A stretch of DNA of 64,000 bases from Escherichia coli (lineage in GTDB: Bacteria > Pseudomonadota > Gammaproteobacteria > Enterobacterales > Enterobacteriaceae). The stretch lies in the NCBI RefSeq assembly GCF_002854065.1, contig NZ_CP024147.1; one strand, given 5' to 3'. Both the position numbers and the translations under genes were made by a program. How positions within the stretch are numbered: the stretch's first letter is position 1; every line of letters begins with the position of its first letter. Shown here one piece after another: positions 1 through 64,000 of the stretch. Under the pieces are notes generated by a model that was not told where the DNA came from, did not search any database, and worked only from the letters and a program-made list of their open reading frames with translations.

Positions 1-399
1 TTGCTGACCATCTTTAGTTTTCAGCAAACCCTGAATGCCATCCAGATAGTTGGTGTCTTCTTTTTGCTCTTCACTGTTCAGGCCCAGTTTTTCCAGTACC
101 TGATTCTTGATGTTTTCGGCATCGGTTACCGACGCCAGCTTTTGCTTCGCGCAGTATTGCAGAATGCCTGCGGCATTGTTCATGTTATCTGCGCTTAAGG
201 CCTGGTTTCCGCTGCTAAGCAAGTTAGTTAATGACGCGAGCGACCAACCGCCTTCCTGTGTCGTGCTGTTTTGGTTGCCAAGTTCGCTGGCGGCGCTGGA
301 GAGCGCATCTTTCCAGGACGCAGCATGCACCCCGGTGGAAATTAATGCGCTGGCGGCAATGGCACAGCACAGAAGATGTTTAACAGTTTTCATCATCAT
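1..399 (-). CDS. yjjA: DUF2501-type periplasmic protein, partial (3' end lies before window start)
   Basis: Minus-strand ORF begins MMMKTVKHLLCCAIAASALISTGVHAASWKD (signal peptide); sits upstream of dnaC as in E. coli. Confidence 0.6.
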   Translation of the reverse strand, partial: MMMKTVKHLLCCAIAASALISTGVHAASWKDALSSAASELGNQNSTTQEGGWSLASLTNLLSSGNQALSADNMNNAAGILQYCAKQKLASVTDAENIKNQVLEKLGLNSEEQKEDTNYLDGIQGLLKTKDGQQ

Positions 400-444
400 T
401 ACTCAAGGTGGAATTGTGTCGCAGTATACCGCCAGAAACGGGGA

Positions 445-1182
445 TTAATACTCTTTACCTGTTACCCGGCTACGGTAGCTATCCCAGTTGAAGATCACCC
501 ACAAACTGTTACCCAGGCGCATACGGTCCATCACGCGTTCGCCCAGCAACTTGGTCATCTCTTCCATATTACTGTTGGTCAGCATCCCGGTTGGGCGTTT
601 GGAAGAAGAGCGGCGATCGACGATCTGGTTGATGATCACTTTTTCGTATTTCGATTCGGTCTGCACGCCGATCTCATCGATCACCAGCAGATCAACGTTG
701 CTCAGATCGTTAAGCAGTTGTTCTTCACTGGTACCGCTATTCCTGAAGGTATCTTTCATCGCCGACATAATATCGGCCACGGTGATGATCAATACGGATT
801 TACCGCGTAGCAGCAGCTCGTTGCAGATTGCCGCCGCCAGATGGTTTTTGCCGGTTCCTGGCTTACCAGAAAAGATGAAGCTGGCGATGTTGCCGTCAAA
901 CTCTTCGACATACTGGCGCGCTTTGCTTAACGCATTCATCTGCCCTTCACACTCAACGCGATAGTTCTCAAAGGAGCAGTTCTGATGCAGTGGACGAATA
1001 CCGGAGCGGTTAAAGGTGCGCTGCATTTTCATCGCCCGATTTTCACGTTCGAGAGCGGCGGAGCGGATCGCCCCTTGTTCTTTCTGCCAGGCCAGTAACT
1101 CTTCACCCGTTTTGAATGCAGGTTTGATATGGGCAGGCATCATTTTTTGCAGGCGTTGCATCAGGTCGCCAACGTTTTTCAT
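445..1182 (-). CDS. dnaC: DNA replication helicase loader DnaC
   Basis: 245 aa, Walker A GKPGTGKNHLAAAI; recognised sequence; followed by dnaT. Confidence 0.95.
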   Translation of the reverse strand: MKNVGDLMQRLQKMMPAHIKPAFKTGEELLAWQKEQGAIRSAALERENRAMKMQRTFNRSGIRPLHQNCSFENYRVECEGQMNALSKARQYVEEFDGNIASFIFSGKPGTGKNHLAAAICNELLLRGKSVLIITVADIMSAMKDTFRNSGTSEEQLLNDLSNVDLLVIDEIGVQTESKYEKVIINQIVDRRSSSKRPTGMLTNSNMEEMTKLLGERVMDRMRLGNSLWVIFNWDSYRSRVTGKEY

Positions 1183-1184
1183 CG

Positions 1185-1724
1185 TTACCCTCTGAATCCT
1201 GGTGGAATTTGGCTGTCAGGTTCGCTGACCGTATTCACATCTCGTTTCGGCAGTCCGCCGTTGCTGGCACGACCGATTTGCAGGCTGCGCGCCAGTTTTT
1301 GTTGCCACTGCACATGGTGAAAGACTTTACCTTCCGCCTGCCAGTAGGCAATGAATGAGGCCAGTTCTTCGGTGGTCACCGGCTCTCTTAGCGCCACGCC
1401 CCATAGCGCCGCCAGGCGGATAAAGTCGGCATCGGGTTGCCAGTCCGGATACATGGCGAATTTCCCCATGGGGACAGCAACGGGAGCGGCTTGCGGTTCC
1501 TGATAGAGTTGATCGTCCAGAGCGACATCGCTTCCCGGACGCGCCAGCTTTTCTTCCAGCGCCAGCAGTTCAGCCAGGCGTGCAGGCGTGACGGCATAAA
1601 ACGCCGGGGCATTGTTAGCAAATACGGCAACCACACCGCCTTCAGCTTTTGCCAGAACGGTTTGGTGATCGTGTACCAGGGCGTCAATACCAACGACGTC
1701 CGGGGTCAAAACTCTGGAAGACAT
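1185..1724 (-). CDS. dnaT: Primosomal protein DnaT
   Basis: 179 aa from [17 protein letters not shown]; stop overlaps dnaC start region. Confidence 0.9.
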
Positions 1725-1830
1725 ACTGTTTCTCAAATATGGAACGATGAACGAGAAGGGAGATAACTTTTATAGTAACACACGGAGGAGAGGAGGCTGT
1801 CTCTCATCCGTGTGCTTAAGCGAGGCAATT

Positions 1831-3065
<1,235 letters not shown>

Positions 3066-3683
3066 AACTCGCCCTTTGTCATAGACGTGCTGCGTATTGT
3101 TCAGATAATGAGAATCCATTTGTATCATGAAGCACGGTTGTTTTGCGGTAGGTTAAGATCAAAATTGCGCTGATTAATCCTGGTTATCGGGACAAGCTCG
3201 GTGATAAAAAGCGAATTATCTCTCGTCGCAAACAAACTATCACATGAATATTATCACCATAATGAATTTATTGTTTGTCCTTTACGAACCAGAATAATAG
3301 ATAACCGGGCACGTTTTTTAATGTTAACAAGTTAAAATCATCAGATTTCATTGAATAAATATTGGTTGTGTGATTTTTCATTCTGCGGGAAGGGATATCA
3401 TTTAATTATAAATTAAATGAATGTGATTTCTGTTTTTCATTAAGTATTCCTAACAACTTAATGTAGATATTTTAAATGTCTCCAGGCTATTTCACCAGGT
3501 TATCATTTGATGCTAACCTTCTGACACATGCAGTGGAGTTGTTGTGCAGCAGGAGTATGCTGATATGAAAGTGAATGCTAAGGATAATTTATTCGCTTAA
3601 TCTATTAATTTGCTGGAAACATTTAAGGAATGAATATCCTGAATAAACCATCATAATTTTTAGGCAGTGGATGTGGAGGAAAT

Positions 3684-4409
3684 ATGTTGCCAGGATGCTG
3701 CAAAAATGGAATTGTTATCAGTAAAATACCTGTTATGCAAGCAGGGTTAAAAGAGGCCATGAGGACTCACTTCCCTGAATATGAAATAATATCCAGCGCC
3801 TCTGCGGAGGACCTTACCTTATTACAATTACGTCGTTCCGGATTAGTCATTGCTGATTTAGCCGGTGAAAGTGAAGATCCACGTTCTGTTTGTGAACATT
3901 ATTATTCTTTAATCTCACAATATCGGGAAATTCACTGGGTTTTCATGGTGTCACGCTCCTGGTATTCCCAGGCAGTAGAACTGCTCATGTGCCCTACGGC
4001 GACGTTATTGTCTGATGTTGAACCCATTGAGAATCTGGTCAAGACCGTACGTTCCGGCAATACGCACGCAGAGCGTATCAGCGCCATGCTGACCTCCCCG
4101 GCAATGACTGAAACTCATGATTTTAGCTATCGCTCCGTCATTCTCACTCTTTCAGAGCGCAAGGTACTGCGGCTATTAGGTAAAGGATGGGGCATCAACC
4201 AGATAGCTTCATTGCTTAAGAAAAGTAATAAAACTATCAGCGCCCAAAAAAACAGTGCGATGCGTCGACTGGCAATTCACAGCAACGCTGAAATGTATGC
4301 ATGGATAAATAGCGCGCAGGGTGCAAGAGAACTTAACTTGCCTTCTGTTTATGGAGATGCCGCAGAATGGAACACAGCCGAATTAAGAAGAGAAATGTCG
4401 CACTCATAG
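3684..4409 (+). CDS. yjjQ: LuxR-family transcriptional regulator YjjQ
   Basis: 241 aa, C-terminal LuxR-type HTH ([20 protein letters not shown]); AT-rich upstream region. Confidence 0.85.
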
Positions 4410-5044
4410 AAAAATGCGTCATGAGTAGTATCGGTATTGAGAGTTTATTCAGAAAGTTTGCGGGCACCCCTTATAAGCTCCATACCTATACCAGTCAGGA
4501 GTCATTTCAGGATGCCATGTCGCGGATCTCGTTTGCGGCGGTCATTTTTTCTTTTTCTGCCATGAGAAGTGAGCGCAGAGAGGGATTATCTTGCCTGACT
4601 GAACTGGCGATTAAGTTTCCGCGTACCCGGCGTTTAGTTATTGCGGATGATGATATTGAAGCTCGGCTGATTGGTTCATTGTCGCCATCACCGCTGGACG
4701 GTGTATTAAGTAAAGCGTCAACGCTGGAGATTTTTCATCAGGAACTCTTTTTGTCATTAAATGGTGTACGTCAGGCGACCGACCGACTGAACAATCAGTG
4801 GTACATTAACCAAAGCCGGACGCTAAGCCCGACGGAGAGAGAAATATTGCGCTTTATGTCGCGTGGCTACTCAATGACACAAATTGCCGAGCAGCTTAAA
4901 CGCAATATCAAAACGATCCGCGCGCATAAATTTAATGTGATGTCGAAACTGGGCGTCAGTTCTGATGCAGGATTGTTGGAGGCCGCAGATATTCTGTTAT
5001 GTATGCGGCATTGCGAAGCAAGTAATGTGTTGCATCCCTATTAA
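4367..5044 (+). CDS. bglJ: LuxR-family transcriptional regulator BglJ
   Basis: 225 aa, LuxR HTH ([22 protein letters not shown]); overlaps yjjQ 3' end. Confidence 0.85.
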
Positions 5045-5081
5045 TCCGCATGATGCCGGGTTTACTTCCCCGGCAGTGCTT

Positions 5082-5870
5082 TCATTTCAGCGTACAATCG
5101 CCACATTGCTGCACATCCGGTAAGCGATAACGCTGGCAGCAAGTGCGGCGCACCAGCAGGCCGTCGCGCAGTACCACGGTACGCCAGAGTGGATTATCTT
5201 CACCGTTCGTGAGCGTTTTCTCAAAAAAGATGGCATGGCGCAGCGATTCAACCGTCGCCTCGCCGAGCAGTTGCTTCATCTCAGTGAGATACCAGTTGAT
5301 CAAATAACCGGTATTACTCCAGATAAGTTTGCCGTTGATCTCTCCGGTCGCTTCTAGTGCCTGCACAACCGGAACCAGCGCCTGGCTGATTAACGTTTCC
5401 ATTCGCTGCTGCGGCGAATGTGGTGTTGCGTTTTTATCTTCACACACATCGACCCAGAAACAGGCGGCACGGCCGGTTTCGTGAAACTCAGCATGGAAAT
5501 GTTCCGGCGACACATCTAATGCTTTTTCCTGCGTCAGTAGCGCCAGCATTAATGGTGGCACCATCAGGCCGATATACCATTGTGCCCATAGTGAGATCAG
5601 CGGTTTGTTCTCGCGGATCATCGTTGGTTGGTTGCGATAGATATGATCGGAATAGACCGCGAGTAGAGAACTTAGCGCATTCGGTGATGACCATTGCGCC
5701 AGCGTCATGGCGTTAAGCGGAGCGGGTTCATCCAGGCGGATAAACTCCAGCAAATGTTCACGATGTTCGGCGATCGTCGCACGTACGGCTTGTGCAAGCC
5801 CAGCATCCTGTGGCTGGAGATGCGTTCGCCAGATGATATCTTCATAGAGCGGTGCGGAACGATAGGCCAT
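5082..5870 (-). CDS. fhuF: Ferric-siderophore reductase FhuF (2Fe-2S)
   Basis: 262 aa; C-terminal Cys cluster CCQRYRLPDVQQCGDC. Confidence 0.9.
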   Translation of the reverse strand: MAYRSAPLYEDIIWRTHLQPQDAGLAQAVRATIAEHREHLLEFIRLDEPAPLNAMTLAQWSSPNALSSLLAVYSDHIYRNQPTMIRENKPLISLWAQWYIGLMVPPLMLALLTQEKALDVSPEHFHAEFHETGRAACFWVDVCEDKNATPHSPQQRMETLISQALVPVVQALEATGEINGKLIWSNTGYLINWYLTEMKQLLGEATVESLRHAIFFEKTLTNGEDNPLWRTVVLRDGLLVRRTCCQRYRLPDVQQCGDCTLK

Positions 5871-6010
5871 AATCGTGATAGTAATCTAAATGATAATGAT
5901 TGCTAATCCTAGCGATAGGTTTACCCGATAGCAAGGGATTTCTCTGGCTTGCAAATGATAAAAATTATCATATGATATCGGTTATCATTATCAATGAAAG
6001 AGATGAAACC

Positions 6011-6247
6011 ATGTTGCAACGTACGCTGGGCAGTGGCTGGGGAGTGTTGCTGCCGGGATTGCTGATTGCAGGGCTGATGTATGCGGATTTATCGCCGGAT
6101 CAGTGGCGGATTGTCATTCTGATGGGATTGATATTGACGCCGGTGATGCTGTATCACAAACAGTTACGGCATTACATTTTGCTACCATCGTGCCTGGCGC
6201 TTAGTGCTGGCATCATGCTGATGCTAATGAATTTGAATCAGGGATGA
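6011..6247 (+). CDS. yjjZ: Small membrane protein YjjZ
   Basis: 78 aa from MLQRTLGSGWGVLLPGLL; the track ORF extends upstream to 5900 but the shorter form matches the protein I recall. Confidence 0.6.
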   Translation: MLQRTLGSGWGVLLPGLLIAGLMYADLSPDQWRIVILMGLILTPVMLYHKQLRHYILLPSCLALSAGIMLMLMNLNQG

Positions 6248-6285
6248 AAAATCAAGGAAGAAACAAGAAAGGAAGTAAAGATAAT

Positions 6286-6372
6286 TGGTGCGAGGGGGGG
6301 GACTTGAACCCCCACGTCCGTAAGGACACTAACACCTGAAGCTAGCGCGTCTACCAATTCCGCCACCTTCGC
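6286..6372 (-). tRNA. leuV: tRNA-Leu (CAG)
   Basis: 87 nt; reverse complement matches GCGAAGGTGGCGGAATTGGTAGACGCG...CCCCCCCCTCGCACCA, CCA encoded. Confidence 0.95.
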
Positions 6373-6405
6373 ACAGTCATCTTACTTTTTTGATATCGCC
6401 TCGTT

Positions 6406-6492
6406 TGGTGCGAGGGGGGGGACTTGAACCCCCACGTCCGTAAGAACACTAACACCTGAAGCTAGCGCGTCTACCAATTCCGCCACCTTCGC
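6406..6492 (-). tRNA. leuP: tRNA-Leu (CAG), one-base variant in the variable region
   Basis: 87 nt; same as flanking copies except gtaagAacact vs gtaagGacact. Confidence 0.93.
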
Positions 6493-6520
6493 CCAGTGCG
6501 AGCAATATCAACGTGGTTTT

Positions 6521-6607
6521 TGGTGCGAGGGGGGGGACTTGAACCCCCACGTCCGTAAGGACACTAACACCTGAAGCTAGCGCGTCTACCAATTCCGCCA
6601 CCTTCGC
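6521..6607 (-). tRNA. leuQ: tRNA-Leu (CAG)
   Basis: 87 nt; third tandem copy, spacers about 33 and 28 bp. Confidence 0.95.
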
Positions 6608-6742
6608 ATACCATCAATTCTTAAAAAGAATTGCTACCACGGAGGCGCATTCTAGTGGTTTTCAGCTTTTCGTCAATAGTTAATTATCGCCGGAGGTGTA
6701 ATTGCTGGAAAAATGGCCATCAGCGGATTGTGGATAATTCGT

Positions 6743-6893
<151 letters not shown>

Positions 6894-6907
6894 TTGCGGC
6901 GGGATAC

Positions 6908-7939
6908 TTAACCTTTCTTCGCCTGGCGGGTCATAATGGCGCGATACACCTTGAAGCGCCCGGTTTGCGCGATAACTTCATGGAAGCCAAATGTCTCATC
7001 CAGCACGTCCGGATAAGGCAGGAAGGCGTTCGCTACAATTCGCAGCTCGCCGCCGCTATTAAGATGACGCACAGCACCGCGAATCAGCGTTTGCGCCGCA
7101 TCCAGGCTGGTTTGCATCCCATCGTGGAACGGCGGGTTGGAGATGATCATATCAAAACGACCTTTCACCTCGGAAAAGACGTTGCTGGCAAAGACTTCAC
7201 CTTCAACACCGTTGGCTGCAAGCGTCGCGCGGCTGGCTTCTACCGCCGGGGCAGAGACATCGCACAAGGTGAGACGGATTTTCGGCGAATGGCGCGCAAA
7301 GGCAACTGAAAGCACACCCGCGCCACAGCCGACATCCAGCACTTTACCTTTCGTGTGCGGAGTTAACGTCGAGAGCAGCAACTGGCTACCGACATCCAGA
7401 CCGTCGCGGCTAAACACGCCAGGCAGCGTTTTGACCGTCAGGCCATCGACGCTGTATTCGCCCCAGAATTTATCGGCATCAAATACCGGCTGTTTTTCCA
7501 GACGACCAAAATAGAGGCCACAGCGACGAGCGCTGTCGACTTTATTCAACGGCGCATAATCTGCCAGCATCTGCTCGGCGCTGCGCACGCCGCTGCGGTT
7601 CTCGCCAACGACAAAAATATCTGTCCCCACTGGCAGCAGAGAAAGTAAATTCATCAACTGGAACTGGGCTTCCGGTTTGTTCTTCGGCCAGTAGTAAATC
7701 AGCGTATCGCAATCTGCGACGTCATCCGCCGTGGCGACCAGACTAAAACGGGCGTTATCCCCCATCTGGCGGCTTAACACCTGCCAGTGGTGGAATTGCT
7801 GGGTATGAGCACGGCTGGCCGCGGTATCTAAACGCGCGGGCAGGTCATCCTGTAAGTCTCCGGCAAACAGAATACGGCTTTGTTCGAAATCATCACTGTG
7901 ACGCAGCAAGACTTCACTTGCCGGGGTAAATGCAGACAT
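6908..7939 (-). CDS. rsmC: 16S rRNA m2G1207 methyltransferase RsmC
   Basis: 343 aa; SAM-MTase motif [11 protein letters not shown]; synteny with holD. Confidence 0.9.
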
Positions 7940-8041
7940 GGAATGCTCCTCAATTGATACTGGCGGCGATTATAGCCATATGTTGGCGCGGTATCGACGA
8001 ATTTGCTATATTTGCGCCCCTGACAACAGGAGCGATTCGCT

Positions 8042-8455
8042 ATGACATCCCGACGAGACTGGCAGTTACAGCAACTGGGCATTACCCAGTGGTCGCTGCG
8101 TCGCCCTGGCGCGTTGCAGGGGGAGATTGCCATTGCGATCCCGGCACACGTCCGTCTGGTGATGGTGGCAAACGATCTTCCCGCCCTGACTGATCCTTTA
8201 GTGAGCGATGTTCTGCGCGCATTAACCGTCAGCCCCGACCAGGTGCTGCAACTGACGCCAGAAAAAATCGCGATGCTGCCGCAAGGCAGTCGCTGCAACA
8301 GCTGGCGGTTGGGTACTGACGAACCGCTATCACTGGAAGGCGCTCAGGTGGCATCACCGGCGCTCACCGAATTACGGGCAAACCCAACGGCACGCGCCGC
8401 GTTATGGCAACAGATTTGCACATATGAACACGATTTCTTCCCTCGAAACGACTGA
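8042..8455 (+). CDS. holD: DNA polymerase III psi subunit
   Basis: 137 aa MTSRRDWQLQQLGITQW; overlaps rimI start. Confidence 0.92.
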   Translation: MTSRRDWQLQQLGITQWSLRRPGALQGEIAIAIPAHVRLVMVANDLPALTDPLVSDVLRALTVSPDQVLQLTPEKIAMLPQGSRCNSWRLGTDEPLSLEGAQVASPALTELRANPTARAALWQQICTYEHDFFPRND

Positions 8456-8870
8456 TTTACCGGCGGCTTACCACATTGAACAACGCGCCCACGCCTTTCC
8501 GTGGAGTGAAAAAACCTTTGCCAGCAACCAGGGCGAGCGTTATCTCAACTTTCAGTTAACGCAAAACGGCAAAATGGCGGCGTTTGCGATTACGCAAGTG
8601 GTGCTGGATGAAGCTACATTGTTCAATATTGCGGTCGATCCCGACTATCAGCGTCAGGGATTGGGAAGGGCGCTGCTGGAACATCTGATCGACGAACTGG
8701 AAAAACGCGGTGTGGCGACGCTATGGCTGGAAGTCCGTGCCTCAAACGCTGCCGCCATTGCCCTGTACGAAAGTTTAGGCTTTAACGAGGCGACGATTCG
8801 CCGCAATTACTACCCCACCACGGACGGTCGCGAAGACGCCATCATCATGGCGTTGCCAATCAGTATGTAA
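8424..8870 (+). CDS. rimI: Ribosomal protein S18 alanine N-acetyltransferase
   Basis: 148 aa GNAT fold ([13 protein letters not shown]). Confidence 0.92.
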
Positions 8871-8884
8871 TACAAGGTGGAATA

Positions 8885-9562
8885 ATGAAGTGGGACTGGA
8901 TTTTCTTTGATGCCGATGAAACGCTGTTTACCTTTGACTCATTCACCGGCCTGCAGCGGATGTTTCTTGATTACAGCGTCACCTTTACCGCTGAAGATTT
9001 TCAGGACTATCAGGCCGTTAACAAGCCACTGTGGGTGGATTATCAAAACGGCGCGATCACTTCATTACAGCTTCAGCACGGGCGGTTTGAGAGCTGGGCC
9101 GAACGGCTGAACGTCGAGCCGGGTAAACTCAACGAAGCCTTTATTAATGCGATGGCGGAAATCTGTACGCCGCTGCCGGGCGCGGTTTCTCTGCTTAACG
9201 CCATTCGTGGCAACGCCAAAATCGGCATCATCACCAACGGCTTTAGCGCCTTGCAGCAAGTGCGTCTGGAACGTACGGGCCTGCGTGATTACTTCGATTT
9301 GCTGGTGATTTCCGAAGAAGTTGGCGTTGCTAAACCGAATAAGAAAATTTTCGATTATGCGCTGGAACAGGCGGGCAATCCTGACCGTTCACGCGTGCTG
9401 ATGGTTGGCGACACTGCTGAGTCCGATATTCTCGGTGGCATCAACGCCGGGCTTGCGACCTGCTGGCTGAATGCGCACCATCGCGAGCAACCAGAAGGCA
9501 TCGCGCCCACCTGGACCGTTTCATCGTTGCACGAACTGGAGCAGCTCCTGTGTAAACACTGA
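8885..9562 (+). CDS. yjjG: HAD-family pyrimidine 5'-nucleotidase YjjG
   Basis: 225 aa; HAD motif [10 protein letters not shown]. Confidence 0.9.
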
Positions 9563-9652
9563 TTGCCTCCCCCCCGTTGATGGGTAAAATAGCCGCAATT
9601 TTTCGTTTTCAACAAGCGCGGCGCGATGCCGCTTACTCAAGAAGAAAGAATT

Positions 9653-11242
9653 ATGACGTTGTCTCCTTATTTGCAAGAGGTGGCGAAGCGCCGCACTTTT
9701 GCCATTATTTCTCACCCGGACGCCGGTAAGACTACCATCACCGAGAAGGTGCTGCTGTTCGGACAGGCCATTCAGACCGCCGGTACAGTAAAAGGCCGTG
9801 GTTCCAACCAGCACGCTAAGTCGGACTGGATGGAGATGGAAAAGCAGCGTGGGATCTCCATTACTACGTCTGTGATGCAGTTTCCGTATCACGATTGCCT
9901 GGTTAACCTGCTCGACACCCCGGGGCACGAAGACTTCTCGGAAGATACCTATCGTACCCTGACGGCGGTGGACTGCTGCCTGATGGTTATCGACGCCGCA
10001 AAAGGTGTTGAAGATCGTACCCGTAAGCTGATGGAAGTTACCCGTCTGCGCGACACGCCGATCCTCACCTTTATGAACAAACTTGACCGTGATATCCGCG
10101 ACCCGATGGAACTGCTCGATGAAGTTGAGAACGAGCTGAAAATCGGCTGCGCACCGATCACCTGGCCGATTGGCTGCGGCAAGCTGTTTAAAGGCGTTTA
10201 CCACCTTTATAAAGACGAAACCTATCTCTATCAGAGCGGTAAAGGCCACACGATTCAGGAAGTCCGTATTGTTAAAGGGCTGAATAACCCGGATCTCGAC
10301 GCTGCGGTTGGTGAAGATCTGGCACAGCAGCTACGTGACGAACTGGAACTGGTGAAAGGCGCGTCTAACGAGTTCGACAAAGAATTGTTCCTTGCGGGCG
10401 AAATCACTCCGGTATTCTTCGGTACTGCGCTGGGTAACTTCGGCGTTGATCATATGCTGGATGGCCTGGTGGAGTGGGCCCCTGCGCCGATGCCGCGTCA
10501 GACTGATACCCGTACCGTAGAGGCGAGCGAAGACAAATTTACCGGCTTCGTATTTAAAATTCAGGCCAACATGGACCCGAAACACCGCGACCGCGTGGCG
10601 TTTATGCGCGTAGTATCCGGTAAATATGAAAAAGGCATGAAGCTGCGCCAGGTGCGTACTGCGAAAGATGTGGTTATCTCCGACGCGCTGACCTTTATGG
10701 CGGGCGACCGTTCGCACGTTGAAGAAGCGTATCCGGGCGATATCCTCGGCCTGCACAACCACGGCACTATTCAGATCGGCGACACCTTTACCCAGGGTGA
10801 GATGATGAAGTTCACCGGTATTCCGAACTTCGCACCAGAACTGTTCCGTCGTATCCGCCTGAAAGATCCGCTGAAGCAAAAACAGCTGCTCAAAGGGCTG
10901 GTACAGCTTTCCGAAGAGGGCGCGGTGCAGGTGTTCCGTCCGATCTCCAACAACGATTTGATCGTTGGTGCTGTTGGTGTGCTGCAGTTTGATGTGGTGG
11001 TATCGCGCCTGAAGAGCGAATACAACGTTGAAGCAGTATATGAATCAGTCAACGTTGCCACTGCCCGCTGGGTAGAATGTGCGGACGCGAAGAAATTCGA
11101 AGAGTTCAAGCGTAAGAACGAAAGCCAACTGGCGCTTGATGGCGGCGATAACCTCGCTTACATCGCTACCAGCATGGTCAACCTGCGCCTGGCGCAGGAA
11201 CGTTATCCCGACGTTCAGTTCCACCAGACCCGCGAGCATTAA
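9653..11242 (+). CDS. prfC: Peptide chain release factor 3 (GTPase)
   Basis: 529 aa from [29 protein letters not shown]-domain motifs. Confidence 0.95.
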
Positions 11243-11634
11243 TTCTTGCCTCCAGGGCGCGGTAGCCGCTGCGCCCTGTCAATTTCCCTTCCTTATTAGC
11301 CGCTTACGGAATGTTCTTAAAACATTCACTTTTGCTTATGTTTTCGCTGATATCCCGAGCGGTTTCAAAATTGTGATCTATATTTAACAAAGTAATGACA
11401 TTTCTGACGGCGTTAAATACCGTTCAATGCGTAGATATCAGTATCTAAAGCCGTCGATTGTCATTCTACCGATATTAATAACTGATTCAGAGGCTGTAAT
11501 GGTCGTTATTCATCACCCATCGCTTTTGTGATGGCGACCATTGACTTCTGTAGAGGGTGAAGTCTCTCCCTATTCAGCAATGCAACCTCGTGTTGCCAGG
11601 CTCAAATTACGAGCAAACATACAGGAATAAATCG

Positions 11635-12240
11635 ATGACTATGACAAGACTGAAGATTTCGAAAACTCTGCTGGCTGTAATGTTGACCTCTGCCGTCGCG
11701 ACCGGCTCTGCCTACGCGGAAAACAACGCACAGACTACCAATGAAAGCGCAGGGCAAAAAGTCGATAGCTCTATGAATAAAGTCGGTAATTTCATGGATG
11801 ACAGCGCCATCACCGCGAAAGTGAAGGCGGCCCTGGTGGATCATGACAACATCAAGAGCACCGATATCTCTGTAAAAACCGATCAAAAAGTCGTGACCCT
11901 GAGCGGTTTCGTTGAAAGCCAGGCTCAGGCCGAAGAGGCAGTGAAAGTGGCGAAAGGCGTTGAAGGGGTGACCTCTGTCAGCGACAAACTGCACGTTCGC
12001 GACGCTAAAGAAGGCTCGGTGAAGGGCTACGCGGGTGACACCGCCACCACCAGTGAAATCAAAGCCAAACTGCTGGCGGACGATATCGTCCCTTCCCGTC
12101 ATGTGAAAGTTGAAACCACCGATGGCGTGGTTCAGCTCTCCGGTACCGTAGATTCTCAGGCACAAAGTGACCGTGCTGAAAGTATCGCCAAAGCGGTAGA
12201 TGGTGTGAAAAGCGTTAAAAATGATCTGAAAACTAAGTAA
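11635..12240 (+). CDS. osmY: Osmotically inducible periplasmic protein OsmY (two BON domains)
   Basis: 201 aa from [28 protein letters not shown]. Confidence 0.93.
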
Positions 12241-12366
12241 TTCGTCGTAATTCGTCCTCCCGAACTTTGTCGGGAGGCGCGATGTGCACCACACTAAAAA
12301 TATCGCATTGAGTGATTTTCACGCTCATATCAAGCGGTGACATTAACTATGGTAAAGGAGACGCTT

Positions 12367-12528
12367 ATGTTTCGTTGGGGCATCATATTTCTGGTTATCG
12401 CGTTAATCGCCGCCGCACTTGGGTTTGGTGGTCTGGCCGGTACCGCTGCAGGCGCAGCTAAAATTGTCTTTGTCGTCGGGATTATTCTGTTCCTGGTGAG
12501 TTTGTTCATGGGCCGAAAACGACCCTAG
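12367..12528 (+). CDS. ytjA: Small membrane protein YtjA (DUF1328)
   Basis: 53 aa [25 protein letters not shown]; start chosen at the internal Met of the 63-aa ORF. Confidence 0.7.
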
Positions 12529-12649
12529 ATTTCAGACCATTAAGAAAATTTTATCCAAAGCCAGTCCAGCGGACTGGCTTTTGCGGTTTTAGCGAATAAT
12601 AAATTGCGTTACTTTGTCATTCTTTCACAACAAAAACAGGAAGGCAGAG

Positions 12650-13723
12650 GTGGGGCAGCGAATACCTGTAACGCTTGGTAATATTGCGCCGTTGTCGCTA
12701 AGGCCGTTCCAGCCTGGACGAATAGCTCTGGTGTGCGAAGGCGGCGGACAGCGTGGAATTTTCACGGCTGGCGTGCTGGATGAGTTTATGCGCGCGCAGT
12801 TTAATCCTTTCGATCTTTATCTCGGCACATCTGCCGGGGCGCAGAACCTCTCGGCGTTTATCTGCAATCAGCCCGGTTACGCGCGCAAAGTCATCATGCG
12901 CTATACCACAAAACGCGAATTTTTCGATCCATTGCGCTTTGTCCGTGGAGGAAATCTTATCGATCTCGACTGGCTGGTGGAGGCCACCGCAAGCCAGATG
13001 CCGTTGCAAATGGATACCGCCGCGCGGTTGTTTGACAGCGGCAAATCGTTTTATATGTGCGCCTGTCGTCAGGATGACTACGCGCCGAATTACTTTTTAC
13101 CAACCAAACAAAACTGGCTGGATGTGATTCGCGCCTCCAGTGCGATACCTGGCTTTTATCGTAGCGGAGTGTCGCTGGAAGGCATTAACTACCTGGATGG
13201 CGGGATCAGTGATGCGATTCCGGTTAAAGAGGCGGCAAGGCAGGGCGCTAAAACGTTGGTCGTCATCCGCACTGTGCCGTCACAAATGTACTACACGCCG
13301 CAGTGGTTCAAACGCATGGAACGCTGGCTGGGTGACAGTAGCCTGCAGCCGCTGGTCAATCTGGTGCAGCATCATGAAACCAGCTATCGTGACATTCAGC
13401 AATTTATTGAGAAACCACCGGGCAAGCTGCGGATATTCGAAATTTATCCGCCGAAGCCATTACATAGTATCGCGCTTGGCAGTCGGGTTCCGGCGCTGCG
13501 TGAAGACTATAAACTTGGGCGTTTATGCGGTCGTTATTTCCTCGCCACGGTTGGCAAGCTATTAACTGAAAAAGCGCCGCTTACCCGCCATCTGGTGCCA
13601 GTGGTGACGCCGGAATCGATCGTTATTCCGCCTGCGCCAGTCGCCAACGATACGCTGGTTGCCGAAGTGAGCGATGCTCCGCAGGCGAACGACCCGACAT
13701 TTAACAATGAGGATCTGGCTTGA
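12650..13723 (+). CDS. yjjU: Patatin-like phospholipase YjjU
   Basis: GGGxRG oxyanion motif CEGGGQRGIF and GTSAG serine motif; GTG start chosen with upstream aggaagg SD (start uncertain). Confidence 0.85.
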   Translation: MGQRIPVTLGNIAPLSLRPFQPGRIALVCEGGGQRGIFTAGVLDEFMRAQFNPFDLYLGTSAGAQNLSAFICNQPGYARKVIMRYTTKREFFDPLRFVRGGNLIDLDWLVEATASQMPLQMDTAARLFDSGKSFYMCACRQDDYAPNYFLPTKQNWLDVIRASSAIPGFYRSGVSLEGINYLDGGISDAIPVKEAARQGAKTLVVIRTVPSQMYYTPQWFKRMERWLGDSSLQPLVNLVQHHETSYRDIQQFIEKPPGKLRIFEIYPPKPLHSIALGSRVPALREDYKLGRLCGRYFLATVGKLLTEKAPLTRHLVPVVTPESIVIPPAPVANDTLVAEVSDAPQANDPTFNNEDLA

Positions 13724-14502
13724 TTTGCCGTTTTATCGATACCCACTGCCATTTTGATTTCCCGCCGTTTAGTGGCGATGAAGAGGCCAGCCTGCAACGC
13801 GCGGCACAAGCGGGCGTAGGCAAGATCATTGTTCCGGCGACAGAGGCGGAAAATTTTGCCCGCGTGCAGGCGTTAGCGGAAAAATATCAACCGCTGTATG
13901 CCGCATTGGGGTTGCATCCGGGGATGTTGGAAAAACATAGCGATGTGTCTCTTGATCAGCTACAGCAGGCGCTGGAAAGGCGTCCGGCGAAGGTGGTGGC
14001 GGTGGGGGAGATCGGTCTGGATCTCTTCGGCGACGATCCGCAATTTGAGAGGCAGCAGTGGTTACTCGACGAACAACTGAAACTGGCGAAACGCTACGAT
14101 CTGCCGGTGATCCTGCATTCACGGCGCACACACGACAAACTGGCGATGCATCTTAAACGCCACGATTTGCCGCGTGCTGGTGTTGTCCACGGATTTTCTG
14201 GCAGCCAGCAACAGGCTGAACGGTTTGTACAGCTGGGCTACAAAATCGGCGTAGGCGGTACTATCACCTATCCACGCGCCAGTAAAACCCGCGATGTCAT
14301 CGCAAAATTACCGCTGGCATCGTTGTTGCTGGAAACCGACGCGCCGGATATGCCGCTCAACGGCTTTCAGGGGCAGCCTAACCGACCGGAACAGGCTGTG
14401 CGGGTGTTTGATGTGCTTTGCGAGTTGCGCCCGGAACCAGAAGATGAGATTGCCGAAGTGTTGCTTAATAATACGTATGCGTTGTTTAGCGTTAGTGGGT
14501 AG
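13720..14502 (+). CDS. yjjV: TatD-family metal-dependent hydrolase YjjV
   Basis: 260 aa, HxH motif IDTHCHFDF; apparent TTG start. Confidence 0.85.
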   Translation: MICRFIDTHCHFDFPPFSGDEEASLQRAAQAGVGKIIVPATEAENFARVQALAEKYQPLYAALGLHPGMLEKHSDVSLDQLQQALERRPAKVVAVGEIGLDLFGDDPQFERQQWLLDEQLKLAKRYDLPVILHSRRTHDKLAMHLKRHDLPRAGVVHGFSGSQQQAERFVQLGYKIGVGGTITYPRASKTRDVIAKLPLASLLLETDAPDMPLNGFQGQPNRPEQAVRVFDVLCELRPEPEDEIAEVLLNNTYALFSVSG

Positions 14503-14504
14503 TT

Positions 14505-14915
<411 letters not shown>

Positions 14916-14917
14916 TG

Positions 14918-15781
14918 TCACAAATACAGCGCCGGAAATATCAACCGGCCCACCCCGCGCACCTTTAATGCATCAGCCAACGGCTCAACGTCTTCCGGCG
15001 TGGCGCTCGCCCAGCTTTGCGCCTCGCCATACACGCCGTGGGCATGAAACGCGTTCAGGCGTACCGGAACATCGCCAAGTCCCTTGATAAACGCCGCCAG
15101 TTCTTCGATGTGTTGCAAATAATCCACCTGGCCAGGGATTACCAGCAAACGCAGTTCCGCCAGCTTGCCGCGCTCTGCCAGCAAACAGATGCTGCGCTTA
15201 ATCTGCTGATTATCGCGTCCGGTTAATTGTTGATGACATTCGCTACCCCATGCTTTGAGATCGAGCATTGCGCCGTCACACACCGGGAGTAATTTTTCCC
15301 AGCCGGTTTCGCTCAACATGCCGTTACTGTCCACCAGACAGGTGAGATGGCGCAGTTGCGGATCGTTTTTGATAGCAGTAAACAGCGCCACTACAAACGG
15401 CAGTTGGGTCGTGGCTTCGCCGCCGCTTACCGTTATCCCTTCAATAAACAGCACCGCTTTGCGGACATGGCTAAGCACTTCGTCCACGCTCATGGATTGC
15501 GCCATCGGCGTGGCATGTTGCGGACACCTCTTCAGGCAGGTATCACACTGCTCGCAGACCGCAGCGTTCCACACCACTTTGCCGTCAACAATCTGCAACG
15601 CCTGATGCGGACACTGTGGCACGCACTCTCCGCAATGATTACAGCGCCCCATCGTCCACGGATTGTGACAGTTTTTGCAGCGCAGATTGCAGCCCTGCAA
15701 AAACAGAGCCAGACGACTGCCTGGCCCGTCAACGCAGGAGAAGGGGATAATCTTACTGACTAAAGCGCATCTGCTGTTCAT
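14918..15781 (-). CDS. yjjW: Glycyl-radical enzyme activating protein (radical SAM) YjjW
   Basis: 287 aa; CxxxCxxC and extra ferredoxin-like Cys clusters; overlaps yjjI. Confidence 0.88.
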
Positions 15782-17303
15782 GGCTTATCACGCGCGGCTG
15801 GCGTTCCAGAATACGAGTGTTGCGTGCGGCTTCTTCGCCCAGCCAGGTGGTGTTGGTGCGTGAACCTTCGGCGCGATATTTTTCTAAATCCGACAAACGC
15901 ACCATATAACCGGTAACGCGAACCAGATCGTTACCGCTGACATTGGCGGTAAATTCACGCATTCCGGCTTTAAAGGCACCGAGGCAAAGCTGTACCAGCG
16001 CCTGCGGATTACGTTTGATGGTTTCGTCGAGCGTCAGAATGTCGCTGATGCCGGAATAATAATAAGCATGATGCGGGGCGACAGTTTGCAGATGGGTGAT
16101 CGGATCTGGCTCATCGCCATAGGGTAAACGCGCGCCCGGCGTGGTGCCGATATCGGAACTGATCCCCGACTGTGCGTGTAACATGGCGCGTTTTTGCCAT
16201 CCATATTTCACGGGGGTATTGGCGACAAACTCCGCCAGTTGCGCGCTGATGCGATAACCCACTTCATTTGCGGCGGCTTCTTTACCGTAACGTGCGGCAA
16301 TCCCTTCTTTCTCACACAGCAAGTTAACCGCTTCCGCCAGCCCATACATGCCAAACATTGGCACAAAACGTTCAGGGTTAATCAGCCCTTCTTTCACCAG
16401 GAAGCTATTCTCAAAGAAGTGTGATTGTTGATAGAGGAATTCACACCGCGCATCGATGATGGCGATCTGCTGCTGGCAATAGTGCGGTAGAGTGCGCGTA
16501 AAGAAGTCATCCAGCGATTCGCTGCGCTCGGCAATGGCTTTCAGGTTAAGGCGTACCAGCGTGCTGCCACCACCCGCCAGCGGCAGTGAGTTGTAACAGC
16601 TCACAATCCCGTAGCCCCCTTTTGTGAAAATTTTATCATGCACCGGACCGTTGGCGATGTGCGGTTTGCTACATTCACAGATGTTCTTCGCCACTTCCAG
16701 CAGCAGGTCATCAGGGGTGATTTCAGGATCGTAGATAAAGGTCAGGTTCGGTGAAACCTGCTTCAACTCTGCGTCTGCACGTAAGATCGCGCGGGTAATG
16801 GGCGAATCAGACGGGCCGATATTGGCGTGCATAAAGGCGTCTGGCAGGGTTCTGTCGAGGTAACGCCAGAAACGTTTTATTCGAACATCGATCTCGTCTT
16901 GTGTTAGAATTCTAACATACGGTTGCAACAACGCATCCAGTTGCCCCAGGTAGACCGGCATCGATGTGACCGACGGTACGTGGTGGTAAAGAATGGTCAG
17001 CAGAGAGAGTGCGTCATCAAGATCTTTCGCGCCTTCCAGCTCCAGCCATTCGGAACCGTTCGCCAGAAAACGGGCGTAATCGGGTAAGACATAGCGCGGT
17101 TTGTACGGCGCATGACCTTCAAACATATCGCAGATTACACCCTCATCCAGCGCGCGGCGGGCTTCGGCAGGAAGCTGCGGATAAGGCAGATTGTTTTCTG
17201 CTTCCAGAGCCAGAAAATGGCGCTTCTGCTCCGGGCTAAGCACTGGGCTGGTGACAATTTGCTGGCAACGTTGTTGCAGTGCATTTTCATGAGAAGTGGG
17301 CAT
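15753..17303 (-). CDS. yjjI: Glycine-radical-enzyme-like protein YjjI
   Basis: 516 aa; synteny with its activase yjjW. Confidence 0.88.
16902..16917 (+). promoter_or_regulatory. DeoR operator (deo O1 region), inside yjjI coding sequence
   Basis: Exact palindrome tgttagaattctaaca; 599 bp upstream of the second copy, matching the known O1-O2 spacing. Confidence 0.75.
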
Positions 17304-17500
17304 CTTCTTTTCCTTTTATGCCGAAGGTGATGCGCCATTGTAAGAAGTTTCGTGATGTTCACTTTGATCCTGATGCGTTTGCCACCACTGACGCATTCAT
17401 TTGAAAGTGAATTATTTGAACCAGATCGCATTACAGTGATGCAAACTTGTAAGTAGATTTCCTTAATTGTGATGTATATCGAAGTGTGTTGCGGAGTAGA

Positions 17501-17516
17501 TGTTAGAATACTAACA
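17501..17516 (+). promoter_or_regulatory. DeoR operator (deo O2, P2 region)
   Basis: tgttagaatactaaca, 45 bp upstream of deoC start. Confidence 0.75.
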
Positions 17517-17560
17517 AACTCGCAAGGTGAATTTTATTGGCAACAAGCCAGGAGAATGAA

Positions 17561-18340
17561 ATGACTGATCTGAAAGCAAGCAGCCTGCGTGCACTGAAAT
17601 TGATGGACCTGACCACCCTGAATGACGACGACACCGACGAGAAAGTAATTGCTCTGTGTCATCAGGCCAAAACTCCGGTCGGCAATACCGCCGCTATCTG
17701 TATCTATCCTCGCTTTATCCCGATTGCTCGCAAAACGCTGAAAGAGCAGGGCACCCCGGAAATCCGAATCGCTACGGTAACCAACTTCCCACACGGTAAC
17801 GATGACATCGAAATCGCGCTGGCAGAAACCCGTGCGGCAATCGCCTACGGTGCTGATGAAGTTGACGTTGTGTTCCCGTACCGCGCGCTGATGGCGGGTA
17901 ACGAGCAGGTTGGTTTTGACCTGGTGAAAGCCTGTAAAGAGGCTTGCGCGGCAGCGAATGTACTGCTGAAAGTGATCATCGAAACCGGCGAACTGAAAGA
18001 CGAAGCGCTGATCCGTAAAGCGTCTGAAATCTCCATCAAAGCGGGTGCGGACTTCATCAAAACCTCTACCGGTAAAGTGGCTGTGAACGCGACGCCGGAA
18101 AGCGCGCGCATCATGATGGAAGTGATCCGTGATATGGGCGTAGAAAAAACCGTTGGTTTCAAACCAGCGGGCGGCGTGCGTACTGCGGAAGATGCGCAGA
18201 AATATCTCGCCATCGCAGATGAACTGTTCGGTGCTGACTGGGCAGATGCGCGTCACTACCGCTTTGGTGCTTCCAGCCTGCTGGCAAGCCTGTTGAAAGC
18301 GCTGGGCCACGGTGACGGTAAGAGCGCCAGCAGCTACTAA
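17561..18340 (+). CDS. deoC: Deoxyribose-phosphate aldolase
   Basis: 259 aa from [29 protein letters not shown]. Confidence 0.95.
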
Positions 18341-18350
18341 GTAAGATGCT

Positions 18351-18430
18351 TTACGCCTGATGCGCTGCGCTTATCAGGCCTACGAAACGTATCTACCCGT
18401 AGGCCGGATAAGGCGTAGACGCATCCGGCA
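18351..18430. repeat. REP element pair between deoC and deoA
   Basis: gcctgatgcgctgcgcttatcaggcctac ... gccggataaggcgtagacgcatccggc. Confidence 0.8.
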
Positions 18431-18466
18431 AAAGCCGCCTCATACTCTTTTCCTCGGGAGGTTACC

Positions 18467-19789
18467 TTGTTTCTCGCACAAGAAATTATTCGTAAAAAAC
18501 GTGATGGTCATGCGCTGAGCGATGAAGAAATTCGTTTCTTTATCAACGGTATTCGCGACAACACTATCTCCGAAGGGCAGATTGCCGCCCTCGCGATGAC
18601 CATTTTCTTCCACGATATGACAATGCCTGAGCGTGTCTCGCTGACCATGGCGATGCGAGATTCAGGAACCGTTCTCGACTGGAAAAGCCTGCATCTGAAT
18701 GGCCCGATTGTTGATAAACACTCCACCGGCGGCGTCGGCGATGTGACTTCGCTGATGTTGGGGCCGATGGTCGCAGCCTGCGGCGGCTATATTCCGATGA
18801 TCTCCGGTCGCGGCCTCGGTCATACTGGCGGTACGCTCGACAAACTGGAATCCATCCCTGGCTTCGACATTTTCCCGGATGACAACCGTTTCCGCGAAAT
18901 TATTAAAGACGTCGGCGTAGCGATTATCGGCCAGACCAGCTCACTGGCTCCGGCGGATAAACGTTTCTACGCGACCCGTGATATTACCGCAACCGTGGAC
19001 TCCATCCCGCTGATCACTGCCTCGATCCTGGCGAAGAAACTGGCGGAAGGTCTGGATGCGCTGGTGATGGACGTGAAAGTGGGTAGCGGCGCGTTTATGC
19101 CGACCTACGAACTCTCTGAAGCCCTTGCCGAAGCGATTGTTGGCGTGGCTAACGGCGCTGGCGTGCGCACCACCGCGCTGCTCACCGATATGAATCAGGT
19201 ACTGGCCTCCAGTGCAGGTAACGCGGTTGAAGTTCGTGAAGCGGTGCAGTTCCTGACGGGTGAATATCGTAACCCGCGTCTGTTTGATGTCACGATGGCG
19301 CTGTGCGTGGAGATGCTGATCTCCGGCAAACTGGCGAAAGATGACGCCGAAGCGCGCGCGAAATTGCAGGCGGTGCTGGACAACGGTAAAGCGGCAGAAG
19401 TCTTTGGTCGTATGGTAGCGGCACAAAAAGGCCCAACCGACTTCGTTGAGAACTACGCGAAGTATCTGCCGACAGCGATGCTGACGAAAGCAGTCTATGC
19501 TGATACCGAAGGTTTTGTCAGTGAAATGGATACCCGCGCGCTGGGGATGGCAGTGGTTGCAATGGGCGGCGGACGCCGTCAGGCATCTGACACCATCGAT
19601 TACAGCGTCGGCTTTACTGATATGGCACGTCTGGGCGACCAGGTAGACGGTCAGCGTCCGCTGGCGGTTATCCACGCGAAAGACGAAAACAGCTGGCAGG
19701 AAGCGGCGAAAGCGGTGAAAGCGGCAATTAAACTTGCCGATAAAGCACCGGAAAGCACACCAACTGTCTATCGCCGTATCAGCGAATAA
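18467..19789 (+). CDS. deoA: Thymidine phosphorylase
   Basis: 440 aa, TTG start; [21 protein letters not shown]. Confidence 0.95.
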
Positions 19790-19819
19790 CGGTATACTGA
19801 TCTGATCATTTAAATTTGA

Positions 19820-21064
<1,245 letters not shown>

Positions 21065-21095
21065 TAATGGGTGCGGCTTGATGCCCTCACCCCGG

Positions 21096-21116
21096 CCCTC
21101 TCCCTCAGGGAGAGGG
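21096..21116 (+). other. Perfect 9-bp inverted repeat (stem-loop) in the deoB-deoD spacer
   Basis: ccctctccc tca gggagaggg. Confidence 0.6.
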
Positions 21117-21143
21117 TGAAAACATGTTGATAAGGATAAAACA

Positions 21144-21863
21144 ATGGCTACCCCACACATTAATGCAGAAATGGGCGATTTCGCTGACGTAGTTTTGATG
21201 CCAGGCGACCCGCTGCGTGCGAAGTATATTGCTGAAACTTTCCTTGAAGATGCCCGTGAAGTGAACAACGTTCGCGGTATGCTGGGCTTCACCGGTACTT
21301 ACAAAGGCCGCAAAATTTCCGTAATGGGTCACGGTATGGGTATCCCGTCCTGCTCCATCTACACCAAAGAACTGATCACCGATTTCGGCGTGAAGAAAAT
21401 TATCCGCGTGGGTTCCTGTGGCGCAGTTCTGCCGCACGTAAAACTGCGCGACGTCGTTATCGGTATGGGTGCCTGCACCGATTCCAAAGTTAACCGCATC
21501 CGTTTTAAAGATCATGACTTTGCCGCTATCGCTGACTTTGACATGGTGCGTAACGCGGTAGACGCGGCTAAAGCACTGGGCATTGATGCTCGCGTTGGTA
21601 ACCTGTTCTCCGCTGACCTGTTCTACTCTCCGGACGGCGAAATGTTCGACGTGATGGAAAAATACGGCATCCTCGGCGTGGAAATGGAAGCGGCTGGTAT
21701 CTACGGCGTCGCTGCAGAATTTGGCGCGAAAGCCCTGACCATCTGTACCGTGTCTGACCACATCCGCACTCACGAGCAGACCACTGCCGCTGAGCGTCAG
21801 ACCACCTTCAACGACATGATCAAAATCGCACTGGAATCCGTTCTGCTGGGCGATAAAGAGTAA
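21144..21863 (+). CDS. deoD: Purine nucleoside phosphorylase
   Basis: 239 aa [28 protein letters not shown]. Confidence 0.95.
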
Positions 21864-21894
21864 TTGTGTTTCGCTGAAAGGCGATTGTCGTGTG

Positions 21895-21925
21895 AAGCCG
21901 GAGTGGGAGACTGCTCCGGCTTTTT
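21895..21925 (+). terminator. Rho-independent terminator of the deo operon
   Basis: Hairpin agccggagtgggagactgctccggct followed by TTTTT. Confidence 0.8.
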
Positions 21926-21993
21926 AGTATCTATTCATCAATAGCAACTGATTTATAGATTTACTATTATTTTTCATATGGATAGAAAATAAA

Positions 21994-22026
21994 ATCTATT
22001 CAAGTATCTATTCACGAATCTATTCA
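21994..22026. repeat. Three direct repeats of ATCTATTCA at 12-bp spacing (fourth copy at 21929-21937)
   Basis: atctattcaagt atctattcacga atctattcattt read directly from the sequence. Confidence 0.7.
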
Positions 22027-22137
22027 TTTATGTTCAGCCGTCATCCAGGAAGGGCATATCAGCAACTCTGGTGGACAACCATAAATTTCTGCCATTTTGC
22101 TTTTGATGTTTGAGCTAAACCGTTCCGTCTTTTCGAT

Positions 22138-22287
22138 CTATTTTAGAGAATTAATCGAGATACCTAACATTTTACTTACTTCAGCAAGCGATAATTTATG
22201 CCTGATACGCACGGCGGCTAGCCAGGAAATACGCTGGCTTAACATTAAATTGATAATCTCCCGCTCCTGGTTTTCCAGATCGATCAT
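22138..22287 (-). pseudogene. 49-codon ORF encoding a truncated XRE-like helix-turn-helix; possible remnant of the N-terminus of HTH-HipA-like YjjJ
   Basis: MIDLENQEREIINLMLSQRISWLAAVRIRHKLSLAEVSKMLGISINSLK*; SD aggaaggg upstream; starts 31 bp beyond lplA stop; no long HipA-like ORF between deoD and lplA. Confidence 0.4.
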
Positions 22288-22318
22288 ATTCCCTTCCTTT
22301 GGTATTTTAATCAGCGAG

Positions 22319-23335
22319 TTACCTTACCGCCCCCGCTATCCACGTCGACAACTCCCGTAGCTCTTTTTCCTGGTCCGGGAAGTCAACCAACAGCGCTTCG
22401 CACTCTTGTTGCAGCATATCCGCGCGGTACAGGCAGCCTTGCAGTCGCCCGGCGAGGGCTTCCAGCGGCGCGGGGTTGAGGCTGTCGGTAAACACCTGGG
22501 CGCGGGTGATATGGCCTTTTTCAACGTCGAAATGCAGTTCCACGCCGCCCCAGGTAAAGCGTTCATCCAGCAGATGCGAGAATGCCGGAGCCTGACCGAA
22601 GTTCCATTCCCAGCTACTCTGGCGGGCAAAGGTTTCGGCGAAGTTCGGCAAGTCTGGCGTTTTGTCCGGGGAGATGATTTCCGCTTCTACACGCTCGCCA
22701 TAATGAGCGAAAAAGGCCTCGGTTATGGCCTCGCAAACCTGCTCATGGGTGATCCCCGGCAACAGCTCGGTGAGGTTGGTCACGCGGGAACGTACCGACG
22801 TAATGCCTTTCGCCGCCAGTTTCTTTTTATCCGGATTGAGATAGTTTGCCAGGCGACTAAGGTCGGCATTGAGCAGCAAGGTGCCGTGGTGGAAGCCACG
22901 ATCTTTGGTTTCGCGATAGGCCGATCCTGAGACTTTGCGGTCGCCTTCGGCGGTTTTCACCACCAGATCGTTACGCCCGGACGCTTCGGCGCTGACGCCA
23001 AGCGCGTTCAGCGCATTGAGCACAATCGACGTGGAGATGGTTTTATCGTACTCCGGCTTGCCAGCCATAAAGGTAAAGCAGGTATTGCCGAGATCGTGGA
23101 ACACCGCGCCGCCACCGCTACTGCGCCGTGCCAGGCGGACGTTATCTTCTTCCATCCGCCGGGTATTACACTCTTTCCACGGGTTCTGCGCGCGACCAAT
23201 CACTACCGTGTCGGCATTGCGCCAGAGAAACAGAACGCGCTGCGTGGCGGGCATCTGGCGAAAAATACACTCCTCCACCGCCAGGTTAAACCACGGGTCG
23301 TAAGAGTCAGAGATGAGCAGGCGTAATGTGGACAT
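22319..23335 (-). CDS. lplA: Lipoate-protein ligase A
   Basis: 338 aa [22 protein letters not shown]. Confidence 0.95.
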
Positions 23336-23362
23336 AACGATTTCCTTTCTTGTAGTAATGGG

Positions 23363-24007
23363 TCACTCTTTTTTCTCGCTTTCTTCCTCTTCCGGCACCG
23401 GTTTGCTGGCGGTTAACAGGAAGGGCGATTGCTGCCAGCGGGTACGTTTACCCTGTAGCAGCGTGCGGGTCAGCACTACGCCGATTGCCAGTGAAAGCAG
23501 CAACATCAGGCGTAAAATGTTAGTGGTGTTATCCACCTGTTGGGCTTCGGTGGCGAGCGTATGGGTGTCGAGCGTCAGGCGCAGATAGCCGAGCGGTCCG
23601 TTTTTCCCGGCAATTGGTTCGACAATCTGCTGGTTAAAATAGCCGCCCGCTTTTTTACCGTCGAGCGCCAGCCGGTCGCGCACTTCGACGCTTTCGCCAG
23701 AACGTGCGATAAGATCGCCTTGTTCGTCATACACGCCCGCGTCGAGGATACGGCTTTCATCCGTTAACTGATCAAGGATCGCCTGAATGCGTTTTTCATC
23801 CGGTGAGTCGGTACGCATCAGCGGTGCAACGTTCAGCGTTACCTGACGCGCCAGGGTGCGGGCCAGTTCTTCCAGCTGTGGATTACGTTGTCGCTGGTGG
23901 TTTTGACTAAACCATGACGCTCCCTGCATCAGCGCCACTAACAAGGCAAGACAGAACAGGACAATCACTGCCCGATGCAGCCGGAATTTCAGTTTTGTGC
24001 GAGCCAT
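23363..24007 (-). CDS. ytjB: Membrane protein YtjB (Smp)
   Basis: 214 aa, N-terminal TM segment; divergent from serB. Confidence 0.85.
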   Translation of the reverse strand: MARTKLKFRLHRAVIVLFCLALLVALMQGASWFSQNHQRQRNPQLEELARTLARQVTLNVAPLMRTDSPDEKRIQAILDQLTDESRILDAGVYDEQGDLIARSGESVEVRDRLALDGKKAGGYFNQQIVEPIAGKNGPLGYLRLTLDTHTLATEAQQVDNTTNILRLMLLLSLAIGVVLTRTLLQGKRTRWQQSPFLLTASKPVPEEEESEKKE

Positions 24008-24112
24008 CTTCCACCCTTTGAAAATTTGAGACTTAATGTTGCCAGAAGCAATGGATACAAGGTAGCCTCATGCGTTATTTTCCCTGCTTCGAACGATTTT
24101 ACAGGAGCCTTA

Positions 24113-25081
24113 ATGCCTAACATTACCTGGTGCGACCTGCCTGAAGATGTCTCTTTATGGCCGGGTCTGCCTCTTTCATTAAGTGGTGATGAAGTGATGC
24201 CACTGGATTACCACGCAGGTCGTAGCGGCTGGCTGCTGTATGGTCGTGGGCTGGATAAACAACGCCTGACCCAATACCAGAGCAAACTGGGCGCGGCGAT
24301 GGTGATTGTTGCCGCCTGGTGCGTGGAAGATTATCAGGTGATTCGTCTGGCAGGTTCACTCACCGCGCGCGCTACGCGCCTGGCCCATGAAGCGCAACTG
24401 GATGTCGCGCCGCTGGGGAAAATCCCGCACCTGCGCACGCCGGGTTTGCTGGTGATGGACATGGATTCCACCGCCATCCAGATTGAATGTATTGATGAAA
24501 TTGCCAAACTGGCCGGAACGGGCGAGATGGTGGCGGAGGTAACCGAACGGGCGATGCGCGGCGAACTCGATTTTACCGCCAGCCTGCGCAGCCGCGTGGC
24601 GACGCTGAAAGGCGCTGATGCCAATATTCTGCAACAGGTGCGTGAAAATCTGCCGCTGATGCCAGGCTTAACGCAGCTGGTGCTCAAGCTGGAAACGCTG
24701 GGCTGGAAAGTGGCGATTGCCTCCGGCGGCTTTACTTTCTTTGCTGAATACCTGCGCGACAAGCTGCGCCTGACCGCCGTGGTAGCCAATGAACTGGAGA
24801 TCATGGACGGTAAATTTACCGGCAATGTGATCGGCGACATCGTTGACGCGCAGTACAAAGCGAAAACTCTGACCCGCCTCGCGCAGGAGTATGAAATCCC
24901 GCTGGCGCAGACCGTGGCGATTGGCGATGGAGCCAATGACCTGCCGATGATCAAAGCGGCAGGGCTGGGGATTGCCTACCATGCCAAGCCAAAAGTGAAT
25001 GAAAAGACGGAAGTCACCATCCGTCACGCTGACCTGATGGGGGTATTCTGCATCCTCTCTGGCAGCCTGAATCAGAAGTAA
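24113..25081 (+). CDS. serB: Phosphoserine phosphatase
   Basis: 322 aa from MPNITWCDLPEDVSLWPGL; HAD motif DMDST. Confidence 0.93.
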   Translation: MPNITWCDLPEDVSLWPGLPLSLSGDEVMPLDYHAGRSGWLLYGRGLDKQRLTQYQSKLGAAMVIVAAWCVEDYQVIRLAGSLTARATRLAHEAQLDVAPLGKIPHLRTPGLLVMDMDSTAIQIECIDEIAKLAGTGEMVAEVTERAMRGELDFTASLRSRVATLKGADANILQQVRENLPLMPGLTQLVLKLETLGWKVAIASGGFTFFAEYLRDKLRLTAVVANELEIMDGKFTGNVIGDIVDAQYKAKTLTRLAQEYEIPLAQTVAIGDGANDLPMIKAAGLGIAYHAKPKVNEKTEVTIRHADLMGVFCILSGSLNQK

Positions 25082-25129
25082 TTGCCTGCCCGTCATCCTG
25101 CGGGCGGCACAGCATTAACGAGGTACACC

Positions 25130-26512
25130 GTGGCAAAAGCTCCAAAACGCGCCTTTGTTTGTAATGAATGCGGGGCCGATTATCCGCGCTGGCAGGGGCA
25201 GTGCAGTGCCTGTCATGCCTGGAACACCATCACCGAGGTGCGTCTTGCTGCGTCGCCAACGGTGGCGCGTAACGAGCGTCTCAGTGGCTATGCCGGTAGC
25301 GCCGGGGTGGCAAAAGTCCAGAAACTCTCCGACATCAGCCTTGAAGAGCTGCCGCGTTTTTCCACCGGATTTAAAGAGTTCGACCGCGTATTAGGCGGCG
25401 GCGTGGTACCGGGAAGTGCCATTCTGATTGGCGGTAACCCAGGCGCGGGGAAATCCACGCTGTTGCTGCAAACGCTGTGCAAACTGGCCCAGCAGATGAA
25501 AACGCTGTATGTCACCGGCGAAGAGTCGCTGCAACAGGTGGCAATGCGCGCTCATCGCCTTGGCCTGCCGACTGACAATCTCAATATGTTGTCGGAAACC
25601 AGCATCGAGCAGATCTGCCTGATTGCCGAAGAAGAGCAACCGAAGCTGATGGTAATTGACTCCATCCAGGTGATGCATATGGCGGATGTACAGTCATCGC
25701 CTGGTAGCGTGGCGCAGGTGCGTGAAACGGCGGCTTATTTGACACGCTTCGCCAAAACGCGCGGTGTGGCGATTGTCATGGTGGGGCACGTAACCAAAGA
25801 TGGCTCGCTGGCTGGCCCGAAAGTGCTGGAACACTGTATCGACTGTTCGGTGCTTCTGGATGGCGATGCCGACTCCCGTTTTCGCACCTTACGCAGCCAT
25901 AAAAACCGCTTCGGCGCGGTGAATGAGCTGGGCGTCTTCGCGATGACCGAACAGGGGCTGCGTGAAGTCAGCAACCCTTCCGCCATCTTTTTAAGCCGTG
26001 GCGATGAAGTGACCTCTGGTAGTTCAGTGATGGTGGTATGGGAAGGAACACGTCCGTTGCTGGTGGAGATCCAGGCGCTGGTCGATCACTCGATGATGGC
26101 GAATCCGCGCCGCGTGGCGGTAGGTCTGGAGCAAAACCGTCTGGCGATCCTGCTGGCTGTCTTGCACCGTCACGGTGGTCTGCAAATGGCCGATCAGGAT
26201 GTGTTTGTGAACGTGGTCGGCGGCGTGAAGGTAACGGAAACCAGCGCCGACTTAGCGTTACTGCTGGCGATGGTTTCCAGCCTGCGTGACAGACCGCTGC
26301 CACAGGATCTGGTGGTGTTTGGTGAAGTCGGGCTGGCAGGGGAGATCCGCCCGGTGCCCAGCGGTCAGGAACGAATCTCTGAAGCGGCGAAACACGGTTT
26401 TCGCCGGGCGATTGTTCCGGCGGCTAACGTACCGAAAAAAGCGCCGGAAGGGATGCAGATTTTTGGCGTTAAAAAACTCTCCGACGCGCTTAGCGTGTTC
26501 GACGACTTATAA
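25130..26512 (+). CDS. radA: DNA repair protein RadA (Sms)
   Basis: 460 aa, GTG start; zinc finger CNECGADYPRWQGQCSAC, Walker A GNPGAGKST. Confidence 0.93.
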   Translation: MAKAPKRAFVCNECGADYPRWQGQCSACHAWNTITEVRLAASPTVARNERLSGYAGSAGVAKVQKLSDISLEELPRFSTGFKEFDRVLGGGVVPGSAILIGGNPGAGKSTLLLQTLCKLAQQMKTLYVTGEESLQQVAMRAHRLGLPTDNLNMLSETSIEQICLIAEEEQPKLMVIDSIQVMHMADVQSSPGSVAQVRETAAYLTRFAKTRGVAIVMVGHVTKDGSLAGPKVLEHCIDCSVLLDGDADSRFRTLRSHKNRFGAVNELGVFAMTEQGLREVSNPSAIFLSRGDEVTSGSSVMVVWEGTRPLLVEIQALVDHSMMANPRRVAVGLEQNRLAILLAVLHRHGGLQMADQDVFVNVVGGVKVTETSADLALLLAMVSSLRDRPLPQDLVVFGEVGLAGEIRPVPSGQERISEAAKHGFRRAIVPAANVPKKAPEGMQIFGVKKLSDALSVFDDL

Positions 26513-26532
26513 TGAGAGATACGGAGGGAGAT

Positions 26533-27765
26533 ATGTCGTCATTTGATTACCTGAAAACTGCCATCAAGCAACAGGGCTGCACGCTACAGCAGGTAGCTGA
26601 TGCCAGCGGTATGACCAAAGGGTATTTAAGCCAGTTACTGAATGCCAAAATTAAAAGCCCCAGCGCGCAAAAGCTGGAGGCGTTGCACCGTTTTTTGGGG
26701 CTTGAATTTCCCCGACAGAAGAAAACCATTGGTGTCGTATTCGGTAAGTTCTACCCGCTGCATACCGGACATATCTACCTTATCCAGCGCGCCTGTAGCC
26801 AGGTTGACGAGCTGCATATCATTATGGGTTTTGACGATACCCGCGACCGCGCGTTGTTTGAAGACAGCGCCATGTCGCAGCAGCCCACGGTGCCGGATCG
26901 TCTGCGCTGGTTATTACAAACTTTTAAATATCAGAAAAATATTCGCATTCATGCTTTCAACGAAGAGGGCATGGAGCCGTATCCGCACGGCTGGGATGTG
27001 TGGAGCAACGGCATCAAAAAGTTTATGGCTGAAAAGGGGATTCAGCCGGACCTGATCTACACCTCGGAAGAAGCCGATGCGCCACAGTATATGGAACATC
27101 TGGGGATCGATACGGTGCTGGTCGATCCGAAACGTACCTTTATGAGTATCAGCGGTGCGCAGATCCGCGAAAACCCGTTCCGCTACTGGGAATATATTCC
27201 TACGGAAGTGAAGCCGTTCTTTGTACGTACCGTGGCGATCCTTGGTGGCGAGTCGAGCGGTAAATCCACCCTGGTAAACAAACTTGCCAATATCTTCAAT
27301 ACCACCAGTGCGTGGGAATATGGTCGCGATTATGTCTTTTCACACCTCGGCGGTGATGAGATCGCATTGCAGTATTCCGATTACGATAAAATCGCGCTGG
27401 GCCACGCACAATACATTGATTTTGCAGTGAAATATGCCAATAAAGTGGCGTTTATTGACACTGATTTTGTCACTACCCAGGCGTTCTGCAAAAAGTACGA
27501 AGGGCGTGAGCATCCGTTCGTACAGGCGTTGATTGATGAATACCGTTTCGATCTGGTGATCCTGCTGGAGAACAACACGCCGTGGGTGGCGGATGGTTTA
27601 CGCAGCCTCGGCAGTTCGGTGGATCGCAAAGAGTTCCAGAACTTGCTGGTGGAGATGCTGGAAGAGAACAATATCGAATTCGTGCGGGTTGAAGAGGACG
27701 ATTATGACAGCCGTTTCCTTCGCTGCGTGGAGCTGGTGCGGGAGATGATGGGGGAGCAGGGATAA
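26533..27765 (+). CDS. nadR: Bifunctional NMN adenylyltransferase / ribosylnicotinamide kinase / repressor NadR
   Basis: 410 aa from MSSFDYLKTAIKQQGCTLQQVADASGMTKGYLSQ (HTH) with two nucleotide-binding domains. Confidence 0.93.
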   Translation: MSSFDYLKTAIKQQGCTLQQVADASGMTKGYLSQLLNAKIKSPSAQKLEALHRFLGLEFPRQKKTIGVVFGKFYPLHTGHIYLIQRACSQVDELHIIMGFDDTRDRALFEDSAMSQQPTVPDRLRWLLQTFKYQKNIRIHAFNEEGMEPYPHGWDVWSNGIKKFMAEKGIQPDLIYTSEEADAPQYMEHLGIDTVLVDPKRTFMSISGAQIRENPFRYWEYIPTEVKPFFVRTVAILGGESSGKSTLVNKLANIFNTTSAWEYGRDYVFSHLGGDEIALQYSDYDKIALGHAQYIDFAVKYANKVAFIDTDFVTTQAFCKKYEGREHPFVQALIDEYRFDLVILLENNTPWVADGLRSLGSSVDRKEFQNLLVEMLEENNIEFVRVEEDDYDSRFLRCVELVREMMGEQG

Positions 27766-27798
27766 CCGCGATGAAACGGCTCAAAGGCGAGGTATAAA

Positions 27799-27966
27799 AT
27801 GAGTTTTTTTGATGAGTTGAAAACCTCTCTGGAAGAGGCTGTCGAGATTAAACAAGGTTTGAAAGAACCAGCACGGATGACCCGCTACGAAATTGCGGAT
27901 GCTAAGGCTGTTGTAGACCGGAAAAGGTGTTCACGCCGCATCCGGCATTCGGTGCTCAATGCCTGA
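27799..27966 (+). other. 55-codon ORF with good SD; last ~15 codons are REP-derived; possible remnant of an HTH-antitoxin-like gene
   Basis: MSFFDELKTSLEEAVEIKQGLKEPARMTRYEIADAKAVVDRKRCSRRIRHSVLNA*; SD ggcgagg 8 nt upstream; not in the ORF track because it is under 60 aa. Confidence 0.3.
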
Positions 27967-28065
27967 TGCGACGCTTACCGCGTCTTATCAGGCCTGGAGA
28001 TTCACAACGTATTGAAATTTCTTGGTTTGTAGGCCGGATAAGGCGTTCACGCCGCATCCGGCATT
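27917..28065. repeat. REP/BIME elements between nadR and ettA
   Basis: gaaaaggtgttcacgccgcatccggc ... gcctgatgcgacgcttaccgcgtcttatcaggcc ... gccggataaggcgttcacgccgcatccggc. Confidence 0.8.
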
Positions 28066-28072
28066 TTACGCA

Positions 28073-29740
28073 TTACTTCGCAATACGCTTGTACTTGATA
28101 CGCTTCGGCTCCAGTGCGTCTGCGCCCAGCGTGCGTTTCTTGTACTCTTCGTACTCAGTAAAGTTACCTTCGAAGAACTCAACTTTACCTTCATCCTGGT
28201 AGTCCAGGATGTGCGTGGCGATACGGTCGAGGAACCAACGGTCGTGCGAGATAACCATCGCACAGCCCGGGAACTCCAGCAGGGCGTTTTCCAGCGCGCG
28301 CAGGGTTTCGATATCCAGGTCGTTGGTTGGTTCGTCGAGCAGCAGCATGTTGCCGCCAACCTGCAGCAGCTTCGCCAGATGCAGACGACCGCGCTCACCA
28401 CCGGAAAGTTCACCAACGCGTTTACCCTGATCAACCCCTTTAAAGTTAAAGCGGCCAACGTAGGCGCGGCTTGGCATCTCGGTGTTGCCGATCTTCATAA
28501 TATCCAGCCCGCCGGAAACTTCTTCCCAAACGGTTTTGCTGTTATCCATTGAGTCACGGAACTGATCAACCGATGCCAGTTTCACCGTTTCACCTAAAGT
28601 GATGGTGCCGCTGTCCGGCTGTTCCTGACCAGAGATCATACGGAACAGGGTCGATTTACCCGCGCCGTTCGGACCGATGATCCCGACGATTGCCCCTTTT
28701 GGGATCGAGAAGCTCAGGTCATCAATCAGCAGGCGATCACCGTAGGATTTACGCAGGTTGCTGACTTCCAGCACTTTATCGCCCAGACGCGGTCCAGGTG
28801 GAATAAACAGTTCGTTGGTTTCGTTACGTTTCTGATATTCGGTGCTGTTCAGCTCTTCAAAGCGTGCCAGACGTGCTTTACCTTTCGACTGGCGGCCTTT
28901 AGTTCCCTGACGTACCCACTCCAGCTCTTTCTCGATCGACTTACGACGCGCCGCTTCTTGTGAAGCTTCCTGCGCCAGGCGCTGATCTTTCTGCTCCAGC
29001 CAGGAGGAGTAGTTGCCTTCCCACGGAATACCTTCACCGCGGTCAAGTTCGAGGATCCAGCCTGCAACGTTATCGAGGAAGTAACGGTCGTGAGTAATCG
29101 CCACAACGGTGCCTTCGAAGTCGTGCAGGAAGCGTTCCAGCCAGGCCACGGATTCGGCATCCAGGTGGTTGGTCGGTTCGTCGAGCAGCAGCATGTCTGG
29201 TTTTTCCAGAAGCAGGCGGCACAACGCCACGCGACGACGCTCACCACCGGAGAGGTTAGCGATTTTCGCGTCCCAGTCCGGCAGACGCAGCGCATCCGCC
29301 GCACGCTCCAGCTGTACGTTCAGGTTATGACCGTCGTGAGCCTGAATGATCTCTTCCAGACGGCCTTGTTCAGCGGCCAGCTTGTCAAAATCGGCATCCG
29401 GATCGGCGTACAGCGCATACACTTCATCCAGGCGTTTCAGGGCGTTAACCACTTCAGAAACCGCTTCTTCAATGGACTCACGCACGGTGTGTTCCGGGTT
29501 CAGCTGCGGTTCCTGCGGCAGATAACCAATCTTGATGTCTGGCTGCGGACGTGCTTCACCTTCGATGTCTTTATCAATGCCCGCCATAATGCGCAGCAGG
29601 GTAGACTTACCCGCGCCGTTCAGACCCAGGACACCAATTTTTGCCCCAGGGAAGAAACTCAGAGAGATGTTTTTCAAAATATGACGTTTCGGCGGAACAA
29701 CTTTGCCGACACGATGCATGGTATAAACGAATTGAGCCAC
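28073..29740 (-). CDS. ettA: Energy-dependent translational throttle EttA (ABC-F ATPase)
   Basis: 555 aa; two ABC cassettes (GLNGAGKST, GPNGAGKST; LSGGERRRVAL, LSGGERGRLHL). Confidence 0.95.
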   Translation of the reverse strand: MAQFVYTMHRVGKVVPPKRHILKNISLSFFPGAKIGVLGLNGAGKSTLLRIMAGIDKDIEGEARPQPDIKIGYLPQEPQLNPEHTVRESIEEAVSEVVNALKRLDEVYALYADPDADFDKLAAEQGRLEEIIQAHDGHNLNVQLERAADALRLPDWDAKIANLSGGERRRVALCRLLLEKPDMLLLDEPTNHLDAESVAWLERFLHDFEGTVVAITHDRYFLDNVAGWILELDRGEGIPWEGNYSSWLEQKDQRLAQEASQEAARRKSIEKELEWVRQGTKGRQSKGKARLARFEELNSTEYQKRNETNELFIPPGPRLGDKVLEVSNLRKSYGDRLLIDDLSFSIPKGAIVGIIGPNGAGKSTLFRMISGQEQPDSGTITLGETVKLASVDQFRDSMDNSKTVWEEVSGGLDIMKIGNTEMPSRAYVGRFNFKGVDQGKRVGELSGGERGRLHLAKLLQVGGNMLLLDEPTNDLDIETLRALENALLEFPGCAMVISHDRWFLDRIATHILDYQDEGKVEFFEGNFTEYEEYKKRTLGADALEPKRIKYKRIAK

Positions 29741-29950
29741 GTTGGACTTCGCCTCTATGTTTATCGTGATGATGAGTTTTCAAAGGCGAAGTGTAGCCTT
29801 TTTCCCCGCCTAATCCCAGTTGGTCGATCACCTTCGCAGTAAAAGTAAAAAAGTGTCCGTAACGTGGCGTAAACGGCAATGACTGGTTAGCATAAATCTA
29901 TTACGCGGCATGACGCTGCATTGATGTATTTACACTTAGAGGATGCGCTT

Positions 29951-31888
29951 GTGGAAAAAGCCAAACAAGTTACCTGGCGGCTGTTGGCTGCCGGTGTCTG
30001 TCTGCTGACGGTCAGCAGCGTGGCGCGAGCCGACTCACTGGATGAGCAGCGTAGCCGTTACGCGCAAATCAAGCAGGCCTGGGATAATCGACAGATGGAT
30101 GTGGTCGAACAAATGATGCCTGGACTGAAGGATTATCCGCTTTATCCCTACCTGGAATACCGCCAGATCACCGATGATCTGATGAATCAACCGGCGGTGA
30201 CGGTCACTAACTTTGTTCGCGCTAACCCCACGCTTCCTCCCGCTCGCACGCTGCAATCTCGTTTCGTCAATGAACTGGCGCGGCGTGAAGACTGGCGTGG
30301 CTTGTTAGCCTTTAGCCCGGAAAAGCCCGGAACTACCGAAGCGCAATGTAATTACTACTATGCGAAATGGAACACCGGGCAGAGTGAAGAAGCCTGGCAA
30401 GGGGCGAAAGAGCTGTGGCTAACCGGCAAGAGCCAGCCTAATGCCTGTGACAAGTTATTTAGCGTCTGGCGTGCGTCAGGTAAACAAGATCCGCTGGCGT
30501 ATTTAGAGCGTATCCGTCTGGCGATGAAAGCGGGTAACACTGGCCTGGTAACAGTGCTGGCAGGGCAGATGCCTGCCGATTACCAGACTATCGCCTCGGC
30601 AATCATTTCACTGGCGAATAACCCTAATACGGTACTGACCTTCGCGCGTACAACCGGAGCGACCGATTTTACCCGTCAAATGGCAGCGGTGGCGTTTGCC
30701 AGTGTGGCGCGGCAGGATGCTGAAAATGCACGGCTGATGATCCCGTCGCTTGCCCAGGCGCAGCAGCTTAATGAAGATCAGATTCAGGAGCTGCGCGATA
30801 TCGTCGCCTGGCGTTTGATGGGCAACGATGTCACCGACGAGCAGGCGAAATGGCGCGATGACGCCATTATGCGCTCGCAATCCACGTCGTTGATTGAACG
30901 CCGTGTGCGAATGGCACTTGGCACCGGCGATCGTCGCGGCCTGAATACCTGGCTGGCGCGTCTGCCGATGGAAGCAAAAGAGAAAGATGAATGGCGTTAC
31001 TGGCAGGCGGATTTATTGCTGGAACGCGGACGTGAAGCTGAAGCGAAAGAGATTTTGCATCAACTCATGCAACAGCGTGGTTTCTACCCGATGGTTGCAG
31101 CACAACGCATCGGAGAAGAGTATGAGCTGAAGATTGATAAAGCGCCGCAGAATGTTGACAGCGCCCTGACTCAGGGGCCGGAGATGGCGCGCGTGCGCGA
31201 GTTGATGTACTGGAATCTCGATAACACCGCGCGTAGCGAGTGGGCCAATCTGGTGAAGAGCAAGTCAAAAACAGAGCAGGCTCAACTGGCTCGGTATGCT
31301 TTCAATAACCAATGGTGGGATCTTAGCGTTCAGGCAACGATCGCCGGGAAGCTTTGGGATCATCTGGAAGAGCGATTCCCGCTGGCTTACAACGATCTTT
31401 TCAAACGTTACACCAGTGGGAAAGAGATCCCGCAAAGCTATGCGATGGCGATTGCCCGTCAGGAGAGCGCCTGGAATCCGAAAGTGAAATCACCGGTAGG
31501 GGCCAGCGGCCTGATGCAGATTATGCCTGGTACAGCGACCCATACGGTGAAGATGTTCTCTATTCCTGGTTATAGCAGCCCTGGGCAATTGCTGGATCCG
31601 GAAACGAATATCAACATTGGCACCAGTTACCTGCAATATGTTTATCAGCAGTTTGGCAATAACCGTATTTTCTCCTCAGCAGCTTATAACGCCGGACCTG
31701 GACGGGTGCGAACCTGGCTTGGCAACAGCGCCGGGCGTATCGACGCTGTGGCATTTGTCGAGAGTATTCCGTTCTCCGAGACGCGCGGTTATGTGAAGAA
31801 CGTGCTGGCTTATGACGCTTACTACCGTTATTTCATGGGGGATAAACCGACGTTGATGAGCGCCACGGAATGGGGACGTCGTTACTGA
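29951..31888 (+). CDS. slt: Soluble lytic murein transglycosylase Slt70
   Basis: 645 aa with GTG start; C-terminal lysozyme-like motif ESAWNPKVKSPVGASGLMQIMP. Confidence 0.93.
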   Translation: MEKAKQVTWRLLAAGVCLLTVSSVARADSLDEQRSRYAQIKQAWDNRQMDVVEQMMPGLKDYPLYPYLEYRQITDDLMNQPAVTVTNFVRANPTLPPARTLQSRFVNELARREDWRGLLAFSPEKPGTTEAQCNYYYAKWNTGQSEEAWQGAKELWLTGKSQPNACDKLFSVWRASGKQDPLAYLERIRLAMKAGNTGLVTVLAGQMPADYQTIASAIISLANNPNTVLTFARTTGATDFTRQMAAVAFASVARQDAENARLMIPSLAQAQQLNEDQIQELRDIVAWRLMGNDVTDEQAKWRDDAIMRSQSTSLIERRVRMALGTGDRRGLNTWLARLPMEAKEKDEWRYWQADLLLERGREAEAKEILHQLMQQRGFYPMVAAQRIGEEYELKIDKAPQNVDSALTQGPEMARVRELMYWNLDNTARSEWANLVKSKSKTEQAQLARYAFNNQWWDLSVQATIAGKLWDHLEERFPLAYNDLFKRYTSGKEIPQSYAMAIARQESAWNPKVKSPVGASGLMQIMPGTATHTVKMFSIPGYSSPGQLLDPETNINIGTSYLQYVYQQFGNNRIFSSAAYNAGPGRVRTWLGNSAGRIDAVAFVESIPFSETRGYVKNVLAYDAYYRYFMGDKPTLMSATEWGRRY

Positions 31889-31912
31889 TCCGCACGTTTA
31901 TGATATGCTATC

Positions 31913-31930
31913 GTACTCTTTAGCGAGTAC
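31913..31930 (+). promoter_or_regulatory. TrpR operator in the trpR promoter (autoregulation)
   Basis: gtactctttagcgagtac, near-palindrome similar to the trp operator consensus. Confidence 0.6.
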
Positions 31931-31962
31931 AACCGGGGGAGGCATTTTGCTTCCCCCGCTAA

Positions 31963-32304
<342 letters not shown>

Positions 32305-32310
32305 TTTTGT

Positions 32311-32450
32311 TGGCCTGATAAGACGTGGCGCATCAGGCATCGTGCACCGAATGCCGGATGCGGTGTGAACGCCTTATCCGTCCTACAAATACCCGTAATT
32401 TCAATATGTTTGGTAGGCATGATAAGACGCGGCAGCGTCGCATCAGGCGC
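32311..32450. repeat. REP elements between trpR and yjjX
   Basis: gcctgataagacgtggcgcatcaggc ... ggatgcggtgtgaacgccttatccg ... gataagacgcggcagcgtcgcatcaggc. Confidence 0.8.
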
Positions 32451-32975
<525 letters not shown>

Positions 32976-33014
32976 TCAGAAAATTAACGTTACAGCAGTA
33001 TACGGAAAAAAAGC

Positions 33015-33662
33015 ATGTTACAGGTATACCTAGTCCGCCACGGTGAAACGCAGTGGAACGCCGAGCGACGTATTCAGGGCCAGTCTGACAGCCCGCTGAC
33101 CGCCAAAGGTGAGCAACAGGCGATGCAGGTGGCGACGCGTGCCAAAGAGCTTGGCATTACGCATATCATCAGTAGCGATTTAGGGCGCACCCGGCGTACG
33201 GCGGAAATCATCGCCCAGGCCTGCGGCTGTGACATCATCTTTGATTCTCGCCTGCGTGAATTAAACATGGGTGTGCTGGAAAAAAGACATATCGATTCTC
33301 TGACCGAAGAAGAAGAGAACTGGCGTCGGCAGCTGGTCAATGGCACCGTTGACGGGCGTATTCCTGAAGGCGAGTCAATGCAGGAGCTCAGCGATCGCGT
33401 CAATGCGGCACTGGAATCTTGCCGGGACTTACCGCAGGGAAGCCGACCGCTGCTGGTGAGTCATGGTATTGCACTGGGATGCCTGGTGAGTACGATTCTC
33501 GGATTACCAGCATGGGCAGAGCGCCGCTTACGTCTGCGTAACTGTTCTATTTCGCGCGTGGATTATCAGGAAAGCCTGTGGCTGGCGTCTGGCTGGGTCG
33601 TTGAAACCGCAGGGGACATCTCGCATCTGGACGCCCCTGCATTAGATGAGCTGCAGCGTTAA
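33015..33662 (+). CDS. gpmB: Histidine-phosphatase-family phosphoglycerate mutase homolog GpmB (YtjC)
   Basis: 215 aa; RHGE motif LVRHGETQWN. Confidence 0.9.
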   Translation: MLQVYLVRHGETQWNAERRIQGQSDSPLTAKGEQQAMQVATRAKELGITHIISSDLGRTRRTAEIIAQACGCDIIFDSRLRELNMGVLEKRHIDSLTEEEENWRRQLVNGTVDGRIPEGESMQELSDRVNAALESCRDLPQGSRPLLVSHGIALGCLVSTILGLPAWAERRLRLRNCSISRVDYQESLWLASGWVVETAGDISHLDAPALDELQR

Positions 33663-34528
33663 CGGCGGATAGGAATCAGCAGTTCACAGCGCAGATTAAT
33701 TGGGCGATCTCCCGCTTTGGCGTCTTCTGCCGGGTAGTATCGCTCAATATCCTGACCTTTACGGCGCGTCAGGTTGAGCATTGGCATGCACGTTCCGTAT
33801 ACCGTCAGGATAAACTCCTGCACGCCGGTTCCCAGACCTTCATAGGTAAACATCACATATTCGCCGCCCTGCAGCATCACCGGATGCCCCGTCAGTACAT
33901 AGCCATCTGCCTGATCCTGGGCTAACGCGGTGGTATAGAATACCTCTTGTTCGTCGTCTTTATCCTGACTCGGACGCGTTTCATTCAGGCCGTAGAGCAC
34001 TGGCGGAATGGTCGGCGCGTTGCCGAGAAAATCGTGCCAGAACTGATAACGCATTTCATGGCGGAAATCAGAGATTTGCTCCAGCGAACAGGAGTAGCTC
34101 TGGGTAACACCAATCAGCGGCGTATCTTCCAGGGTGACAAATTTATGCTCTGGCATAGTGAATTCACCCAGACGCAGTGGCGGGCGAATACCAAAGGCGC
34201 TCCATTCAGGAGAACGGCGGTAAAGTGCAGGAGTCTGGGCAAACTGCTTCTTGAATGCGCGGGTAAATGTCTGTTGAGAGTCGAAGCGGTATTGCAGCGC
34301 GATGTCCAGAATCGGACGCGCAGTCAGGCGTAGTGCGACCGCCGATTTCGACAAACGACGAGCACGAATATACGCGCCAATAGCATGGCCAGTGACATCT
34401 TTAAACATTCTCTGTAAGTGCCACTTGGAATAACCTGCTTTCGCCGCTACATTGTCGAGCGACAGGGGCTGATCCAGATGACCTTCCAGCCAGATTAAAA
34501 GGTCGCGAATAATGCCGGCCTGATCCAT
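33659..34528 (-). CDS. rob: AraC/XylS-family right-origin-binding protein Rob
   Basis: 289 aa MDQAGIIRDLLIWLEGHLDQPLSL. Confidence 0.93.
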   Translation of the reverse strand: MDQAGIIRDLLIWLEGHLDQPLSLDNVAAKAGYSKWHLQRMFKDVTGHAIGAYIRARRLSKSAVALRLTARPILDIALQYRFDSQQTFTRAFKKQFAQTPALYRRSPEWSAFGIRPPLRLGEFTMPEHKFVTLEDTPLIGVTQSYSCSLEQISDFRHEMRYQFWHDFLGNAPTIPPVLYGLNETRPSQDKDDEQEVFYTTALAQDQADGYVLTGHPVMLQGGEYVMFTYEGLGTGVQEFILTVYGTCMPMLNLTRRKGQDIERYYPAEDAKAGDRPINLRCELLIPIRR

Positions 34529-34738
34529 AAAATATCCTCATCCTTTCAACAACGAGCACCTGACATCAGGTAATTGGATAATAGCATTTTTTGCTGTTTT
34601 AGCATTCAGTGTTTTTTTCTTAGTAGAGTATGTTTTAGGTCTTGACGGAAATAAAAGTATTGAGATTTTGTTCTTAATCAATATGTTATTTACCGTGACG
34701 AACTAATTGCTCGTGTAATAGATAAAAATGGTAACAAT

Positions 34739-35212
34739 ATGAAATACAAGCATTTGATCCTGTCTTTAAGCCTGATAATGCTGGGGCCATTGGCTCATGC
34801 AGAAGAGATTGGTTCGGTCGACACCGTATTTAAAATGATCGGCCCGGATCACAAAATTGTTGTGGAAGCCTTTGACGATCCCGATGTGAAAAATGTCACC
34901 TGTTATGTGAGCCGGGCGAAAACAGGTGGTATTAAAGGGGGATTGGGTCTGGCGGAAGATACCTCCGATGCGGCTATTTCTTGTCAGCAAGTCGGGCCGA
35001 TTGAACTGTCGGATCGTATTAAAAACGGCAAAGCTCAGGGCGAGGTAGTATTCAAAAAACGCACGTCCCTGGTCTTTAAGTCGTTACAGGTCGTGCGCTT
35101 TTATGACGCCAAACGCAACGCGCTCGCTTATCTGGCTTACTCCGACAAAGTTGTAGAAGGTTCGCCGAAAAACGCGATTAGCGCGGTTCCTGTCATGCCG
35201 TGGCGGCAATAA
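34739..35212 (+). CDS. creA: Periplasmic protein CreA
   Basis: 157 aa with signal peptide; precedes creBCD. Confidence 0.9.
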
Positions 35213-35224
35213 CAGAGGCGATTT

Positions 35225-35914
35225 ATGCAACGGGAAACGGTCTGGTTAGTGGAAGATGAGCAAGGGATAGCCGACACGCTGGTCTACATGTTGCAGCAGG
35301 AAGGTTTTGCCGTCGAGGTCTTTGAGCGAGGCTTGCCGGTGCTGGATAAAGCTCGCCAGCAGGCTCCCGACGTCATGATTCTCGATGTTGGTTTGCCTGA
35401 TATCAGCGGCTTTGAATTGTGCCGCCAGTTACTGGCGCTCCATCCGGCGTTACCTGTACTGTTCCTGACGGCCCGAAGTGAAGAGGTCGATCGCCTGCTT
35501 GGGCTGGAAATTGGCGCTGACGACTATGTGGCTAAACCGTTTTCACCCCGCGAAGTGTGCGCCAGGGTGCGCACCTTATTGCGTCGGGTGAAGAAGTTCT
35601 CGACGCCGTCTCCCGTCATCCGTATTGGTCATTTTGAATTGAATGAACCCGCGGCGCAGATCAGCTGGTTTGACACGCCATTAACGCTGACGCGGTATGA
35701 GTTTTTATTGCTGAAGACGTTACTCAAGTCGCCAGGCCGCGTCTGGTCCCGCCAGCAACTAATGGATAGCGTGTGGGAAGATGCGCAGGACACCTACGAT
35801 CGCACCGTCGATACCCACATTAAAACGCTGCGTGCCAAGCTGCGCGCCATCAACCCCGATCTTTCACCGATTAATACTCATCGCGGCATGGGATATAGCC
35901 TGAGGGGCCTGTAA
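35225..35914 (+). CDS. creB: Response regulator CreB (OmpR family)
   Basis: 229 aa; receiver Asp in ILDVGLPD. Confidence 0.93.
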   Translation: MQRETVWLVEDEQGIADTLVYMLQQEGFAVEVFERGLPVLDKARQQAPDVMILDVGLPDISGFELCRQLLALHPALPVLFLTARSEEVDRLLGLEIGADDYVAKPFSPREVCARVRTLLRRVKKFSTPSPVIRIGHFELNEPAAQISWFDTPLTLTRYEFLLLKTLLKSPGRVWSRQQLMDSVWEDAQDTYDRTVDTHIKTLRAKLRAINPDLSPINTHRGMGYSLRGL

Positions 35915-37338
35915 TGCGTATCGGCATGCGGTTGTTGCTGGGCTATTTTTTACTGGTGGCGGTGGCGGCCTGGTTCGTACTGGCTATTTTTGTCAAAGAA
36001 GTTAAACCGGGCGTGCGAAGAGCAACGGAGGGGACGCTGATCGACACCGCAACGTTGCTGGCGGAGCTGGCGCGTCCCGATTTGCTCTCTGGGGACCCAA
36101 CGCATGGGCAACTGGCGCAGGCGTTTAATCAGCTACAACATCGCCCGTTTCGCGCCAATATCGGTGGCATTAACAAAGTGCGCAATGAATATCATGTCTA
36201 TATGACCGATGCGCAGGGCAAAGTATTGTTCGATTCGGCAAATAAAGCCGTTGGGCAGGATTATTCGCGCTGGAATGACGTCTGGCTAACGTTGCGTGGT
36301 CAGTATGGTGCGCGCAGCACGTTGCAAAATCCTGCCGATCCCGAAAGTTCGGTGATGTATGTTGCCGCGCCGATTATGGACGGCTCGCGGCTTATTGGCG
36401 TTTTGAGTGTAGGCAAACCGAACGCGGCGATGGCTCCGGTCATTAAGCGCAGCGAGCGGCGAATTTTATGGGCCAGCGCCATTTTGCTGGGGATTGCACT
36501 GGCGATTGGCGCAGGCATGGTTTGGTGGATCAACCGCTCCATTGCCCGGCTCACTCGCTATGCCGATTCCGTCACTGACAATAAGCCCGTTCCTCTTCCT
36601 GAACTAGGCAGTAGCGAGTTGCGTAAGCTTGCGCAGGCGCTGGAAAGTATGCGCGTGAAGCTGGAAGGGAAAAACTATATTGAGCAGTATGTTTATGCGT
36701 TAACCCATGAGCTAAAAAGCCCACTGGCGGCGATTCGTGGCGCGGCGGAAATTTTACGCGAAGGTCCGCCGCCGGAAGTGGTGGCTCGTTTTACCGACAA
36801 CATTCTGACGCAAAATGCGCGTATGCAGGCATTGGTAGAAACGTTACTACGCCAGGCAAGACTGGAGAATCGTCAGGAAGTCGTTCTGACTGCTGTTGAT
36901 GTGGCGGCATTATTTCGCCGCGTCAGCGAAGCGCGCACCGTGCAGTTGGCAGAAAAAAACATCACTCTACATGTTATGCCCACTGAGGTTAATGTTGCTG
37001 CTGAACCGGCGTTACTGGAGCAGGCGCTGGGGAATTTACTGGATAACGCCATCGATTTTACCCCCGAGAGCGGTCGCATAACGCTAAGCGCCGAAGTGGA
37101 TCAGGAACACGTTGCTCTTAAGGTGCTGGATACCGGTAGTGGTATTCCTGACTACGCGCTGTCACGTATTTTTGAACGCTTTTACTCTTTGCCGCGTGCA
37201 AATGGGCAAAAAAGCAGCGGTCTGGGGTTGGCGTTTGTCAGTGAGGTCGCCCGTTTGTTTAACGGCGAAGTCACGCTGCGCAACGTGCAGGAAGGTGGCG
37301 TGCTGGCCTCGCTTCGACTTCACCGTCACTTCACATAG
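35914..37338 (+). CDS. creC: Sensor histidine kinase CreC
   Basis: 474 aa; H-box LTHELKSPLAAIRG, two TM segments. Confidence 0.93.
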   Translation: MRIGMRLLLGYFLLVAVAAWFVLAIFVKEVKPGVRRATEGTLIDTATLLAELARPDLLSGDPTHGQLAQAFNQLQHRPFRANIGGINKVRNEYHVYMTDAQGKVLFDSANKAVGQDYSRWNDVWLTLRGQYGARSTLQNPADPESSVMYVAAPIMDGSRLIGVLSVGKPNAAMAPVIKRSERRILWASAILLGIALAIGAGMVWWINRSIARLTRYADSVTDNKPVPLPELGSSELRKLAQALESMRVKLEGKNYIEQYVYALTHELKSPLAAIRGAAEILREGPPPEVVARFTDNILTQNARMQALVETLLRQARLENRQEVVLTAVDVAALFRRVSEARTVQLAEKNITLHVMPTEVNVAAEPALLEQALGNLLDNAIDFTPESGRITLSAEVDQEHVALKVLDTGSGIPDYALSRIFERFYSLPRANGQKSSGLGLAFVSEVARLFNGEVTLRNVQEGGVLASLRLHRHFT

Positions 37339-37395
37339 CTTCAAATTCTTCCCACATAGCCTTCGTATCCTGCTGCCATTGCAAAGGAGAAGACT

Positions 37396-38748
37396 ATGTT
37401 GAAATCCCCCCTGTTCTGGAAAATGACCACCCTGTTTGGTGCAGTATTGCTGTTGTTGATTCCGATAATGCTGATTCGGCAGGTGATTGTCGAACGTGCC
37501 GATTACCGTAGCGATGTGGAAGATGCGATTCGTCAAAGTACCAGCGGGCCGCAAAAACTCGTTGGGCCGCTTATCGCTATTCCTGTGACCGAGCTTTATA
37601 CGGTGCAGGAAGACGATAAAACCGTGGAGCGGAAACGAAGTTTTATCCATTTTTGGTTACCTGAGTCATTGATGGTTGATGGCAATCAGAACGTGGAAGA
37701 ACGCAAGATAGGGATTTATACCGGTCAGGTCTGGCACAGTGATTTAACGCTAAAAGCCGATTTCGATGTTTCGCGTCTTAGCGAACTCGACGCGCCAAAT
37801 ATCACCTTTGGCAAGCCATTTATTGTGATTAGCGTCGGGGATGCGCGTGGTATTGGTGTGGTGAAAGCGCCTGAAGTTAACGGAACGGCGCTGACCATTG
37901 AACCCGGCACCGGGTTAGAGCAAGGCGGGCAGGGCGTGCATATCCCTTTACCCGAAGGGGACTGGCGGAAGCAGAACCTGAAGCTGAATATGGCCCTGAA
38001 TTTAAGCGGTACCGGCGATCTTTCTGTGGTGCCTGCCGGGCGTAATAGCGAAATGACCTTAACCAGCAACTGGCCGCATCCCAGTTTTTTAGGTGATTTT
38101 CTACCAGCCAAACGGGAAGTTAGTGAGTCAGGTTTTCAGGCGCAATGGCAAAGCAGCTGGTTTGCTAATAATCTCGGTGAGCGTTTTGCTTCAGGCAATG
38201 ATACCGGCTGGGAAAACTTCCCCGCGTTTAGCGTCGCAGTGACGACGCCAGCCGATCAATACCAATTAACTGACCGGGCGACTAAGTATGCCATTCTGCT
38301 GATTGCGCTGACTTTTATGGCGTTCTTTGTTTTTGAAACGCTCACCGCGCAGCGCTTACACCCAATGCAATATTTGCTGGTGGGGCTTTCATTGGTGATG
38401 TTTTATTTGCTCTTGCTGGCGCTTTCTGAACATACCGGTTTTACCGTGGCATGGATAATCGCCAGTCTGATTGGGGCGTTAATGAACGGTATTTATTTGC
38501 AGGCGGTATTGAAAGGTTGGCGCAACAGCATGTTGTTTACCCTCGCGCTGTTGTTGCTGGATGGTGTGATGTGGGGACTGCTCAACTCTGCCGATAGCGC
38601 GCTGTTGTTGGGAACCAGTGTGCTGGTGGTGGCGCTGGCCGGCATGATGTTTGTGACCCGTAATATCGACTGGTATGCGTTTTCACTGCCGAAAATGAAA
38701 GCCAGTAAAGAAGTTACAATGGACGATGAATTACGTATCTGGAAATAA
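37396..38748 (+). CDS. creD: Inner membrane protein CreD
   Basis: 450 aa; synteny. Confidence 0.9.
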   Translation: MLKSPLFWKMTTLFGAVLLLLIPIMLIRQVIVERADYRSDVEDAIRQSTSGPQKLVGPLIAIPVTELYTVQEDDKTVERKRSFIHFWLPESLMVDGNQNVEERKIGIYTGQVWHSDLTLKADFDVSRLSELDAPNITFGKPFIVISVGDARGIGVVKAPEVNGTALTIEPGTGLEQGGQGVHIPLPEGDWRKQNLKLNMALNLSGTGDLSVVPAGRNSEMTLTSNWPHPSFLGDFLPAKREVSESGFQAQWQSSWFANNLGERFASGNDTGWENFPAFSVAVTTPADQYQLTDRATKYAILLIALTFMAFFVFETLTAQRLHPMQYLLVGLSLVMFYLLLLALSEHTGFTVAWIIASLIGALMNGIYLQAVLKGWRNSMLFTLALLLLDGVMWGLLNSADSALLLGTSVLVVALAGMMFVTRNIDWYAFSLPKMKASKEVTMDDELRIWK

Positions 38749-38763
38749 GGTTGAAAAATAAAA

Positions 38764-38790
38764 ACGGCGCTAAAAAGCGCCGTTTTTTTT
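38764..38790. terminator. Bidirectional terminator between creD and arcA
   Basis: acggcgctaaaaagcgccgt hairpin flanked by A-run and T-run. Confidence 0.75.
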
Positions 38791-38807
38791 GACGGTGGTA
38801 AAGCCGA

Positions 38808-39524
38808 TTAATCTTCCAGATCACCGCAGAAGCGATAACCTTCACCGTGAATGGTGGCGATGATTTCCGGCGTATCCGGCGTAGATTCGAAATGTTTACG
38901 AATACGGCGGATCGTCACGTCTACAGTACGGTCGTGTGGTTTCAGCTCACGGCCGGTCATTTTCTTCAGCAGTTCAGCACGGGACTGAATTTTGCCTGGG
39001 TTTTCACAGAAGTGAAGCATGGCGCGGAACTCGCTGCGCGGCAGCTTGTACTGCTCGCCATCAGGGCCGATCAACGAACGGCTGTTGATGTCCAGTTCCC
39101 AACCATTGAACTTGTAGCTTTCAACGCTACGACGTTCTTCGCTGACAGTACCCAGATTCATGGTACGGGACAGCAGGTTGCGTGCACGAATCGTCAGTTC
39201 ACGCGGGTTGAACGGTTTGGTGATGTAGTCATCTGCACCGATTTCGAGGCCGAGAATTTTATCGACTTCGTTGTCACGGCCAGTCAGGAACATCAACGCA
39301 ACATTCGCCTGCTCGCGCAGTTCACGCGCTAACAGAAGACCGTTCTTACCCGGCAGATTGATATCCATGATCACCAGGTTGATGTCATATTCAGAGAGGA
39401 TCTGATGCATTTCCGCGCCATCTGTCGCTTCGAAAACATCATAGCCTTCCGCTTCGAAAATACTTTTCAACGTGTTGCGTGTTACCAACTCGTCTTCAAC
39501 GATAAGAATGTGCGGGGTCTGCAT
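38808..39524 (-). CDS. arcA: Aerobic respiration control response regulator ArcA
   Basis: 238 aa [28 protein letters not shown]. Confidence 0.95.
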
Positions 39525-39619
39525 GTTTGCTACCTAAATTGCCAACTAAATCGAAACAGGAAGTACAAAAGTCCCTGACCTGCCTGATGCATGCTGCAAA
39601 TTAACATGATCGGCGTAAC

Positions 39620-39760
39620 ATGACTAAAGTACGTAATTGCGTTCTTGATGCACTTTCCATCAACGTCAACAACATCATTAGCTTGGTCGTGGGTACTTTC
39701 CCTCAGGACCCGACAGTGTCAAAAACGGCTGTCATCCTAACCATTTTAACAGCAACATAA
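39620..39760 (+). CDS. yjjY: Small protein YjjY
   Basis: 46 aa MTKVRNCVLDALSINVNNIISLVVGTFPQDPTVSKTAVILTILTAT. Confidence 0.6.
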   Translation: MTKVRNCVLDALSINVNNIISLVVGTFPQDPTVSKTAVILTILTAT

Positions 39761-40159
39761 CAGGCTAAGAGGGGCCGGACACCCAATAAAACTACGCTTC
39801 GTTGACATATATCAAGTTCAATTGTAGCACGTTAACAGTTTGATGAAATCATCGTATCTAAATGCTAGCTTTCGTCACATTATTTTAATAATCCAACTAG
39901 TTGCATCATACAACTAATAAACGTGGTGAATCCAATTGTCGAGATTTATTTTTTATAAAATTATCCTAAGTAAACAGAAGGATATGTAGCATTTTTTAAC
40001 AATTCAACCGTTAGTACAGTCAGGAAATAGTTTAGCCTTTTTTAAGCTAAGTAAAGGGCTTTTTCTGCGACTTACGTTAAGAATTTGTAAATTCGCACCG
40101 CGTAATAAGTTGACAGTGATCACCCTGTTCGCGGTCATTTGGTCAAGAAGAGTGGCAAT

Positions 40160-40846
40160 ATGCGTATAACGATTATTCTGGTCGCACCCGCCAGAGCAGA
40201 AAATATTGGGGCAGCGGCGCGGGCAATGAAAACGATGGGGTTTAGCGAACTGCGGATTGTCGATAGTCAGGCACATCTGGAGCCAGCCACCCGCTGGGTC
40301 GCACATGGATCTGGTGATATTATTGATAATATTAAAGTTTTCCCGACGCTGGCTGAATCGTTACACGATGTCGATTTCACTGTCGCCACCACTGCGCGCA
40401 GTCGGGCGAAATATCATTACTACGCTACGCCAGTTGAACTGGTGCCGCTGTTAGAGGAAAAATCTTCATGGATGAGCCATGCCGCGCTGGTGTTTGGTCG
40501 CGAAGATTCCGGGTTGACTAACGAAGAGTTAGCGTTGGCTGACGTTCTTACTGGTGTGCCGATGGTGGCGGATTATCCTTCGCTCAATCTGGGGCAGGCG
40601 GTGATGGTCTATTGCTATCAATTAGCAACATTAATACAACAACCGACGAAAAGTGACACAACGGCAGACCAACATCAACTGCAAGCTTTACGCGAACGAG
40701 CCATGGCATTGCTGACGACTCTGGCAGTGGCAGATGACATAAAACTGGTCGACTGGTTACAACAACGCCTGGGGCTTTTAGAGCAACGAGACACGGCAAT
40801 GTTGCACCGTTTGCTGCATGATATTGAAAAAAATATCACCAAATAA
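40160..40846 (+). CDS. lasT: SpoU/TrmH-family RNA methyltransferase LasT (YjtD)
   Basis: 228 aa from MRITIILVAPARAENIGAAARAMKTMGF. Confidence 0.85.
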   Translation: MRITIILVAPARAENIGAAARAMKTMGFSELRIVDSQAHLEPATRWVAHGSGDIIDNIKVFPTLAESLHDVDFTVATTARSRAKYHYYATPVELVPLLEEKSSWMSHAALVFGREDSGLTNEELALADVLTGVPMVADYPSLNLGQAVMVYCYQLATLIQQPTKSDTTADQHQLQALRERAMALLTTLAVADDIKLVDWLQQRLGLLEQRDTAMLHRLLHDIEKNITK

Positions 40847-41056
40847 AAAACGCCTTAGTAAGTATTTTTCAGCTTTTCATTCTGACTGCAACGGGCAATA
40901 TGTCTCTGTGTGGATTAAAAAAAGAGTGTCTGATAGCAGCTTCTGAACTGGTTACCTGCCGTGAGTAAATTAAAATTTTATTGACTTAGGTCACTAAATA
41001 CTTTAACCAATATAGGCATAGCGCACAGACAGATAAAAATTACAGAGTACACAACA

Positions 41057-41125
<69 letters not shown>

Positions 41126-41147
41126 CGCGTACAGGAAACACAGAAAA

Positions 41148-41180
41148 AAGCCCGCACCTGACAGTGCGGGCTTTTTTTTC
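41148..41180 (+). terminator. thr attenuator (intrinsic terminator)
   Basis: aagcccgcacctgacagtgcgggctt hairpin followed by a T-run. Confidence 0.9.
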
Positions 41181-41205
41181 GACCAAAGGTAACGAGGTAA
41201 CAACC

Positions 41206-43668
41206 ATGCGAGTGTTGAAGTTCGGCGGTACATCAGTGGCAAATGCAGAACGTTTTCTGCGGGTTGCCGATATTCTGGAAAGCAATGCCAGGCAGGGGCA
41301 GGTGGCCACCGTCCTCTCTGCCCCCGCCAAAATAACCAACCACCTGGTGGCGATGATTGAAAAAACCATTAGCGGCCAGGATGCTTTACCCAATATCAGC
41401 GATGCCGAACGTATTTTTGCCGAACTTCTGACGGGACTCGCCGCCGCCCAGCCGGGATTCCCGCTGGCGCAATTGAAAACTTTCGTCGACCAGGAATTTG
41501 CCCAAATAAAACATGTCCTGCATGGCATTAGTTTGTTAGGGCAGTGCCCGGATAGCATTAACGCTGCGCTGATTTGCCGTGGTGAGAAAATGTCAATCGC
41601 CATTATGGCCGGCGTGTTAGAAGCGCGTGGTCACAACGTTACCGTTATCGATCCGGTCGAAAAACTACTGGCAGTGGGGCATTACCTCGAATCTACCGTC
41701 GATATTGCTGAGTCCACCCGCCGTATTGCGGCAAGTCGTATTCCGGCTGATCACATGGTGCTGATGGCAGGTTTCACCGCCGGTAATGAAAAAGGCGAAC
41801 TGGTGGTACTTGGACGCAACGGTTCCGACTACTCCGCGGCGGTGCTGGCTGCCTGTTTACGCGCCGATTGTTGCGAGATTTGGACGGACGTTGACGGGGT
41901 ATATACCTGCGACCCGCGTCAGGTGCCCGATGCGAGGTTGTTGAAATCGATGTCCTACCAGGAAGCGATGGAGCTTTCCTACTTCGGCGCTAAAGTTCTT
42001 CACCCCCGCACCATTACTCCCATCGCCCAGTTCCAGATCCCTTGCCTGATTAAAAATACCGGAAATCCTCAAGCACCAGGTACGCTCATTGGTGCCAGCC
42101 GTGATGAAGACGAATTACCGGTCAAGGGCATTTCCAATCTGAATAACATGGCAATGTTCAGCGTTTCCGGCCCGGGGATGAAAGGAATGGTCGGCATGGC
42201 GGCGCGCGTCTTTGCTGCAATGTCACGCGCCCGTATTTCCGTGGTGCTGATTACGCAATCATCTTCCGAATACAGTATCAGTTTCTGCGTTCCGCAAAGC
42301 GACTGTGTGCGAGCTGAACGGGCAATGCAGGAAGAGTTCTACCTGGAACTGAAAGAAGGCTTACTGGAGCCGCTGGCGGTGACGGAACGGCTGGCCATTA
42401 TCTCGGTGGTAGGTGATGGTATGCGTACCTTGCGTGGGATCTCGGCGAAATTCTTTGCCGCGCTGGCCCGCGCCAATATCAACATTGTCGCCATTGCTCA
42501 GGGATCTTCTGAACGCTCAATCTCTGTCGTGGTAAATAACGATGATGCGACCACTGGCGTGCGCGTTACTCATCAGATGCTGTTCAATACCGATCAGGTT
42601 ATCGAAGTGTTTGTGATTGGCGTCGGTGGCGTTGGCGGTGCGCTGCTGGAGCAACTGAAGCGTCAGCAAAGCTGGTTGAAGAATAAACATATCGACTTAC
42701 GTGTCTGCGGTGTTGCTAACTCGAAGGCTCTGCACACCAATGTGCATGGCCTAAATCTGGAAAACTGGCAGGAAGAACTGGCGCAAGCCAAAGAGCCGTT
42801 TAATATCGGGCGCTTAATTCGCCTCGTGAAAGAATATCATCTGCTGAACCCGGTCATTGTTGACTGCACCTCCAGCCAGGCAGTGGCGGATCAATATGCC
42901 GACTTCCTGCGCGAAGGTTTCCACGTTGTCACGCCGAACAAAAAGGCCAACACCTCGTCGATGGATTACTACCATCAGTTGCGTTATGCGGCGGAAAAAT
43001 CGCGGCGTAAATTCCTCTATGACACCAACGTTGGGGCTGGATTACCGGTTATTGAGAACCTGCAAAATCTGCTCAATGCTGGTGATGAATTGATGAAGTT
43101 CTCCGGCATTCTTTCAGGTTCGCTTTCTTATATCTTCGGCAAGTTAGACGAAGGCATGAGTTTCTCCGAGGCGACTACTCTGGCGCGGGAAATGGGTTAT
43201 ACCGAACCGGATCCGCGAGATGATCTTTCTGGTATGGATGTAGCGCGTAAACTATTAATTCTCGCTCGTGAAACGGGACGTGAACTGGAGCTGGCGGATA
43301 TTGAAATTGAACCTGTGCTGCCCGCAGAGTTTAACGCCGAGGGTGATGTTGCCGCTTTTATGGCGAATCTGTCACAGCTCGACGATCTCTTTGCCGCGCG
43401 CGTGGCGAAGGCCCGTGATGAAGGAAAAGTTTTGCGCTATGTTGGCAATATTGATGAAGATGGTGTCTGCCGCGTGAAGATTGCCGAAGTGGATGGTAAT
43501 GATCCGCTGTTCAAAGTGAAAAATGGCGAAAACGCCCTGGCCTTTTATAGCCACTATTATCAGCCGCTGCCGTTGGTGCTGCGCGGATATGGTGCGGGCA
43601 ATGACGTTACAGCTGCCGGTGTCTTTGCCGATCTGCTACGTACCCTCTCATGGAAGTTAGGAGTCTGA
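41206..43668 (+). CDS. thrA: Bifunctional aspartokinase I / homoserine dehydrogenase I
   Basis: 820 aa [25 protein letters not shown]. Confidence 0.97.
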
Positions 43669-43669
43669 C

Positions 43670-44602
43670 ATGGTTAAAGTTTATGCCCCGGCTTCCAGTG
43701 CCAATATGAGCGTCGGGTTTGATGTGCTCGGGGCGGCGGTGACACCCGTTGATGGTGCATTGCTCGGAGATGTAGTAACGGTTGAGGCGGCAGAGACATT
43801 CAGTCTCAACAACCTCGGACGCTTTGCCGATAAGCTGCCGTCAGAACCACGGGAAAATATCGTTTATCAGTGCTGGGAGCGTTTTTGCCAGGAGCTGGAC
43901 AAGCAAATTCCAGTGGCGATGACTCTGGAAAAGAATATGCCGATCGGTTCGGGCTTAGGCTCCAGCGCCTGTTCGGTGGTCGCGGCGCTGATGGCGATGA
44001 ATGAACACTGCGGCAAGCCGCTTAATGACACCCGTTTGCTGGCTTTGATGGGCGAGCTGGAAGGGCGTATCTCCGGCAGCATTCATTACGACAACGTGGC
44101 ACCGTGTTTTCTTGGTGGTATGCAGTTGATGATCGAAGAAAACGACATCATCAGCCAGCAAGTGCCAGGGTTTGATGAGTGGCTGTGGGTGCTGGCGTAT
44201 CCGGGGATTAAAGTCTCGACGGCAGAAGCCCGGGCTATTTTACCGGCGCAGTATCGCCGCCAGGATTGCATTGCGCACGGGCGACATCTGGCAGGCTTCA
44301 TTCACGCCTGCTATTCCCGTCAGCCTGAGCTTGCCGCGAAGCTGATGAAAGATGTTATCGCAGAACCCTACCGTGAACGGTTACTGCCTGGCTTCCGGCA
44401 GGCGCGGCAGGCGGTCGCGGAAATCGGCGCGGTAGCGAGCGGTATCTCCGGCTCCGGCCCGACCTTGTTCGCTCTGTGTGACAAGCCGGATACCGCCCAG
44501 CGCGTTGCCGACTGGTTGGGTAAGAACTACCTGCAAAATCAGGAAGGTTTTGTTCATATTTGCCGGCTGGATACGGCGGGCGCACGAGTACTGGAAAACT
44601 AA
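43670..44602 (+). CDS. thrB: Homoserine kinase
   Basis: 310 aa [24 protein letters not shown]. Confidence 0.97.
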
Positions 44603-45889
44603 ATGAAACTCTACAATCTTAAAGATCACAATGAGCAGGTCAGCTTTGCGCAAGCCGTAACCCAGGGGTTGGGCAAAAATCAGGGGCTGTTTTTTCCGCA
44701 CGACCTGCCGGAATTCAGCCTGACTGAAATTGATGAGATGCTGAAGCTGGATTTTGTCACCCGCAGTGCGAAGATCCTCTCGGCGTTTATTGGTGATGAA
44801 ATCCCGCAGGAAATCCTGGAAGAGCGCGTGCGCGCGGCGTTTGCCTTCCCGGCTCCGGTCGCCAATGTTGAAAGCGATGTCGGTTGTCTGGAATTGTTCC
44901 ACGGGCCAACGCTGGCATTTAAAGATTTCGGCGGTCGCTTTATGGCACAAATGCTGACCCATATTGCGGGCGATAAGCCAGTGACCATTCTGACCGCGAC
45001 CTCCGGTGATACCGGAGCGGCAGTGGCTCATGCTTTCTACGGTTTACCGAATGTGAAAGTGGTTATCCTCTATCCACGAGGCAAAATCAGTCCACTGCAA
45101 GAAAAACTGTTCTGTACATTGGGCGGCAATATCGAAACTGTTGCCATCGACGGCGATTTCGATGCCTGTCAGGCGCTGGTGAAGCAGGCGTTTGATGATG
45201 AAGAGCTGAAAGTGGCGCTGGGGTTAAACTCAGCTAACTCGATTAACATCAGCCGGTTGCTGGCGCAGATTTGCTACTACTTTGAAGCAGTTGCGCAGCT
45301 GCCGCAGGAAGCGCGCAACCAGCTGGTTGTCTCGGTGCCAAGCGGAAACTTCGGCGATTTGACGGCGGGTCTGCTGGCGAAGTCACTCGGTCTGCCGGTG
45401 AAACGTTTTATTGCTGCGACCAACGTGAACGATACCGTGCCACGTTTCCTGCACGACGGTCAGTGGTCACCCAAAGCGACTCAGGCGACGTTATCCAACG
45501 CGATGGACGTGAGTCAGCCGAACAACTGGCCGCGTGTGGAAGAGTTGTTCCGCCGCAAAATCTGGCAACTGAAAGAGCTGGGTTATGCAGCCGTGGATGA
45601 TGAAACCACGCAACAGACAATGCGTGAGTTAAAAGAACTGGGCTACACTTCGGAGCCGCACGCTGCCGTAGCGTATCGTGCGCTGCGTGACCAGTTGAAT
45701 CCAGGCGAATATGGCTTGTTCCTCGGCACCGCGCATCCGGCGAAATTTAAAGAGAGCGTGGAAGCGATTCTCGGTGAAACGTTGGATCTGCCAAAAGAGC
45801 TGGCAGAACGTGCCGATTTACCCTTGCTTTCGCATAATCTGCCCGCCGATTTTGCTGCGTTGCGTAAATTGATGATGAATCATCAGTAA
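44603..45889 (+). CDS. thrC: Threonine synthase
   Basis: 428 aa MKLYNLKDHNEQVSFAQAVTQGLGKNQGLFFP. Confidence 0.97.
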   Translation: MKLYNLKDHNEQVSFAQAVTQGLGKNQGLFFPHDLPEFSLTEIDEMLKLDFVTRSAKILSAFIGDEIPQEILEERVRAAFAFPAPVANVESDVGCLELFHGPTLAFKDFGGRFMAQMLTHIAGDKPVTILTATSGDTGAAVAHAFYGLPNVKVVILYPRGKISPLQEKLFCTLGGNIETVAIDGDFDACQALVKQAFDDEELKVALGLNSANSINISRLLAQICYYFEAVAQLPQEARNQLVVSVPSGNFGDLTAGLLAKSLGLPVKRFIAATNVNDTVPRFLHDGQWSPKATQATLSNAMDVSQPNNWPRVEELFRRKIWQLKELGYAAVDDETTQQTMRELKELGYTSEPHAAVAYRALRDQLNPGEYGLFLGTAHPAKFKESVEAILGETLDLPKELAERADLPLLSHNLPADFAALRKLMMNHQ

Positions 45890-45910
45890 CAGCTATTCAT
45901 TATCTCAATC

Positions 45911-45946
45911 AGGCCGGGTTTGCTTTTATGCAGCCCGGCTTTTTTG
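45911..45946 (+). terminator. thr operon terminator
   Basis: aggccgggtttgcttttatgcagcccggct hairpin followed by TTTTTT. Confidence 0.8.
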
Positions 45947-46102
45947 TGAAGAAAATATGGAGAGAAACGACAGGGAAAAAGGAGGAATTCTCAATAAATG
46001 CGGTAACTTAGAGATTAGGATTGCGGAGAATAACAACCGCCGTTCTCATCGCGTAATCTCCGGATATCGACCCATAACGGGCAATGATAAAAGGAGTAAC
46101 CT

Positions 46103-46399
46103 GTGAAAAAGATGCAATCTATCGTACTCGCACTTTCCCTGGTTCTGGTCGCTCCCATGGCAACGCAGGCTGCGGAAATTACGTTAGTCCCGTCAGTAAA
46201 ATTACAGATAGGCGATCGTGATAATCGTGGCTATTACTGGGATGGCGGTCATTGGCGCGACCACGGCTGGTGGAAACAACATTATGAATGGCGAGGCAAT
46301 CGCTGGCACCCACACGGACCGCCGCCACCGCCGCGTCACCATAAGAAAGCTCATCATGATCATCACGGCGGTTATGGTCCAGGCAAACATCACCGCTAA
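46103..46399 (+). CDS. yaaX: Secreted His/Pro/Trp-rich small protein YaaX (DUF2502)
   Basis: 98 aa with signal peptide; [15 protein letters not shown] tail. Confidence 0.85.
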
Positions 46400-46407
46400 A
46401 TGACAAA

Positions 46408-46540
46408 TGCCGGGTAACAATCCGGCATTCAGCGCCTGATGCGACGCTGGCGCGTCTTATCAGGCCTACGTGAATTCTGCAATATATTGAATCTGCATGC
46501 TTTTGTAGGCCGGATAAGGCGTTCACGCCGCATCCGGCAT
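46408..46540. repeat. REP elements between yaaX and yaaA
   Basis: gccggcattcagcgcctgatgcgacgctggcgcgtcttatcaggcctac ... gccggataaggcgttcacgccgcatccggc. Confidence 0.8.
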
Positions 46541-46551
46541 TGACTACAAAC

Positions 46552-47328
46552 TTAACGCTGCTCGTAGCGTTTAAACACCAGTTCGCCATTGCTGGAGGAA
46601 GCTTCATCAAAGAAGTAACCTTCGCTATTAAAACCAGTCAGTTGCTCTGGTTTGGTCAGCCGATTTTCAATAATGAAACGACTCATCAGACCGCGTGCTT
46701 TCTTAGCGTAGAAGCTGATTATCTTAAATTTGCCGTTCTTCTCATCGAGGAACACCGGCTTGATAATCTCGGCATTCAATTTCTTCGGCTTCACCGATTT
46801 AAAATACTCATCTGACGCCAGATTAATCACCACATTATCGCCTTGTGCTGCGAGCGCCTCGTTCAGCTTGTTGGTGATGATATCTCCCCAGAATTGATAC
46901 AGATCTTTCCCTCGGGCATTCTCAAGACGGATCCCCATTTCCAGACGATAAGGCTGCATTAAATCGAGCGGGCGGAGTACGCCATACAAGCCGGAAAGCA
47001 TTCGCAAATGCTGTTGGGCAAAATCGAAATCGTCTTCGCTGAAGGTTTCGGCCTGCAAGCCGGTGTAGACATCACCTTTAAACGCCAGAATCGCCTGGCG
47101 GGCATTCTCCGGCGTGAAATCTGGCTGCCAGTCATGAAAGCGAGCGGCGTTGATACCTGCCAGTTTGTCGCTGATACGCATCAGCGTGCTAATCTGCGGA
47201 GGCGTCAGTTTCCGCGCTTCATGGATCAACTGCTGGGAATTGTCTAACAGCTCCGGCAGCGTATATCGCGTGGTGGTCAACGGGCTTTGGTAATCAAGCG
47301 TTTTCGCAGGTGAAATAAGAATCAGCAT
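46552..47328 (-). CDS. yaaA: Peroxide stress resistance protein YaaA (DUF328)
   Basis: 258 aa [17 protein letters not shown]. Confidence 0.93.
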
Positions 47329-47397
47329 ATCCAGTCCTTGCAGGAAATTTATGCCGACTTTAGCAAAAAAAGAGAATGAGTTGATCGATAGTTGTGA

Positions 47398-48828
47398 TTA
47401 CTCCTGCGAAACATCATCCCACGCGTCCCGAGAAAGCTGGCGACCGATATCCGGATAACGCAACGGATCAAACACCGGGCGCACGCCGAGTTTACGCTGG
47501 CGTAGATAATCACTGGCAATGGTATGAACCACAGGCGAGAGCAGTAAAATGGCGGTCAAATTGGTAATAGCCATGCAGGCCATTATGATATCTGCCAGTT
47601 GCCACATCAGCGGAAGACTTAGCAAGGTGCCGCCGATGACCGTTGCGAAGGTGCAGATCCGCAAACACCAGATCGCTTTAGGGTTGTTCAGGCGTAAAAA
47701 GAAGAGATTGTTTTCGGCATAAATGTAGTTGGCAACGATGGAGCTGAAGGCAAACAGAATAACCACGAGGGTAACAAACTCAGCACCCCAGGAACCCATT
47801 AGCACCCGCATCGCCTTCTGGATAAGCTGAATACCTTCCAGCGGCATGTAGGTTGTGCCGTTACCCGCCAGTAATATCAGCATGGCGCTTGCCGTACAGA
47901 TGACCAGGGTGTCGATAAAAATGCCAATCATCTGGACAATTCCTTGCGCTGCCGGATGCGGAGGCCAGGACGCCGCTGCCGCTGCCGCGTTTGGCGTCGA
48001 ACCCATTCCCGCCTCATTGGAAAACATACTGCGCTGAAAACCGTTAGTAATCGCCTGGCTTAAGGTATATCCCGCCGCGCCGCCTGCCGCTTCCTGCCAG
48101 CCAAAAGCACTCTCAAAAATAGACCAAATGACGTGGGGAAGTTGCCCGATATTTATTACGCAAATCACCAGGCTGGTCAGTACCCAGATTATCGCCATCA
48201 ACGGGACAAACCCCTGCATGAGCCGGGCGACGCCATGAAGACCGCGAGTGATTGCCAGCAGAGCAAAGACAGCGAGAATAATGCCTGTCACCAGCGGGGG
48301 AAAATCAAAAGAAAAACTCAGGGCTCGGGCAACAGCGTTTGCCTGAACTCCGCTGAAAATTATGCCGTAGGCGATGAGCAAAAAGACGGCGAACAGAACG
48401 CCCATCCAGCGCATCCCCAGCCCGCGCGACATATACCATGCCGGTCCGCCACGAAACTGCCCATTGACGTCACGTTCTTTATAAAGTTGTGCAAGGGAAC
48501 ATTCGGCAAACGAGGTCGCCATGCCGATAAACGCGGCAACCCACATCCAGAAGACGGCTCCAGGTCCACCGGCGGTAATAGCCAGCGCAACGCCGGCCAG
48601 GTTGCCGCTACCCACGCGCGCCGCAAGACTGGTACACAATGACTGAAATGAGGTTAAACCGCCTGGCTGTGGATGAATGCTATTTTTAAGACTTTTGCCA
48701 AACTGGCGGATGTAGCGAAACTGCACAAATCCGGTGCGAAAAGTGAACCAACAACCTGCGCCGAAGAGCAGGTAAATCATTACCGATCCCCAAAGGACGC
48801 TGTTAATAAAGGAGAAAAAATCTGGCAT
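47398..48828 (-). CDS. yaaJ: Na+/alanine symporter family transporter YaaJ
   Basis: 476 aa polytopic membrane protein. Confidence 0.92.
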   Translation of the reverse strand: MPDFFSFINSVLWGSVMIYLLFGAGCWFTFRTGFVQFRYIRQFGKSLKNSIHPQPGGLTSFQSLCTSLAARVGSGNLAGVALAITAGGPGAVFWMWVAAFIGMATSFAECSLAQLYKERDVNGQFRGGPAWYMSRGLGMRWMGVLFAVFLLIAYGIIFSGVQANAVARALSFSFDFPPLVTGIILAVFALLAITRGLHGVARLMQGFVPLMAIIWVLTSLVICVINIGQLPHVIWSIFESAFGWQEAAGGAAGYTLSQAITNGFQRSMFSNEAGMGSTPNAAAAAASWPPHPAAQGIVQMIGIFIDTLVICTASAMLILLAGNGTTYMPLEGIQLIQKAMRVLMGSWGAEFVTLVVILFAFSSIVANYIYAENNLFFLRLNNPKAIWCLRICTFATVIGGTLLSLPLMWQLADIIMACMAITNLTAILLLSPVVHTIASDYLRQRKLGVRPVFDPLRYPDIGRQLSRDAWDDVSQE

Positions 48829-49106
48829 GCATATCCCTCTTATTGCCGGTCGCGATGACTTTCCTGTGTAAACGTTACCAATTGTTTAAGAAGTATATAC
48901 GCTACGAGGTACTTGATAACTTCTGCGTAGCATACATGAGGTTTTGTTTAAAAATGGCGGGCGATATCAACGCAGTGTCAGAAATCCGAAACAGTCTCGC
49001 CTGGCGATAACCGTCTTGTCGGCGGTTGCGCTGACGTTGCGTCGTGATATCATCAGGGCAGACCGGTTACATCCCCCTAACAAGCTGTTTAAAGAGAAAT
49101 ACTATC

Positions 49107-50060
49107 ATGACGGACAAATTGACCTCCCTTCGTCAGTACACCACCGTAGTGGCCGACACTGGGGACATCGCGGCAATGAAGCTGTATCAACCGCAGGATG
49201 CCACAACCAACCCTTCTCTCATTCTTAACGCAGCGCAGATTCCGGAATATCGTAAGTTGATTGATGATGCTGTCGCCTGGGCGAAACAGCAGAGCAACGA
49301 TCGCGCGCAGCAGATCGTGGACGCGACCGACAAACTGGCAGTAAATATTGGTCTGGAAATCCTGAAACTGGTTCCGGGCCGTATCTCAACTGAAGTTGAT
49401 GCGCGTCTTTCCTATGACACCGAAGCGTCAATTGCGAAAGCAAAACGCCTGATCAAACTCTACAACGATGCAGGTATTAGCAACGATCGTATTCTGATCA
49501 AACTGGCTTCTACCTGGCAGGGTATCCGTGCTGCGGAACAGCTGGAAAAAGAAGGCATCAACTGTAACCTGACCCTGCTGTTCTCCTTCGCTCAGGCTCG
49601 TGCTTGTGCGGAAGCGGGCGTATTCCTGATCTCGCCGTTTGTTGGTCGTATTCTTGATTGGTACAAAGCGAATACCGATAAGAAAGAGTACGCTCCGGCA
49701 GAAGATCCGGGCGTGGTTTCTGTATCTGAAATCTACCAGTACTACAAAGAGCACGGTTATGAAACCGTGGTTATGGGCGCAAGCTTCCGTAACATCGGCG
49801 AAATTCTGGAACTGGCAGGCTGCGACCGTCTGACCATCGCACCGGCACTGCTGAAAGAGCTGGCGGAGAGCGAAGGGGCTATCGAACGTAAACTGTCTTA
49901 CACCGGCGAAGTGAAAGCGCGTCCGGCGCGTATCACTGAGTCCGAGTTCCTGTGGCAGCACAACCAGGATCCAATGGCAGTAGATAAACTGGCGGAAGGT
50001 ATCCGTAAGTTTGCTATTGACCAGGAAAAACTGGAAAAAATGATCGGCGATCTGCTGTAA
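49107..50060 (+). CDS. talB: Transaldolase B
   Basis: 317 aa from [27 protein letters not shown]. Confidence 0.95.
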
Positions 50061-50174
50061 TCATTCTTAGCGTGACCGGGAAGTCGGTCACGCTACCTCT
50101 TCTGAAGCCTGTCTGTCACTCCCTTCGCAGTGTATCATTCTGTTTAACGAGACTGTTTAAACGGAAAAATCTTG

Positions 50175-50762
50175 ATGAATACTTTACGTATTGGCTTAGT
50201 TTCCATCTCTGATCGCGCATCCAGCGGCGTTTATCAGGATAAAGGTATCCCTGCGCTGGAAGAATGGCTGACATCGGCGCTAACCACGCCGTTTGAACTG
50301 GAAACCCGCTTAATCCCCGATGAGCAGGCGATCATCGAGCAAACGTTGTGTGAGCTGGTGGATGAAATGAGTTGCCATCTGGTGCTCACCACGGGCGGAA
50401 CTGGCCCGGCGCGTCGTGACGTAACGCCCGATGCGACACTGGCAGTAGCGGACCGCGAGATGCCTGGCTTTGGTGAACAGATGCGCCAGATCAGCCTGCA
50501 TTTTGTACCAACTGCGATCCTTTCGCGTCAGGTGGGTGTGATTCGCAAACAGGCGCTGATCCTTAACTTACCCGGTCAGCCGAAGTCTATTAAAGAGACG
50601 CTGGAAGGTGTGAAGGACGCTGAGGGTAACGTTGTGGTACACGGTATTTTTGCCAGCGTACCGTACTGCATTCAGTTGCTGGAAGGGCCATACGTTGAAA
50701 CGGCACCAGAAGTGGTTGCTGCATTCAGACCGAAGAGTGCAAGACGCGACGTTAGCGAATAA
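50175..50762 (+). CDS. mog: Molybdopterin adenylyltransferase Mog
   Basis: 195 aa MNTLRIGLVSISDRASSGVY. Confidence 0.93.
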   Translation: MNTLRIGLVSISDRASSGVYQDKGIPALEEWLTSALTTPFELETRLIPDEQAIIEQTLCELVDEMSCHLVLTTGGTGPARRDVTPDATLAVADREMPGFGEQMRQISLHFVPTAILSRQVGVIRKQALILNLPGQPKSIKETLEGVKDAEGNVVVHGIFASVPYCIQLLEGPYVETAPEVVAAFRPKSARRDVSE

Positions 50763-50766
50763 AAAA

Positions 50767-50786
50767 ATCCCCCCGAGCGGGGGGAT
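50767..50786. terminator. Bidirectional terminator between mog and satP
   Basis: atccccccgagcggggggat palindrome flanked by A/T runs. Confidence 0.75.
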
Positions 50787-50796
50787 CTCAAAACAA

Positions 50797-51363
50797 TTAG
50801 TGGGATTCACCAATCGGCAGAACGGTGCGACCAAACTGCTCGTTCAGCACTTCACCCATCGCCAGATAGATTGCGCTGGCACCGCAGATCAGACCAATCC
50901 AGCCGGCAAAGTGGATGATCGCGGCATTACTGGCAATGTTACCGATCGCCAGCAGGGCAAACAGCACGGTCAGGCTAAAGAAAACGAATTGCAGGACGCG
51001 TGTGCCTTTCAGAGTGCCGAAGAACATAAACAACGTAAATACGCCCCACAGACCCAGGTAGACACCAAGGAACTGTGCATTTGGCGCATCGGTCAGACCC
51101 AGTTTCGGCATCAGCAGAATCGCAACCAGCGTCAGCCAGAAAGAACCGTAAGAGGTGAATGCGGTTAAACCGAAAGTGTTGCCTTTTTTGTACTCCAGCA
51201 GACCGGCAAAAATTTGCGCGATGCCGCCGTAGAAAATGCCCATGGCAAGAATAATACCGTCCAGAGCGAAATAACCCACGTTGTGCAGATTAAGCAGAAT
51301 GGTGGTCATGCCGAAGCCCATCAGGCCCAGCGGTGCCGGATTAGCCAACTTAGTGTTGCCCAT
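50797..51363 (-). CDS. satP: Succinate-acetate/proton symporter SatP (YaaH)
   Basis: 188 aa MGNTKLANPAPLGLMGFGMTTILLNL. Confidence 0.93.
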   Translation of the reverse strand: MGNTKLANPAPLGLMGFGMTTILLNLHNVGYFALDGIILAMGIFYGGIAQIFAGLLEYKKGNTFGLTAFTSYGSFWLTLVAILLMPKLGLTDAPNAQFLGVYLGLWGVFTLFMFFGTLKGTRVLQFVFFSLTVLFALLAIGNIASNAAIIHFAGWIGLICGASAIYLAMGEVLNEQFGRTVLPIGESH

Positions 51364-51511
51364 AATTCCTCAAAAATCATCATCGAATGAATGGTGAAAT
51401 AATTTCCCTGAATAACTGTAGTGTTTTCAGGGCGCGGCATAATAATCAGCCAGTGGGGCAGTGTCTACGATCTTTTGAGGGGAAAATGAAAATTTTCCCC
51501 GGTTTCCGGTA

Positions 51512-52225
51512 TCAGACCTGAGTGGCGCTAACCATCCGGCGCAGGCAGGCTATTTGCAGTACGGCTGGAATCGTCACGCGATAGGCGCTGCCGCTGACCG
51601 CTTTAACCCCATTTAATGCTGCGCCCACAGGGCCTCCCAGACCCGCGCCGCGCAGCAAACCATGCCCAAGCACGCTCATTGCTGCGTGGGTGCGTAAAAT
51701 GCGGGTCAATTGGCTGGAAAGCAAATGCGACACGCCTTTTGCCAATAATTTGTCTTTCATCAGCAGCGGCAGCAGCTCTTCCAGCTCATTCACCCTGGCA
51801 TCGACCGCGTGCAGAAACTCCTGCTTATGTTCCTCGTCCATTTTCTTCCAGGTATTACGCAGAAATTGTTCCAGTAACTGTTGCTCAATTTCAAACGTAG
51901 ACATCTCTTTGTCGGCTTTCAGCTTCAATCGTTTTGAAACATCGAGCAAAATGGCCCGATACAATTTACCGTGTCCGCGCAGTTTGTTGGCGATACTATC
52001 GCCACCAAAATGCTGTAATTCTCCAGCAATCAGCTGCCAGTTGCGGCGATGTTGCTCGGGATGTCCTTCCATCGATTTAAACAGTTCGTTGCGCATCAGT
52101 ACGCTGGAGAGGCGAGTTTTGCCTTTTTCATTATGGGTGAGCAGCCGGGCGAAATTTGCTAACTGTTCCTCACTACAATGCTGGAGAAAATCCAGATCTG
52201 AATCATTCAGGTAATTAACATTCAT
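51512..52225 (-). CDS. yaaW: UPF0174 protein YaaW
   Basis: 237 aa; synteny. Confidence 0.85.
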   Translation of the reverse strand: MNVNYLNDSDLDFLQHCSEEQLANFARLLTHNEKGKTRLSSVLMRNELFKSMEGHPEQHRRNWQLIAGELQHFGGDSIANKLRGHGKLYRAILLDVSKRLKLKADKEMSTFEIEQQLLEQFLRNTWKKMDEEHKQEFLHAVDARVNELEELLPLLMKDKLLAKGVSHLLSSQLTRILRTHAAMSVLGHGLLRGAGLGGPVGAALNGVKAVSGSAYRVTIPAVLQIACLRRMVSATQV

Positions 52226-52250
52226 TTTTTGTGGCTTCTATATTCTGGCG

Positions 52251-52655
52251 TTAGTCGTCGCCGATAATTTTCAGCGTGGCCATATCCGATGAGTTCACCG
52301 TATGACCGGAAAAGGTGATTTTTGAGACGCAGCGTTTATTGTCGTTATCGCTGTTAATGTTGATCCAGTCAGTGGTTTGCCCTTCTTTTATTTCTGAAGG
52401 AATATTCAGGCTCTGACTGGCGCTACGGGCGGCTTTGAAATAAACCGATGCACCGCTTAACTGTAAATCGCCATGGTCGGCAGAGAGTTGTATGCGTTTC
52501 ACAATGCGACAAACAGGAAGTTTCAGCGCCAGATCGTTGGTTTCGTTACGCGGCATCGCAATGACGCCGAGGAGTTTATGGTTGTTTGCCTGCGCCGTGC
52601 AGCACAGCATCAGGCTAATCGCCAGGCTGGCGGAAATCGTAAAAACGGATTTCAT
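52251..52655 (-). CDS. yaaI: Secreted protein YaaI (DUF2541)
   Basis: 134 aa with signal peptide. Confidence 0.85.
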
Positions 52656-52877
52656 AAGGATTCTCTTAGTGGGAAGAGGTAGGGGGATGAATACCCACTA
52701 GTTTACTGCTGATAAAGAGAAGATTCAGGCACGTAATCTTTTCTTTTTATTACAATTTTTTGATGAATACCTTGGCTGCGATTCATTCTTTATATGAATA
52801 AAATTGCTGTCAATTTTACGTCTTGTCCTGCCATATCGCGAAATTTCTGCGCAAAAGCACAAAAAATTTTTGCATCT

Positions 52878-52910
52878 CCCCCTTGATGACGTGGGTTACG
52901 ACCCCATTTA
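52878..52910 (+). promoter_or_regulatory. dnaK heat-shock (sigma-32) promoter P1
   Basis: -35 cccccttgatga and -10 ccccattta matching the sigma-32 consensus (CTTGAA ... CCCCATNT). Confidence 0.65.
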
Positions 52911-53031
52911 GTAGTCAACCGCAGTGAGTGAGTCTGCAAAAAAATGAAATTGGGCAGTTGAAACCAGACGTTTCGCCCCTATTACAGACTCACAACCACA
53001 TGATGACTGAATATATAGTGGAGACGTTTAG

Positions 53032-54948
53032 ATGGGTAAAATAATTGGTATCGACCTGGGTACTACCAACTCTTGTGTAGCGATTATGGATGGCACCACT
53101 CCTCGCGTGCTGGAGAACGCCGAAGGCGATCGCACCACGCCTTCTATTATTGCCTATACCCAGGATGGTGAAACTCTGGTTGGTCAGCCGGCTAAACGTC
53201 AGGCAGTGACGAACCCGCAAAACACCCTGTTTGCGATTAAACGCCTGATTGGCCGCCGCTTCCAGGACGAAGAAGTACAGCGTGATGTTTCCATCATGCC
53301 GTTCAAAATTATTGCTGCTGATAACGGCGACGCATGGGTCGAAGTTAAAGGCCAGAAAATGGCACCGCCGCAGATTTCTGCTGAAGTGCTGAAAAAAATG
53401 AAGAAAACCGCTGAAGATTACCTGGGTGAACCGGTAACTGAAGCTGTTATCACCGTACCGGCATACTTTAACGATGCTCAGCGTCAGGCAACCAAAGACG
53501 CAGGCCGTATCGCTGGTCTCGAAGTAAAACGTATCATCAACGAACCGACCGCAGCTGCGCTGGCTTACGGTCTGGACAAAGGTACTGGCAACCGTACTAT
53601 CGCGGTTTATGACCTGGGTGGTGGTACTTTCGATATTTCTATTATTGAAATCGACGAAGTTGACGGCGAAAAAACCTTCGAAGTTCTGGCAACCAACGGT
53701 GATACCCACCTGGGTGGTGAAGACTTCGACAGCCGTCTGATCAACTATCTGGTTGAAGAATTCAAGAAAGATCAGGGCATTGACCTGCGCAACGATCCGC
53801 TGGCAATGCAGCGCCTGAAAGAAGCGGCAGAAAAAGCGAAAATCGAACTGTCTTCCGCTCAGCAGACCGACGTTAACCTGCCGTACATCACTGCAGACGC
53901 GACCGGTCCGAAACACATGAACATCAAAGTGACTCGTGCGAAACTGGAAAGCCTGGTTGAAGATCTGGTTAACCGTTCCATCGAGCCGCTGAAAGTTGCA
54001 CTGCAGGACGCTGGCCTGTCTGTATCTGATATCGACGACGTTATCCTCGTTGGTGGTCAGACTCGTATGCCAATGGTTCAGAAGAAAGTTGCTGAGTTCT
54101 TTGGTAAAGAGCCGCGTAAAGACGTTAACCCGGACGAAGCTGTAGCAATCGGTGCTGCTGTTCAGGGTGGTGTTCTGACTGGTGACGTAAAAGACGTACT
54201 GCTGCTGGACGTTACCCCGCTGTCTCTGGGTATCGAAACCATGGGCGGTGTGATGACGACGCTGATCGCGAAAAACACCACTATCCCGACCAAGCACAGC
54301 CAGGTGTTCTCTACCGCTGAAGACAACCAGTCTGCGGTAACCATCCATGTGCTGCAGGGTGAACGTAAACGTGCGGCTGATAACAAATCTCTGGGTCAGT
54401 TCAACCTGGATGGTATCAACCCGGCACCGCGCGGCATGCCGCAGATCGAAGTTACCTTCGATATCGATGCTGACGGTATCCTGCACGTTTCCGCGAAAGA
54501 TAAAAACAGCGGTAAAGAGCAGAAGATCACCATCAAGGCGTCTTCTGGTCTGAACGAAGATGAAATCCAGAAAATGGTACGCGACGCAGAAGCTAACGCC
54601 GAAGCTGACCGTAAGTTTGAAGAGCTGGTACAGACTCGCAACCAGGGCGACCATCTGCTGCACAGCACCCGTAAGCAGGTTGAAGAAGCAGGCGACAAAC
54701 TGCCGGCTGACGACAAAACTGCTATCGAGTCTGCACTGACTGCACTGGAAACTGCTCTGAAAGGTGAAGACAAAGCCGCTATCGAAGCGAAAATGCAGGA
54801 GCTGGCACAGGTTTCCCAGAAACTGATGGAAATCGCCCAGCAGCAACATGCCCAGCAGCAGACTGCCGGTGCTGATGCTTCTGCAAACAACGCGAAAGAT
54901 GACGATGTTGTCGACGCTGAATTTGAAGAAGTCAAAGACAAAAAATAA
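53032..54948 (+). CDS. dnaK: Hsp70 chaperone DnaK
   Basis: 638 aa [21 protein letters not shown]. Confidence 0.98.
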
Positions 54949-55036
54949 TCGCCCTATAAACGGGTAATTATACTGACACGGGCGAAGGGGAATTTCCTCT
55001 CCGCCCGTGCATTCATCTAGGGGCAATTTAAAAAAG

Positions 55037-56167
55037 ATGGCTAAGCAAGATTATTACGAGATTTTAGGCGTTTCCAAAACAGCGGAAGAGCGTGAAATCA
55101 AAAAGGCCTACAAACGCCTGGCCATGAAATACCACCCGGACCGTAACCAGGGTGACAAAGAGGCCGAGGCGAAATTTAAAGAGATCAAGGAAGCTTATAA
55201 AGTTCTGACCGACTCGCAAAAACGTGCGGCATACGATCAGTATGGTCATGCTGCGTTTGAGCAAGGTGGCATGGGCGGCGGCGGTTTTGGCGGCGGCGCA
55301 GACTTCAGCGATATTTTTGGTGACGTTTTCGGCGATATTTTTGGCGGCGGACGTGGTCGTCAACGTGCGGCGCGCGGTGCTGATTTACGCTATAACATGG
55401 AGCTCACCCTCGAAGAAGCTGTACGTGGCGTGACCAAAGAGATCCGCATTCCGACTCTGGAAGAGTGTGACGTTTGCCACGGTAGCGGTGCAAAACCAGG
55501 TACACAGCCGCAGACCTGTCCGACCTGTCATGGTTCTGGTCAGGTGCAGATGCGCCAGGGTTTCTTTGCCGTGCAGCAGACCTGTCCACACTGTCAGGGC
55601 CGCGGTACGCTGATCAAAGATCCGTGCAACAAATGTCATGGTCATGGTCGTGTTGAGCGCAGCAAAACGCTGTCCGTTAAAATCCCGGCAGGGGTGGACA
55701 CTGGAGACCGCATCCGTCTTGCGGGCGAAGGTGAAGCGGGTGAGCATGGCGCACCGGCAGGCGATCTGTACGTTCAGGTTCAGGTTAAACAGCACCCGAT
55801 TTTCGAGCGTGAAGGCAACAACCTGTATTGCGAAGTCCCGATCAACTTCGCTATGGCGGCGCTGGGTGGTGAAATCGAAGTACCGACCCTTGATGGTCGC
55901 GTTAAACTGAAAGTGCCTGGCGAAACCCAGACCGGTAAGCTGTTCCGTATGCGCGGTAAAGGCGTCAAGTCTGTCCGCGGTGGCGCACAGGGTGATTTGC
56001 TGTGCCGCGTTGTCGTCGAAACACCGGTAGGCCTGAACGAGAAGCAGAAACAGCTGCTGCAAGAGCTGCAAGAAAGCTTCGGTGGCCCAACCGGCGAGCA
56101 CAACAGCCCGCGCTCAAAGAGCTTCTTTGATGGTGTGAAGAAGTTTTTTGACGACCTGACCCGCTAA
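55037..56167 (+). CDS. dnaJ: Hsp40 co-chaperone DnaJ
   Basis: 376 aa from [13 protein letters not shown] domain HPD, G/F region, four CxxCxGxG zinc motifs. Confidence 0.97.
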
Positions 56168-56270
56168 CCTTCCCAAAAGCCTGCCCGTGGGCAGGCCTGG
56201 GTAAAAATAGGGTGCGTTGAAGATATGCGAGCACCTGTAAAGTGGCGGGGATCACTCCCCGCCGTTGCTC

Positions 56271-56423
56271 TTACTCGGATTCGTAAGCCGTGAAAACAGC
56301 AACCTCCGTCTGGCCAGTTCGGATGTGAACCTCACAGAGGTCTTTTCTCGTTACCAGCGCCGCCACTACGGCGGTGATACAGATGACGATCAGGGCGACA
56401 ATCATCGCCTTATGCTGCTTCAT
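56271..56423 (-). CDS. hokC: Type I toxin HokC (Gef)
   Basis: 50 aa MKQHKAMIVALIVICITAVVAALVTRKDLCEVHIRTGQTEVAVFTAYESE. Confidence 0.9.
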   Translation of the reverse strand: MKQHKAMIVALIVICITAVVAALVTRKDLCEVHIRTGQTEVAVFTAYESE

Positions 56424-56480
56424 TGCTCTCTTCTCCTTGACCTTACGGTCAGTAAGAGGCACTCTACATGTGTTCAGCAT
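56271..56480 (-). CDS. mokC: MokC, overlapping reading frame that couples hokC translation
   Basis: 69 aa MLNTCRVPLTDRKVKEKRA... in frame with hokC. Confidence 0.7.
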   Translation of the reverse strand: MLNTCRVPLTDRKVKEKRAMKQHKAMIVALIVICITAVVAALVTRKDLCEVHIRTGQTEVAVFTAYESE

Positions 56481-56526
56481 ATAGGGGGCCTCGGGTTGAT
56501 GGTAAAATATCACTCGGGGCTTTTCT
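56472..56526 (+). ncRNA. sokC: SokC antisense RNA (approximate position)
   Basis: Placed by the known architecture of hok/sok loci: antisense to the mokC start region; not verified by structure prediction. Confidence 0.35.
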
Positions 56527-57008
56527 CTATCTGCCGTTCAGCTAATGCCTGAGACAGACAGCCTCAAGCACCCGCCGCTATTATATCGCTCTCTTTAACC
56601 CATTCTGTTTTATCGATTCTAATCCGGAAGACGCCTCGCATTTTTATGGCGTAATTTTTTAATGATTTAATTATTTAACTTTAATTTATCTCTTCATCGC
56701 AATTATTGACGACAAGCTGGATTATTTTTGAAATATTGGCCTAACAAACATCGCCGACTGACAACAAATTAATTATTACTTTTCCTAATTAATCCCTCAG
56801 AAATCCTCACCTTAAGCTATGATTATCAGGGCTTAGGGTCACCCGTCAGCGCTTACAGCCGTCAAAAACGCATCTCACCGCTGATGGCGCAAATTCTTCA
56901 ATAGCTCGTAAAAAACGAATTATTCCTACACTATAATCTGATTTTAACGATGATTCGTGCGGGGTAAAATAGTAAAAACGATCTATTCACCTGAAAGAGA
57001 AATAAAAA

Positions 57009-58175
57009 GTGAAACATCTGCATCGATTCTTTAGCAGTGATGCCTCGGGAGGCATTATTCTTATCATTGCCGCTATCCTGGCGATGATGATGGCCAACAG
57101 CGGCGCAACCAGTGGATGGTATCACGACTTTCTGGAGACGCCGGTTCAGCTCCGGGTTGGTTCACTCGAAATCAACAAAAACATGCTGTTATGGATAAAT
57201 GACGCGCTGATGGCGGTATTTTTCCTGTTAGTCGGTCTGGAAGTTAAACGTGAACTGATGCAAGGATCGCTAGCCAGCTTACGCCAGGCCGCATTTCCAG
57301 TTATCGCCGCTATTGGTGGGATGATTGTGCCGGCATTACTCTATCTGGCCTTTAACTATGCCGATCCGATTACCCGCGAAGGGTGGGCGATCCCGGCGGC
57401 TACTGACATTGCCTTTGCACTTGGTGTGCTGGCGCTATTGGGAAGTCGTGTTCCGTTAGCGCTGAAGATCTTTTTGATGGCTCTGGCTATTATCGACGAT
57501 CTTGGGGCCATCATTATCATCGCATTGTTCTACACTAATGACTTATCGATGGCCTCTCTTGGGGTCGCGGCTGTAGCAATTGCGGTACTCGCGGTATTGA
57601 ATCTGTGTGGTGTACGCCGCACGGGCGTCTATATTCTGGTTGGCGTAGTGTTGTGGACTGCAGTGTTGAAATCGGGGGTTCACGCAACCCTGGCGGGGGT
57701 AATTGTCGGCTTCTTTATTCCTTTGAAAGAGAAGCATGGGCGTTCTCCAGCGAAGCGACTGGAGCATGTGTTGCACCCGTGGGTGGCGTATCTGATTTTA
57801 CCACTGTTTGCATTTGCTAATGCTGGCGTTTCACTGCAAGGCGTCACGCTGGATGGCTTGACCTCCATTCTGCCATTGGGGATCATCGCTGGCTTGCTGA
57901 TTGGCAAACCGCTGGGGATTAGTCTGTTCTGCTGGTTGGCGCTGCGTTTGAAACTGGCGCATCTGCCTGAGGGAACGACTTATCAGCAAATTATGGCGGT
58001 GGGGATCCTGTGCGGTATCGGTTTTACTATGTCTATCTTTATTGCCAGCCTGGCCTTTGGTAGCGTAGATCCAGAACTGATTAACTGGGCGAAACTCGGT
58101 ATCCTGGTCGGTTCTATCTCTTCGGCGGTAATTGGATACAGCTGGTTACGCGTTCGTTTGCGTCCATCAGTTTGA
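57009..58175 (+). CDS. nhaA: Na+/H+ antiporter NhaA
   Basis: 388 aa, GTG start; [31 protein letters not shown]. Confidence 0.95.
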
Positions 58176-58234
58176 CAGGACGGTTTACCGGGGAGCCATA
58201 AACGGCTCCCTTTTCATTGTTATCAGGGAGAGAA

Positions 58235-59140
58235 ATGAGCATGTCTCATATCAATTACAACCACTTGTATTACTTCTGGCATGTTTATAAAGAAGGTTCT
58301 GTGGTTGGCGCAGCGGAGGCGCTTTATTTAACACCACAAACCATTACCGGACAGATTCGGGCGCTGGAAGAGCGCCTGCAAGGCAAATTATTTAAGCGCA
58401 AGGGACGTGGTCTCGAGCCCAGCGAGCTGGGGGAGCTGGTCTATCGCTATGCCGATAAAATGTTCACCTTGAGCCAGGAAATGCTGGATATCGTGAACTA
58501 TCGCAAAGAATCCAATTTATTGTTTGACGTTGGCGTGGCTGATGCACTTTCCAAACGTCTGGTCAGTAGCGTGCTGAATGCTGCAGTAGTAGAAGGCGAG
58601 CCGATTCATCTTCGCTGCTTCGAATCCACCCACGAAATGCTGCTGGAGCAATTAAGCCAGCATAAACTGGATATGATCATTTCCGACTGTCCGATAGATT
58701 CTACGCAGCAGGAAGGCCTGTTCTCCGTGAGAATTGGCGAATGTGGCGTGAGTTTCTGGTGTACAAATCCACCGCCGGAAAAACCGTTCCCAGCTTGTCT
58801 TGAAGAACGGCGGCTTTTGATTCCTGGGCGACGTTCAATGTTAGGGCGCAAATTACTTAACTGGTTTAACTCCCAGGGATTAAACGTAGAAATCCTTGGC
58901 GAGTTTGATGATGCCGCTTTGATGAAAGCTTTTGGTGCGATGCACAATGCAATCTTCGTTGCCCCAACGCTTTATGCATATGACTTTTATGCCGATAAAA
59001 CTGTCGTAGAAATTGGTCGCGTCGAGAATGTGATGGAAGAGTACCATGCTATTTTTGCTGAGCGGATGATTCAGCACCCGGCGGTACAGCGAATCTGCAA
59101 TACGGATTATTCTGCGCTTTTTAGTCCAGCGGCGCGTTAA
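58235..59140 (+). CDS. nhaR: LysR-family regulator NhaR
   Basis: 301 aa from [41 protein letters not shown]. Confidence 0.93.
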
Positions 59141-59147
59141 TCGGCAC

Positions 59148-59173
59148 CTCCCCCAAAGTTAAGGTGGGGGAGA
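59148..59173. terminator. Bidirectional terminator between nhaR and the fimbrial-like gene
   Basis: cctcccccaaagttaaggtgggggag hairpin. Confidence 0.7.
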
Positions 59174-59177
59174 TAGA

Positions 59178-64000: not shown

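Follow-up and report, generated by a model that had tools for sequence, protein, structure and literature searches.

The single-base difference of the middle tRNA-Leu(CAG) gene in an Escherichia coli leuQPV array is the normal leuP allele

Gene conversion and unequal crossing-over readily act on identical genes in tandem. The stretch of Escherichia coli DNA analysed here (64,000 nucleotides of contig NZ_CP024147.1, assembly GCF_002854065.1; hereafter, the window) carries three tandem tRNA-Leu(CAG) genes, the middle one of which departs from its neighbours by a single base, and the question that it raises is whether this base is the normal allele of the middle gene or a peculiarity of the strain. 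ARAGORN found exactly three tRNA genes in the window, all tRNA-Leu(CAG) and all on the minus strand, with the transcription order leuQ, leuP, leuV, and the Rfam tRNA model (RF00005) scored each of them at 48.5 bits, against a gathering score of 29. When aligned in the sense orientation, the three genes, each 87 nt long, are identical in 86 of 87 columns. The sole differing column is position 48 in linear tRNA numbering, which is T (U in the RNA) in leuP and C in leuQ and leuV; on the plus strand, leuP has A at 6445, and the outer copies have G, at 6325 and 6560 (gtaagAacac versus gtaagGacac). The preliminary description had reported this A-for-G difference and had taken the array to be leuQPV-like, and both statements are borne out by the gene alignment, by ARAGORN, and by the K-12 annotation. 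The array is flanked in the window by homologues of RsmC and FhuF, and consists of the following features:

6286..6372, minus strand: leuV, transcribed last of the three genes; tRNA-Leu(CAG) with C at linear position 48 (ARAGORN and Rfam; position and sequence as in K-12 leuV, b4368)
6373..6405, minus strand: leuP-leuV spacer, 33 nt, with a T6 run (A6 in the transcript) versus T7 in K-12 (K-12 alignment)
6406..6492, minus strand: leuP, in the middle of the array; tRNA-Leu(CAG) with U at linear position 48 (ARAGORN and Rfam; identical to K-12 leuP, b4369)
6445..6445, minus strand: the variant base, plus-strand A, U at linear tRNA position 48, opposite G55, changing C:G to U•G (gene alignment and cloverleaf pairing)
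6493..6520, minus strand: leuQ-leuP spacer, 28 nt, same as in K-12 (K-12 alignment)
6521..6607, minus strand: leuQ, transcribed first; tRNA-Leu(CAG) of the C form (ARAGORN, Rfam and K-12 comparison)
6649..6676, minus strand: promoter-like site of leuQPV, with a -35 element TTGACG, a 16-nt spacer and a -10 element TAGAAT, followed by the G+C-rich stretch GCGCCTCC (consensus scan, 10 of 12 matches)

The promoter-like site, whose sequence is the same in K-12 and O157 Sakai, is presumably the known promoter of the tRNA-Leu1 operon. The leuQPV operon, which lies between rsmC and yjjZ, would be transcribed from this site (near 6650-6676) on the minus strand. REP-type palindromes are found between the leuQ promoter and rsmC, with REP-like motifs at about 6765, 6817, and 6875, and the segment 6748-6830 matches the Rfam family naRNA4/CssrE (RF02564, 73 bits). 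The length of this region varies by strain: the window has some 44 additional bases compared with K-12, and in O157 Sakai about 110 bases of the region are missing.

The comparison with K-12 leuQPV decides the main question. In K-12 MG1655 (NC_000913.3), the same place is occupied by leuV, leuP, and leuQ (b4368-b4370), between yjjZ and rsmC, and the window leuP matches b4369 at 87 of 87 bases, including the U at linear position 48. Since this U is also present in the K-12 reference gene, the variant represents the reference allele of leuP: the middle gene of the window is the normal, already known leuP of the leuQPV operon and is not strain-specific. The choice between these two options had been left undecided in the preliminary description, and the identity with the reference removes any unusual status from the middle copy. 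The likeness extends to the whole tRNA-Leu1 operon (b4370-b4369-b4368 in K-12), which shares with the window the gene order, the strand, the flanking fhuF, yjjZ, and rsmC genes, all three tRNA sequences, the leuQ-leuP spacer, and the promoter region. Over the 441 nt that were aligned directly, the one difference is the T6 versus T7 run in the leuP-leuV spacer; neither this missing T nor the extra bases of the REP-containing region touches the tRNAs. The run, at 6386-6391 of the window, occurs in both lengths among E. coli genomes. Many E. coli chromosomes, that of strain 042 among them, match a 501-base stretch around the array at 100% identity, and their annotation there shows three tRNA-Leu genes adjoining yjjZ. 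The one-base difference of leuP has already been described for K-12 in the literature, and a tRNA-sequencing preprint enters leuP apart from the identical set leuQ leuT leuV. According to PMC2190699, K-12 leuQPV is transcribed as one unit, which RNase P cuts into mature tRNA-Leu1.

Unconstrained minimum-free-energy folding of the U and C forms of the tRNA returned no cloverleaf, and the folds differed between the two forms. The cloverleaf was written explicitly in linear numbering, and then scored with a nearest-neighbour model. It consists of an acceptor stem (1-7/77-83), a D stem (10-12/24-26), an anticodon stem (28-32/40-44), a variable-arm stem of four base pairs closed by a UUAC loop (46-49/54-57), and a T stem (60-64/72-76). 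Linear position 48 lies opposite G55 in the third of the four variable-arm pairs, which is C:G in leuQ and leuV, and U•G in leuP. The variant had been assigned to the variable region, with the question of whether it sits in a stem left for folding; the explicit cloverleaf places it within the variable-arm stem, with the pair kept as a wobble. Linear position 48 is not Sprinzl position 48, which is the U at linear 59 and is unchanged in leuP; in Sprinzl nomenclature, we take the variant pair to be roughly e12:e22. The predicted cost of the C-to-U change is about 2.9 kcal/mol, both for the full cloverleaf (from -30.0 to -27.1 kcal/mol) and for the isolated variable-arm hairpin (from -3.7 to -0.8 kcal/mol). 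Among 17 distinct tRNA-Leu(CAG) sequences from related arrays, all four variable-arm pairs are always standard and never unpaired, with the 48:55 pair being C:G in 13 and U•G in four, and compensatory double changes are found at 46:57 and 47:56. Because standard pairs are kept throughout and compensatory changes occur in the relatives, the comparison indicates that the variable-arm helix is real. A Dcm (CCWGG) deamination hotspot at the variant was considered as well, and was rejected because the surrounding bases, TGTCCTTAC, do not form one.

The C:G to U•G change keeps the variable-arm helix and leaves every known leucylation element as it was. Two papers on tRNA identity (PMC9976931, PMC2377443) give the leucine identity elements in E. 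coli as the discriminator A73, G18G19, and the tertiary pair between A15 and Sprinzl U48, and published work shows that leucylation by E. coli LeuRS does not hinge on the long variable arm. All three copies in the window carry A before CCA (linear 84), G18G19, A15, and U59 (Sprinzl 48), and their anticodon, acceptor, D and T arms, as well as the D/T-loop contacts, are the same. Since the identity elements are unchanged and the variable arm is not crucial, we infer that leuP is normally charged; it most likely functions fully as an isodecoder and, like its neighbours, reads CUG. The gene supplies one of the four tRNA-Leu(CAG) copies. A literature search on leuP and isodecoders returned no report that gives the U form a function of its own.

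The frequency of the two forms within E. coli was determined with 55-mers that have the variant base in the middle, so that no 28-base seed word can match without it, since the identity bands of BLAST summaries cannot resolve one mismatch in a query of 150-500 nt. The U form was matched in 4852 of 5426 complete E. coli genomes (89%; median, one copy), and the C form in 5425 of 5426 (median, three copies), in a collection that is strongly biased to a few lineages; these figures count genomes and not events on a tree. A few genomes have up to four U-form or seven C-form copies, and the collection also contains plasmid-borne copies, in two places for the U type and six for the C type. The approximately 574 genomes without the U form either carry C-C-C arrays or have only one gene left at the locus, with such collapse being the commoner state. 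C-C-C arrays were confirmed in strain 127, O55:H7 RM12579, and ETEC H10407; spacer type and serotype are not the same in all of these, a sign that conversion may have happened more than once. They are present on both T6 and T7 backgrounds. In O157:H7 Sakai (NC_002695.2), the leuQPV locus consists of a single tRNA-Leu(CAG) gene (locus L005, positions 15567-15653). Collapsed arrays were found in about 441 (scored as lacking an intact middle copy) to 509 (scored by a full-length single-copy junction) of the 5426 genomes, and the gap between the two counts is probably due to the rule by which the search tool joins pieces. O157:H7 genomes have three C-type copies in total, despite the single gene at the leuQPV locus. 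The locus, its flanks, and the C-form sequence in H10407, RM12579, strain 127, and Sakai are as in the window; these homogenised or collapsed lineages lack the U form, whereas the window retains the majority C-U-C state.

To cover other genera, one genome per species was scanned for two adjacent variable-arm 18-mers, with C or T allowed at the variant position so that neither base was favoured. This yielded 101 arrays, in which the copies were read in transcription order and the neighbouring RsmC homologue was checked; the counts that follow are of arrays, with no tree-based estimate of rates. In the Enterobacteriaceae and close allies (51 arrays), the order C-U-C was found in 39 and at least one U copy in 45. 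In the Morganellaceae (Xenorhabdus, Proteus, and Morganella; 17 arrays), one U and one C copy adjoin rsmC in 16, and in arrays of the Halomonadaceae type the U form was found in none of 33. The C-U-C order was seen in Escherichia albertii, Salmonella enterica arizonae, Citrobacter, the Klebsiella oxytoca group, Raoultella, Kosakonia, Phytobacter, Pseudocitrobacter, and Intestinirhabdus, in which the tRNA sequences are otherwise the same as in E. coli. The exceptions are Trabulsiella and a Pluralibacter metagenome-assembled genome (C-C-U), Kosakonia arachidis (U-U-C), and Pluralibacter gergoviae, a Pantoea, and one further strain (C-C-C).

Other Enterobacterales (Salmonella, Citrobacter, Klebsiella, Raoultella, and Kosakonia, as well as Xenorhabdus, Proteus, and Morganella) thus share with the window an rsmC-linked tandem of tRNA-Leu(CAG) genes, with a C/U dimorphism at the same variable-arm position. 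In the Enterobacteriaceae, the U form is usually the middle copy, as in the window. The spacers of all these arrays differ from those of the window, and the Morganellaceae arrays differ further in having two copies (U-C or C-U) and in their acceptor stems. Four Proteus loci (L072, L074, L080, and L105) show paired acceptor-stem changes, G6A with C78T in one copy and G7A with C77T in the other, from which it appears that the Proteus U and C copies evolve independently and are not homogenised. The leuP homologue of Escherichia albertii NBRC 107761 (locus L007, positions 12791-12877) has a second change, C24T, which converts the G12:C24 pair of the D stem to G•U; this copy has thus gained another wobble-preserving transition. 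Because the C/U dimorphism is shared across genera in a search that favoured neither base, the variant is old; the distribution of the two forms dates the dimorphism to before the Enterobacteriaceae radiation, and probably also to before the Enterobacteriaceae-Morganellaceae split. In E. coli, the old leuP allele is now and then erased, by gene conversion (giving C-C-C) or by collapse to one copy.

These data bear on two explanations that would make the middle copy abnormal. Repeated sequences do suffer assembly errors, and a lone deviating base in one of them might be a sequencing or assembly error or a new mutation of the strain. An instance of such an error is probably provided by NZ_CP025268.1, a genome labelled K-12 MG1655, in which the array reads C-C-C and leuV has an extra C in its C8 run (88 nt); this C-C-C state probably reflects a consensus error of long-read assembly, rather than the true sequence of MG1655. 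The same leuP base recurs in the K-12 reference, in 89% of the complete E. coli genomes, and in other genera, so it is a real inherited allele, and an error or strain-specific mutation is ruled out for all practical purposes. It could also be argued that leuP is a decaying, non-functional copy (a pseudo-tRNA), since the only deviation in the array is in this gene, and weakens a stem. Against this, the other 86 positions equal those of the working copies, the gene reaches the same Rfam score as they do (48.5 bits), the altered pair is a standard wobble, and the exact sequence is conserved across genera without further decay; the gene also lies within a co-transcribed operon that is processed by RNase P into mature tRNA-Leu1, according to PMC2190699. 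Decay was rejected on account of the conserved sequence, the retained pairing, and the unchanged Rfam score, and has scarcely more probability left to it than an error. The reading that best accounts for the data is that of an ordinary leuQPV operon with a normal, old leuP allele that is most likely a functional isodecoder, to which we assign a probability of about 0.95; no observation speaks against the identification of the array.

It is less clear whether this normal allele is neutral. The long persistence of a U copy in a conversion-prone tandem array could mean that the two forms of the tRNA are not entirely interchangeable, and the U form might be a functionally distinct isodecoder that is kept by selection, acting on transcript processing, stability, modification, fragments, or recognition by a nuclease or another tRNA-binding protein. 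The C-U-C order adjoins rsmC in at least a dozen genera, though the spacers and the flanking proteins have diverged (RsmC, about 83-92% identity), and one U and one C copy are kept in nearly all of the Morganellaceae arrays. The Proteus copies differ also in the acceptor stem, which points to long separate evolution, and the dimorphism has outlasted far deeper divergences, even though conversion and collapse occur within E. coli. On the other hand, the variable arm makes no difference to LeuRS, the U form is missing from about 10% of E. coli genomes (including the successful O157:H7 and ETEC H10407), a low conversion rate could keep a neutral C/U difference, and the survey of 101 arrays is not a rate estimate on a tree. 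The long survival of a single U copy could reflect weak selection, or just a low rate of conversion. Selective maintenance of a distinct isodecoder is a tentative proposal, and we consider it unlikely, though by no means negligible; the more specific proposal, in which the U•G variant marks a distinct isodecoder that has been selected as one rsmC-linked copy since before the Enterobacteriaceae-Morganellaceae divergence, despite conversion and unequal crossing-over, is somewhat more doubtful still. If selection were at work, leuP would have a role beyond plain CUG decoding, for example in processing, in stability, in the production of fragments, or in escape from, or recognition by, a tRNA-targeting factor.

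The leuP variant is the reference state, and is neither a mutation, nor an error, nor a strain marker. Mapping of tRNA-sequencing reads and counts of tRNA genes should treat leuP as a separate sequence. The copy number and the homogenisation of leuQPV vary among E. coli lineages, such that the dosage of tRNA-Leu(CAG) genes differs: K-12 has four copies, and O157:H7 has two fewer at this locus. That the C-U-C order is conserved at such depth bears on how tandem tRNA genes escape concerted evolution.

Follow-up and report, generated by a model that had tools for sequence, protein, structure and literature searches.

The deo control region embedded in the divergent yjjI gene of Escherichia coli: comparative evidence for selection on operator DNA

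The interval studied here is very probably the classical Escherichia coli deoCABD control region laid over the divergent anaerobic yjjI-yjjW operon, and comparison across species indicates that, at the two operators lying within yjjI, purifying selection acts on the operator DNA itself (positions below refer to the window, the whole stretch of 64,000 nucleotides of contig NZ_CP024147.1 that was analysed). The operator arrangement is already known, being the classical deo control region viewed from the neighbouring gene; because the deo operators, spaced 599 and 279 bp apart, rank among the founding cases of repression through DNA loops, the finding as originally stated adds nothing to the looping story. 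The comparative constraint across Enterobacteriaceae and Hafniaceae is a modest new detail, and we know of no publication that analyses O1, OE and deoP1 as antisense passengers constraining yjjI codons. The region offers a natural case in which regulatory DNA prevails over the protein code of an adjacent gene, two operators fixing five to six codons each, rare ones among them, in 76 species.

Results

Three genes frame the interval. The radical-SAM activase gene yjjW (14918-15781, minus strand, 287 aa; TIGR04041, 398 bits against a cutoff of 250; Pfam Radical_SAM and Fer4) and yjjI (15753-17303, minus strand, 516 aa; TIGR04040, 787 bits; PF11230), which encodes a YjjI-family glycyl radical enzyme, overlap by 29 nt (15753-15781) at the end of yjjI and the start of yjjW. 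On the opposite strand follows deoC (17561-18340, plus strand; TIGR00126, 295 bits; RefSeq annotation), the first gene of deoCABD. Of 5426 complete E. coli genomes, 5422 carry the same RefSeq annotation of the three genes.

An earlier note on this DNA had described two exact or near-exact DeoR operator palindromes 599 bp apart and a weaker candidate further upstream, and all three were recovered: O1 (TGTTAGAATTCTAACA, 16902-16917), O2 (TGTTAGAATACTAACA, 17501-17516, 599 bp from O1 start to start) and tgtgaaaattttatca at 16623-16638, 279 bp upstream of O1. We call the last OE, which in name, role and 279-bp position we take to be the third DeoR operator of deo. O1 is a perfect 16-bp palindrome; against the palindrome TGTTAGAA/TTCTAACA, O1 matches at 16/16 positions, O2 at 15/16 and OE at 12/16. 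The pattern TGTTAGAAWWCTAACA has no further exact match anywhere in the 64 kb and, because arithmetic predicts only ~1e-4 exact matches in a stretch of this length, the O1/O2 pair is far beyond chance. OE (TGTGAAAATTTTATCA) is not above chance by sequence alone, as nine sites in the window match at least as well as its 12/16, versus 6.3 +/- 2.2 in shuffles; the case for it as an operator comes from the position published for OE and from cross-species conservation. The sequences of O1, O2 and OE are identical in K-12, and this identity, together with the 599-bp spacing (PMC3334521) and the published looping (PMC4217526), supports the palindromes as the DeoR operators of deoCABD.

The position of these elements relative to yjjI differs from site to site. 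O1 occupies nt 387-402 of the 1551-nt coding sequence (codons 129-134, taT GTT AGA ATT CTA ACA) and OE nt 666-681 (codons 222-227, caT GAT AAA ATT TTC ACA), and O2 is intergenic: within the 257 bp that separate yjjI from deoC, it falls 198-213 bp upstream of the ATG of yjjI. The earlier placement of deo control elements over the 5' third of yjjI on the opposite strand is therefore correct for O1 but not for OE, which lies in the middle third, nor for O2. O1 covers the deoP1 -10 hexamer (TAGAAT, 16905-16910, plus strand) and O2 that of deoP2 (TAGAAT, 17504-17509, plus strand). The deoP1 start was placed near 16917 by the hexamer and by the 599-bp register with deoP2, whose start would lie near 17516 (16917 + 599 = 17516). 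A sigma-70/terminator consensus scan of 16500-17650 called neither deoP1 nor deoP2 nor the yjjI promoter described below; its single match, on the minus strand at 16657-16630 and overlapping OE, was rejected as being at the chance rate (1.3 expected). When the presumed deoP1 leader was folded as RNA over its first 143 nt, the result was unremarkable (z = -1.78).

Upstream of deoP2, two conserved blocks in the spacer alignment correspond to CRP sites on the plus strand, one distal (TTTGAACCAGATCGCA, 17415-17430) and one proximal (TGTGATGTATATCGAA, 17468-17483), the latter about -40.5 from the predicted deoP2 start. Their centres are 53 bp apart, matching the tandem-CRP/CytR layout of deoP2. The 16-mer of the proximal site equals a CRP ChIP-seq site reported in the yjjI/deoC spacer of ETEC. 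An intragenic CRP motif reported in ETEC (16966-16981) was not taken as conserved, its differences being ordinary third-position variation.

We then consider how these elements behave across species. Outside Proteus, 76 species loci were compared, spanning Escherichia to Hafnia and Edwardsiella; deoC is the divergent neighbour of yjjI in 74, and the remaining two are truncated upstream of yjjI. In all 76, O1 stands at nt 387 of the coding sequence; it is exact in 54 and carries one or two changes in the remainder, and the OE 16-mer is identical in 64 and has one change in the other 12. O2 is recognisable in the deoC-adjacent species and is more variable than O1, with degenerate variants such as TGTTACAATAGTCACA (Yokenella, Kluyvera) and an O1-O2 spacing of 568 to 612 bp. 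Among 511 six-codon windows of yjjI (77 sequences), O1 ranks first for synonymous constraint, a level reached by 0 of 2000 permutations, and OE ranks second (4/2000, p = 0.002), while the codons flanking both vary freely. Rare yjjI codons are kept at these places, AGA and CTA in the operators and CGA and ATA in a further block at 16864-16881.

Could these invariant stretches instead reflect a constraint of yjjI itself, through its protein, codon usage or mRNA structure, with the likeness to operators incidental, at least at OE? That OE matches the palindrome at only 12/16 positions, the chance rate in the window, would speak for this reading, but several observations make it extremely improbable. 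The constraint falls on synonymous positions and retains rare codons; the encoded residues lie, for both O1 and OE, in variable, indel-prone loops of the family-wide YjjI alignment that differ freely from member to member; beyond the O1-bearing clade conservation of the stretches ends, no sampled YjjI orthologue there having O1 or OE; and the spacings equal published operator spacings (599 bp in PMC3334521; 279 bp for OE). Selection on the operator DNA is the better reading, and on it deo regulation, rather than YjjI function, would fix the codons at O1 and OE, the operators dictating the loop residues V-R-I-L-T (O1) and D-K-I-F-T (OE). The operators appear to be tolerated in YjjI because they are seated in variable loops.

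The embedded sites are restricted to one clade. O1 and OE are absent from yjjI loci without adjacent deoC in Proteus, Moellerella, Providencia and one further locus (L085), and they are absent from the outgroup locus L088 despite its adjacent deoCAB, where only an O2-like site is present. The sites may have been gained in the Enterobacteriaceae/Hafniaceae ancestor or lost in L088, a polarity that rests only on a gene tree.

The third constrained stretch within yjjI (CGCCAGAAACGTTTTATT, 16864-16881) lies at about -53 to -36 of deoP1 on its plus strand. Its 16-nt window 16864-16879 has the second-lowest entropy in yjjI, with CGA kept in 64 and ATA in 74 of 77 sequences; the synonymous-only score (-3.33) does not reach significance by itself. 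The block is possibly an upstream promoter element or the site of another factor; ModE, which reportedly controls deo according to one paper, was considered here.

The spacer also holds a predicted promoter of yjjI. A -10 hexamer (TACAAT, 17337-17342, minus strand) is conserved as a block in the spacer alignment of 75 species and predicts a start at ~17330, and an FNR-type site (cgCATcaggATCAA, 17364-17377, minus strand) is centred about -41 from that start. Within this site TTGATCC (17364-17370) is invariant in the alignment, and only the ATCAA half is conserved, the other half being weak; GGATCAA, 21 nt and then TACAAT or TACACT recur in all species shown. The benchmark for class II FNR promoters is a TTGAT-N4-ATCAA site whose centre lies near -41.5 relative to a mapped start, and the yjjI start used here is a predicted one. 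A published FNR ChIP peak assigned to yjjI (4,615,181 in U00096.2) maps to ~17396 of the window, about 26 bp from the FNR-type site, and yjjI is described as FNR-activated and anaerobically induced, the published regulators being FNR and anaerobiosis. Together, these observations point to a conserved FNR-type promoter belonging to yjjI itself, which would drive yjjI-yjjW. Since it is predicted to lie within the O1-O2 loop and to face deoP1, the two transcripts would overlap by ~410 nt.

The earlier description of YjjI and YjjW as an enzyme-activase pair with an uncharacterised substrate agrees with our results: NCBIfam holds YjjI as a hypothetical equivalog, no functional paper was found in the literature searched, and a sequence search matched YjjI to no PDB chain and to no NrdD model. 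The glycyl-radical motif of YjjI reads R462-V-T-G465-Y (RVxG[FWY]). Across 22 family members, with identities as low as 33%, R462 and G465 do not vary, and C236 is the sole invariant cysteine of the alignment. As read from its translation, YjjW carries a CX3CX2C motif (C31, C35, C38) and two ferredoxin-like cysteine clusters. An activase follows yjjI in each of 11 further contexts whose sequence continues beyond the gene; at L094, only a partial unannotated ORF follows. The AlphaFold model of YjjI (pLDDT 90.6, pTM 0.90) has 93 PDB structural matches at E <= 0.001, and every one of the 50 listed is a glycyl radical enzyme (NrdD, PFL, PflD, glycerol and propanediol dehydratases, HypD, BSS and CutC). 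Motifs and modelled fold thus argue for a genuine glycyl-radical enzyme and activase pair.

YjjI shares with glycyl radical enzymes, and with NrdD among them, the RVxGY motif, the invariant cysteine loop, the adjacent radical-SAM activase and the barrel fold, and NrdD structures are the best matches of the model among those listed (E about 1e-17, TM 0.65-0.75). However, YjjI is only 14-15% identical to NrdD in sequence, it is the shorter protein at 516 aa, and its sequence, as read, lacks the ATP-cone and the C-terminal Cys4 zinc site of NrdD. YjjI was accordingly rejected as a class III ribonucleotide reductase: NCBIfam and Pfam return YjjI-family matches only, the C-terminal cysteine cluster is missing, and the likeness is one of fold only.

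Discussion

Our data suggest a model whereby two tandem deo promoters, deoP1 (~16917) and deoP2 (~17516), would each have their -10 under a 16-bp DeoR palindrome. According to the literature, the DeoR-repressed deoP1 and deoP2, 599 bp apart, are locked by DeoR looping (PMC3334521), and hexameric or octameric DeoR forms single and double loops on the natural operators, with natural looping up to ~900 bp (PMC4217526). With binding and looping taken from those reports, multimeric DeoR would bridge O1, O2 and OE through single or double loops and shut both promoters, deoxyribose-5-phosphate would release DeoR, and CRP and CytR would add control at deoP2. The control region reaches ~880 bp upstream of deoP2 and the spacer measures only 257 bp, which accounts for the location of deoP1, O1 and OE inside the yjjI frame on the opposite strand.

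Does this arrangement also control yjjI? One reading is that the control is integrated and runs both ways, so that regulation of yjjI-yjjW would be part of the reason why the embedded elements persist. This could happen in three ways: RNA polymerase coming from the yjjI promoter could be stopped by DeoR bound to O1 and OE, that promoter could be caught in the O1-O2 loop, or, after DeoR release, deoP1 transcription could both collide with yjjI transcription and be antisense to it over the first ~410 nt of the yjjI RNA; YjjI expression would then hinge on deoxyribose-5-phosphate plus FNR. The geometry would suit such control, with the predicted yjjI start (~17330, minus strand) between O1 and O2 and facing deoP1 (~16917, plus strand), and the divergent yjjI-deoC pairing persists across 76 species. 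In addition, in Moellerella and at L087 a gene for a NupC-family nucleoside transporter immediately precedes yjjI in the same orientation, and one also flanks yjjW at L088; the YjjI fold, closest to NrdD among the matches listed, would fit as well. Nevertheless, we regard two-way control as unlikely, because deo regulation alone fully explains the operator conservation, L088 has adjacent deoCAB yet no embedded sites, and yjjI-yjjW occurs with no nearby nucleoside genes in Proteus, Providencia and six distant lineages. For the last reason, a family-wide link between YjjI and nucleoside genes was rejected, the six distant contexts showing none. Our literature search found no paper linking DeoR or looping to yjjI expression, so that no published expression data tie the two, and it returned no DeoR ChIP-exo data. 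Any DeoR effect on yjjI would be a side-effect of deo control.

Few glycyl radical enzymes of E. coli remain uncharacterised, YjjI-YjjW among them, and the region yields weak leads to its substrate, namely a promoter within the DeoR loop, nucleoside-gene neighbours in several Enterobacterales and a fold nearest that of NrdD. We speculate, as a long shot, that deoP1, O1 and OE arose through point changes in two permissive yjjI loops in the Enterobacteriaceae-Hafniaceae ancestor, and that DeoR occupancy or deoP1 antisense transcription gates FNR-driven yjjI-yjjW. If this were true, an NrdD-like orphan enzyme would be tied to anaerobic processing of a nucleoside- or pentose-phosphate-derived substrate.

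The closest known system is the E. coli deoCABD control region itself, with deoP1/O1, deoP2/O2, OE and CRP-CytR at deoP2: the element found here is the same system and shows no differences. Its total operator span of 878 bp fits the natural looping of up to 900 bp described in PMC4217526. Distal looping operators that coexist with the code of a reading frame have further parallels in E. coli.

Similarly to O1 and OE, the lac O2 operator lies within lacZ and the gal OI operator within galE, and both act as intragenic looping operators. In lac and gal, however, the operator sits in a same-strand gene of the operon that it regulates, whereas in deo a whole promoter and two operators lie in an opposite-strand, FNR-regulated neighbour.

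Results

The yjjV / yjjW / yjjI / deoC annotation over this 3.2-kb stretch is present in 5422/5426 complete E. coli genomes, and the stretch is collinear with K-12 MG1655 (window position + 4,599,762 = NC_000913.3), with 46 substitutions across 2,683 bp. yjjW (14918-15781, 287 aa) and yjjI (15753-17303, 516 aa) are minus-strand ORFs, and the plus-strand deoC ORF (17561-18340) is divergent from them across a 257-bp spacer. Relative to K-12, yjjW carries 29 substitutions in 864 bp, nine of them within 15557-15647, and the rest of yjjI is sparser, with 15 in about 1520 bp; the denser substitutions in yjjW (14918-15781) than in 15782-17303 may mark a recombination tract. The yjjV-yjjW gap is occupied by a tandem array (14520-14906; 101-bp unit, 3.8 copies, 95% matches) whose unit is made of REP-like palindromes, GCCGGATAAGGCGTT...GCATCCGGC; at the equivalent place in L088, an Enterobacterales contig, a nupC-family gene stands between yjjW and a TatD (yjjV-like) gene. 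One database protein, P0004 (574 aa), combines YjjI-like and DeoC Pfam domains and covers 91% of the YjjI query at 100% identity; because yjjI and deoC are divergent in the window, its 2.9-kb contig probably carries a misassembly or a local inversion.

Two strong palindromes, O1 (16902-16917, TGTTAGAATTCTAACA) and the intergenic O2 (17501-17516, TGTTAGAATACTAACA), lie exactly 599 bp apart, and a third, weaker site (16623-16638, tgtgaaaattttatca) lies 279 bp upstream of O1 and 878 bp from O2; the earlier note was accurate in these sequences, positions and spacings, having put the weaker site at about 280 bp. The designation OE, for an operator at this distance from O1, reportedly goes back to Valentin-Hansen et al. 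(1986) and Dandanell et al. (1987). In the 64 kb, TGTTAGAAWWCTAACA is matched exactly only at O1 and O2, where arithmetic predicts about 1e-4 matches. OE matches the palindrome at 12/16, a grade reached nine times in the window versus 6.3 +/- 2.2 times in shuffles, and this shuffle-like rate means that its match proves nothing by sequence alone. K-12 has all three sequences unchanged, and deoP1 and deoP2 are published as 599 bp apart and locked together via DeoR-mediated looping (PMC3334521), both of which uphold the proposal that the palindromes are DeoR operators; we assign O1, O2 and OE to the deoCABD operon. This looping acts "up to 900 bp naturally", and DeoR, a hexamer or octamer, forms single and double loops on the natural operators (PMC4217526).

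TAGAAT occurs inside each strong operator (16905-16910 in O1 and 17504-17509 in O2), and the proximal CRP site of deoP2 (17468-17483, TGTGATGTATATCGAA) lies 53 bp, centre to centre, from a distal site (17415-17430, TTTGAACCAGATCGCA). From TAGAAT and the proximal CRP site we place the putative deoP2 start near 17516, and the 599-bp register would put that of deoP1 near 16917. Reportedly, deo is also under ModE control. Inside yjjI, at about -53 to -36 of deoP1, lies a third strongly conserved block (16864-16881, CGCCAGAAACGTTTTATT) that contains the palindrome AAACGTTT and rare codons (CGA in 64/77 sequences, ATA in 74/77); it could be a deoP1 upstream element or the site of another factor. The proximal 16-mer, TGTGATGTATATCGAA, is the CRP ChIP site reported in the ETEC yjjI/deoC spacer; a second peak in an ETEC CRP ChIP-seq study, 544 bp away from that at deoP2, would fall at about deoP1/O1 (window ~16906-16981). 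The motif assigned to this second peak (TGTGACCGACGGTACG, 16966-16981) is weak and its third codon positions are not conserved; the signal could reflect crosslinking through the DeoR O1-O2 loop and not direct CRP binding.

With a spacer this short (257 bp), two-thirds of the deo control region, its upstream part, falls within yjjI on the other strand. O1 occupies nt 387-402 of the yjjI CDS (codons 129-134, taT GTT AGA ATT CTA ACA, Y-V-R-I-L-T), OE occupies nt 666-681 (codons 222-227, caT GAT AAA ATT TTC ACA, H-D-K-I-F-T) and O2 precedes the yjjI start codon by 198-213 bp; an overlap with the 5' third of yjjI, as claimed in the earlier note, thus holds for O1 but not for OE or the intergenic O2. 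In the family alignment (22 members, down to 33% identity), both embedded segments fall in variable, indel-prone loops that adjoin conserved blocks, the OE loop directly preceding the invariant S235-C236 motif.

One genome per species was scanned, giving 80 yjjI loci from Escherichia (99% amino acid identity) to Proteus (71%), and deoC was the divergent neighbour in all loci with upstream sequence except those of four Proteus species. O1 was present at nt 387 with 0-2 changes in 76/76 non-Proteus species (exact in 54/76) and was not found in yjjI of the four Proteus species; the OE 16-mer was identical in 64/76 species and differed by one base in the remainder. The operator codons, including the rare AGA and CTA, are fixed, and flanking codons vary at both the synonymous and the amino acid level. 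Scored as synonymous codon entropy loss in 6-codon windows against the gene-wide mean per amino acid, O1 (-6.42) and OE (-4.68) ranked first and second of 511 windows, being reached by 0/2000 and 4/2000 column permutations, respectively. O2 varies more than O1 across species (e.g. TGTGAGTATTCTAACA and TGTTACAATAGTCACA). Depending on the species, O1 and O2 are between 568 and 612 bp apart, and one E. coli strain has 598 bp, so 599 itself is not conserved, and OE-O1 is constant at 279 bp because the coding sequence there is free of indels.

Orthologues outside the operator clade show other residues and free codon choice at the operator segments, as in Proteus (V-G-[E/N/S]-L-T at O1 and D-A-V-F-G at OE), Moellerella, Providencia and the loci L085 and L087. 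The most informative outgroup is L088 (70% identity), in which a 404-bp spacer separates yjjI from a divergent deoC-deoA-deoB, yet O1 and OE are absent from yjjI (codons GTC GGC GCA CTG AGC and CAG CAG GCG TTT GAT); the only such elements in its spacer are TGTTGAAATAGTCACA, which resembles O2, and two CRP-like palindromes. In a neighbour-joining tree of YjjI, the operator-bearing E. coli, Hafnia and Edwardsiella form one clade, with L088 outside. On the simplest reading, deoP1, O1 and OE arose as a derived trait of Enterobacteriaceae plus Hafniaceae, written into the reading frame of a neighbour; loss of all three in L088, where deoCAB does adjoin yjjI, is a possible alternative. The gene order in Proteus is serB <> smp-yjjI-yjjW, which we take to be the E. 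coli order minus deoCABD-yjjJ-lplA.

Besides the deoP2 elements, an alignment of the spacer from 75 species contains two conserved blocks, TTGATCC (17364-17370) and ATTGTA (17337-17342). Read on the yjjI strand, these give GGATCAA, 21 nt, TACAAT or TACACT, about 27 nt and ATG, with an AGGA ribosome-binding site, a predicted FNR class II promoter layout in which the FNR-type site would be centred at about -41 relative to a start near 17330. An FNR ChIP-seq peak assigned to yjjI at 4,615,181 in U00096.2 maps to window ~17396, and that study describes yjjI as directly FNR-activated, "TSS not known". In E. coli, yjjI and yjjW both appear among listed FNR-activated genes, and in Yersinia intermedia their anaerobic induction was 4.3-fold and 2.1-fold, respectively. 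With its predicted start near 17330, the yjjI promoter would therefore lie inside the O1-O2 loop, facing deoP1, with an overlap of about 410 nt between its transcript and that of deoP1.

YjjI matches TIGR04040 and PF11230, with R462-V-T-G465-Y and C236, the sole invariant cysteine, conserved throughout the 22 aligned members; the family is small (541 clusters at 50% identity). YjjW carries CX3CX2C and two ferredoxin-like clusters, and the first 29 nt of its gene are shared with the end of yjjI. In 11/11 further contexts that extend past yjjI an activase gene comes after it, and at locus L094 a cut, unannotated ORF alone follows. These features agree with the earlier description of an enzyme and activase pair, and the literature searched contained no substrate assignment for YjjI, as that description had stated; co-expression with nar genes led one study to suggest a function in nitrogen metabolism. 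No sequence relatives of YjjI were found in the PDB. Its AlphaFold model (pLDDT 90.6, pTM 0.90) is a glycyl-radical-enzyme barrel whose best structural matches are class III ribonucleotide reductases (E about 1e-17, TM 0.65-0.75, 14-15% identity), with PFL-type enzymes behind. Membership of the NrdD family was rejected, since YjjI lacks both a sequence-level match and a second invariant Cys; neither a zinc site nor an ATP-cone was seen on reading the sequence. In Moellerella wisconsensis (L089) and the related L087, a NupC-family transporter gene precedes yjjI by 70-80 bp in the same orientation, and another adjoins yjjW in L088 (L089 3647-4921; L087 2681-3931; L088 6427-7704); no nucleoside genes were found near yjjI-yjjW in six distant lineages. 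The nupC neighbours in Enterobacterales and the NrdD-like fold offer a weak lead towards a nucleoside-related substrate.

Discussion

Given the geometry of the locus, it is physically plausible that yjjI is subject to a roadblock, to promoter trapping or to transcriptional interference, and the earlier note proposed that DeoR looping may affect yjjI expression. However, deo regulation alone wholly accounts for the conservation of the operators; the literature found to mention yjjI contained no connection to DeoR, a literature search found no DeoR ChIP-exo data, and we consider such coupling unlikely. The new comparative content is that O1 and OE freeze yjjI codons, that both sit in permissive loops and that they occur in one clade only, to which the placing of a predicted FNR promoter within that DeoR loop would be added. 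The deo operator arrangement itself is a system already known since the 1980s.

What the first reader, a model, noticed from the sequence alone, without database searches (positions are those of the whole stretch)
21864..22318. deoD-lplA spacer lacks the HipA-like kinase gene yjjJ; contains a 49-codon HTH fragment and triple ATCTATTCA repeats
In K-12, as I recall, a ~440-aa HipA-family kinase gene (yjjJ/hipH) sits between deoD and lplA. Here the interval is only 455 bp. It contains a minus-strand 49-codon ORF with a good SD that encodes the first helices of an XRE-type HTH and then stops, as expected for the N-terminus of a deleted or truncated HTH-kinase gene. Next to it are three direct copies of ATCTATTCA with exact 12-bp phasing (21994, 22006, 22018) and a fourth at 21929, in AT-rich DNA. 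These could be a protein-binding array such as an operator for the HTH, or a deletion scar.
Basis: partly seen in the sequence, partly recalled or inferred. Interest (0 to 1): 0.45.

Follow-up and report, generated by a model that had tools for sequence, protein, structure and literature searches.

The report
Orphan HipH operator beside dead regulator
This E. coli strain lacks the toxin-kinase gene hipH (yjjJ) but keeps its upstream control DNA, four ATCTATTCA boxes that comparative data suggest are HipH's own, so far undescribed, binding site; beside them lies an unrelated small regulator gene broken by a stop codon.

Summary
The deoD-lplA spacer is 455 bp, has no yjjJ/hipH, holds a 49-codon minus-strand ORF, and carries ATCTATTCA at 21929, 21994, 22006 and 22018.

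- The 49 codons are not a YjjJ N-terminus. hipH lies on the other strand in K-12, and the two proteins show no similarity.
- They are the first 49 codons of a separate 87-codon XRE-type HTH gene downstream of lplA. It is intact in many E. coli, Shigella and E. marmotae, and is stopped here by Q50->TAG.
- This short allele is the majority form: 4057 complete E. coli genomes carry it and 1348 carry hipH. The two are mutually exclusive.

The repeats are the interesting part.
- They are identical in K-12 and end 3 nt before the hipH ATG.
- The same 12-bp-phased boxes precede hipH homologues (30-95% identity) in dozens of genera.
- HipH subfamilies with a different HTH recognition helix carry a correspondingly different box (SQ[AP]TxSR with ATCTATTCA; SR[AP]TLMR with ATCGTTTCA).

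I infer that the boxes are HipH's autoregulatory operator, left orphaned here. Binding is untested, and one ChIP-exo study saw no YjjJ binding. I found no paper describing the motif.

The parts
21144..21863 (+). deoD (purine-nucleoside phosphorylase), left border of the spacer
   Evidence: ORF. Annotated as deoD in the identical strain M217.
21894..21925 (+). deoD intrinsic terminator: 13-bp GC-rich hairpin followed by a T run
   Evidence: RNA fold -24.1 kcal/mol, z = -4.0. Conserved in the K-12-type allele. The consensus scan missed it.
21929..21937 (+). Distal HipH box ATCTATTCA, directly after the terminator T run and 65 bp upstream of the proximal array
   Evidence: Exact match. Same position in K-12 and E. 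albertii. A distal box 65-77 bp upstream of the array recurs in most hipH loci of Enterobacterales and Xanthomonadales.
21971..22000 (+). Relic hipH core promoter, by analogy: -35 TTTTCA (21971-21976), 18-nt spacer, -10 TCTATT (21995-22000, inside box 1)
   Evidence: Shimada et al. 2014 (PMC3946193) list TTTTCA-18-TCTATT as the constitutive RpoD promoter in the K-12 deoD-yjjJ spacer. The same hexamers and spacing are read directly in the window, and TTTTCA is invariant in the alignment. Activity was not tested, and the tool's consensus scan does not call it.
21994..22026 (+). Proximal array of three HipH boxes (21994, 22006, 22018) in exact 12-bp phase; inferred HipH operator, orphaned here
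   Evidence: Exact matches. 100% identical to K-12, where the array ends 3 nt before the hipH ATG. The same array precedes hipH homologues in 69 of 120 scan loci and in box-blind, protein-selected loci. The box co-varies with the HipH recognition helix.
22030..22032 (+). ATG at the position of the hipH start codon; homology with the hipH allele ends here (left junction)
   Evidence: Alignment with the K-12-type allele. On the minus strand these bases encode His86 of the XRE gene.
22024..22287 (-). 87-codon XRE-family HTH gene, a pseudogene in this lineage; its TGA stop is the last 3 nt of box 3
   Evidence: PGAP annotates 'helix-turn-helix domain-containing protein, internal stop' in the identical strain. 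Translation. Intact 87-aa orthologues exist. The repaired protein passes Pfam HTH_3 (28.5 bits against a cut-off of 23). dN/dS is 0.10-0.27 in most pairs of intact alleles (0.00-0.40 overall, on 1-16 substitutions per pair).
22138..22140 (-). Premature stop TAG at codon 50 (CAG Gln in intact alleles; + strand CTA instead of CTG)
   Evidence: The exact 49-mer carrying TAG is in 1687 complete E. coli genomes. The CAG version matches in 2036.
22138..22287 (-).
   Evidence: Pfam HTH_3 gives 16.3 bits (below the cut-off of 23), covering profile positions 1-26 of 55.
22307..22318 (+). TTAATCAGCGAG next to the lplA stop: an 11/12 match to K-12 TTAATGAGCGAG (hipH start codon plus codons 2-3); a possible relic of the hipH 5' end at the right junction
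   Evidence: It is the only match of 11 or more out of 12 between the 292-bp insert (both strands) and the whole K-12 hipH region, and it falls at the junction in both sequences. Suggestive only.
22319..23335 (-). lplA (lipoate-protein ligase), right border; homology with the hipH allele resumes exactly at its stop codon

Best explanation
The spacer is the common 'short' allele of the deoD-lplA slot. It has two parts.

(1) The 5' control region of the toxin-kinase gene hipH (yjjJ) is retained without its gene. It consists of:
- a distal ATCTATTCA box just after the deoD terminator;
- a weak sigma-70-type promoter whose -10 lies inside box 1;
- three proximal boxes in 12-bp phase that, in hipH-bearing genomes, run up to the start codon.
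I infer that these boxes are the autoregulatory operator read by HipH's own N-terminal HTH. HipH bound to the proximal boxes would cover the -10 element, the transcription start and the leader. The distal box would add cooperativity or a DNA loop, giving negative autoregulation of a toxin that has no separate antitoxin. In this genome the operator has no cognate protein and is a relic.

(2) Where the hipH coding sequence would be, there is an unrelated 87-codon XRE-family HTH gene. It is co-oriented with lplA and starts 31 bp downstream of it.

Shown: the allele structure, the junctions, the pseudogene state, the association of boxes with hipH, and the helix-box covariation.
Inferred: that HipH binds the boxes, that binding represses, and where the promoter lies.
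For: Allele structure:
- The identical strain is annotated deoD / HTH pseudogene (internal stop) / lplA. The K-12 type is deoD / yjjJ(+) / lplA.
- 4057 genomes carry the short allele and 1348 carry hipH; hipH is single-copy and the two exclude each other.
- Homology ends at the hipH ATG on the left and at the lplA stop on the right.

XRE gene:
- Intact 87-aa orthologues exist in E. coli, Shigella and E. marmotae.
- The repaired protein passes HTH_3.
- dN/dS is mostly 0.10-0.27 between intact alleles.
- A 44%-identical 87-aa homologue lies in the same position downstream of lplA in another enterobacterial genus.

Boxes:
- All four are identical in K-12, although the 56 bp between them are almost unalignable.
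- The two-box pattern gave more than 120 loci in the 100,044-species collection, against about 9 expected by chance (my arithmetic). In 69 of them a HipH homologue starts -30 to +200 nt downstream, always in the same orientation.
- Of 12 HipH loci chosen by protein only, all four chromosomal ones carry exact boxes (Salmonella, Kosakonia and Erwinia with a 2-3-box proximal array plus a distal box; Pluralibacter with one exact proximal box and a distal pair). All five SQPTxSR-helix plasmid loci carry ATCTATTCA-like boxes at the start codon, exact in one and 1-mismatch or TATTCA-core variants in the others (Aeromonas has a single proximal box).
- The deoD-box-hipH-lplA order is conserved across Enterobacteriaceae.

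Covariation:
- 57 of 57 recognisable helices next to ATCTATTCA are SQ[AP]TxSR.
- 6 of 6 protein-selected Polaromonas-type HipH (helix SR[AP]TLMR) have ATCGTTTCA in the same architecture.
- Allochromatium (DRATLLR) has ATCGTTGCA x2 at 12 bp, and Vitreoscilla (SVATLHR) has ATCTTCTCA.

Literature:
- The HipH N-terminal HTH 'may function to bind DNA' and its regulation is unknown (PMC8262856).
- hipH is regulated at its promoter, and the HTH is needed for toxicity and nucleoid localisation (PMC11452175).
- Reg-Seq found two repressor sites in the yjjJ promoter (PMC7567609).
- The SELEX-inferred promoter TTTTCA-18-TCTATT puts the -10 in box 1 (PMC3946193).

Relic status:
- 1307 of 1348 hipH+ genomes keep a perfect array plus leader, whereas at most 2219 of 4057 short-allele genomes do.
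- Short-allele variants show box-1 substitutions, loss of one 12-bp unit, and changes in 3 of 4 boxes in the E. marmotae type.
- Arrays without hipH also occur in Serratia, Pantoea, Erwinia, Buttiauxella and an unnamed enterobacterium.
Against: - No binding experiment exists. ChIP-exo of myc-tagged YjjJ in K-12 found no binding sites at all (PMC8464067). That was done at native, probably very low, expression and under one set of conditions.
- Reg-Seq attributed one of the two yjjJ repressor sites to MarA, not to YjjJ. I could not see where those sites lie relative to the boxes.
- The 120-locus scan was selected for two perfect boxes, so it cannot show how many hipH genes lack boxes. The box-blind sample is small (12 + 5 loci).
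- The consensus promoter scan calls no promoter in K-12, Salmonella or the window. The promoter position rests on one published inference.
- Within the short allele the boxes are only mildly decayed. The window itself keeps all four perfect, so residual function cannot be excluded.
- The contrast in box conservation between hipH+ and short alleles is confounded by clonal population structure.
Confidence: 0.72

Rival explanations
1. One reading: the 49-codon ORF is the N-terminus of a deleted or truncated yjjJ, and the repeats are its operator or a deletion scar.
For: yjjJ is indeed missing. Both YjjJ and the ORF have an N-terminal HTH.
Against: yjjJ is on the opposite strand in K-12. There is no sequence similarity, and the HTH classes differ. 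The ORF continues as a full 87-codon gene in other strains. The repeats pre-exist upstream of intact yjjJ, so they are not a scar.
Confidence: 0.01
2. The boxes are bound by the local 87-aa XRE protein. They would then be its operator, or a roadblock or terminator-like site at its 3' end, and are kept in the short allele for that reason.
For: The XRE gene's stop codon lies in box 3, and all four boxes are perfect in the window. A possible degenerate box (GTCTGTTCA) sits at the end of the 44%-identical homologue in L123.
Against: The boxes occur in dozens of genera that lack this XRE gene, which is nearly confined to Escherichia. They lie at the 3' end of the XRE gene, not at its promoter. The E. 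marmotae type has an intact XRE gene but 3 of 4 boxes mutated. L123 has the XRE homologue and no exact box. In the window the XRE protein is truncated inside its HTH.
Confidence: 0.06
3. The boxes are sites for a different, widely conserved host factor (for example MarA, as Reg-Seq suggested, H-NS, or a response regulator that reads direct repeats). HipH does not bind them.
For: Reg-Seq assigned one yjjJ repressor site to MarA. Shimada et al. mark the spacer as H-NS associated. ChIP-exo found no YjjJ binding.
Against: The box travels with hipH onto plasmids and into Betaproteobacteria, Xanthomonadales and Verrucomicrobia. It also changes when the HipH helix changes, which a host factor would not explain. 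The array is single-copy in E. coli genomes, so it is not part of a regulon.
Confidence: 0.13
4. The repeats act at the RNA level, as a repeated AUCUAUUCA element in the hipH 5' leader that controls translation or stability. hipH has no obvious Shine-Dalgarno sequence.
For: In Enterobacteriaceae the proximal boxes would lie largely in the leader, immediately 5' of an ATG without a clear SD.
Against: The distal box lies upstream of the -35 element, next to the terminator of the preceding gene. In Polaromonas-type loci the pair is distal and only one box is proximal. Plasmid-type loci have a further copy at +152 inside the gene. This geometry fits DNA sites better than a leader element.
Confidence: 0.05

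Closest known systems
hipBA promoter operators bound by HipB (E. coli K-12)
   Same: A Hip-family kinase toxin locus whose promoter region carries several copies of a short operator, read by an HTH protein of the module to give negative autoregulation (described in PMC8262856).
   Different: In hipBA the HTH is a separate XRE-type antitoxin (HipB) and the operators are inverted repeats (from my own knowledge, not tested here). In hipH the HTH is fused to the kinase and gives only a sub-threshold MarR_2 match. The sites are direct repeats in 12-bp phase plus a distal copy. Binding has not been demonstrated.
YjjJ/HipH, monocistronic HipA-homologous kinase (clade X of Gerdes et al. 2021)
   Same: The same chromosomal slot and the same upstream region. 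The boxes, the leader and the ATG are those of hipH.
   Different: The kinase gene itself is absent from the window.
Small XRE/HTH_3 family regulators (Cro/CI-like proteins, HipB/HigA-like antitoxins)
   Same: The repaired 87-aa protein has a complete HTH_3 domain at residues 23-76.
   Different: There is no adjacent toxin gene and no curated family match above threshold in NCBIfam. The family is tiny and almost Escherichia-specific. In the window it is cut within the domain.
Direct-repeat boxes of response regulators (PhoB- or OmpR-type 'boxes')
   Same: Tandem direct repeats of about one helical turn that overlap a promoter. This resemblance is from memory only.
   Different: The phase is 12 bp rather than 10-11 bp, the associated protein is not a response regulator, and the box co-varies with the HipH helix. 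No membership is claimed.

Membership tests
HipH/YjjJ kinase gene (NCBIfam NF007297; Pfam HipA_C) | An ORF of about 440 aa with a HipA_C kinase domain between deoD and lplA | tested here: not met
   K-12 YjjJ scores 675.7 bits on NF007297 and matches HipA_C. The window has no such ORF in the spacer, and tblastn finds no significant match anywhere in the 64 kb.
HipH/YjjJ kinase gene (NCBIfam NF007297; Pfam HipA_C) | The 49-codon ORF is homologous to the YjjJ N-terminal HTH (helix ISQATFSR) | tested here: not met
   BLASTP best E is 0.2 over 6 residues. The ORF is on the opposite strand to yjjJ in K-12.
XRE-family HTH protein (Pfam PF01381 HTH_3) | A complete HTH_3 domain above the gathering score | tested here: met
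   This applies to the 87-aa gene with codon 50 repaired to Gln: 28.5 bits against a cut-off of 23, profile positions 1-55 of 55. It is not met by the 49-aa product actually encoded here: 16.3 bits, profile positions 1-26.
Pseudogene by nonsense mutation | A premature stop relative to intact orthologues that are under purifying selection | tested here: met
   TAG replaces CAG at codon 50. PGAP flags 'internal stop' in the identical strain. dN/dS is mostly 0.10-0.27 between intact alleles.
Autoregulatory operator of a type II toxin-antitoxin-like module | Repeated sites overlapping the promoter or leader of the toxin gene | tested here: met
   In hipH-bearing genomes the array ends 1-25 nt before the start codon in most loci (up to about 125 nt in a few). 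The published -10 (TCTATT) lies in box 1.
Autoregulatory operator of a type II toxin-antitoxin-like module | The sites co-occur and co-vary with the DNA-binding domain of the module | tested here: met
   69 of 120 scan loci and the box-blind loci show the association. Three helix variants are paired with three box variants, one of them in 6 of 6 loci.
Autoregulatory operator of a type II toxin-antitoxin-like module | Demonstrated binding of the module's protein, and repression | not testable with these tools
   No binding data are available. ChIP-exo for YjjJ was negative. Reg-Seq reports two repressor sites in the yjjJ promoter.
Autoregulatory operator of a type II toxin-antitoxin-like module | The cognate regulator is present in the same genome (functional operator) | tested here: not met
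   hipH is absent from the window and absent from genomes with the short allele. Only the 64-kb window of this genome itself could be searched.
Intrinsic (Rho-independent) terminator | A GC-rich hairpin followed by a T run at the 3' end of deoD | tested here: met
   13-bp stem, -24.1 kcal/mol, z = -4.0, followed by TTTTT.

The most novel reading that the evidence does not exclude
The orphan hipH control region is still active. With no HipH to repress it, the relic promoter (-10 in box 1) would fire constitutively. That would produce a + strand transcript antisense to the XRE gene, running convergently into the 3' end of lplA; K-12 hipH-lplA is already listed as an excludon. The four perfect boxes could also act as a chromosomal decoy or landing site for HipH homologues carried on E. 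coli plasmids, which have the same ATCTATTCA boxes and an SQPTISR helix. The hipH/short polymorphism would then be a regulatory switch for neighbouring genes and for incoming toxin modules, not only a presence/absence difference.
Probability: 0.12. Interest if true: 0.6.

Novelty: new variant of a known kind. Interest (0 to 1): 0.5.

Why it matters
HipH/YjjJ is a Hip-family toxin kinase with no antitoxin gene. The literature states that how it is controlled is unknown and that its N-terminal HTH 'may' bind DNA (PMC8262856).

The comparative data give a concrete and cheap test:
- a 9-bp box, ATCTATTCA;
- a fixed architecture of 12-bp-phased direct repeats at the start codon plus one distant copy;
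- a helix-to-box code across subfamilies.

If confirmed, this would explain autoregulation of a single-gene toxin module. It would also provide specificity-swap experiments, and it could explain why ChIP-exo at native expression saw nothing.

For genome annotation:
- The deoD-lplA slot of most E. coli carries an orphan operator plus a small XRE gene that is often broken. The XRE gene should not be read as a hipH remnant.
- About three quarters of complete E. coli genomes lack hipH. That matters for generalising K-12 or UPEC results on HipH-dependent persistence.

Tried and rejected
- BLASTP of the repaired 87-aa protein against YjjJ found nothing.
- NCBIfam gave no family above threshold for the XRE protein.
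- An exhaustive HMMER search of 1.84 billion representative proteins found only fragments of the same Escherichia gene plus two homologues at 44-45% identity, so no donor family could be identified.
- Rfam on 21700-22500 gave only a sub-threshold eukaryotic snoRNA hit, which is noise.
- Consensus promoter and terminator scans of the window, K-12 and Salmonella spacers found no promoter upstream of hipH and missed the deoD terminator. The single minus-strand promoter-like hit, at 22310-22283, overlaps the XRE start codon and is at chance level.
- A PDB sequence search with YjjJ found no solved relative.
- A full-text search for ATCTATTCA / TGAATAGAT returned only unrelated primer and shRNA sequences. 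A search for HipH + HipA + 'direct repeats' returned nothing.
- The supplement of the 2025 Reg-Seq preprint does not mention yjjJ.
- A weak tblastn hit of a plasmid HipH to window 37526-37753 (E 0.004) lies on the strand opposite creC/creD, in a spurious frame; I rejected it.
- I considered a simple deletion of hipH and rejected it. The 292 bp between the junctions are unrelated to hipH, apart from a 12-nt string at the right edge.
- I considered that the XRE ORF is a chance ORF and rejected it. It shows purifying selection, and a diverged homologue occupies the same position in another genus.
Full report
OBSERVATION. The window is an Escherichia coli chromosome segment with the order deoCABD, spacer, lplA, ytjB, serB, radA. 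deoD ends at 21863 and the lplA stop codon (minus strand) begins at 22319, so the spacer is 455 bp as stated. The 49-codon minus-strand ORF is at 22138..22287. ATCTATTCA occurs at 21929, 21994, 22006 and 22018, and once more at 56981. That is 5 matches against 0.40 expected, and none of 100 shuffles reached 5. The fifth copy lies 20 nt upstream of the nhaA ORF and is at chance level.

TWO ALLELES OF ONE SLOT. The spacer was compared with 5,426 complete E. coli genomes.
- 5,421 genomes match it. In 4,057 the whole 455 bp is present at 92-100% identity.
- In about 1,300 genomes only the first 169 nt match, at 82-84% identity, and the annotated feature there is yjjJ.
- K-12 hipH/yjjJ DNA is found in 1,348 genomes, always once and always on the chromosome.

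The two states are therefore mutually exclusive alleles. The hipH-less form is the majority, and hipH has not moved elsewhere. No HipH-like coding sequence exists in the 64-kb window. A strain identical to the window across the spacer (M217) is annotated deoD / 'helix-turn-helix domain-containing protein, pseudogene, internal stop' (minus strand) / lplA. A K-12-type strain is annotated deoD / yjjJ (plus strand, 443 aa) / lplA.

THE 49-CODON ORF. This ORF cannot be the 5' end of yjjJ.
- yjjJ is transcribed in the same direction as deoD, and the ORF runs in the opposite direction.
- BLASTP between the two proteins finds nothing (best E 0.2).
- YjjJ's N-terminal HTH gives only a sub-threshold match to MarR_2, whereas the ORF matches XRE/HTH_3.

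Reading through the stop gives an 87-codon frame, 22024..22287. They all have Gln (CAG) at position 50, where the window has TAG.

The repaired protein passes the Pfam HTH_3 gathering score over the whole domain (28.5 bits against 23). The 49-aa stub covers only profile positions 1-26 and scores 16.3 bits. Most pairs of intact alleles give dN/dS of 0.10-0.27 (range 0.00-0.40), on only 1-16 substitutions per pair. This indicates a real gene where it is intact.

The exact 49-mer containing TAG is in 1,687 complete genomes, and the CAG version matches in 2,036. Other strains carry a frameshift or what look like insertion-truncated forms, so the gene is often lost.

The family is tiny. An exhaustive search of 1.84 billion representative proteins found only fragments of this gene and two homologues at 44-45% identity. 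One of them (P0079, 87 aa) also lies directly downstream of lplA, facing the end of deoD. Its contig has an lplA only about 80% identical in DNA to that of E. coli, so it comes from another enterobacterial genus. The small XRE gene is thus a second, older occupant of this slot, not a chance ORF.

JUNCTIONS. On the left, homology with the hipH allele runs through the deoD terminator, the distal box, a poorly alignable 56 bp and the triple box, and stops right after the ATG that is the hipH start codon (window 22030-22032). On the right, homology resumes exactly at the lplA stop codon. The 292 bp in between are unrelated to hipH. The XRE frame ends ...Glu-His-Lys-stop, so its last two codons and its TGA stop lie in the old hipH leader and in box 3.

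The only match of 11 or more out of 12 between the insert and the whole K-12 hipH region is TTAATCAGCGAG at 22307-22318, directly against lplA. It matches TTAATGAGCGAG, the hipH start codon plus codons 2 and 3. This may be the real relic of the hipH 5' end. If so, the XRE segment was inserted between box 3 and the ATG, and the hipH body was then deleted. I treat this as suggestive only.

THE REPEATS. In K-12 all four boxes are present and identical, and the triple array ends 3 nt before the hipH ATG (...ATCTATTCATTAATG). The 56 bp between the distal box and the array differ almost completely among K-12, E. albertii and the window.

I scanned one genome from each of 100,044 species for two boxes in 12-bp phase (ATCTATTCANNNATCTATTCA, 18 specified bases; about 9 hits expected by chance, by my arithmetic).
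- In 69 of them a HipH homologue (31-95% identity to the best of four queries) starts between -30 and +200 nt of the array, always in the same orientation.
- Six loci had too little flanking sequence to judge, and 45 had no hipH.
- The hosts include Enterobacterales, Xanthomonadales, Burkholderiales, other Gamma- and Betaproteobacteria and a Verrucomicrobium.
- In Enterobacteriaceae and Erwiniaceae the order deoD, boxes, hipH, lplA is conserved. hipH is therefore ancestral at this site and the XRE allele is derived.

Because that set was selected on the boxes, I also took HipH loci chosen by protein similarity alone.
- Four chromosomal loci (Salmonella, Kosakonia, Pluralibacter, Erwinia) all have a distal box near -100. 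Salmonella, Kosakonia and Erwinia have 2-3 proximal boxes at about -36/-24/-12; Pluralibacter has one exact proximal box at -24 and a near-exact second copy beside the distal box.
- Eight plasmid loci were examined. The five whose recognition helix reads SQPTxSR have ATCTATTCA-like boxes at the start codon (pE2-2, pCC32, Comamonas, Aeromonas, Diaphorobacter). In three of them a further copy lies at exactly +152 inside the gene.

COVARIATION. Next to ATCTATTCA arrays, 57 of 57 recognisable helices read SQ[AP]TxSR. The three plasmid loci with a different helix have a different repeated word in the same layout:
- Polaromonas, SRATLMR with ATCGTTTCA;
- Allochromatium, DRATLLR with ATCGTTGCA, two copies 12 bp apart;
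- Vitreoscilla, SVATLHR with ATCTTCTCA.

Five further Polaromonas-type proteins (61-80% identical, helix SR[AP]TLMR) were picked from a protein search without looking at the DNA. All five have ATCGTTTCA. In four of the five, as in the original Polaromonas locus, one copy abuts the ATG and one or two copies lie 65-90 bp upstream, paired in 12-bp phase where two are present; in the fifth, all copies lie 65-135 bp upstream. A box that changes when the recognition helix changes, on chromosomes and plasmids of unrelated hosts, is what a cognate operator predicts. A host-factor site or a chance repeat would not behave this way.

MECHANISM AND LITERATURE.
- Gerdes et al. describe HipH as a monocistronic HipA homologue whose N-terminal HTH 'may function to bind DNA' and whose control 'remains unknown' (PMC8262856).
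- An eLife 2024 study shows that hipH is regulated at its promoter and that the HTH is required for toxicity and nucleoid localisation (PMC11452175).
- Reg-Seq assigned the yjjJ promoter a (0 activators, 2 repressors) architecture, with one site attributed to MarA (PMC7567609).
- Shimada et al. list TTTTCA-18-TCTATT as the constitutive RpoD promoter in the deoD-yjjJ spacer (PMC3946193). That -10 is the core of box 1.

The same hexamers and spacing are present in the window (21971-21976 and 21995-22000). My best explanation is therefore as follows. HipH binds head-to-tail to the proximal boxes and covers the -10 element, the transcription start and the leader. The distal copy (upstream, or intragenic in plasmid types) adds cooperativity or a loop. 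The result is negative autoregulation of a toxin that has no antitoxin.

Against this, ChIP-exo of tagged YjjJ found no binding sites (PMC8464067). The consensus promoter scans are silent. I could not see where the Reg-Seq sites fall. I found no paper that describes the motif and no solved HipH structure.

STATE IN THIS WINDOW. Without hipH, the array has no cognate protein.
- Among short-allele variants, box 1 is usually ATCCATTCA or AACCATTCA. One strain has lost exactly one 12-bp unit. The E. marmotae-type allele has substitutions in three of the four boxes, although its XRE gene is intact.
- A perfect array plus leader is found in 1,307 of the 1,348 hipH+ genomes, but in at most 2,219 of the 4,057 short-allele genomes. 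This contrast is confounded by clonal structure.
- Arrays without hipH also occur elsewhere. In Serratia plymuthica, a Pantoea and an Erwinia, hipH is gone and ytjB follows the array. In Buttiauxella noackiae about 67 decayed codons remain. In an unnamed enterobacterium a 217-aa membrane-protein gene starts at the old hipH ATG.

Loss of the toxin gene with survival of its operator is thus recurrent. The array occurs once per E. coli genome, so there is no wider regulon. I cannot exclude residual activity. The relic promoter might fire unrepressed, antisense to the XRE gene and towards lplA; hipH-lplA is listed as an excludon in K-12. E. coli plasmids also carry HipH homologues with the same boxes, and these might bind here.

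VERDICT. As a feature of this window it is ordinary: a common presence/absence allele, a nonsense pseudogene and a leftover regulatory region. That system makes the open question of HipH regulation directly testable. I rate interest at 0.5 and novelty as a new variant of a known kind: an autoregulatory toxin operator, but made of direct repeats and read by an HTH fused to the kinase.

Noticed in passing
window 21938-21993, compared with L002 3575-3630 and L003: The 56 bp between the distal box and the triple array are almost unalignable among the K-12, E. albertii and window alleles, apart from TTTTCA/ATTTCA at a fixed distance. Among short-allele variants, including the E. marmotae type, they are nearly invariant, more so than the boxes.
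   Followed up: partly
L133 (E. coli TB354) 3206-3664: An IS200C transposase gene lies between the deoD terminator and hipH in one hipH+ strain, so the spacer is also an insertion target.
   Followed up: no
L142, L145, L140 and scan loci such as L011, L019, L040: Plasmid-type hipH genes (about 35% identical to K-12) carry an extra box at exactly +152 inside the coding sequence (+158 or +164 in some Burkholderiales). The position is conserved at 65-70% protein identity, which suggests a DNA-level constraint or a looping partner.
   Followed up: partly
L005-L009 (one Verrucomicrobiaceae MAG, five contigs): An identical stretch of at least 230 bp carries two phased ATCTATTCA boxes and two more copies 152 and 514 bp upstream. 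It recurs on five contigs in front of an ORF starting MKVTLQQAATLVQTCGHTNTFLLRGAPGIG, with no hipH nearby. This looks like a repeated or mobile element using the same word.
   Followed up: no
L031-L033 (Methanosarcinaceae MAG): Tandem ATCTATTCAATT units (2 to 5 copies) lie downstream of a sequence shared by two of the three contigs, which I took, from memory, for the 3' end of a 5S rRNA gene (not checked). There is no hipH, so this is probably an unrelated 12-mer microsatellite.
   Followed up: no
L041 (Enterobacteriaceae bacterium RIT691), oriented 2010-2700: A 217-aa predicted membrane-protein gene begins immediately after the box array, where the hipH ATG would be, between deoD and lplA. 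This is a third kind of occupant of the slot that reuses the hipH control region.
   Followed up: partly
L123 1100-1140: The 44%-identical XRE homologue from another genus ends ...ACTGAATGAACAGAC. The reverse complement, GTCTGTTCA, resembles a decayed box at the same place as box 3 in E. coli. This hints that the XRE-box junction is old.
   Followed up: no
proteins P0037, P0042, P0074: Some E. coli records have the XRE protein fused to unrelated tails after residue 56. One chimeric 54-aa product is named 'GhoT/OrtT family toxin' by its source. These are probably insertions in the gene and a misleading name.
   Followed up: no
window 56981-56989: A fifth exact ATCTATTCA lies 20 nt upstream of the GTG-start nhaA ORF. 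It is a single copy, compatible with chance.
   Followed up: partly
window 22030-22113 (+): The retained hipH ATG opens a 27-codon frame (MFSRHPGRAYQQLWWTTINFCHFAFDV) antisense to the XRE gene. It would be translated only if the relic promoter is active.
   Followed up: no

Follow-up and report, generated by a model that had tools for sequence, protein, structure and literature searches.

Chromosomal orphan antitoxins have been proposed to act as anti-addiction modules, for example the Erwinia chromosomal ccd against the ccd of the F plasmid. These examples are complete antitoxins or complete toxin-antitoxin (TA) pairs, and cross-neutralization has been demonstrated for them. In V. cholerae HigA2 (VcHigA2), the antitoxin of HigB2, residues 1 to 37 form an intrinsically disordered, toxin-neutralizing segment, and a peptide of residues 3 to 22 alone binds HigB2 with picomolar affinity and neutralizes it (PMC5416850, PMC8438204). 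For the gene considered here, nadS, expression of the K-12 BW25113 copy under laboratory conditions was reported in 2025 from a PIRT-Seq transposon-reporter screen, which its authors describe as the first laboratory evidence (PMC12350097). The text supplements of that paper contain no nadS entry, nadR is not mentioned in an enterobacterial microproteome preprint, and we found no relevant work in the literature on the "NadS family" or on the HigB2-type pair of strain CFT073.

We analyzed a 64,000-nt stretch of Escherichia coli DNA (here, the window), in which the gene order is radA, nadR, a 307-nt gap, ettA, and slt. The gap contains a 55-codon ORF (Table 1), and the translation given for it in a first-pass annotation, made from the sequence alone, is an exact match to ours. 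That annotation placed the start 34 bp after nadR; the A of the ATG is indeed base 34 after the nadR stop, with 33 nt intervening. The strong Shine-Dalgarno (SD) motif that it described, GGCGAGG, is present at 27786-27792 (core GAGG at 27789-27792), but the spacer to the ATG is 6 nt rather than 8. The ORF also ends within a REP element as described, although REP sequence supplies 17 codons plus the stop rather than about 15.

Table 1. Coordinates of the features between nadR and ettA and of the two flanking genes (positions in the window).
Feature	Position	Strand	Description and basis
nadR CDS	26533..27765	+	410 aa; ORF list, RefSeq annotation of identical-sequence strain and of K-12
Toxin gene 3' remnant (HigB2-like, PF06296)	27771..27797	+	Last 8 codons + TAA (27795-27797); CFT073 alignment
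nadS ORF	27799..27966	+	55 codons from ATG (27799) + TGA (27964-27966); PGAP nadS, NCBIfam NF041265
Native nadS part, codons 1-38	27799..27912	+	Homologous to disordered toxin-neutralizing N-terminus of HigA2-type antitoxins
REP-encoded tail	27913..27966	+	17 codons VDRKRCSRRIRHSVLNA + stop; replaces HTH-encoding half of nadS
REP unit a	27911..27949	+	TTGTAGACCGG...CCGGCATT; direct repeat family D1, 92% identical to unit c
REP unit b, palindromic	27955..27999	.	GCCTGATGCGACGC...GCGTCTTATCAGGC; inverted repeat I2, 20-nt arms, 80% complementary
REP unit c	28027..28065	+	Just beyond ettA stop; mostly common to intact-cassette strains
ettA (yjjK)	28073..29740	-	Convergent neighbor bounding the locus; ORF list, RefSeq

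When positions 27740-28100 were compared by megablast with 5,426 complete E. coli genomes, the PGAP label at the ORF was "nadS: NadS family protein." PGAP annotates nadS of K-12 as a 55-aa CDS (WP_000007444.1), and in a strain identical to the window over 361 nt it annotates nadS as a 114-nt pseudogene ("incomplete; missing C-terminus"). The exact 55-aa protein of the window is present on at least 1000 contigs in public protein collections. The feature is thus already known, from annotation pipelines and one expression study; what we add is its explicit assignment to the HigB2/HigA2 type, the exact breakpoints, including a toxin tail that supplies the ribosome-binding site, and population evidence for decay. 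We consider it very probable that the ORF descends from a higA2-like antitoxin gene and is a relic that is still translated while it decays. The first-pass annotation had left a relic and an independent small protein side by side; the first is favored by a partial family match and by the intact pair found elsewhere, and an independent functional protein is disfavored by start loss, frameshifts, a deletion, and pN/pS values of about 1.

The ORF product scores 69.4 bits (E = 2.5e-19) against the NCBIfam equivalog model for NadS (NF041265), which passes the curated cutoff of 60 bits. The match is partial, with ORF residues 1 to 46 aligned to positions 1 to 46 of the 94 in the model, and falls short of full length; the intact NadS of CFT073 scores 182.6 bits against the same model. 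With this intact protein as the query, tblastn detects the window at E = 2.9e-20. Pfam returned nothing for the 55-aa product, even at E values up to 10; this is because the helix-turn-helix (HTH) has been lost, and it is uninformative alone.

The intact 94-aa NadS has a C-terminal HTH_3 domain (residues 35 to 79, Pfam), and among proteins of solved structure it is best matched to V. cholerae HigA-2, by the single sequence at E = 2e-6 over the HTH half only. A profile built from 40 NadS family members matches VcHigA-2 at E = 5e-18 over its full length (residues 3 to 101), with the N-terminal helix included. In the profile alignment, F3, F4, and E13 of NadS stand opposite L6, F7, and E16 of VcHigA2, and a segment homologous to the HigA2-type neutralizing segment (VcHigA2 residues 3 to 33) is present in the window ORF. 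Residues 1 to 26 of the window product are identical to those of intact CFT073 NadS. The C-terminal XRE HTH through which HigA2-type antitoxins dimerize and bind DNA is absent from the product; REP sequence has replaced the HTH_3 region (35 to 79). The resemblance of the first ~38 residues to the N-terminus of HigA2-type XRE antitoxins, proposed in the first-pass annotation, is therefore substantiated by the N-terminal half of NF041265 and by the VcHigA2 profile match.

These matches bear directly on the idea that the ORF arose by chance from intergenic and REP sequence and has no protein-coding ancestor. Its last third is REP, REP elements often make spurious ORFs, and the Pfam search was blank; against this stand the NF041265 and tblastn E values and an alignment, codon by codon, to the intact gene at the same locus that extends to the upstream toxin tail. 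We regard a chance origin as refuted by homology (NF041265, the CFT073 alignment, and tblastn) and as having next to no probability.

Among the NCBIfam models, the second best for intact CFT073 NadS is NF007481 (PRK10072, a 96-aa "HTH-type transcriptional regulator"), at E = 1.6e-12 over residues 6 to 91 and below its cutoff. Several NadS proteins are named "YiaG" by JGI. Judging from these sequence relationships, another stand-alone HigA2-like paralog may exist in E. coli.

In CFT073, the interval between nadR and ettA encodes a 110-aa RelE/ParE family toxin (WP_001298496.1) followed after 1 nt by the 94-aa NadS (WP_000007436.1), and E. fergusonii has a toxin and NadS pair between the same two genes. 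Unlike the window copy, nadS of CFT073 and E. fergusonii runs on into the HTH (94 aa). The CFT073 toxin matches PF06296 at 2.1e-8 (Pfam), and its best match among solved structures is V. cholerae HigB-2 (8e-16). NadS lies 1 nt 3' of a PF06296 toxin gene in CFT073, E. fergusonii, Hafnia, Leclercia, and a Col plasmid of Citrobacter, and the pairing was seen in six independent contexts. The pair occupies unrelated chromosomal sites in Hafnia and Leclercia, and the Citrobacter Col plasmid that carries it is mobilizable and 5.2 kb in size. Members of the toxin family occur on 870 plasmid records. The toxin of the Col(Ye4449) plasmid is WP_077295872.1. When we scanned viral contigs using a tight NadS alignment, we found three loci, two of which have a toxin homolog 5' of NadS. 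Because the pair occurs at unrelated sites and on plasmids, NadS is not tied to nadR. From its sequence context, NadS is the putative antitoxin of a mobile HigB2/HigA2-type cassette, and its name merely reflects the landing site in E. coli.

On this evidence, it is highly improbable that the ORF encodes a small protein acting with NadR or in NAD metabolism. The ORF does lie directly 3' of nadR, probably on one transcript, and the PIRT-Seq authors name nadR as one of the genes accompanied by a co-conserved small protein (PMC12350097). However, the full-length members in Hafnia, Leclercia, Pectobacterium, and plasmids are not beside nadR, a PF06296 toxin precedes NadS elsewhere (Hafnia, Leclercia, plasmids), a large fraction of the E. 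coli genomes with an intact nadR either carry a disrupted ORF or lack it, and the sequence of the ORF is that of an antitoxin N-terminus. We rejected a NadR partner protein given that family members elsewhere are not linked to nadR.

Other NadS loci show further arrangements. In Pectobacterium brasiliense (L009 and L010, 3001-3285), a full-length, 94-aa NadS-family protein is encoded alone between cas3 and cse1 of a type I-E CRISPR-Cas locus, with cas3 ending 55 nt upstream. No toxin homolog was detected in this cas locus by tblastn, and by its sequence the P. brasiliense NadS is a predicted orphan HigA2-like HTH protein within the cas operon. On a Leclercia contig from a JGI metagenome (L007, 2803-3285), at the same chromosomal site as that of the Leclercia pair (L008), the toxin gene is absent and full-length NadS is kept; toxin loss with antitoxin retention therefore recurs in the NadS family. 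Upstream of NadS on this contig, GTAC-containing motifs (GTGTACAGGGTACC) resemble GTACTTAGTAC and GTACAATGTAC, which lie 5' of the CFT073 toxin gene. By sequence resemblance, these motifs are candidate operator sites. Upstream of the CFT073 toxin, GTAC-N3-GTAC motifs are visible by eye; a scan for inverted repeats with a minimum seed of 6 nt, for which these motifs are too short, detected none, and no consensus promoter was found for the CFT073 cassette.

Aligning the window with CFT073 defines what has been lost. The window is without about 395 bp of the CFT073 sequence, made up of the cassette's 5' intergenic region (L003, 2602-2692) and toxin codons 1 to ~102. A 4-5-nt junction separates the nadR stop from the surviving toxin tail, which is identical to the end of the CFT073 toxin CDS (...T-K-L-L-K-G-E-I-stop) at 24 of 27 nt and which holds the SD of nadS. 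The upstream junction, TAA-CCG(C/T)-GA, is common to all remnant alleles that we sampled. The first-pass annotation had remarked that there is no room for a toxin gene upstream; this is true here, with only the last 27 nt remaining, and tblastn found no toxin homolog anywhere in the 64-kb window. At the other end, homology to intact nadS stops after codon 38, nadS codons 39 to 94 are missing, and identity to CFT073 resumes inside REP unit c (CGCCGCATCCGGCATTTTACGCATTA). The earlier statement that no HTH follows downstream agrees with the REP sequence from 27913 onward and with the lack of a Pfam match in the product. The window thus contains neither the two intact genes nor the autoregulated promoter and operator that a functional type II TA module has.

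The sequence that replaces the 3' half of nadS has the properties of REP elements, namely imperfect palindromic units of ~35 nt, of the GCCGGATG/CATCCGGC type, that are clustered and multicopy. With the REP units included, the 361-nt query had a median of 38 match places per E. coli genome. Unit b forms the central hairpin of a predicted fold of -67.6 kcal/mol (z = -4.0). The REP-encoded tail of the protein is variable among strains through REP indels (variants P0210, P0222, P0257, and P0263).

The Rfam model RF02564 (naRNA4, "nucleoid-associated noncoding RNA 4") matches the plus strand at 27916-27994, with 69.1 bits against a gathering score of 59.5. On the plus strand, the gathering score is passed at 27916-27994 and 28032-28069, and the opposite strand scores 44.5 bits. 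Since RF02564 was built from a REP cluster, the match marks a REP homolog rather than a distinct sRNA gene. Two further short ORFs in this region are wholly or largely REP: one of 33 aa at 27956-28057 on the minus strand and one of 91 aa at 27927-28202 on the plus strand, which runs antisense into ettA. Both look like typical REP-generated spurious frames.

We found no credible nadS promoter in the window (the sole promoter-like match near nadS, which ends at the ATG, is no better than expected by chance) and no terminator-like site between the nadR stop and the nadS ATG. We propose the following history for the locus. A two-gene type II cassette, with a PF06296/HigB2-like toxin gene followed by nadS, would once have been intact between nadR and ettA. 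A deletion of ~395 bp would have removed the 5' intergenic region, where a promoter would be expected, together with all but the last 8 toxin codons, and, in a separate event, REP/BIME sequence would have replaced the HTH-encoding 3' half of nadS after codon 38. The remnant, lacking a promoter of its own, would have been placed in the 3' untranslated region of nadR, with nadS mRNA presumably arising by nadR read-through, which we infer, and the original SD inside the toxin-gene end would let translation continue. Because the SD has been kept from the toxin-gene end, nadS should still be translatable from nadR read-through transcripts. The predicted product would consist of 38 native residues, corresponding to the disordered toxin-binding segment, followed by a basic, REP-encoded tail of 17 residues. 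Lacking a cognate toxin, a DNA-binding domain, and the cassette upstream region, this product is most likely drifting, with no function maintained.

The complete E. coli genomes that we surveyed (n = 5,426) show several states of the locus. At least 80% of the intact cassette is present in 674 genomes, the toxin tail and the 5' part of nadS alone in about 4,290, and no match to the cassette query was found in 464 (about 9%). An allele in which the ATG has become ATA and 1 nt has been deleted from a T run, so that the original frame reads ISFLMS-stop, is present in 1,884 genomes (35%), a lower bound because only exact matches were counted; these genomes may descend from one or a few events, and the count therefore reflects dispensability in a large clade rather than many independent losses. 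The exact window-type ATG start region is present in at least 1,336 genomes, which we count against the relic reading. Further alleles have a TTG start with several replacements or a 10-nt internal deletion. In an ST131 strain, nadS is absent, and the nadR-ettA gap of 120 nt holds only REP units b and c. The common upstream junction suggests a single, early deletion of the toxin gene, after which the antitoxin gene degenerated along several routes; we infer this order from the shared junction.

In three strains, the nadS breakpoint lies at ~codon 42 rather than at codon 38 (JNE21-003, L004 3060-6170; 67-1, L014 1531-3145; and GON1437, L021 1500-3159). These alleles are followed by an island on the opposite strand that encodes a GNAT acetyltransferase, a DUF1471/YdgH-family protein, an SRPBCC protein, an SDR oxidoreductase, and an aldo/keto reductase, and ettA is outside the sequence stretch retrieved for these strains. 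In Trp01, a K-12-derived E. coli laboratory strain (L015, 1471-2245), nadS is cut after ~codon 13 and joined near creA. The block from ettA toward creA is missing in Trp01, which looks like an engineered or laboratory-acquired deletion.

We compared substitution patterns between remnant and intact alleles. Intact orthologs from E. coli, Hafnia, Leclercia, and Pectobacterium have pN/pS values of 0.09 to 0.15, for the whole gene and for codons 2 to 38 alike. Intact NadS is identical in amino acid sequence in two E. coli strains despite the cassette DNA being 97.9% identical, and the E. fergusonii protein differs from that of E. coli at one residue. Among five frame-intact remnant alleles, pN/pS is 0.7 to 1.4 in eight of the nine defined pairs, where counts are small (1 to 3 synonymous and 3 to 7 nonsynonymous differences per pair); the value for the window and the allele of E. 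coli JNE21-003 (L004) is 0.28. Each remnant compared with the intact allele gives 0.28 to 0.85, the window again giving 0.28. The features of a conserved, functional small protein, in which the frame, the start, and purifying selection are kept, were not found: the ATG>ATA change and the frameshift occur together in 1,884 genomes, and pN/pS among the remnant alleles is near 1.

The intact nadS of E. fergusonii (L011 and L012, 3001-3285) differs from that of CFT073 (L003, 3027-3311) at 3 of 285 nt, a pS of about 0.03. Between the E. coli remnant alleles and the intact one, pS is 0.08 to 0.12 over 38 codons. These distances suggest that the intact cassette may have been exchanged recently between lineages and that the remnant would be old.

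Replacements occur along the whole protein. Across 27 database variants of the 55-aa protein, 4 of 19 positions vary in residues 2 to 20, 8 of 18 in residues 21 to 38, and 8 of 17 in the REP tail; the variants within residues 2 to 20 include F4L, E6A, E13K, and E13G. Residual constraint is hinted at solely by the mild deficit of changes in the helix segment, which is statistically unconvincing. We count the lower number of changes in helix codons 2 to 20 than in codons 21 to 38 against the relic reading, with the small counts in mind. The PIRT-Seq expression of the K-12 allele likewise counts against that reading, since it means that the ORF is not silent.

These observations raise an alternative in which truncated NadS, translated from the nadR transcript, would act as an orphan mini-antitoxin that neutralizes incoming HigB2-like toxins of plasmids and mobile elements. 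Several facts are consistent with such a role: VcHigA2 peptide 3-22 alone binds and neutralizes HigB2 (PMC5416850, PMC8438204), window residues 1 to 26 equal those of intact CFT073 NadS, and F3, F4, and E13, the counterparts of VcHigA2 L6, F7, and E16, are kept. Toxins 81% identical to the CFT073 toxin occur on small mobilizable Col plasmids of Enterobacterales, and the first 18 residues of the Col-plasmid NadS differ from the window at one position. In addition, the K-12 allele is reported to be expressed (PIRT-Seq, PMC12350097), and the helix segment is somewhat less variable than the remaining protein. However, 35% of complete E. coli genomes carry the start-less, frameshifted allele and about 9% are without the remnant, pN/pS among remnants is near 1, and rare variants occur at hotspot-equivalent residues (F4L, E6A, E13K, and E13G). 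The VcHigA2 hotspot Arg4 is without a counterpart because the NadS N-terminus is 3 residues shorter, the REP-encoded tail is not conserved, and just 33 Escherichia plasmid records match the toxin family, mostly at <60% identity. Weighing these points, we think a mini-antitoxin role unlikely. If it did exist, some E. coli lineages would be shielded from post-segregational killing by HigB2-like toxins of Col-type plasmids or mobile elements, and the ORF would be a natural version of the minimal neutralizing peptide defined in vitro for V. cholerae HigA2, that is, a natural case of antitoxin minimization with consequences for plasmid maintenance.

Taken as a decaying relic, the ORF matters mostly for annotation. 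Readers could take the name nadS, and the listing of the ORF as "co-conserved" with nadR, to mean that it acts in NAD metabolism, but our results favor a piece of antitoxin left behind by a mobile HigB2/HigA2-type cassette. More generally, an ORF may be translated, have a strong ribosome-binding site, and score above the cutoff of a curated family model and yet be a relic in decay.

Compared with known systems, the intact cassette is like VcHigB2-HigA2 (PDB 5JAA, 5J9I; Hadzi et al. 2017, PMC5416850) in having the toxin gene first. In both VcHigA2 and intact NadS, the C-terminal XRE/HTH_3 domain is preceded by an N-terminal segment, which binds the toxin in VcHigA2 and is predicted to do so in NadS; the window ORF is the counterpart of this segment. 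Sequence identity between VcHigA2 and NadS is low, and NadS has 3 fewer residues at its N-terminus and a linker ~7 residues shorter. Unlike VcHigB2-HigA2, the window copy is without a toxin, an HTH, or a cassette upstream region. With the CFT073 pair, the window shares the nadR-ettA site, residues 1 to 26, and the SD/toxin-tail sequence before the ATG; CFT073 has one partial REP, whereas the window has three REP units. The nadS of K-12 (WP_000007444.1) has the same truncated 55-codon architecture, REP-encoded tail, and position as that of the window, and its native part differs by four amino acids (E23K, M27V, Y30H, and A33E).

Like the antitoxins proposed as anti-addiction modules, the window nadS is chromosomal, is not linked to a toxin, and has relatives on plasmids; in contrast to them, it is a fragment that shows decay and is known from sequence. 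The three REP units between the convergent nadR and ettA, with their stable predicted structure, are as found for REP/BIME elements, but the REP sequence here abuts a truncated CDS and gives it its last 17 codons and stop.

Follow-up and report, generated by a model that had tools for sequence, protein, structure and literature searches.

The window, a stretch of 64,000 nucleotides from the part of the Escherichia coli chromosome where the numbering of K-12 begins, carries between dnaJ and nhaA a hokC(gef)/mokC/sokC type I toxin-antitoxin locus that is very probably (probability of about 0.88) the ancestral, uninterrupted chromosomal form, built for regulation on the same plan as hok/sok of plasmid R1. 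It has the toxin ORF, an overlapping mok frame, the antisense gene and every cis element, each with consensus sequence. The IS-free state of hokC is the majority and ancestral one, and K-12, where an IS186 copy follows the toxin gene, is the exception. The IS-free locus is not new: it was already described in 1999, in ECOR24 (Pedersen and Gerdes, 1999).

The spacer between dnaJ and nhaA, initially given as 842 bp, measures 841 bp (56168–57008). The genes of the locus, their promoters and the neighbouring genes are located as follows.

dnaK: 53032–54948, from the ORF list.
dnaJ: 55037–56167, its stop codon ending at 56167.
hokC: 56271–56423, minus strand, ORF of a 50-aa Hok/Gef membrane toxin (MKQHKAMIVALIVICITAVVAALVTRKDLCEVHIRTGQTEVAVFTAYESE), from the ORF list and Pfam.
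mokC: 56271–56480, minus strand, 69-codon frame overlapping hokC, with its ATG at 56480 and a stop codon in common with hokC.
sokC: 56472–56530, plus strand, antisense RNA gene, carried over by offset from K-12 b4413.
Putative sokC promoter: 56437–56465, plus strand, with a -35 box TTGACC (56437–56442) and a weak -10 box CACTCT (56460–56465), placed by eye and by analogy with R1 sok.
Putative -10 box of the hokC promoter: 56580–56585, minus strand, TATAAT, placed by eye, with no good -35 box.
nhaA: 57009–58175, with nhaR next.

The HokC ORF matches Pfam family PF01848 (HOK_GEF) with an E-value of 1.8e-24 (85.5 bits for a cutoff of 22), and the protein is 100% identical to K-12 HokC in a tblastn comparison. 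The coordinates of mokC were carried over by offset from the K-12 annotation (b0018), and the frame is open in the ORF list of the window. Upstream of the toxin gene, the Rfam model RF01794 (sok/hok-leader) matches positions 56573–56421 on the minus strand over its full length (1–157), with 119.5 bits for a gathering threshold of 59. Thus, the ORFs, Pfam, Rfam and the K-12 annotation together bear out the identification of hokC, mokC and sokC, with both frames intact, that was made in the initial annotation; the span proposed there (56170–56560) takes in nearly the whole of the transcript modelled below, which runs from 56573 to 56176. Some names attached to this locus are confusing. The label given by PGAP (NCBI) to the 50-aa Hok ORF is "type I toxin-antitoxin system toxin MokC", and the Rfam family called "sok" is modelled on the strand of the hok mRNA, not on that of Sok.

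The sokC gene is complementary to nucleotides 44–102 of the hokC mRNA, a region that includes the SD sequence and the AUG of mokC. It shares 58 of its 59 nucleotides with K-12 sokC, the one SNP lying at 56486. In the predicted fold of SokC, a tail of 9 nt at the 5′ end leads into one long hairpin that resembles a terminator (-23.1 kcal/mol). Both the -10 box of sokC (CACTCT) and the -35 box of hokC fit the consensus poorly, and a consensus promoter scan called neither the hokC nor the sokC promoter; both promoters, as well as the terminator shared with dnaJ, were placed by homology and by eye.

The full-length hokC mRNA was modelled from its two ends. The 5′ end was taken from the first position of the Rfam model, from alignment to the +1 of R1-type hok and from the TATAAT box, which ends 6 nt upstream of +1 (7 nt from the last base of the box to +1). 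The 3′ end was set by a terminator hairpin and its U-run (56198–56177). The following elements are recognized in this RNA.

Full-length hokC mRNA: 56176–56573, minus strand, 398 nt, modelled.
tac: 56562–56573, minus strand, mRNA nt 1–12 (GGGUGCUUGAGG), placed on fbi in the full-length MFE fold and on ucb in the truncated fold.
fbi: 56210–56222, minus strand, nt 352–364 (CUUCAACGCACCC), the complement of tac with one bulged C.
3′ segment: 56223–56243, minus strand, nt 331–351, pairing in the predicted full-length fold with nt 92–113, which include the mokC AUG.
Terminator: 56177–56198, hairpin AGGCCUGCC-CACG-GGCAGGCUU followed by a U-run, helix 376–384/389–397, bidirectional, for dnaJ on the plus strand and hokC on the minus strand.

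A simple terminator scan did not call this shared dnaJ/hokC terminator because its T-run is short. In the window, the region 3′ of hokC is continuous with the terminator of dnaJ, as the initial annotation had said. That annotation had also suggested folding the mRNA in search of the 5′/3′ pairing known from hok/sok, and the full-length RNA is indeed predicted to form it: in both the MFE and the centroid folds, nt 1–12 (tac) are paired with nt 352–364 (fbi), and the probability that tac is unpaired is 0.01. The 398-nt RNA has an MFE of -168.5 kcal/mol, with z = -7.42, and all 100 dinucleotide shuffles fold less well.

When the RNA is trimmed in silico to nt 330, tac moves to another partner, ucb, and the target hairpin of SokC appears. 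The elements involved in this second fold are the following.

GC-rich post-stop hairpin: 56244–56263, minus strand, nt 311–330 (GGCGGGGA-GUGA-UCCCCGCC), predicted 3′ end of the processed mRNA and target of IS186.
ucb-like element: 56516–56522, minus strand, nt 52–58 (AAGCCCC), partner of tac in the fold of nt 1–330.
SokC target hairpin (mok SD/dcb stem): 56456–56492, minus strand, nt 82–118, with the mokC SD sequence (GAGG) and AUG inside.

The tac/ucb stem of the truncated fold corresponds to a stem of the Rfam consensus structure. The target hairpin (nt 82–118), seen only in the truncated fold, likewise agrees with a hairpin of that consensus. In R1 hok, a switch from tac/fbi to tac/ucb is documented, with experimental support for the pairing (summarised in PMC9841398). 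Moreover, the predicted processed end of the window's hokC mRNA, nt 330, agrees with the transcript of about 330 nt reported for ECOR24 hokC (PMC3562002).

By analogy with R1, these two folds suggest the following course of events. The primary transcript of about 398 nt would be locked, with tac held on fbi beside the shared terminator and the 3′ region also covering the mokC start codon, as the model of the full-length RNA predicts. Slow exonucleolytic trimming from the 3′ end, back to the GC-rich post-stop hairpin, would then yield the RNA of about 330 nt. This RNA may refold into the tac/ucb stem and the hairpin that exposes both the ribosome site of mokC and the target of SokC. Pairing of SokC with the refolded RNA would block translation of mokC and hokC; upon loss of SokC, HokC would be made and would damage the inner membrane.

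The plasmid R1 system, hok/mok/sok (parB), is one of the closest known systems. It has the same gene layout and, in the predicted RNA, the tac–fbi closure, the 5′ hairpin, the GC-rich post-stop hairpin and an fbi element just upstream of the terminator, and its leader fits the same Rfam model as the hokC leader. The R1-type hok sequence used here, which is 100% identical to many real plasmids, folds with the same architecture as hokC. Its post-stop hairpin occupies nt 340–361, and 361 nt is the length of the truncated R1 hok mRNA. The two RNAs are far from identical in sequence (224 of 469 aligned columns). In addition, R1 hok is plasmid-borne whereas hokC is chromosomal and has a terminator in common with dnaJ, and the -10 box of sokC (CACTCT) is weaker than that of R1 sok (TATCCT). 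Finally, post-segregational killing (PSK) was shown for R1 and not for hokC.

The long-range fold of hokC is a prediction that rests on thermodynamics, conservation and analogy. One may therefore ask whether the 5′/3′ pairing lacks a regulatory role and is an artefact, produced when a spacer rich in GC and in terminators is folded. MFE predictions are error-prone for an RNA of 400 nt, and an alignment of hokC orthologues brings no covariation support. This alignment comprises 11 E. coli strains that sample the range of identities, the window being one of them, and E. albertii, and is 98% identical over the transcript; 99.3% of the cells are paired and no pair is changed on both sides, a count that is uninformative either way because the orthologues are so similar. 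An artefact is nevertheless very unlikely in view of the z-score of -7.4 relative to dinucleotide shuffles, and of the experimental work on R1, which supports the same pairing (summarised in PMC9841398). Conservation also speaks against it. Both fbi and the post-stop hairpin are invariant in the 12 aligned strains, E. albertii included, as is tac with one exception, and the 3′ segment (nt 331–351) is invariant but for one column, in 2 of the 12 strains; the adjacent spacer between fbi and the terminator, in contrast, varies.

Complementarity between the 5′ end and the region preceding the terminator moreover recurs in distant hok homologues of different sequence. A scan of 298 Gb of contigs with the 14-mer GGCTTACGAATCCG, a pattern so short that most matches are due to chance, returned 120 loci, among which only four are hok loci (E. 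albertii twice, Citrobacter and Pseudescherichia). In the E. albertii, Citrobacter and Pseudescherichia homologues, the complement of the 5′ end sits just before their own terminators. Comparison of hokC with these homologues and with R1-type hok gives one compensatory pair, U-A for C-G. Apart from hok, the same 14-mer is found on at least 16 contigs of a single MAG (Pseudomonadota bacterium C21_maxbin.011, L006–L021), sometimes twice, 56 or 135 bp apart, and is there apparently a dispersed repeat with no relation to hok.

A regulatory tac–fbi closure thus remains the preferred reading, and the window has the sequences for it in consensus form. Relative to the 12-strain consensus, the tac, fbi and ucb elements of the window, its SokC target hairpin and its sokC region are all free of point mutations.

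Comparison with K-12 locates what is special to that strain. In MG1655, dnaJ ends at 15298, IS186A spans 15387–16731 and hokC lies at 16751–16903; this annotation confirms the IS186 copy between dnaJ and hokC that had been named when the window was first annotated. The insertion point of IS186A lies 12 bp past the stop codon of hokC. The K-12 sequences on either side of the element align collinearly with the window, the two flank alignments overlapping by 12 bp, and the junction comparison identifies the unoccupied site.

Empty IS186 target: 56249–56258, 10 bp (GGATCACTCC), present as one copy in the window and duplicated in K-12 and in strain GYB01.

The K-12 element has the ends CATAAG…CTTATG, with GGATCACTCC repeated on both sides. 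In the window, the target sits within GGGG-ATCACT-CCCC (56247–56260), a sequence of the form GGGG-N6-CCCC, in the middle of the post-stop hairpin, which reads perfectly as DNA (GGCGGGGA-TCAC-TCCCCGCC at 56244–56263). The target of IS186 is reported to be a GC-rich palindrome, GGGG-N6/7-CCCC, of which insertion duplicates about 10 bp (SaiSree et al., 2001).

The K-12 locus (hokC or gef, b4412; mokC, b0018; sokC, b4413) has the same position between dnaJ and nhaA and an identical HokC, and differs from that of the window by the 1.34-kb IS186A in the post-stop hairpin with its duplicated GGATCACTCC. Being inside this hairpin, IS186 cuts fbi and the terminator off the K-12 gene, so that the closed state cannot form. 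Consistent with this, the predicted fold of the K-12 transcript that continues into IS186 has tac paired with ucb at the outset and is not closed, and disruption of fbi by the K-12 element is stated in the literature (PMC3562002). Inside the hokC transcript, a single further base distinguishes the window from K-12, at 56486, between the SD sequence and the AUG of mokC; another difference lies at 56171. The base of the window at 56486 is common to all 12 of the other strains examined, which makes K-12 the variant.

The frequency of the two states was then measured in complete E. coli genomes. The uninterrupted 96-bp site occurs in 3,814 of 5,426 genomes, and the unbroken 491-bp stretch from the end of dnaJ to the hokC promoter in 3,791 of them (about 70%). 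Over the dnaJ–nhaA spacer, strain CUWW06 has 100% identity to the window. The K-12-type IS186 junction is found in 821–828 genomes (about 15% of the 5,426), and the junction expected for the opposite orientation, with the identical 10-bp GGATCACTCC duplication, in 940–943 (about 17%); the counts for the two orientations (821 + 943) exceed the 1,611 genomes lacking the intact site by about 150, an excess that longer junction queries did not account for. Since GYB01 carries the element in the orientation opposite to that of K-12 and has the identical 10 bp duplicated, IS186 has inserted independently at least twice. The post-stop hairpin of hokC is a polymorphic hot spot for IS186. To the 1999 description of the IS-free locus, this census adds a small population-level footnote.

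The presence of IS186 at exactly this site in about 30% of the genomes makes occupied ancestors conceivable, and hence an empty site that would be derived, a K-12-like ancestor having lost IS186 by precise excision. Such an origin is extremely improbable and was rejected. In the window, the 10-bp target stands as a clean single copy within a perfect hairpin, and the uninterrupted state is shared by strains that are 96–100% identical across the locus and by E. albertii, whose type strain has an uninterrupted orthologue with 95.5% identity. Furthermore, the finding of IS186 in both orientations with the same duplication is the mark of repeated insertion into an empty site. The uninterrupted arrangement of the window is best regarded as ancestral.

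Several strains show other lesions in this region. An IS150 copy lies in the hokC leader/sokC region, at the equivalent of about 56494, in PCN061 (L003, 6168–7537) and in GYB01 (L002, 4165–5074); both strains are hit twice, by IS150 in the leader and by IS186 downstream of hokC. In CMZE065 (L125), a CAG to TAG change at the equivalent of 56415–56417 converts codon 3 of hokC into a stop (Gln3→stop), and the RefSeq annotation of this strain has a 44-aa Hok/Gef protein starting from Met7. MLI104K2 (L004, 2289–3001) has a 711-bp insert at the same hairpin, in which only an 86-bp remnant of an IS186 end is recognized; the insert has long G/C homopolymer runs and an annotated 252-aa hypothetical protein, and must be taken either for an artefact of assembly or for a degenerate element.

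What the intact locus does in the cell is a separate matter. The sequence features needed for control in R1 style are all there and free of private mutations. The suggestion made in the initial annotation, that the locus may be functional, nevertheless calls for a caveat: according to the account of Pedersen and Gerdes (1999) relayed in a 2026 preprint, the IS-free hokC of ECOR24, which by its description is like the locus of the window in having a continuous fbi region and no IS186 (Mol Microbiol 32:1090), gave neither post-segregational killing nor activation by rifampicin. These negative results raise the possibility that the final killing step does not operate at native expression levels. 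The HokC peptide was toxic when overexpressed, according to the same preprint. An intact sequence is not equivalent to killing activity, and nothing in the sequence would decide whether the locus fires in vivo.

It is quite conceivable, if short of probable, that the locus is intact yet biologically inert, as a tightly silenced or decaying relic from which toxin would never be released in nature and in which the presence of IS186 has no phenotypic effect. About 30% of the genomes tolerate IS insertions here, some strains have IS150 in the leader, and in one the third codon of hokC is a stop. However, the whole 398-nt RNA, with the non-coding fbi in it, hardly varies within E. coli and keeps 95.5% identity in E. 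albertii, next to a spacer that does vary, which argues against free decay. The inert reading also has to accommodate a peptide that is toxic when expressed, as stated in the 2026 preprint, and the fact that everything is kept intact in 70% of the genomes. At the other extreme, IS-free hokC could be a working chromosomal killer or stress module, the recurrent IS186, IS150 and nonsense hits then reflecting selection to disarm it and not mere target preference; this is unlikely.

The practical bearing of these results is limited. K-12 is atypical at hokC and the window has the common, previously described IS-free form, which in itself matters little. Strains like that of the window are, on the other hand, the right background for testing the native function of a hok locus with an intact fold-back, a question that K-12 cannot answer; their value in this respect is modest. 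One further layer of control could be involved. The Tyr47 codon of hokC (56283–56285, minus strand), UAC followed by G, forms the UACG motif of A-to-I editing by TadA, and editing of the hokC mRNA to Cys at such a position is described in the 2026 preprint; editing at Tyr47 could thus add to the regulation of the locus.

A second IS186 copy of K-12 gives a parallel to the insertion at hokC. In hokE/sokE, a different paralogue located at another chromosomal site (ybdK–entD), IS186B lies in the equivalent post-stop hairpin, GCGGGGA-GUAA-UCCCCGC. The target there is GGGG-AGTAAT-CCCC, and the 10-bp duplication is GGAGTAATCC. When the K-12 hokE sequence was considered with the IS removed, a convincing fbi partner was looked for and not found.

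Elsewhere in the window, other differences from K-12 were observed. At 22033–22319, the window lacks K-12 hipH (yjjJ, 1.33 kb, between deoD and lplA) and has 287 bp unrelated to K-12 in its place. On the minus strand of this segment is an ORF of 49 codons (MIDLENQEREIINLMLSQRISWLAAVRIRHKLSLAEVSKMLGISINSLK) that resembles a helix-turn-helix fragment. Downstream of nhaR (59316–64000), 3.36 kb are absent from K-12, with a fimbrial-usher-like ORF of 816 aa and an ORF of 319 aa. After this segment comes an IS1 copy (62675–63448) that is 98.7% identical to K-12 IS1A, and beyond it a 182-aa ORF with no counterpart in the part of K-12 used for the comparison. IS1A of K-12 adjoins nhaR directly, which suggests an IS1-associated deletion in that strain. 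The window also has the following Rfam matches at gathering level.

naRNA4 (REP-type): 14599–14879, three tandem copies, and two elsewhere, 6748–6830 and 27916–27994.
tpke11: 54959–55036, between dnaK and dnaJ.
ES036: 46462–46504.
Three tRNA genes (leuVPQ in K-12): 6289–6607.
thr leader: 41061–41180.
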